IMG/VR virus record: IMGVR_UViG_3300025381_001071
Reading direction: 5' to 3' (one strand)
DNA from: a virus
DNA: 20,289 bases
Shown: piece after piece, positions 1-20,289 of the stretch
Position numbering within the stretch: the first letter of the stretch is position 1
Layout of the letters: each line of letters opens with the position of its first letter
Program-made: the position numbers and the translations under genes
Notes under the pieces: model-generated
What the model was told of the DNA's origin: nothing
Databases searched by the model: none
Seen by the model: the letters and a program-made list of their open reading frames with translations, nothing else

Positions 1-33
1 CTGTAGGGCAAGTTGTTTGGCTCGCTCATTCAT
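1..33 (-). CDS. N-terminal fragment (MNERAKQLALQ...) of a third MNER-family phage hypothetical protein, running off the window edge
   Basis: ATG at 33-31 overlaps the TAA of the upstream ORF (TAATG). The start matches the MNERI/MNERA starts of 233..466 and 768..1022. Confidence 0.7.
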   Translation of the reverse strand, partial: MNERAKQLALQ

Positions 34-236
34 TATTTGACTCCAAAATTTGGATAGTATTCCACAACCTGTTTGATAATAACTGAACCATTTGATTCAA
101 CACATCGGCACACACGCCCGGTAGAAGGAAATTTCCTACTTACCCAGTCTGGTTGAACGGTCTCCTGTTCATCAATCTCAAATGACGCATAATACGCCAG
201 CAAATCTTTTTCTTCCGATTCTGTTAGTTTAATCAT
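33..236 (-). CDS. hypothetical phage protein (67 aa)
   Basis: Coupled on both sides (ATGA and TAATG overlaps). C-terminal NFGVK resembles the HFGVE end of its neighbours. Confidence 0.7.
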   Translation of the reverse strand: MIKLTESEEKDLLAYYASFEIDEQETVQPDWVSRKFPSTGRVCRCVESNGSVIIKQVVEYYPNFGVK

Positions 237-466
237 TCTTCAACTCCAAAATGTTCTTTAATCGTTCGCACACATCCATTGGATGCACTACGAACATCAT
301 TCAAACGACTGTCATTGACAATGGCATTAGCACATTCTTTCACAATCAACTCGGCGAACTTTTCTGAAAATTGTAGCAAGCCTTCATATGTCATGGTGTC
401 CCAGGTGTGACTGAATTCGCTATCCAGTGTCTTTCCCATAAGGGCTTTAATTCGTTCGTTCATCAT
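233..466 (-). CDS. MNER...KFAELIVxEC...HFGVE family hypothetical phage protein
   Basis: Downstream of a sigma70 promoter with an AAGGA SD. Paralog of 768..1022. Confidence 0.85.
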   Translation of the reverse strand: MMNERIKALMGKTLDSEFSHTWDTMTYEGLLQFSEKFAELIVKECANAIVNDSRLNDVRSASNGCVRTIKEHFGVEE

Positions 467-493
467 ATCAATGTTCCTTGTTGCGATGTATGT

Positions 494-522
494 ATTATAC
501 TGCCGTTTGGGTTAAAAGTCAA
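494..522 (-). promoter_or_regulatory. sigma70-type promoter TTGACT-N17-TATAAT
   Basis: Read directly, intergenic, upstream of ORF 233..466. Confidence 0.8.
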
Positions 523-528
523 CCGATT

Positions 529-771
529 TCAACTCCATCTTAACACAAATAACATAGCCATTTTTTCATCGGGTATAGTGATAATTCGTGCCCATTTCGA
601 TGGCCCATCGAAATTCGATGGCTTTCTAACACGGTCGTAAAACCAACTATCAGTATCTAACATATTCACTCGCCTAATGTTGTCTAAGGATAGATTACCT
701 TTACCTACATTTGTCCATAACCATTCAATACACTCTTCGGGTAAATCTTGAGGTAATTCAATCTTCATCAT
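529..771 (-). CDS. short hypothetical protein, C-terminal F-x-L-[KR]-W-S family
   Basis: Ends DEKMAMLFVLRWS. ATGA overlap with the upstream gene. Confidence 0.8.
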   Translation of the reverse strand: MMKIELPQDLPEECIEWLWTNVGKGNLSLDNIRRVNMLDTDSWFYDRVRKPSNFDGPSKWARIITIPDEKMAMLFVLRWS

Positions 772-1022
772 TCAACTCCGAAATGTTGTTTAATCTTATC
801 TACAATACCATATGCTACTTTACGGCAATTAAAACATTCAGGTTCATTCCCTAATATGTCCTGATAGTTGTCGCCAATGTCAATACATTCCCTAACAATC
901 AACTCGGCGAACTTGCCTGCAATAACACCTTGAAAATAAGATTTGCCAGCGTGTTCTTTACCAACAGTTTTGTAGGCAAACTCGGTTGCCTCTTCATACA
1001 GTTTTATTGCTCGTTCGTTCAT
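768..1022 (-). CDS. MNER...KFAELIVREC...HFGVE family hypothetical phage protein
   Basis: Paralog of 233..466, sharing a 20-nt exact repeat (895-914 = 342-361). Confidence 0.85.
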   Translation of the reverse strand: MNERAIKLYEEATEFAYKTVGKEHAGKSYFQGVIAGKFAELIVRECIDIGDNYQDILGNEPECFNCRKVAYGIVDKIKQHFGVE

Positions 1023-1144
1023 TTCAGCAACCCCTTATAATATTGATATAATCCCAAAATCTGATTCCAATCACGGCTTGGGCCGCAATTCAAATGCTTT
1101 CGGTAATATTCAACTTGGCTACGGATAAACTCTTGTGTCATCAT
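1019..1144 (-). CDS. small hypothetical protein (41 aa, MMTQEFIRSQVEYYRKHLNCGPSRDWNQILGLYQYYKGLLK), not in ORF track; probably leaderless
   Basis: Fills the gap exactly. ATG lies 7 nt after a consensus -10, and its TGA overlaps the next ATG (ATGA). Confidence 0.75.
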   Translation of the reverse strand: MMTQEFIRSQVEYYRKHLNCGPSRDWNQILGLYQYYKGLLK

Positions 1145-1151
1145 AGTATAT

Positions 1152-1180
1152 ATTATAACAGAGTTCGGGCTGTGTGTCAA
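1152..1180 (-). promoter_or_regulatory. consensus sigma70 promoter TTGACA-N17-TATAAT
   Basis: Perfect consensus read directly. Confidence 0.85.
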
Positions 1181-1386
1181 TTCCAAGATAATCCAAATAA
1201 CACAGCATCTTTACTATTCAGAAATTCTATATATAGATACTGTTCCCAATCTGATCGTTCAAAGGCAAATCTATAATCAGTAATGTTCCGAGCATCTACC
1301 CAATCACGAACCTTACGTTCGTGCCATATATTTTTTTGTATATCACCTTTAGGTCGCGGTATCTTTACGGTGATCCATTCAGTCAT
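1177..1386 (-). CDS. short hypothetical protein, F-x-L-x-W family (probable start MTEWIT at 1386, 69 aa)
   Basis: Ends EFLNSKDAVLFGLSWN. Start revised because the upstream 55-aa gene ends in an ATGACTGA overlap. Confidence 0.75.
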   Translation of the reverse strand: MTEWITVKIPRPKGDIQKNIWHERKVRDWVDARNITDYRFAFERSDWEQYLYIEFLNSKDAVLFGLSWN

Positions 1387-1546
1387 ATTCCGCTGAGTCG
1401 ATTTGATCTTGCCAAAAGGCCCGGGCTTCGGCTTCAGTTTCGAAAGTTTCCAAAACATTCATTCCACCCAAAGGATGTGGGAACCAAACAATCCAAATAT
1501 ATTCAGATTCGTCGTAGGTGCAATATAGTTTAACGGGTTCGCTCAT
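1379..1546 (-). CDS. small hypothetical protein (55 aa, MSEPVKLYCTYDESEYIWIVWFPHPLGGMNVLETFETEAEARAFWQDQIDSAEYD), not in ORF track
   Basis: AAGG SD-like sequence upstream. Fills the gap, has a protein-like acidic composition, and its stop overlaps the next start. Confidence 0.75.
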   Translation of the reverse strand: MSEPVKLYCTYDESEYIWIVWFPHPLGGMNVLETFETEAEARAFWQDQIDSAEYD

Positions 1547-1555
1547 ATACGCCTT

Positions 1556-1774
1556 TTACATAAACTTTAATGTAAACATTGTAGCATATTTTTCGTTATA
1601 GAACAAGAACTTGGTTTGCCGAGGGGCCACGGCTTCGAAGCCGTCATTATTGTACCGAGCAGGGTAGAAAATGTAGTCAAAATCAGCACCCTGTTGCCAA
1701 CCCATACGCCGCAGTTCGCGAACTATTTCCACAACTTCATTGGGCTGTTTGTGTAATAACTTGACCTCGATCAT
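1556..1774 (-). CDS. short hypothetical protein, F-x-L-K-F family (start probably MIEVKL at 1774; alternative 1792)
   Basis: Ends FYNEKYATMFTLKFM. Confidence 0.75.
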   Translation of the reverse strand: MIEVKLLHKQPNEVVEIVRELRRMGWQQGADFDYIFYPARYNNDGFEAVAPRQTKFLFYNEKYATMFTLKFM

Positions 1775-1782
1775 AGAGATAT

Positions 1783-2007
1783 TTAACTCCACCGTAGGAG
1801 GTATTCTGTCAAGGTCGTGTCATCGTATATTGACACGGTCATACCTTTACATTCGGCACTTCGAGTGCTACACCATTCCTCAAGTTCATGGTAGTGTTCA
1901 ATCCAATAATCTATATTAGTCAAAACTATAATGTGACTTTCTTCAAAACCCAGTTCAGGACCATTGACATATTGGAACCTACGAGTTCTATCAAACAGGT
2001 CTTTCAT
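1783..2007 (-). CDS. short hypothetical protein, L-R-W-S family
   Basis: Ends YDDTTLTEYLLRWS. ATGA overlap. Confidence 0.8.
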   Translation of the reverse strand: MKDLFDRTRRFQYVNGPELGFEESHIIVLTNIDYWIEHYHELEEWCSTRSAECKGMTVSIYDDTTLTEYLLRWS

Positions 2008-2291
2008 GAGAACTTTAGAGCCAGCATGGTATATAATCGCTCATGCATGTCATAGGTATCCACAACCTTGTAGTTGTTGGCGGTTTTATGGTCATACCAT
2101 AGATCAGGGTCCTGAGTTTTAATCCAAGGACCGACTCGTGGATTGACCTGAACCGTGTGCCAAGTTTCGCCATCTACTTCTGCTGTGTCTCTAATTTCAA
2201 ACATAGTTCTTATAATGGCCTTGTAGGGAGGCATGACACCATCGTAGGGCCTGCGTCCTGTTATTTGTACAACACCTCTGCCTTTAAACAT
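2004..2291 (-). CDS. short hypothetical protein, L-K-F-S family (probable start MFKGRG at 2291)
   Basis: Ends MHERLYTMLALKFS. A start at 2291 overlaps the upstream stop by 8 nt rather than 95 nt. Confidence 0.7.
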   Translation of the reverse strand: MFKGRGVVQITGRRPYDGVMPPYKAIIRTMFEIRDTAEVDGETWHTVQVNPRVGPWIKTQDPDLWYDHKTANNYKVVDTYDMHERLYTMLALKFS

Positions 2292-2559
2292 AGTCCGAAT
2301 ACTTGAGTAAGAACATAGTACGCTTCTTTTCATCGTAGAAATCCAAATGGACCATGGTGGTGCGATATTTGGTACCATACCCTACATCTTCCCCACTGGA
2401 GACATCCCTATCATGCCATTCCTCGTGCTCGCGGTCAACAAAGCCGAGGTGTTCCCGCATCTTAGATCGAATCATGGTGACACTTCGAGGATAGTCCTTG
2501 ATCAATCGGTCCATTAGCCTATACCACTTTGCTTTTGTAAGTATGATGGCCTTGCTCAT
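2284..2559 (-). CDS. short hypothetical protein, F-L-L-K-Y-S family
   Basis: Ends LDFYDEKKRTMFLLKYSDYV. ATGA overlap. Confidence 0.8.
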   Translation of the reverse strand: MSKAIILTKAKWYRLMDRLIKDYPRSVTMIRSKMREHLGFVDREHEEWHDRDVSSGEDVGYGTKYRTTMVHLDFYDEKKRTMFLLKYSDYV

Positions 2560-3353
2560 ACTTGCCTTACCCTAACACCGAATCTTTTGTTAAGATAATC
2601 GCCGTGGCCGCTTCCAGTTTTTAGAACCGATTCTGGATCAAATATAGTTTCGTATTCTTTGAATATTTTTAAAGTCTTATCTGTGTAAAACTCCGGTAAG
2701 TATTTTTCAATATAACTTAAACAGGCTTCGGGACTAGGGTGTCCGTCTGTGTATTTTTCCAAGGAAAAATGCAACGGTTGATCCTTAATAGCAAGTTGGT
2801 GTTCCCTTATAGAAAACTTAATATCCATCATATCAAATAAATCATCTATTAACTTAAGACTAGAAGGTTCACTAGTTTCACTTCTATAATAGTTATTGTC
2901 CATGGACGGGATTATTTTGTAAGGGATTTTTTTTGCATCTAATATTGTCTTAATGACTTTAATAGAAGACCATGCTCTATCCACTGCCCAATCACTATTC
3001 CACATAGTATCAACAAATGACTTTAATGTACTATAGTCGGAATCATTGGTATTACGCATCAATACCCATTGTTCAATGTCTCCTTTGGTTAACCAAAAGG
3101 GATCTCTACCCGGATCTGCTTTTAAATATTCAAATCGACCTATACCAGTGACCATGATTAGAACAAAGTCAGTTTCGGGATTGAGCTTAAATTTAATATC
3201 ACAGTCCAAAAATCTACGCATGGTCATATTATTTGATGCACCAGCAGATCCGTAGTTGTAGTATTCATCAAAGTTACCTGCAACTAAGTCAGGTACTGTA
3301 GTCCATATATTTTTACAGAAACTACAACCAAGAGCAAAAAATCTAGTATTCAT
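2556..3353 (-). CDS. SGNH/GDSL-like hydrolase-fold protein
   Basis: FFALGCSF (block I-like), GASN (block II-like), DGHP (block V-like). Tandem paralog of 3353..4186. Confidence 0.6.
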   Translation of the reverse strand: MNTRFFALGCSFCKNIWTTVPDLVAGNFDEYYNYGSAGASNNMTMRRFLDCDIKFKLNPETDFVLIMVTGIGRFEYLKADPGRDPFWLTKGDIEQWVLMRNTNDSDYSTLKSFVDTMWNSDWAVDRAWSSIKVIKTILDAKKIPYKIIPSMDNNYYRSETSEPSSLKLIDDLFDMMDIKFSIREHQLAIKDQPLHFSLEKYTDGHPSPEACLSYIEKYLPEFYTDKTLKIFKEYETIFDPESVLKTGSGHGDYLNKRFGVRVRQV

Positions 3354-4186
3354 TAAATGTGTCTTTTAAAACTTGTAAGGTGTGTTTTTCTTAGATTATC
3401 GAAACATTGTGTTTCGTTGGCTATAGAATCTCTATTCCATGTTGCTTGTATATAATCTAGCATTTCTTTTGATTTATCACTTAACAGGTCCGGCATATAT
3501 TTTTCTACAAACTTATAATGGCATGCCGAGTTAGGATGACTATTTTCAAAGTTTTCTTTGATATAAAACGGGTGTGGACCAAAACTATCTTTTTTTTGAA
3601 ACTCTAGAATAGATTCCTTAACATTTAATGCTGCTCGGATTTCTAATACTTTCCTAAAAGAATTTTTATCCAAATCAAACAGTTTATAATGCTCCATATA
3701 ATGACTATTATCTATGCTAGATATAAATCGATGTTTGATTCCTTTGGCTTCTAATATAGATTTCATAGCATTAACTGCTACCCAAGAAGATTCTACAGCC
3801 CATGTACTGCACCATAGATTTTCGATAAAGTTTAGTTTACTATCAACTGTAGTATCATCGGGAGGAAATGAGCCTTTATCTTTTATTTTATTAGCCTGCT
3901 GTGTATAAGAAAAATAAATCAAATCCCCATTACAATCCCATACATTTTTAGATTTGTTATAAAAACTAAATCTACCAAAACCACTTAATCCGATTAAAAC
4001 AAAATCAGTCTCTGGATTAAAATGAAACTTATGATCTGCTTGGATAAACTTATTCATTATGTAGGTATTACAAGACCCCTGTTCGGCAGCATTGTAATAC
4101 TCATCAAAGTTTACTCCTATGAAATCTGGAGTAGTAGGCCAGCCGCAGTTAAAAAAACTGCAACCAAAAGCAAAAAATCTAGTCAT
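3353..4186 (-). CDS. SGNH/GDSL-like hydrolase-fold protein
   Basis: FFAFGCSF, GSCN and SHP motifs. Shares NFDEYYN, F(x)NPETDFVLI and GRF with the downstream paralog. Confidence 0.6.
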   Translation of the reverse strand: MTRFFAFGCSFFNCGWPTTPDFIGVNFDEYYNAAEQGSCNTYIMNKFIQADHKFHFNPETDFVLIGLSGFGRFSFYNKSKNVWDCNGDLIYFSYTQQANKIKDKGSFPPDDTTVDSKLNFIENLWCSTWAVESSWVAVNAMKSILEAKGIKHRFISSIDNSHYMEHYKLFDLDKNSFRKVLEIRAALNVKESILEFQKKDSFGPHPFYIKENFENSHPNSACHYKFVEKYMPDLLSDKSKEMLDYIQATWNRDSIANETQCFDNLRKTHLTSFKRHI

Positions 4187-4998
4187 ATTTCAAAGGTAAA
4201 GTTAACATCAAATCCATTACCAGCTTCCCACGGAACATACCCACGAGGATTACACACCACACGAGTATCTCCTATCATATAATCCAAGGGATCGTGAACA
4301 TGCCCATGTACCCAAGTTTTGATATTAGGATGATCCAAAATAAAATCACTTAAATCACTAACATAGCCGCCATTCATATGGTAGTCGTGTTTAAACTTTT
4401 CGTTGATACTCAAATAACTCGGACCATGGTGGGTAATAACAACAAATGGTCGATCGAGGTTGGCTTCCAGTGTTTGCTTAAAGTAAGCCAAAGTGTCCTT
4501 ATGAACTCGATGTGTATGATCAGGAGTTAGTTTATGATATAGAGATTTTTCTGGGTAAAAGTTTTGAATAACCTTGTAGTCATTCATACTATCCTTAACG
4601 GTGTATACGGTAATAGGATCGCCACGATTCAAATCAGTCCACAATGTAGCACCCATAAACATAACACCATTGTACTCCACTGCTTGATTTTCTAACAATG
4701 TCACATTAGCAGGCAGAATAGCTTTTAGGTCATTATAGGTCTTATCGAACCTATGACGGTAATGCTCGTGATTACCCATGACCATAAACACTTGATCATA
4801 TTTGGCACATTCAAACTCAAAGAAATCATGGCACCAATAATCTCCCGGTTCTCGATCGATGGTTTTGGTTTCGTGAAACTCGTGTTTCAATGCTCTATAT
4901 TCACAGATATCGCCAGCAAGGATTAATACCTCGCCGCCGGGCATTTCTAAGAATTTAGAAATATCCAAATGTAAATCTGATACTAAATTGATTTTCAT
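4183..4998 (-). CDS. calcineurin-like metallophosphoesterase
   Basis: SDLH, LAGD, GNHE, THH and HGHVH motifs plus NPRGY. Confidence 0.9.
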   Translation of the reverse strand: MKINLVSDLHLDISKFLEMPGGEVLILAGDICEYRALKHEFHETKTIDREPGDYWCHDFFEFECAKYDQVFMVMGNHEHYRHRFDKTYNDLKAILPANVTLLENQAVEYNGVMFMGATLWTDLNRGDPITVYTVKDSMNDYKVIQNFYPEKSLYHKLTPDHTHRVHKDTLAYFKQTLEANLDRPFVVITHHGPSYLSINEKFKHDYHMNGGYVSDLSDFILDHPNIKTWVHGHVHDPLDYMIGDTRVVCNPRGYVPWEAGNGFDVNFTFEI

Positions 4999-5342
4999 TT
5001 TATAGTTCTTTCTATAGTAGATCTATCGCTGTATAGTTTGTGTCCTCGTTCGCGAATCAGTTCTGCTGTTTCCTGTGGATATTCTTCCCATTGTTCATGC
5101 CAAAATACTTCATCTAAACTAGTATCACAATCTATAGCATAAATTTCATAGTTTCGTTGTGGATTAAATCTTGCTCTCATCAACAAATTACGGATAATAC
5201 CATCCATGGGATTAGATACTCTAGGCTTCTCTGCTAGGATACGCATGGTGTTATCACGGTCAATGTGTTCATATTGACTAATGGGCACAATGGATTCTAT
5301 ACCATAGCAGTCCCAAGCAAAGATAAAAGCATTAGTGGTCAT
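4995..5342 (-). CDS. hypothetical phage protein (115 aa), probably leaderless
   Basis: ATG 7 nt after a consensus -10. ATGA coupling to the phosphoesterase. Confidence 0.8.
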   Translation of the reverse strand: MTTNAFIFAWDCYGIESIVPISQYEHIDRDNTMRILAEKPRVSNPMDGIIRNLLMRARFNPQRNYEIYAIDCDTSLDEVFWHEQWEEYPQETAELIRERGHKLYSDRSTIERTIK

Positions 5343-5349
5343 AGTAGTT

Positions 5350-5378
5350 ATTATACATTCATATACTCACTGTGTCAA
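5350..5378 (-). promoter_or_regulatory. consensus sigma70 promoter TTGACA-N17-TATAAT
   Basis: Perfect consensus read directly. Confidence 0.85.
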
Positions 5379-5379
5379 C

Positions 5380-5408
5380 TTGACTTTGAGTAAATATTAT
5401 GCTATAGT
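5380..5408 (+). promoter_or_regulatory. sigma70 promoter TTGACT-N17-TATAGT with TGn extended -10, back-to-back with the minus-strand promoter
   Basis: Read directly. ATG of 5414 lies 5 nt downstream of the -10. Confidence 0.7.
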
Positions 5409-5413
5409 AAGGG

Positions 5414-5692
5414 ATGGAAGAAGACTATCAATTTCAGGATTGGGTTTTGAAAGCACAAGCTGACGGAATCGAACGGGCTAAAAAACGTATAGCTCGAGGT
5501 GAAGATCCTGAACAAGTCTTGGAAACATTTTCCAAAATCATTACCAATAAACTTCTACACCCTATTATACAAGAAATCAAAAACTCGTCTACATTCAATA
5601 AAGAGGAATTTGAACGCAGTCGAGCGGAGTATTTTGAAAAGATGAAAGATATTGGTCCAAAATCAGACCATGTAAAGGATGACAATGAATAA
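5414..5692 (+). CDS. stand-alone glutamyl-tRNA reductase (HemA) C-terminal dimerisation-domain-like protein
   Basis: IERAKKRIARGEDPEQVLETFSKIITNKLLHP matches the recalled proteobacterial HemA C-terminal pattern (LxxGxDPxxVLxxLxxxLTNKxLHxP). No catalytic or NADPH domain. Confidence 0.7.
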   Translation: MEEDYQFQDWVLKAQADGIERAKKRIARGEDPEQVLETFSKIITNKLLHPIIQEIKNSSTFNKEEFERSRAEYFEKMKDIGPKSDHVKDDNE

Positions 5693-6104
5693 GATTAAAA
5701 AAGCACTTTGGTTTAGCTTAGGTATTGTATTTTTAGGCATTGCCTATCTAGGAACTTTTGTTCCGGGATTACCTTGGTCAACACCAGCATTACTTGCTAC
5801 TTGGTGTTTTAGTAAAAGCAGTGAACGGTTTCACAACTACATGCTTAATCACAAGTTGTTTGGACCATTTATCAAGAACTGGCAAAACGGGCGTGTCTTT
5901 CCTACATTGGCCAAATGGGCTATGTTCCTAAGCATGGACTTTAGCCTAGTATTAATCTACTGGCGTACTGGTAACTGGAAACTATGTCTAGGACTAAGTA
6001 TATTCTTTGCCTTGATTATTCTATGGGCCTATAGATTACCCGGAAGTCGAGCAGAAGCTGAACGCAGACTAGCCGCTGGTGAGAAGCTAGGCTGGTTCAA
6101 ATAA
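5679..6104 (+). CDS. ybaN: YbaN/DUF454 family inner-membrane protein
   Basis: LGxxxPGLP-W-STP-ALLA-xxCFSKSSERFHxxxLNHKLFGPFIxNW signature plus hydrophobic helices. Confidence 0.85.
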   Translation: MTMNKIKKALWFSLGIVFLGIAYLGTFVPGLPWSTPALLATWCFSKSSERFHNYMLNHKLFGPFIKNWQNGRVFPTLAKWAMFLSMDFSLVLIYWRTGNWKLCLGLSIFFALIILWAYRLPGSRAEAERRLAAGEKLGWFK

Positions 6105-6314
6105 TCATTCCTCGTCGTCTTCGTCGTCGGGTAATGTAGCGGCAGCAGCTTTGACCAAATAGGCAATCAGCATTTCCAAAGTATCGAGGTCATCCTCTTC
6201 GCCATATACTTTAAATCCTACTTCATTGCCATTCATGACAACATTGTAGGTTCGTTGTTCTAGTTCTAGTTCTACACTAGGTGAAGGAATATAGTTGATT
6301 GGTACTTCTGACAT
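6105..6314 (-). CDS. acidic hypothetical protein (69 aa)
   Basis: Starts 1 nt after the exonuclease stop and abuts the ybaN stop. Confidence 0.7.
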   Translation of the reverse strand: MSEVPINYIPSPSVELELEQRTYNVVMNGNEVGFKVYGEEDDLDTLEMLIAYLVKAAAATLPDDEDDEE

Positions 6315-6315
6315 A

Positions 6316-6846
6316 TTAACGCTCCCTGATTTTCATTTTAGCGTAGATGTTTTGTACACCCACAGCCTGGCGGATAGCATCCTGTAAAGCATCGTGTTTG
6401 GCACCCTGTGGCATATCTGGATCATAGCCCAGGTCAAACAAGGTACGAGTATCACGCAACTGCCAGTAGTTCCACGGCAAGGGTTTGCCTAGCTGGCGAT
6501 AGATGTTTTCGATGATCACAAGGTCAAAGGTAGCACCATGACTCCAGAACGCATCACAGCCCCAAGCAAACTTGTGGAACTGGTCCATGGCATCTACTAG
6601 GCTGATGCGATTGTCAGGACTAAACGCTTCTTCCATGATCGCAGGGTCTTGCTTGCTCCACCACTCGATTGTGTTGGGATCAACTTCACGACCTAGTGCA
6701 TCTTGATCATCGATATTGATACGGAAGTAGAGTTTATCACCATAGCCGTTGCCATAGGGATTGAAGTGTACAGCACCCAAACTGAGTACTGTTGCATTTG
6801 GGGAAACTGCCATAGTTTCCATATCAACCATTAAATGTTTTGCCAT
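6316..6846 (-). CDS. DEDDh 3'-5' exonuclease (Rv2179c/DUF5051/DexA-like)
   Basis: HLMVDMET (ExoI), WSHGATFD (ExoII), RDTRT, HDALQDA (ExoIII). Confidence 0.9.
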   Translation of the reverse strand: MAKHLMVDMETMAVSPNATVLSLGAVHFNPYGNGYGDKLYFRINIDDQDALGREVDPNTIEWWSKQDPAIMEEAFSPDNRISLVDAMDQFHKFAWGCDAFWSHGATFDLVIIENIYRQLGKPLPWNYWQLRDTRTLFDLGYDPDMPQGAKHDALQDAIRQAVGVQNIYAKMKIRER

Positions 6847-6852
6847 GTGTTT

Positions 6853-6881
6853 ATTATACTTTCGTTCTTAGGATTTGTCAA
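6853..6881 (-). promoter_or_regulatory. consensus sigma70 promoter TTGACA-N17-TATAAT (leaderless exonuclease mRNA)
   Basis: Perfect consensus, with ATG 6 nt after the -10. Confidence 0.85.
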
Positions 6882-7368
6882 TTACTACATTTGGAAATTG
6901 AGCAATAATTAGTGGCAATATAGCAGGTGCTTGCTCATCTGTTAAATTACTTAGAATACGATTTAAAAATGCAGGCAGTACTTGGAAATTACTAGGATGG
7001 TTGATCTGTTCTTTGGTCCAACCCATGGTCTTAGCACGAGACCGAGGCACTAGGTGATCTAGTTGTGGTTCGTGCCATTCCCAATCTTCTCCACACTTAA
7101 TTTTGTTCTCGCCTTTACCCCAGTCAAATTTGCGATATACGCCAACACCGTCAGTCCATCCGTCTGGTGCTTTATTGTACATCTCTTGTGCTTCTGCATT
7201 AGTCCAGTGGTATTTGCTTTTGTAGTATCCAAAAATTGCCACACGCTTCAAATCTCGAGTCTTACAGAATTCGTTAAAGATACTCATTGTGTAGTAAGTA
7301 CCTTCGTCAAATCCTTTGTAAGGCTCAAGAGTCGAGATGCTTTCGTTTATAGCAACAAAGTTTTTCAT
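6868..7368 (-). CDS. HNH-type nuclease (GmrD/DUF1524-like motif spacing)
   Basis: LDHLVPRS...INHPSNFQVLPAFLNRILSN beta-beta-alpha-Me pattern. TAATG coupling with the upstream gene. Confidence 0.7.
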   Translation of the reverse strand: MKNFVAINESISTLEPYKGFDEGTYYTMSIFNEFCKTRDLKRVAIFGYYKSKYHWTNAEAQEMYNKAPDGWTDGVGVYRKFDWGKGENKIKCGEDWEWHEPQLDHLVPRSRAKTMGWTKEQINHPSNFQVLPAFLNRILSNLTDEQAPAILPLIIAQFPNVVIDKS

Positions 7369-8567
7369 TAGACCAATGCCAATTTGAATTTCTTGTTGCC
7401 ACTAGGCCAAGCAGGTTCTGCCCATTTAATACTAGGAGCATACTTCTTACACACTTGGTAGATACCGTGTGCAATAATCATCTCTTCTGGAACACGACTG
7501 TTTGAGTACGATGCAGAAGTCTGGTCTTTGTAGGCATCCTTAATATTTTTGTGCAACTGTCCACCTGTGTTTTTCTTGGGCCAACGTTCAGCCAATGCTG
7601 TCATAATAGCATGATCCACTACTAGATCAGTTTCTGATAAGTTTTGATATTTCAAAAACTCCATCAGACCCCAACTGTTAGCAGTATGGAACTTACTGGT
7701 TGAAAACAACTGTGCGTTGATTGTAGTAGCACGAGTAAAATAATCTTTACCATACACAATACGATACTTGATCATATTACCGATACTAGTAAGCGTACCT
7801 GCTCGGCTACCTGATTCGACTTTTTCAATAACTTCGATACCGAGATTGCCAAACAACTGACTAAGTTCAAAACTGATTGCGTCTTCTGGCTCGCTAGGGA
7901 AGCCTGCTTCTTGTGCGGCTGTTTCACGCTGAACGCGAATACGATAGCGATCAAACTCGCTGGCTGTGAGACTGTGAATGTTCAGTGCGGCATACTGTGC
8001 CACATCCCAGAATTCTTCATCACTGGTAATGTAGTTAATTGGCACATCTTCAATACCGAGAATAATACAACCTAAAGTTCTATGCTGGGCATCATTAACA
8101 AACAAGAAACCCTTGCTATTCAGTCGCCCAACACCCGGCAATACCAAACCTGGATTGAAGCGGAAAATAATGTCTTCAAAGATATGACGCAGGAAAACAT
8201 CACGTTGTTTTTCGGCATTCTTAACCAGCTTGTCTAGTGGTTGCAAATTGCTAGAATTATAATTAAGAGCCTGTGTGTTTAGTTTATTAGCGGCATCGAA
8301 CAAGCTGTCATACACAGGCAAGTCAATGCCCAACAAAGGATTATCTGTACCCATCAAAACCAGTTTGTTCAGTGCAAGAACTAGAACATCGACCAGAGTA
8401 GGATGTTTGCCCAAACTACGTGTATTCACATACTCTGGAATTCGTTTAAGACGGGATTTTTGTTCTGCAAGTGATAGAGAGGACCACTTAACACGATCAG
8501 CTGGTGGACCAAGAACTTTAAACAAGTCGGCACCAAATGCTGCTACCAATTTTGGATGATAAGCCAT
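7368..8567 (-). CDS. ParB/Sulfiredoxin-fold (DGQHR-like) domain protein, ~399 aa (probable start MAYHPK at 8567)
   Basis: QR...F-N-P...LFVNDAQHRTLG...G...VP resembles the ParB/Srx/DUF262/DndB D-G-Q-H/Q-R motif. The track start at 8642 lies only 2 nt after the -10 and is unlikely. Confidence 0.6.
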   Translation of the reverse strand: MAYHPKLVAAFGADLFKVLGPPADRVKWSSLSLAEQKSRLKRIPEYVNTRSLGKHPTLVDVLVLALNKLVLMGTDNPLLGIDLPVYDSLFDAANKLNTQALNYNSSNLQPLDKLVKNAEKQRDVFLRHIFEDIIFRFNPGLVLPGVGRLNSKGFLFVNDAQHRTLGCIILGIEDVPINYITSDEEFWDVAQYAALNIHSLTASEFDRYRIRVQRETAAQEAGFPSEPEDAISFELSQLFGNLGIEVIEKVESGSRAGTLTSIGNMIKYRIVYGKDYFTRATTINAQLFSTSKFHTANSWGLMEFLKYQNLSETDLVVDHAIMTALAERWPKKNTGGQLHKNIKDAYKDQTSASYSNSRVPEEMIIAHGIYQVCKKYAPSIKWAEPAWPSGNKKFKLALV

Positions 8568-8644
8568 TTCAATTTTCTTTCTGCCCGATTCACGGTGCAA
8601 TAGGTTTATAAAAATGTTGTATGAATAACACACACAACACATAT

Positions 8645-8673
8645 ATTATAACACTAGAACATTGAAATGTCAA
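8645..8673 (-). promoter_or_regulatory. consensus sigma70 promoter TTGACA-N17-TATAAT for the ParB-like/HNH pair
   Basis: Perfect consensus read directly. Confidence 0.85.
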
Positions 8674-8689
8674 TGAATTTTGGTTAAAA

Positions 8690-8929
8690 TTAATACATTT
8701 TTTTGGGTAGCTCGTTTTCTTTTAACTTCTTAAGCCATCGGGCACGGGCCGCACCTTTTTTACGTTTACGCTCAGTGGTTGGTTTGGTGTAGAACATGTT
8801 TTCTTTCAAGATTTCCAACTTGCCAGAATCATCTACTTTCTGTTTGAACTTACGCAGGGCAACTTGTAGGGGTAGTTCTCCTACGATTATTTTAGAACCT
8901 GTAATTTTGTCTTTGTTGTTTCTACTCAT
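8690..8929 (-). CDS. rpsU: 30S ribosomal protein bS21
   Basis: VALRKFKQKV..G.L..LK....YTKPTTERKRKK.AA..R signature. C-terminal LPKKMY resembles betaproteobacterial S21. Confidence 0.93.
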   Translation of the reverse strand: MSRNNKDKITGSKIIVGELPLQVALRKFKQKVDDSGKLEILKENMFYTKPTTERKRKKGAARARWLKKLKENELPKKMY

Positions 8930-9033
8930 TTAAATCTTTTATACCATTATGGCAAATATATTTTACTTATCACTTTTATCAATATATTACAAGATAATAT
9001 AATAAGTAAGTATAACACATGTAAGGATACCCA

Positions 9034-9636
9034 ATGAGTACAGGCAGTGGAAAACCCATGGAAGTCATTTTAAATGCCTTGCCAGAAACCCAAGCCCTTT
9101 TAGCAAGACAAGAGTTTTTAAACGCAGACTACGATAAAATTCAACAAGAACGCCGTGGATATTACGCCAGAGATTTCAAAGATGATACAAGAGCGTGTAT
9201 TCCCGGACCAGATGAGTTATATTTTTCTGAGTTCTATAGATCAAACTATCTTGAAGGCAACTCGGTCATTAGAGATAGTTTTTATTCCTACATCAAACCT
9301 ATCATAGAAACGGCCACAAACAAACAAATCATCAATGTAGAACTAAAGTGCTACATTATGAAAGAAGGTGGACAGTTTCGAGTACACAAAGATGCTTATA
9401 GAGCCGATATTGGATTTATTTGGTATTTGAGTCGAGAATGGAAGTGGGATTGGGGTGGATTACTGCTGTCTATCAACGATGACGCCACTGCTAGTGTGAC
9501 CATGCCCGTATTCAATCAGTTGGTTATCATGGATCACTTGGGAGGACAAGTTCCACATTGTGTCACTCCCGTCACACAGTTTGCTCAAGAACCCCGCATT
9601 ATGCTTGTGGGATTCCTACAGTCTACTGGCTTTTAA
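9034..9636 (+). CDS. 2OG-Fe(II) oxygenase (prolyl-hydroxylase-like)
   Basis: HxD (HKD), YL..EW..DWGGLL, P.FNQLVI, distal H (PHCVTPV) and 2OG-binding R. Confidence 0.85.
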   Translation: MSTGSGKPMEVILNALPETQALLARQEFLNADYDKIQQERRGYYARDFKDDTRACIPGPDELYFSEFYRSNYLEGNSVIRDSFYSYIKPIIETATNKQIINVELKCYIMKEGGQFRVHKDAYRADIGFIWYLSREWKWDWGGLLLSINDDATASVTMPVFNQLVIMDHLGGQVPHCVTPVTQFAQEPRIMLVGFLQSTGF

Positions 9637-10861
9637 CCTGCTCGTTGTCAAATATCATTATGGCTGGACTAGTTCCAGCAATAGTGTCTTTGTTAATAAC
9701 GATTTTAGATAATCCCCTATTGGCCAGATTAATAGCATCAAACTGGTAAGGCAACAGGGTCTTTTCAATAATGTTTTTCAATCCACGAGCATTGGTTTTA
9801 AGTTCTTTGGCTCGTTCAGCAATCTGTGTTAGGGCAGATTCCTCAAACTGTAGTTCAATACCATCCAGTTCAAACATGTATTGATATTGTTTAATCAAAC
9901 TGTTCTTGGGTTCTTTTAGTACACGGACCAAATCTTCAACGCTTAACTCGCTTACATTGGACATTAGGCCAAAACGACCGATAAACTCAGGAATAAATCC
10001 GTATTGAATAATGTCTTTGGTTGTGGTTAAACTGTAATAATCTGTGGCATCGTCTTTAGATTTAATATCACTGTGAAATCCTACACTACGACTATGAAGA
10101 CGTTTTTCAATAAGTTTATCCAAACCTACAAAGGCTCCGCCACAGATAAACAGAATACCTCGAGTATCGAGTTCTTGCATGTCACTGCCAGGATGTTTAC
10201 GTTTTCCATTATATGGAACTCGCATAACACTACCTTCGATCATTTTAAGTAATGCTTGTTGTACGCCTTCCCCGCTGACATCTCGAGTAATGCTTGTACT
10301 TTCGCCTTTACGGGCAATCTTGTCAATTTCGTCAATATAAACAATGCCACGTTGGGCTTTTTCAACATCTCCATCGCTGGCATTAAGCAACCGCAGTAGG
10401 ATACTTTCTACATCATCACCCACATATCCTGCTTCAGTAATGCTAGTAGCATCGCAGATAGCAAATGGTAAATCCAAATACTCGGCAATCTTACGCACCA
10501 ACATGGTTTTACCACAGCCTGTGGGACCTAGTAATAACATATTGGTCTTTTCTAACTGTACGTCTTTGCTAGGATTATTGATACGTTTAAAGTGCTGGCT
10601 AACTGCTACACTTAGACTAATCTTAGCATCATCTTGCCCAATAACATATTCGTCAAGGAAATCTTTAATAGCGGCAGGGTTTAAACGTTTGGTACTGTCT
10701 GCTACCTTCTTAAATTTTTCATCTTCTAGAATATCAACGCATAATGTAATACAGTCATTACATATAGCGGCATGTTCGCCCACAATGAGTTTTTCAACAT
10801 CTTCTTTGCTTTTTCCACAAAAGTCACAGCAATGATTAGTTGTTTGTAGTTTGTTTGTCAC
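9623..10861 (-). CDS. clpX: ATP-dependent Clp protease ATP-binding subunit ClpX
   Basis: C4 zinc finger (CDFC...CNDC), Walker A GPTGCGKT, pore-1 GYVG, Walker B YIDEIDK, pore-2 [12 protein letters not shown] loop, VGF (IGF-type) ClpP-docking loop. GTG start. Confidence 0.97.
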
Positions 10862-11243
10862 TGAAAATACTTTCTAAAAATTGTTCTACAGTATCAACAC
10901 GTCTTGTATTGATGTGAGCATATACTTCGGCCAATGCGCTATTATCTGTTCGATAATAAAATCCAGGTTTGCCTAGTACATGTCCGCTTAACGATTGTGT
11001 AATATAATTTACATAATCAATGTTAATATACTTATATTCGCATCGGTTGGCCGCATACAAAAACCAAGTTGAGTTATTTTCATTATCATAAAAATATAGG
11101 TTAATATTTTCATTTAGGTCGTGTTTACCCAACCAATCACTTACTGCTGTTTGTTCTTCATCAGTTAAATGTGCTAGTAGGATACTAAGATTTCCAGTTT
11201 CATAAAAATCTGGAGGGGTGATTAATGTTATTTTTGTTGACAT
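10836..11243 (-). CDS. hypothetical phage protein (135 aa)
   Basis: Intact ORF coupled to both neighbours. Confidence 0.75.
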   Translation of the reverse strand: MSTKITLITPPDFYETGNLSILLAHLTDEEQTAVSDWLGKHDLNENINLYFYDNENNSTWFLYAANRCEYKYINIDYVNYITQSLSGHVLGKPGFYYRTDNSALAEVYAHINTRRVDTVEQFLESIFSDKQTTNN

Positions 11244-12001
11244 TACTGTCCTTTTTGTAATATAGGGTGCCAGGGCAAGTATTTTTTATAATATTCTATT
11301 TGCAAATCAACATAATGATAATAACGTTTTTTCATATTATCATCAAATGTTTTTTGTGTAATATTTTCAAGAGAAGAAATAACCGTTTCCGGGTCACTTA
11401 TAATATCTGCAAAGTTTATAAAAAAATATCTTTCCCTTATATTGGTAGGTAGTCTTTTATACCAGTTTTGACAAGCATCCGGATCTGTTAGTTTAAAATA
11501 TTCAGGAATACCTTTTTCTAAATATTGATCAATATATTCTGAAGCTTGGTCAGGGGAGATTAAAACACCGTGATCTATAACTTCTATACCAAGCTGATCA
11601 AGATAAAATGCAGGATCCTGCTTCCAAAAATGATTTAGTTCAACAGTCTTATAGTCTGCGGGATCTACTGTAATGACCACTACTTTAAAATTAGGAAAAT
11701 CTGAAATAATATCCTGATACATCGGTATACCTTCACCGGGAAATCCCAAAGATTTATAAGTGTCAGTATTTGAAAAATTAATTTCTTTCCAAGGCGGCCA
11801 TTTTACTGTTCTGCTTGTATGTACATTATCTAAAATATTATCAAACTCATTGTGGTAAGTGGCAAAATTACTGAAAGAAGTATTATGAGATTCGTAGTCT
11901 ATATCAGGAGATAAATCATTTATTAGGTATGTAATCAGCGTGGCAATAAAATGTTTGCTTGCTCCATTTACAGAAGAAACATAGATAAAATTATCAAGCA
12001 T
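11243..12001 (-). CDS. hypothetical protein, possible degenerate P-loop/sulfotransferase-like fold; paralog of 11994..12794
   Basis: DNFI..S..GAS..FI, NHxWK, INFxDI..PE.VI..LE.I and PWHPIL are shared with the neighbour. Confidence 0.6.
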   Translation of the reverse strand: MLDNFIYVSSVNGASKHFIATLITYLINDLSPDIDYESHNTSFSNFATYHNEFDNILDNVHTSRTVKWPPWKEINFSNTDTYKSLGFPGEGIPMYQDIISDFPNFKVVVITVDPADYKTVELNHFWKQDPAFYLDQLGIEVIDHGVLISPDQASEYIDQYLEKGIPEYFKLTDPDACQNWYKRLPTNIRERYFFINFADIISDPETVISSLENITQKTFDDNMKKRYYHYVDLQIEYYKKYLPWHPILQKGQ

Positions 12002-12794
12002 ATTGTTTTAATATAGGATGCCAGGGTATATGTTCTTTATAATGATCCAGCTGAATATTTACATATTGGGCATACGTATCTAAAAGATTTTGGGTAAAAA
12101 CATTTCCACTAATTTCTTCTAAAGTTTCAATGACTAGTTCCGGGTTACCCACAATGTCAGAAAAATTTATTAAAAATACTTTTTCTTTAGCGTTAGGTCG
12201 CAATGTACTATACCACGATCTTACTCTAGAGTCTAAGGTATTAAAGTAATGACCTGGATAATGTCCCTTATCTAGACCAATACTGTCTTTAACAATCTGT
12301 GTTACTTTATCAATACTATATTCTTTCCTCCAGTCAAAGAAACCATTTCGGCTATTAAGATCATCAACTTCTTCTTGATTTAGGTACAGTCTTATGTCTA
12401 ATTTCCATGCATGATTCAAATCAACAAATAATATATCTTCGGGTTTTACTGTAATGTATAACACCTTTCCGTTGGGAAATTCATTTAAAAACTTTGTCAA
12501 AGGCATGTTGATGGCGCCGCCGGCAAATGCCATTATTCGACATGGACTATTGTTTTTAAATGTTATTTTGTTCCAATACTCTACATCACCGGGAACCCCA
12601 AACCAACCTAAATTGGTATGCTCCTCCATAAAACTACAAGCTTCGGTATGATAGTCGGCAGTTGTTTTTCTAGGATCGAAAGGAAAATCTATATTATTTG
12701 CAGAATAGGTTAATATGGTCGATATAAACTTTCCACTGGCACCGCTGTTAGATATAACGGGAATAAAATTATCAGGTTTTCTGTACTCAGACAT
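11994..12794 (-). CDS. hypothetical protein, possible degenerate P-loop/sulfotransferase-like fold
   Basis: N-terminal SNSGASGKFIS loop. C-terminal INFSDIVGNPELVIETL resembles the sulfotransferase YEDL..P....I pattern. Confidence 0.6.
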   Translation of the reverse strand: MSEYRKPDNFIPVISNSGASGKFISTILTYSANNIDFPFDPRKTTADYHTEACSFMEEHTNLGWFGVPGDVEYWNKITFKNNSPCRIMAFAGGAINMPLTKFLNEFPNGKVLYITVKPEDILFVDLNHAWKLDIRLYLNQEEVDDLNSRNGFFDWRKEYSIDKVTQIVKDSIGLDKGHYPGHYFNTLDSRVRSWYSTLRPNAKEKVFLINFSDIVGNPELVIETLEEISGNVFTQNLLDTYAQYVNIQLDHYKEHIPWHPILKQYA

Positions 12795-12881
12795 GCAGAT
12801 GGTGACTCATATATTATATGAGTATTTATCCTGGTATCGGCCAAGAAGAGGGATCAATCTCGTTCGCCACGCATCTATTTA

Positions 12882-13271
12882 TTACCTACGCATGTTTGCC
12901 GCATCAATTGCTTCCTGTTGATTGAACACTGGCTGAAGGCAACTCTTATGAACAATAGTCACACCCAATACTTTAGTACCGGTGTATACTTTGTGAACGG
13001 GGGCAGTTGAGCCGCCCGGGGTTACTCTGCTAGGTAGATCGTTACTAGTGGTACGACCAACAGGAGTAGACAAGTTATATGCCAAAGGTTCGGCGTCCAT
13101 AGCACGGCGACGTTTCTTGTCCTCGGCTTCTACATTCCACTTTTTCTCTAGTTCTTTCCAACTTGCTTCAAGTTCACGAGCCTTACGTGCTTCTTCAGCA
13201 TTACGGAATTTGACTTTACCCTTTTTCTTACCATTAAGACTAAGAGAAGGATGATGTAGATGCATTGTCAT
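12882..13271 (-). CDS. conserved hypothetical protein of T4-like phages (basic; YTGxxxxG...HKS...PVF...MRR C-terminus)
   Basis: AGGA SD and its own promoter. C-terminal motif recalled from large myovirus hypothetical proteins. Confidence 0.75.
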   Translation of the reverse strand: MTMHLHHPSLSLNGKKKGKVKFRNAEEARKARELEASWKELEKKWNVEAEDKKRRRAMDAEPLAYNLSTPVGRTTSNDLPSRVTPGGSTAPVHKVYTGTKVLGVTIVHKSCLQPVFNQQEAIDAANMRR

Positions 13272-13301
13272 TGTATGTCCTAGTGTTTACAAACAGTTAC
13301 T

Positions 13302-13330
13302 ATTATACTATCGTTTAGAATTTTAGTCAA
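13302..13330 (-). promoter_or_regulatory. sigma70 promoter TTGACT-N17-TATAAT
   Basis: Read directly, immediately after the porin terminator. Confidence 0.8.
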
Positions 13331-13331
13331 T

Positions 13332-13355
13332 AAAAAAGGCTACCTAAGTAGCCTT
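13332..13355 (-). terminator. rho-independent terminator of the porin gene
   Basis: AAGGCTAC-TTAG-GTAGCCTT stem-loop followed by a U-tract. Confidence 0.85.
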
Positions 13356-13376
13356 GTTTTGAATCAGTATTACTGA

Positions 13377-14330
13377 TTAGAAGTTGTGTTGAATACCAAC
13401 TGCAACTTCACGAACATCACCAGTAGCGACCTTGAAGTCTTCCTTGATGTAACGTGCTTGCAATGTAGTACGTTTGCTCAAGCTGTAGTTAGCACCTAGT
13501 GCAAAAGCCTTCAAGTCGTTGTTAGCAACGCTCTTGTCGTCTTTCTTACCATAAGTAGCCAAAACGCTCAATGCTTTAACACCTGGAACAACTTGTGTTA
13601 CACCAACAGTTTCGCCGACTGATTTGACATTAGCAACTGTATCTTTACTATACAAAGCAAGAACAGTAGTACCAGTAGGAGCAAATGTGTACTTGCCTGC
13701 AACTTGTGTAGTTGCATTACCAGCATAGTTGTCCAAACGGTTTACAGACAAATTAGCACCGAACTTAGCAACTTCAACGCCATATGCTTGAGTTGCTTTT
13801 GCAGTAGTATTGCTTTCTGCTTGTTCAAAACGTGCAGTAACACCAGCAATTGGAGTAGCAGTCAAGAAAACTGCATTGCTCAATCGTTGGCCTTGTGTAC
13901 TGTGAACAACATTGGTTGCTGACAAGTCAAAGTTACCGAATGTATCGTAGTTATCTAGTGTGCGACCGATAACTTGTTTACCGTGACCTAAATCAACAGA
14001 AAAATAGTCATTGCGTAGACCAACACGACTTTCACGATCACCTAATGCTGTTGGAGTAGCAGTAGTTGTTGAGTGACTTGCAGTGCCTGGATTTTCTGCG
14101 TTAAGATTGGTTTCAACGATAAAAGTTGCTTTCAAACCAGCGCCCAAATCTTCAGATCCTCGGACACCGAAACGGCTGCTATCGTTGTAACCTTGTGTAA
14201 CCGCAGTTGCAGTACCAAGTTTGTAACTATTTACATATTCATTCAACTTGCCATAGACTTCAACATTGTCGCCGGCAGTTGCCAAACCTGCTAGACTGAA
14301 CAAAGCAGCCACTAATAGAGATTTCTTCAT
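13377..14330 (-). CDS. Gram-negative (betaproteobacterial-type) outer-membrane porin
   Basis: Signal peptide MKKSLLVAALFSLAGLATA, VEVYG, SRFGVRGSEDLGAGLKATF, YSLSKRT and terminal GIQHNF. AAGGA SD. Confidence 0.92.
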   Translation of the reverse strand: MKKSLLVAALFSLAGLATAGDNVEVYGKLNEYVNSYKLGTATAVTQGYNDSSRFGVRGSEDLGAGLKATFIVETNLNAENPGTASHSTTTATPTALGDRESRVGLRNDYFSVDLGHGKQVIGRTLDNYDTFGNFDLSATNVVHSTQGQRLSNAVFLTATPIAGVTARFEQAESNTTAKATQAYGVEVAKFGANLSVNRLDNYAGNATTQVAGKYTFAPTGTTVLALYSKDTVANVKSVGETVGVTQVVPGVKALSVLATYGKKDDKSVANNDLKAFALGANYSLSKRTTLQARYIKEDFKVATGDVREVAVGIQHNF

Positions 14331-14387
14331 TTTTTAAATTCCTTAATTAAGTTAAAAATAAACAAGTCATTAAATGACTATGTGTAT

Positions 14388-14417
14388 ATTATATAGCATT
14401 TCTACTAATATAGTCTA
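14388..14417 (-). promoter_or_regulatory. probable porin promoter TAGACT-N18-TATAAT
   Basis: Consensus -10 with a weaker -35. Confidence 0.5.
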
Positions 14418-14478
14418 TAGAAATTGGGCAAAATTTGTTCATTTTAACCCAAATGTAACAGTAGATTAAATACTATAT

Positions 14479-15159
14479 ATGAATTTAACTCGAATAAGAC
14501 AAACTACTACCGATTTACACATTATAACATATTTACCAGCAACTGGCGGAAATTTTATGACAAGATTATTTTCATTGTCAGATAATGTCAAGATGCCATG
14601 GAAACAAGGTAGTTGCGGTTGTTTACCTGTTAATTCTACTTTTGAAGAAAAATGGAAATGGTTAATATTCAAAGAATCCCAAGTTAAGAATTGGGGGCAA
14701 GAAGCACATCTATTGCCATTCGGGGGTAATATATTAAATGATTACGATATCCCCGGGGGAAAAGAAAATAAAAACCTTGTAATATGTAAACATTTTGCTG
14801 GTTGGAAACTAACGTGTAATTCTTCATTTAGGTTTACTGATACTAATATAAATGAACATCACTATTATATTAAGGTGTCAGAAGAAAACTGGCATTTTAT
14901 GAATAGATATATGCATTTGGAAATTAGTCCGCAAGAGAAAGAAGACTATGATTGGGTATTGAGTAATATAGATATTAAACCGATAGATTTAGATTTAATG
15001 TTAACAGGCGATAATGGGTTTTTATCAGAATATAAAAGAGTATGTGCAATCATGAATCTAGGGCCAATACCAGATGATAAGGCCCTAGAGTTTTTTAATA
15101 ACTGGAGATATCTAAGAGTTGATAATCCAGAAATCGATCGTAATATGAATAGTGGTTAA
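14479..15159 (+). CDS. AT-rich hypothetical protein with N-terminal P-loop/sulfotransferase-like YLPATGGNF motif
   Basis: 226-aa ORF on the opposite strand between porin and ahpD. TAAATA lies 6 nt before the ATG. Confidence 0.65.
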   Translation: MNLTRIRQTTTDLHIITYLPATGGNFMTRLFSLSDNVKMPWKQGSCGCLPVNSTFEEKWKWLIFKESQVKNWGQEAHLLPFGGNILNDYDIPGGKENKNLVICKHFAGWKLTCNSSFRFTDTNINEHHYYIKVSEENWHFMNRYMHLEISPQEKEDYDWVLSNIDIKPIDLDLMLTGDNGFLSEYKRVCAIMNLGPIPDDKALEFFNNWRYLRVDNPEIDRNMNSG

Positions 15160-15662
15160 CTATTCAATACTTTAGCCACGCTGTTAATCACTGCGGCAAT
15201 ACGACCAATGTCACGAAGGTTTTCTACAGAGTAGCCTTCCTTCTTCAATGTTTCGTAGTGTGCTTTAACGCAGAACTCACATTTTCCAACAATACTAGCG
15301 GCCAAACTAAATGCTTCAAAATTGCTCTTAGTTGTGCCGCCGTGTGTAGCGATGGCGTTCATACGCAGTTGGGCAGGCAAACCCGTTAAGTTTGCGTCAT
15401 CGGCCATTTCAACATATGGGTACCAACTGTTTGTCATTGCCATAATGCTTGCGGCAGTCATTGCTGACTCAGCAAATACAGGAGCATCTGCTAACAATAC
15501 AGCTAATAACTTACCGTTGCCGGTAGCAGCCAAAGCGGCTACAGCACAGCCCATAGCCACATCCTTGTCCAATGTGCTACGAAGCAATACAGCATCAATG
15601 TTCAAACGAGCATCTTTAGCATAGTCAGGCAATGCGCCTTTTACTGAATCAATGAATGCCAT
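15156..15662 (-). CDS. ahpD: alkyl hydroperoxide reductase AhpD (carboxymuconolactone decarboxylase family)
   Basis: LPDYAKD.RLN, AASIMAM.N.WY, LRMN, FE..SLAAS.VGKCEFCV.AH (CxxC...H). Confidence 0.95.
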   Translation of the reverse strand: MAFIDSVKGALPDYAKDARLNIDAVLLRSTLDKDVAMGCAVAALAATGNGKLLAVLLADAPVFAESAMTAASIMAMTNSWYPYVEMADDANLTGLPAQLRMNAIATHGGTTKSNFEAFSLAASIVGKCEFCVKAHYETLKKEGYSVENLRDIGRIAAVINSVAKVLNS

Positions 15663-15663
15663 A

Positions 15664-16209
15664 TTATGCTCCTAGAGTTGCGCCACCAACGGTACGGTTA
15701 CAAGCACAAAGTTCACCAGTTTGAAGTGCGTCAAGAATACGCAAAGTTTCTTCTGGGCTACGACCTACATCCAAGTTGTTGACGGTAACGTGTTGGATTG
15801 TGTTGTCTGGATCAACAATGAATGTTGCGCGAAGTGCCGCACCTGCTGGACCAAAGAATACACCAAGTTGTTCAGCCAAACTCAACTCACCACGCTGTGT
15901 ATCAGCGAATTGATTGTGTTTGATATTGATCAAGTCTGGGTGGCTCTTTTGCCAAGCAATCTTACAGAACTCATTATCTGTTGAACCTGTCAACAATACA
16001 GCATCGCGGTCTTCGAAGTCTTGATTCAACTTGTCATAGGCCACAATTTCAGTTGGGCATACAAATGTAAAATCCTTGGGATAGAAAGCAATGATCTTCC
16101 ACTTACCTGGGAAACTTGTTTCATCAATGTTGAAGAAAGCATCTTCTGGTTGTCCTGGCTTAACGCCTGTAACTACGAAATGTTCTAGTTTATCGCCGAT
16201 TGTTTTCAT
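15664..16209 (-). CDS. ahpC: peroxiredoxin AhpC (AhpD-coupled type)
   Basis: FYPKDFTFVCPTE peroxidatic motif, RATFIVDP, GR..EE.LR, GELCAC resolving region. AGGAGG SD. Confidence 0.96.
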   Translation of the reverse strand: MKTIGDKLEHFVVTGVKPGQPEDAFFNIDETSFPGKWKIIAFYPKDFTFVCPTEIVAYDKLNQDFEDRDAVLLTGSTDNEFCKIAWQKSHPDLINIKHNQFADTQRGELSLAEQLGVFFGPAGAALRATFIVDPDNTIQHVTVNNLDVGRSPEETLRILDALQTGELCACNRTVGGATLGA

Positions 16210-16265
16210 ATTTCCTCCTGTGTGTATAATGAAAAACTTTAACTCAGTGTAAACACTGATATATT

Positions 16266-16294
16266 ATTGTAATAGTATTTACTACCTAGATCAA
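16266..16294 (-). promoter_or_regulatory. ahpCD promoter TTGATC-N17-TACAAT
   Basis: Read directly. Confidence 0.65.
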
Positions 16295-16302
16295 GCATTT
16301 TC

Positions 16303-16351
16303 ATAGGGTTTTCCTATGAGTGTATCTATGACTGAAATAGGAAAAATTTAT
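16303..16351. promoter_or_regulatory. OxyR-like operator (ATAG-N7-CTAT elements)
   Basis: ATAG-N7-CTAT at 16303-16317 and CTAT-N7-ATAG-N7-TTAT at 16326-16351, directly upstream of the ahpC -35. Confidence 0.55.
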
Positions 16352-16635
16352 TGTTCTTCTTCAGGCGGTAATCCGTTACTGTGTTTATCGTTAGGAGTAT
16401 CAGCATCCTGGAACAATCGCTTTTCCTGTGCGGTTAGTTCTTTGAAAGTTTTTCTAGGATTACCGCATAACATACATTTTGGATTACCGCAGTTCATAGC
16501 ATGATGTTTGGCAAACTTATGTGGTTCTTTTACTGCCATACCGTGTTCTTTGGCAATTTTAGTTTGTTTTTTAACAGCGTTTTCGTCTTTTTGGAGACGT
16601 TTGCTGTGTTTGAATTTATCATCTTCGGTGCTCAT
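16348..16635 (-). CDS. basic hypothetical phage protein with His/Cys cluster (HH..CGNPKCMLCGNP)
   Basis: Intact ORF in the operon, possible zinc site. Confidence 0.75.
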   Translation of the reverse strand: MSTEDDKFKHSKRLQKDENAVKKQTKIAKEHGMAVKEPHKFAKHHAMNCGNPKCMLCGNPRKTFKELTAQEKRLFQDADTPNDKHSNGLPPEEEQ

Positions 16636-16636
16636 A

Positions 16637-16933
16637 TTACATCAAACTCCAAACTTTACCACCAGCATCGCGGTAGTAGTCGTCGTTGGCATTGACTGAT
16701 GTTTCTTGACTATCTACCGGATCAATAACATACCAAGTAGCATCTGGAAGTTTCTGGAAGGCATAGATAGTGCCCACTGTAGCTATTTGATTGGTAGTAA
16801 CGGTAGTTGTCACTGTAGTTTCAATTTCACTACCATCATCGATATCATAAATCACTTCTTGATCCCTCCGAAAAACTGCTACCATCAGCACAAGTATAAA
16901 AAGGAAAAATACCAAAGACCAAATGAACAACAT
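16637..16933 (-). CDS. hypothetical membrane-anchored protein
   Basis: N-terminal hydrophobic helix and Thr-rich linker. Confidence 0.7.
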   Translation of the reverse strand: MLFIWSLVFFLFILVLMVAVFRRDQEVIYDIDDGSEIETTVTTTVTTNQIATVGTIYAFQKLPDATWYVIDPVDSQETSVNANDDYYRDAGGKVWSLM

Positions 16934-16934
16934 A

Positions 16935-17636
16935 TTAAATCACCATTCCAAATAAAGCAATTAACAATACTACCACCAAAAATCCACCCATGGCATAGCC
17001 AAAGACTTCCACTGCTGTAGGTCCAGGTTTCTCGACATAGATAACCTGTGGTTGTTGTGGTTGTGGCTGTACTGGTTGTTGAGCACCGGCATCAGCAGGA
17101 GCAGGTTGCGCTACCATGGGACCGTTTTGGACGGGATTGAACTGTCCGCCGGCATAGGTTCCTACCAAATAACCATTTTGATTAACCACTCGACCATCGG
17201 GATACAGAACAGCATTATTGTAGTACGCACCGGGACCTGTGTACATTACGGTACCATATGGATGCATCATACTGCCAATAATTAGTCCAGTCATCAATCC
17301 GTTGTTATAGTGATAACCATAACCCCAACCACCATAGTAGCCACCGGGGCTAACATAGCGACTTGTATAAGTTCGATTTACTGCGGTAGTGGTTGTGCGA
17401 GTAGTAGTCTGTGCAGGGGCACTAAAACTACCTTTTTGACCAGGAGCGGGCGCGGCGCTAAAACTACCTTTCTGTGGGCTAGGAGATGCGATAGGATGAA
17501 CAGGGCCAGGGGAACTATGTGGCACACTCGATGGAGTACTAAAACTGCCACGACTAGCCCCACCTTGGCCGGGTTTGGCATTAACTGCGCCGCATAGTGC
17601 GATACCAAACATCACTGCTAAAAGAGTCTTTTTCAT
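16935..17636 (-). CDS. exported low-complexity (G/S/P/Y/Q-rich) protein with C-terminal TM anchor (probable start MKKTLL at 17636)
   Basis: Signal peptide, three GSFS repeats, central hydrophobic GLMTGLIIG and C-terminal TM. Confidence 0.75.
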   Translation of the reverse strand: MKKTLLAVMFGIALCGAVNAKPGQGGASRGSFSTPSSVPHSSPGPVHPIASPSPQKGSFSAAPAPGQKGSFSAPAQTTTRTTTTAVNRTYTSRYVSPGGYYGGWGYGYHYNNGLMTGLIIGSMMHPYGTVMYTGPGAYYNNAVLYPDGRVVNQNGYLVGTYAGGQFNPVQNGPMVAQPAPADAGAQQPVQPQPQQPQVIYVEKPGPTAVEVFGYAMGGFLVVVLLIALFGMVI

Positions 17637-17663
17637 AAGAACCTTGTTTGTTAAAGTAAAGTT

Positions 17664-17692
17664 AGTATACACAAAAAGAAAGGGCCCGTCAA
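17664..17692 (-). promoter_or_regulatory. sigma70 promoter TTGACG-N17-TATACT embedded in the tmRNA terminator
   Basis: The -35 hexamer is the terminator loop. TGTG precedes the -10. Confidence 0.65.
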
Positions 17693-17702
17693 GGCCCTTT
17701 CT
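17672..17702 (-). terminator. rho-independent terminator after tmRNA
   Basis: AGAAAGGGCC-TTGACG-GGCCCTTTCT followed by TTTT. Confidence 0.88.
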
Positions 17703-18060
17703 ACTATTTTGGGTAATAAGGTATAGTTACCTCACCTTGGCTCAAGCGGCCATGGAATATTGTGAATCGTTTGCGATTACTTTTTGCGTGTCTTCGATCG
17801 GGTCACCCCAATCCTAACGGCTTCTACATTGCCGGACTGTCCATTTCATTACTCTTGACCCTGTCGAAAACCAGGTCAGGCCCATCATAAACACACTCAA
17901 ATCTGAAAGGTATCGGCTGTGCCGCTATGTGTCTATAACACTACCACTTGGGACTTAAACCCACATGTGTTTATGGTGGACCTGGCGGGAGTCGAACCCG
18001 CGTCCAGAATCCTTTTCTGTCAACTTCATACAGTCTTACTATTGAGATTACTCTCAAATC
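17703..18060 (-). ncRNA. ssrA: circularly permuted (two-piece) tmRNA gene: acceptor piece (~18060-17974, ending CCA), 90-nt intervening segment (17973-17884), coding piece (17883-~17703) with tag (A)ANDSQYSMAA*
   Basis: T-arm GCGGG-TTCGACT-CCCGC followed by CAGGTCC-A-CCA. Downstream GGGCCTG pairs with CAGGTCC, giving the G3:U70 Ala identity pair. D-loop ends TTCGAC. Helix-2 pairings AGGGTC/GATTCT and ACAGTC/GACTGT. Resume context TAATC-GCA-AAC-GAT, tag ORF 17774-17742, post-tag pseudoknot. Outer ends are approximate. Confidence 0.93.
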
Positions 18061-18254
18061 TTACCCCAACTAATCTTCATCCAAATTCTTTCATGAATAT
18101 AATAATCTAATGAAAGAATCAAATGTAGGAAAGTACTAAATCCAGTTGATTCTGAAAGATTGCCTGTATACATATAAGATAACAAAATTGTCAACATCCA
18201 AGCACTAAGTCTATATGTGATACTTCTTGCTAATGTTCTTTTATGCGATTCCAT
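18054..18254 (-). CDS. DUF2061-like small membrane protein
   Basis: ESHKRTLARSITYR...YYIHERIW.KI.WG signature. Confidence 0.8.
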   Translation of the reverse strand: MESHKRTLARSITYRLSAWMLTILLSYMYTGNLSESTGFSTFLHLILSLDYYIHERIWMKISWGKI

Positions 18255-18439
18255 TATACTGGCGCATTTGGGGGAATTAAATTATAATATTTTAATATGC
18301 AAACAACCACAGCGAGTATTGCTGTAAAAGTGACAGCATATCTACTCCATTGTTTTTGTTCTTCTTCAAATTCAGGTGTATTCATTCTTTCCCATTCTTC
18401 TGCAAAAGTACCCCATCCATATTCTGGAAGCGGTTTCAA
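18254..18439 (-). CDS. small membrane protein (61 aa)
   Basis: Single TM helix, with ATGA and TAATG couplings. Confidence 0.65.
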   Translation of the reverse strand: MKPLPEYGWGTFAEEWERMNTPEFEEEQKQWSRYAVTFTAILAVVVCILKYYNLIPPNAPV

Positions 18440-18756
18440 TTTGGCACCAATACAATTCTTTGAGCATTGATCTGCGAATCAAAAATTTGCTCGTAGTGAT
18501 ATCCGTATGGTGGAGGAGGCAATGTTGGCTGCAGAACAAATACCGGTTGTGGTTGAACATAAACTGGTTCGTTTACAATGTAGGGATAGGGACGAGCTAA
18601 TTCAGCACCGATAACAACCCCTGCTGCCAATGGCACCCAACCACAGCCTCGGCATCCGCCACGATAGTAACCACCGTGATGCCACTCGTGAGCATTAGCA
18701 TTAAATGTTGCTAGAACTGTGAACGCTACTAAAATCGATGTTATAATCTTCTTCAT
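18436..18756 (-). CDS. exported Gly/His/Pro-rich hypothetical protein
   Basis: GGAG SD, signal peptide ending ANA, GW.PL..G..IG helix and PVYVQP repeats. Confidence 0.8.
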   Translation of the reverse strand: MKKIITSILVAFTVLATFNANAHEWHHGGYYRGGCRGCGWVPLAAGVVIGAELARPYPYIVNEPVYVQPQPVFVLQPTLPPPPYGYHYEQIFDSQINAQRIVLVPN

Positions 18757-18896
18757 AATAACTCCCTATATTATCAAACACATAAAAATGCCAAGTACGA
18801 TTAGGTTTATTTCGATATACTGTATATGTTTTATTTTTTAATCTTAGTTTTAATGATCTAAAAAATCGACAGTTAATATATTCAAACTTTTTCATA

Positions 18897-19301
18897 TTAT
18901 TGACCAAATGATTGTGTAAACACCTGTCCACGATAGTTAAAGGTCACAGTTGAACCTTGCTGAATAGTAACCGGAACATATCTGCAGACTTCACGCACTT
19001 CTGCTCTAGCACCGTCGCGACCTGCTTCGTTACCAATCGCACCACCAATAAGAGCACCAGCAATACCGCCAACTAGTCGATCATTGCTATTGTGACCCAA
19101 TGTGCTGCCAATCGCACCACCGGCAATAGCACCAATTGCGGTGTCACCTCGGCTGTTATCACGAACTACTTCACGCTGTTCACATTGTCGTTGTTGAACG
19201 GTGACATAACGGGGTTGAACGTTGACCACTGTGGCAACTTCCTGTGCTAGGCATAGACTGCTGGCAAAAATCAAAAACATCGATGCGGTGACTTTTTTCA
19301 T
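18897..19301 (-). CDS. glycine-zipper 2TM domain exported protein (probable start MKKVTA at 19301)
   Basis: GGAG SD, signal peptide, GAIAGGAIG...GGIAGALIGGAIG glycine zipper with flanking Cys pair. Confidence 0.85.
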   Translation of the reverse strand: MKKVTASMFLIFASSLCLAQEVATVVNVQPRYVTVQQRQCEQREVVRDNSRGDTAIGAIAGGAIGSTLGHNSNDRLVGGIAGALIGGAIGNEAGRDGARAEVREVCRYVPVTIQQGSTVTFNYRGQVFTQSFGQ

Positions 19302-19321
19302 ATTGAACTCCAAAAATAATT

Positions 19322-19412
19322 GACAGACTTCCCAGGGCGTGTAGAGCCTCTGCCGAGCCTGAAGTATCTAAACTACTGCTATCCGCTACGCGAACTTGCC
19401 CCTGCGAAAGCA
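19322..19412 (-). ncRNA. candidate structured leader/ncRNA of unknown class
   Basis: GC-rich intergenic island with several possible helices (GTTCGC/GCGGAT, GGCAGA/TCTGTC, GGC/GCC, CAGG/CCTG) between an ATAAATA motif and the glycine-zipper SD. Confidence 0.4.
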
Positions 19413-19446
19413 TATATATTTATTGTACGGTATTTCTAACTAGTTG

Positions 19447-20289
19447 TCAAGGGGTATTTTTTAATGTACAAACAAAAAACGGAATATGTATCTTGGGCAA
19501 ATGAAAAGTAATCCCAAATATTTTCAATATTCTCTCAACAAGTTGTATAAACTTAATCATCAAGTTCATCACAAAGTTGTTTAGCCAAAGTTTAATATCG
19601 TTTATTATTTTATTAAAATCCAGTTCAGGAATCTTCATATGTATATTCAATGGGAGTTTCCAATCAAACGGATTTCCAAATATTGGTAGTTTAAACTTAT
19701 CTATTACTGATAATATTTCAGCAATAGTAACTTGTGCTTTCTTTAAAACTTTTTTGGCAAATTTTTCAAGAAGATTTTTAATATCATTTAAACTAGGTGG
19801 ATTTGACAAATAATGTAATACTGTTTTTAGAAGCTGGGCTATTGCTGTTTTCCAAAGATTATATAAAACAAATCCATTTTTTACTATCGAATCATAGATT
19901 TTTAAACCTGTTTGGATTAAATCTATAATCAGTCTAATCTTTCTAGACAACTGATCCCATAAACTTGCCACAATGTGTTTGACAATGTATTTGATTAGTT
20001 CCGATGGACTGTTTAGATTTTTAAACAACGGAAAAGGAATACCCAGTAATCCAAAAATCCTTTTAATCTCTGCTAGAAACTTATCATATGCGTTTTTGAA
20101 TTTTGCCAATAATTTATTAATGATTTTTTCTATAACGCAGGTAATATCTGGATTGAATAAATCACTAATGTGTAAATCAAACACAGGCAATTTTAAATCT
20201 ATCACACCTAGACCAAATCTTTTAAGTGCTTCATATAAAGCATATAACACATTCCATACAGGTTGATATGCTGCCTGCATGGCATAGTT
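19447..20289 (-). CDS. Leu/Ile/Lys-rich hypothetical protein, probably 5'-truncated by the window edge
   Basis: The frame remains open from 20280 to the window end. No recognised motif. Confidence 0.7.
   Translation of the reverse strand, partial: NYAMQAAYQPVWNVLYALYEALKRFGLGVIDLKLPVFDLHISDLFNPDITCVIEKIINKLLAKFKNAYDKFLAEIKRIFGLLGIPFPLFKNLNSPSELIKYIVKHIVASLWDQLSRKIRLIIDLIQTGLKIYDSIVKNGFVLYNLWKTAIAQLLKTVLHYLSNPPSLNDIKNLLEKFAKKVLKKAQVTIAEILSVIDKFKLPIFGNPFDWKLPLNIHMKIPELDFNKIINDIKLWLNNFVMNLMIKFIQLVERILKIFGITFHLPKIHIPFFVCTLKNTP

Follow-up and report, generated by a model that had tools for sequence, protein, structure and literature searches.

A 20,289-nucleotide stretch of viral DNA (hereafter, the window) was found to carry a complete two-piece tmRNA gene, a full-length clpX and an rpsU homologue encoding ribosomal protein bS21. 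In our preferred reading, to which we assign a probability of roughly 0.55, the phage tmRNA and ClpX(P) reinforce trans-translation and ClpXP proteolysis during infection, bS21 being tied to them by an old gene pair. Judged from the sequences, a tag-and-degrade function is plausible; we infer that the phage tag is read by the phage ClpX and that the tmRNA and ClpX are of benefit to the phage. The window lies at the end of a 99-kb fragment from an uncultured T4-like freshwater phage. An earlier note, made from the letters of the window, had placed the tmRNA, a full ClpX and bS21 here, and ARAGORN/Rfam, the ClpX equivalogs and the bS21 profiles agree with it. For comparison, 80 related viral loci were used, all of them found through ClpX.

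The tmRNA gene (17651..18066, minus strand) is circularly permuted and of the betaproteobacterial type according to ARAGORN, Rfam, sequence reading and acceptor-stem covariation. It matched two Rfam models over their full length: RF04321 with 105 bits (cut-off 47, model positions 1–213) and RF01850 with 95.3 bits (cut-off 84, model positions 1–331); the latter is the betaproteobacterial two-piece tmRNA, which we take to be the lineage of Sharkady and Williams. The permuted order was read directly in the sequence, the 3' half with the acceptor and T-arm lying upstream of the 5' half and the coding piece. The acceptor piece ends with CAGGTCC-A-CCA at 17974 (discriminator and encoded CCA), the coding piece begins with GGGCCTG at 17883, and together they form a 7-bp acceptor stem with G3:U70. 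The tag frame (17774-17742, minus strand; GCA..TGA), recognized by ARAGORN and by sequence reading, opens at the alanine resume codon and encodes ANDSQYSMAA before it closes at the stop codon. An intrinsic terminator hairpin (17702-17677, minus strand), with 11 base pairs (6 G-C) and a T run behind it, closes the gene.

Across the relatives, 38 of the 39 distinct phage tmRNAs have G3:U70, and compensatory acceptor-stem changes were observed between the two pieces. Thirty distinct phage tags were counted, 27 of which end in [LMIV]-Ala-Ala, with variable middle positions; the family follows the pattern AND-x-x-[YFW]-x-[LMIV]-AA, and other forms include a 13-residue ...GEDRLAA tag and ...MVA. The retention of G3:U70 and of the [LMIV]AA tag ends and the compensatory stem changes show that the tmRNA, i.e., the tag writer, is under selection. 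The phage tags are far more varied than the ANDERFALAA-like tags of the host order in our Burkholderiales sample (151 genomes; the unpublished G079 entered only the tally of those lacking a permuted tmRNA, and none of our claims rests on it). With the bacterial two-piece tmRNA (RF01850) the phage gene shares the permuted order, AND...AA tags and a full-length match above the gathering score; the phage copies, however, score 35–177 bits versus 169–296 bits for the bacterial ones, and many of them have an unusual T-loop, GGCAGUG, unlike their bacterial counterparts.

The clpX gene (9623..10861, minus strand) encodes a full-length protein of 412 amino acids, identified by profile matches, translation motifs and alignment to E. 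coli ClpX. It scored 538 bits against the NCBIfam equivalog NF003745 (cut-off 359) and 504 bits against TIGR00382 (cut-off 371), with 50 bits for the zinc-binding N-domain (zf-C4_ClpX, PF06689). Walker A and B motifs are present. The pore-1 GYVG loop, the pore-2 loop, the RKH loop and the ClpP-docking loop, in which VGF replaces IGF, were read in the translation and align with residues Y153/V154, T199/V202, R228/H230 and I268–F270 of E. coli ClpX. The first six of these, which read ssrA in E. coli and whose roles have been described (PMC7652416), are all present. This bears out the earlier claims that the ssrA-recognition loops and the VGF loop are intact and that the phage line encodes both the writer and the reader of the tag, every known ssrA-contacting residue being kept.

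In the phage ClpX set, the equivalents of Y153, V154, V202 and R228 were invariant, as were the four zinc cysteines and the xGF loop; the T199 equivalent was T or S, and that of H230 was histidine in 41 of 45 sequences. Covariation between tag and ClpX is uninformative at most contact residues because these residues are invariant. In a tree with 80 bacterial ClpX sequences the phage proteins formed one clade (support 0.93). A bacterial donor was sought, and no group stood out, the phage ClpX sharing about 50% identity with each bacterial ClpX compared; the lineage is old and distinct.

The rpsU homologue (8690..8929, minus strand) encodes a bS21 of 79 amino acids with a short basic N-terminal extension (42 bits against PF01165, cut-off 27; 39.2 bits against TIGR00030, cut-off 28.95). 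A gene for a 2OG-Fe(II) oxygenase (9034..9636, plus strand; Pfam PF13640) separates clpX from rpsU in this phage alone, and a homologue was found in only 1 of the 80 related loci. The usual downstream neighbour of the clpX–rpsU pair, present in 73 loci, is an Rv2179c-like/DEDD 3'-5' exonuclease (6316..6846, minus strand; PF16473, 133.8 bits; phrog_255). Overlapping the clpX start is a conserved 135-aa gene (10836..11243, minus strand), found in 79 of the 80 loci, with a predicted flavodoxin-like, nucleoside-deoxyribosyltransferase-like fold (pLDDT 89; best PDB match 4mcj, TM 0.66). It was considered as a candidate ClpX adaptor; the predicted complex of the two proteins scored 0.00, which counts neither for nor against binding. 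Since it also adjoins bS21 in a lineage where ClpX is missing, it is not specific to ClpX. A conserved basic protein of 129 amino acids (12882..13271, minus strand; phrog_27048; 76 of 80 loci), preceded by a sigma-70-like promoter (11/12) at 13330-13302, was considered as a hidden SmpB or adaptor; its model was poor (pLDDT 71, pTM 0.29), and nothing matched it in the PDB and nothing useful in the Atlas. The stretch from the tmRNA to the clpX block is filled with variable host-like cargo (13377..16209, minus strand), which occurs in only 9 to 18 of the 80 loci at varying positions: a porin (13377-14330), an AhpD-like CMD protein (15156-15662) and an AhpC peroxiredoxin (15664-16209).

The source genome is that of a T4-like freshwater jumbo phage of about 320–355 kb. 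Two relatives are complete, G041 (322 kb, with direct terminal repeats) and G027 (355 kb), and both encode the gp23 capsid protein (about 270 bits) and the large terminase. That the tmRNA, clpX and rpsU genes instead stem from the host, as the flank of a prophage, a remnant of an att site or part of a chimeric contig, is highly improbable: the host-like porin and AhpC/AhpD genes, the GC content of the tmRNA region (0.48, above its neighbours) and the common use of tmRNA genes as integration sites would fit such an origin, but the block also lies inside both complete genomes with their T4-type capsid and terminase genes, the tmRNA is complete and no mere 3' fragment, ClpX clusters with the other phage copies and has only about 50% identity to any bacterial ClpX, and clpX lacks the clpP, tig or lon neighbours it has in bacteria. 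The three are genuine auxiliary genes, separately transcribed, in a plastic early region of the phage. Its host is probably a betaproteobacterium. Assignment via the porin was dropped: the named matches, Burkholderiales proteins, share only about 30% identity with it, and higher values (43–48%) came from metagenome proteins; matches were also weak in the four Burkholderiales genomes of the sample that carry a permuted tmRNA, and resolution stops at "betaproteobacterium-like".

The neighbourhood is real and well conserved and no chance grouping, for its gene order recurs in most of the 80 related loci. bS21 directly follows ClpX in 76 of them, and a same-strand tmRNA lies 3.5–18 kb upstream of ClpX in at least 63 (57 within 10 kb and 6 more at 4.6–18 kb). 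The order tmRNA, ClpX, bS21 is kept in two lineages whose ClpX proteins are only 47–48% identical. Independent assortment of the genes, looked for as the pattern that would speak against a co-inherited module, was not found within the ClpX-bearing clade. The tmRNA was not detected in at least three whole records that keep ClpX–bS21 (G024, 113 kb; G040, 149 kb; G029, 66 kb). In a sister lineage (G208 and G228) the tmRNA, AhpC, AhpD, the 129-aa gene, the 135-aa gene, bS21 and the exonuclease follow in order with ClpX missing, and in at least nine further records (70–175 kb) neither ClpX nor bS21 was found within 20–100 kb downstream of the tmRNA. Neither partner therefore needs the other, and the coupling of the tmRNA with ClpX is loose. 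A tight module was not upheld: the three genes belong here to three transcription units with separate promoters and terminators, the distance from the tmRNA to the clpX block and the intervening cargo vary, and some lineages have lost either the tmRNA or ClpX. Co-occurrence within one clade largely reflects shared ancestry. A full-text literature search retrieved no description of a conserved phage tmRNA–ClpX linkage; absence there is no proof.

Neither clpP nor smpB had been noted in the window, and none was found in the whole 99-kb contig either, nor any tRNA gene. A true ClpP with Ser, His and Asp motifs (211–264 bits) was encoded in seven relatives, namely both complete genomes and five large fragments, and in all seven it lies 26–100 kb downstream of ClpX. 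The contig stops 9.6 kb downstream of ClpX, and the corresponding position falls beyond its end, which would account for the missing ClpP. SmpB (PF01668) had no match in the contig, and none in the five largest relatives either, of which two are complete; the phage would therefore depend on the SmpB of its host. SspB was not found in these five relatives either. The earlier expectation that the missing partners come from the host or from genes elsewhere can thus be divided: relatives encode ClpP on the side cut off here, and SmpB was found in none of the five largest relatives searched.

According to the preferred reading, the host AlaRS would charge the two-piece tmRNA, which host SmpB and EF-Tu would deliver to ribosomes stalled on broken mRNAs; the tmRNA would free these ribosomes and add a tag ending in Ala-Ala. 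The phage ClpX would recognize the C-terminus of the tag and, with its VGF loop docked on host ClpP or on a phage ClpP whose gene lies elsewhere in the genome, would pass the tagged fragments on for degradation. The trans-translation and ClpXP capacity of the infected cell would be raised in this way while host mRNAs, those of clpX and clpP included, decay; host clpX and clpP transcripts were reported to drop in phage infection, the host tmRNA persisting (PMC13478754). bS21 is predicted to enter host 30S subunits and to act on initiation; it would be bound to clpX by the ancient gene pair and not by a known rescue step. The suggestion that bS21 belongs to ribosome rescue found no backing: nothing links the two, and the old ClpX–rpsU pair also occurs without a tmRNA in Pseudomonas phage vB_PaeM_PA5oct.

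In this cultured phage (MK797984.1, EST35_0255-0260), a ClpX gene is followed directly, as in the present clade, by a gene annotated as 30S ribosomal protein S21, which in PA5oct overlaps it, and its ClpX is 43% identical to that of the window. A true ClpP is encoded in the same genome at 180.4 kb, only 10 kb from ClpX as against 26–100 kb in the present clade. Hsp20 and ClpS adjoin the ClpX–S21 pair in PA5oct, whereas the window has neither; conversely, no tmRNA above the cut-off was found in PA5oct, in contrast to the two-piece tmRNA upstream in the present clade. The presence of ClpX–S21, ClpS and ClpP without a tmRNA implies a role of ClpX–bS21 independent of a phage tmRNA. Less probable than the preferred reading is that the genes are co-resident without a functional relation. 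ClpX, together with bS21 and the 135-aa neighbour, would then mainly serve to remodel or degrade particular proteins of host or phage, or to take over the ribosome, as in PA5oct-type phages, and the tmRNA would be an independent rescue gene that only happens to lie in this plastic region. The wide occurrence of tmRNA without ClpX and of ClpX without tmRNA, the separate transcription units and the varying spacing and cargo all favour this possibility. It accounts less readily for the joint conservation of the six ssrA-reading ClpX residues and the Ala-Ala tag end, or for a gene order that persists between such divergent ClpX lineages. Substitutions of the RKH-loop histidine also weigh against it, being enriched at loci without a detected tmRNA (3 of 10 versus 1 of 35 others; Fisher p = 0.03), a weak link, as the test takes no account of phylogeny and truncated contigs are among the tmRNA negatives.

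We regard as rather improbable a virus-owned quality-control circuit, in which the tmRNA would write phage-specific degrons, in 30 natural tag variants of which some have 13 residues, that phage ClpXP prefers. If true, the circuit would keep ribosomes and amino acids cycling during the destruction of host mRNA or the cutting of RNA by defence nucleases, and bS21 would have been co-selected with ClpX because the operon reprogrammes ribosomes. Somewhat more doubtful still is a private tag-and-degrade channel, with phage ClpXP preferring phage tags, or with tags that avoid host SspB or proteases, serving as the phage's own disposal route or as a counter to nucleases that cut mRNA, tRNA or tmRNA. 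The 30 varied phage tags, the distinct ClpX lineage and the phage ClpP of the relatives speak for such a channel. The tag-contacting ClpX residues, however, match those of E. coli and stay constant whatever the tag, and many phages have a tmRNA but no ClpX. Moreover, the generic features N-D-x-x-aromatic and Ala-Ala persist in the tags, and host ClpX should therefore read them too.

The reinforcement of trans-translation and ClpXP favoured here draws on familiar parts. With the E. coli SsrA/SmpB–ClpX–ClpP–SspB system the phage version shares G3:U70, the encoded CCA, the Ala-Ala tag end, the tag-contacting ClpX residues and the ClpP-docking loop; unlike it, the phage version is virus-encoded and without SmpB and SspB, has a two-piece tmRNA, and its clpX lies outside a clpP–clpX operon. 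Complete two-piece ssrA and rpsU genes were described in lytic marine T4-like myophages (Melnitz, pelagimyophages), and tmRNA and S21 were listed among the translation genes of huge phages (Al-Shayeb 2020). The marine phage tmRNAs are of the alphaproteobacterial type and were not reported together with ClpX, whereas that of the window is of the betaproteobacterial type; SmpB occurs in some huge phages but was not found in this contig or in the five largest relatives. Since the gene families and the ClpX–bS21 pair are already annotated in cultured giant and jumbo phages, the region does not represent a new kind of system.

With hundreds of related contigs, the clade is a natural experiment on why phages carry tmRNA genes. 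It combines at least 30 tag variants having a fixed Ala-Ala end with an old phage ClpX lineage whose tag-reading pore is intact, a phage ClpP and no SmpB, and its lineages without the tmRNA or without ClpX are natural knock-outs for comparison. The hypothesis that these phages reinforce trans-translation and ClpXP while taking over the cell is therefore directly testable by biochemistry and by comparison with the natural knock-outs.

A permuted tmRNA gene (17651–18066, minus strand), a full-length clpX (9623–10861, minus strand) and rpsU, encoding ribosomal protein bS21 (8690–8929, minus strand), were found in the window exactly as the earlier note had described them when it proposed a tag-and-degrade module; ARAGORN/Rfam, NCBIfam and Pfam/TIGRFAM matches, respectively, bore out every detail. 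The window makes up the final 20 kb of a viral contig from IMG/VR that is 99 kb in length, with a CheckV completeness of 28%, implying a genome size of ~350 kb (window positions 50–20289 correspond to contig positions 99019–78780, and bases 1–49 fall beyond the contig end). A ClpX-based scan of IMG/VR yielded at least 232 viral contigs, from which 80 loci at 62–86% identity were retrieved. Among the retrieved records were two complete genomes, one with direct terminal repeats (322 kb) and one of 355 kb, each with genes for a large terminase and for a T4-type gp23 capsid protein (about 270 bits). A betaproteobacterial host, resolved no closer, is indicated by the type of tmRNA, by the AND...AA tags and by the porin, whose named relatives are Burkholderiales at about 30% identity.

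ARAGORN predicted the tmRNA, with the tag ANDSQYSMAA, and no further RNA gene in either the window or the 99-kb contig. This tmRNA matched the Rfam tmRNA_permuted model (105 bits, cut-off 47) and the betaproteobacterial two-piece model (95.3 bits, cut-off 84), both over the full length. On the minus strand, the 3′ acceptor half ends in CAGGTCC-A-CCA at 17974, and the 5′ half starts with GGGCCTG at 17883, so that the two pair in a 7-bp stem containing G3:U70. The tag frame spans 17774–17742, and a strong terminator hairpin lies at 17702–17677. A 245-aa GTG-started ORF call overlapping the tmRNA is probably too long. G3:U70 was kept in 38 of 39 distinct phage tmRNAs, and other acceptor-stem positions demonstrated compensatory changes between the two pieces (e.g., GGGCCUG/CAGGUCC versus GGGGAUG/CAUCUCC). 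The 30 distinct phage tags share A-N-D and an aromatic residue three positions on, and 27 of them end in [LMIV]-A-A, with free variation elsewhere; 13-residue tags, such as ANDAYFGEDRLAA, also occur. Bacterial tags sampled in the host order, which are of the ANDERFALAA type, varied far less. The pattern of variation among the phage tags is that expected if the tag serves as a ClpX degron.

Many relatives' tmRNAs carry a non-canonical 7-nt T-loop, GGCAGUG (or GGCAGUU, UGCGAAU) instead of UUCGAxU, with no equivalent of T54-Psi55-C56 and with the T-stem, G3:U70 and tag retained (e.g., loci L015:6014–6384, L018:3288–3673 and L071:2509–2915); the T-loop of the window tmRNA is canonical (TTCGACT). 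Viral record G046 contains two tandem tmRNA-like genes about 0.5 kb apart (L058:3359–3733 and L058:4243–4447), which differ in tag (ANAANDEVFALAA or ANDEVFALAA versus ANDELFAMVA), and loci L041 and L053 each contain an additional partial copy of the tmRNA coding piece.

The ClpX scored 538 bits against the NCBIfam equivalog (cut-off 359) and possessed the zinc-finger N-domain; bS21 was above the cut-offs of both Pfam and TIGRFAM. Alignment to E. coli ClpX (PDB 8e91) upheld the claim of intact ssrA-recognition and ClpP-docking loops: Walker A, Walker B, GYVG, the entire pore-2 loop and RKH were retained, and the docking loop reads VGF where the E. coli protein has IGF. In E. coli ClpX, six residues (Y153, V154, T199, V202, R228 and H230) have been shown to bind the ssrA tag at its Ala-Ala-COO− terminus (PMC7652416). 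Among 45 phage ClpX sequences, the equivalents of Y153, V154, V202 and R228 were invariant, as were the zinc cysteines and the docking-loop G-F; T199 was T in 40 and S in 5, and H230 was H in 41. This RKH-loop histidine was substituted in 3 of 10 ClpX without a detected tmRNA at the locus versus 1 of 35 with one (p = 0.03, with sequences counted regardless of phylogeny and some tmRNA-negative loci being truncated contigs), a weak hint of tmRNA–ClpX coupling.

Host contamination, which would make these genes bacterial, is excluded for practical purposes. Phage ClpX reach no more than about 50% identity with their best bacterial counterpart in any phylum, and in a tree with the best 80 bacterial matches, rooted on an arbitrary bacterial tip, every phage copy fell into one clade (support 0.93). 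These comparisons argue that clpX is an old phage gene and not a recent acquisition from a host.

Mapping of the window proteins onto the 80 related loci revealed a conserved gene order. In 76 loci bS21 begins at the ClpX stop codon or overlapping it; in 79, a 135-aa gene extends over the start of ClpX. A basic 129-aa gene is located ~2 kb upstream of ClpX in 76 loci, and a DEDD exonuclease is next in order after bS21 in 73. In the window, a 2OG-Fe(II) oxygenase gene (9034–9636, plus strand) is inserted between clpX and rpsU on the opposite strand; its homologue was found in only one of the 80 loci. ARAGORN detected a tmRNA in 32 loci, and a profile built from this set in 57, always on the ClpX strand and at most 10 kb upstream; covariance-model searches of whole records added six, 4.6–18 kb distant, so that at least 63 of the 80 loci have a tmRNA, and several others are contigs ending short upstream. 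Variable cargo (AhpC/AhpD, porin and others) separates the tmRNA from the ClpX block, and in the window each of the three genes (tmRNA, clpX and rpsU) has promoter-like and terminator-like sites of its own.

The 135-aa protein is confidently predicted to adopt a flavodoxin-like, nucleoside-deoxyribosyltransferase-like fold. The 129-aa protein (12882–13271, minus strand; phrog_27048) is strongly conserved, also in a ClpX-less sister lineage, with an invariant C-terminus (...K-S-N-x-x-P-x-F...M-R-R); fold and family searches gave no match. A perfect sigma-70 consensus promoter sits at 8645–8673 (minus strand; TTGACA, 17-nt spacer, TG-TATAAT, 12/12 matches), directly 3′ of rpsU and ahead of a 424-aa ORF (7368–8642). 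The gene at 16935–17636 (minus strand), right after the tmRNA terminator, starts with MKKTLLAVMFG..., resembling a signal peptide; it was present in only 3 of the 80 loci and had no match in a family search. The AhpC/AhpD-like genes a little downstream of the tmRNA (15156–16209) have counterparts at L298:1257–2319, L300:8929–10389 and L301:989–3336; they share 80–87% identity (69% in the case of the AhpD-like gene of L301) across phages with ClpX only 47–75% identical, which suggests horizontal movement of this peroxiredoxin cassette among these phages or a much stronger constraint.

The three genes lie together in most ClpX-bearing loci, and tmRNA or ClpX was missing in some records. Retrieval by a 26-nt exact tmRNA block gave at least 115 viral stretches, of which 25 larger records (45–250 kb) were searched whole. 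ClpX was found in only three: one clade member (76% identity) and two records with ClpX at 47–48% identity, again in the order tmRNA, ClpX, bS21. Records G208 and G228 retain tmRNA, AhpC, AhpD, the 129-aa gene, the 135-aa gene, bS21 and the exonuclease, i.e., the window order minus ClpX, and at least nine other tmRNA records had neither ClpX nor bS21 within 20–100 kb of downstream sequence. Conversely, no tmRNA was detected in three whole ClpX–bS21 records (66–149 kb). Judged from these gene contents, the arrangement is ancient and common, and any part can be lost, which fits genes adding capacity beside host counterparts rather than an obligate module.

Neither clpP, smpB nor tRNA genes were found in the whole 99-kb contig, extending the earlier observation that the window lacks smpB and clpP. 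ClpP (198–221 aa, 211–264 bits on PF00574, with Ser (CSMG), His (IHQP) and Asp motifs) was encoded in both complete genomes and five large fragments, always 26–100 kb downstream of ClpX; only 9.6 kb follow ClpX here before the contig end, so its absence is uninformative, and the window phage probably has its own ClpXP. We failed to find SmpB or SspB in the five largest relatives, two of which are the complete genomes; the phage tmRNA would therefore have to rely on the SmpB, AlaRS and EF-Tu of the host.

Phages with bS21 and with tmRNA, two-piece forms among the latter, are already documented, and annotated jumbo phages encode ClpX, Clp proteases and S21, in some cases together with a tmRNA. 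In the cultured Pseudomonas phage PA5oct, the ClpX gene (EST35_0255; product 43% identical to the window ClpX) overlaps the S21 gene that comes next (EST35_0256), after which stand Hsp20 and ClpS, with ClpP 10 kb further on; a tmRNA search of PA5oct gave nothing above the cut-off. ClpX–rpsU is thus an old, already annotated jumbo-phage feature that also occurs without a phage tmRNA. A literature search found no description or test of a phage tmRNA–ClpXP linkage.

The most likely reading, to which we assign a probability of about 0.55, is that the phage supplements the infected cell's own trans-translation and ClpXP pathway. Phage tmRNA with host SmpB would release ribosomes stalled on decaying mRNA and add a tag ending in Ala-Ala, and phage ClpX, working with ClpP of either phage or host origin, would clear the tagged fragments; bS21 would act separately, on initiation. 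During infection, host clpX and clpP transcripts drop and host tmRNA persists (PMC13478754). The main rival, that ClpX–bS21 has another principal role and the tmRNA merely adjoins it, is a less probable but serious possibility: the PA5oct pair, which stands without a phage tmRNA, speaks for it, and the histidine skew speaks weakly against it. A private phage-specific tag channel is conceivable, unsupported and, in our view, improbable. The tmRNA–ClpX–bS21 neighbourhood is a further case of a known kind and no new system; it is real and well conserved, and offers a good experimental handle.
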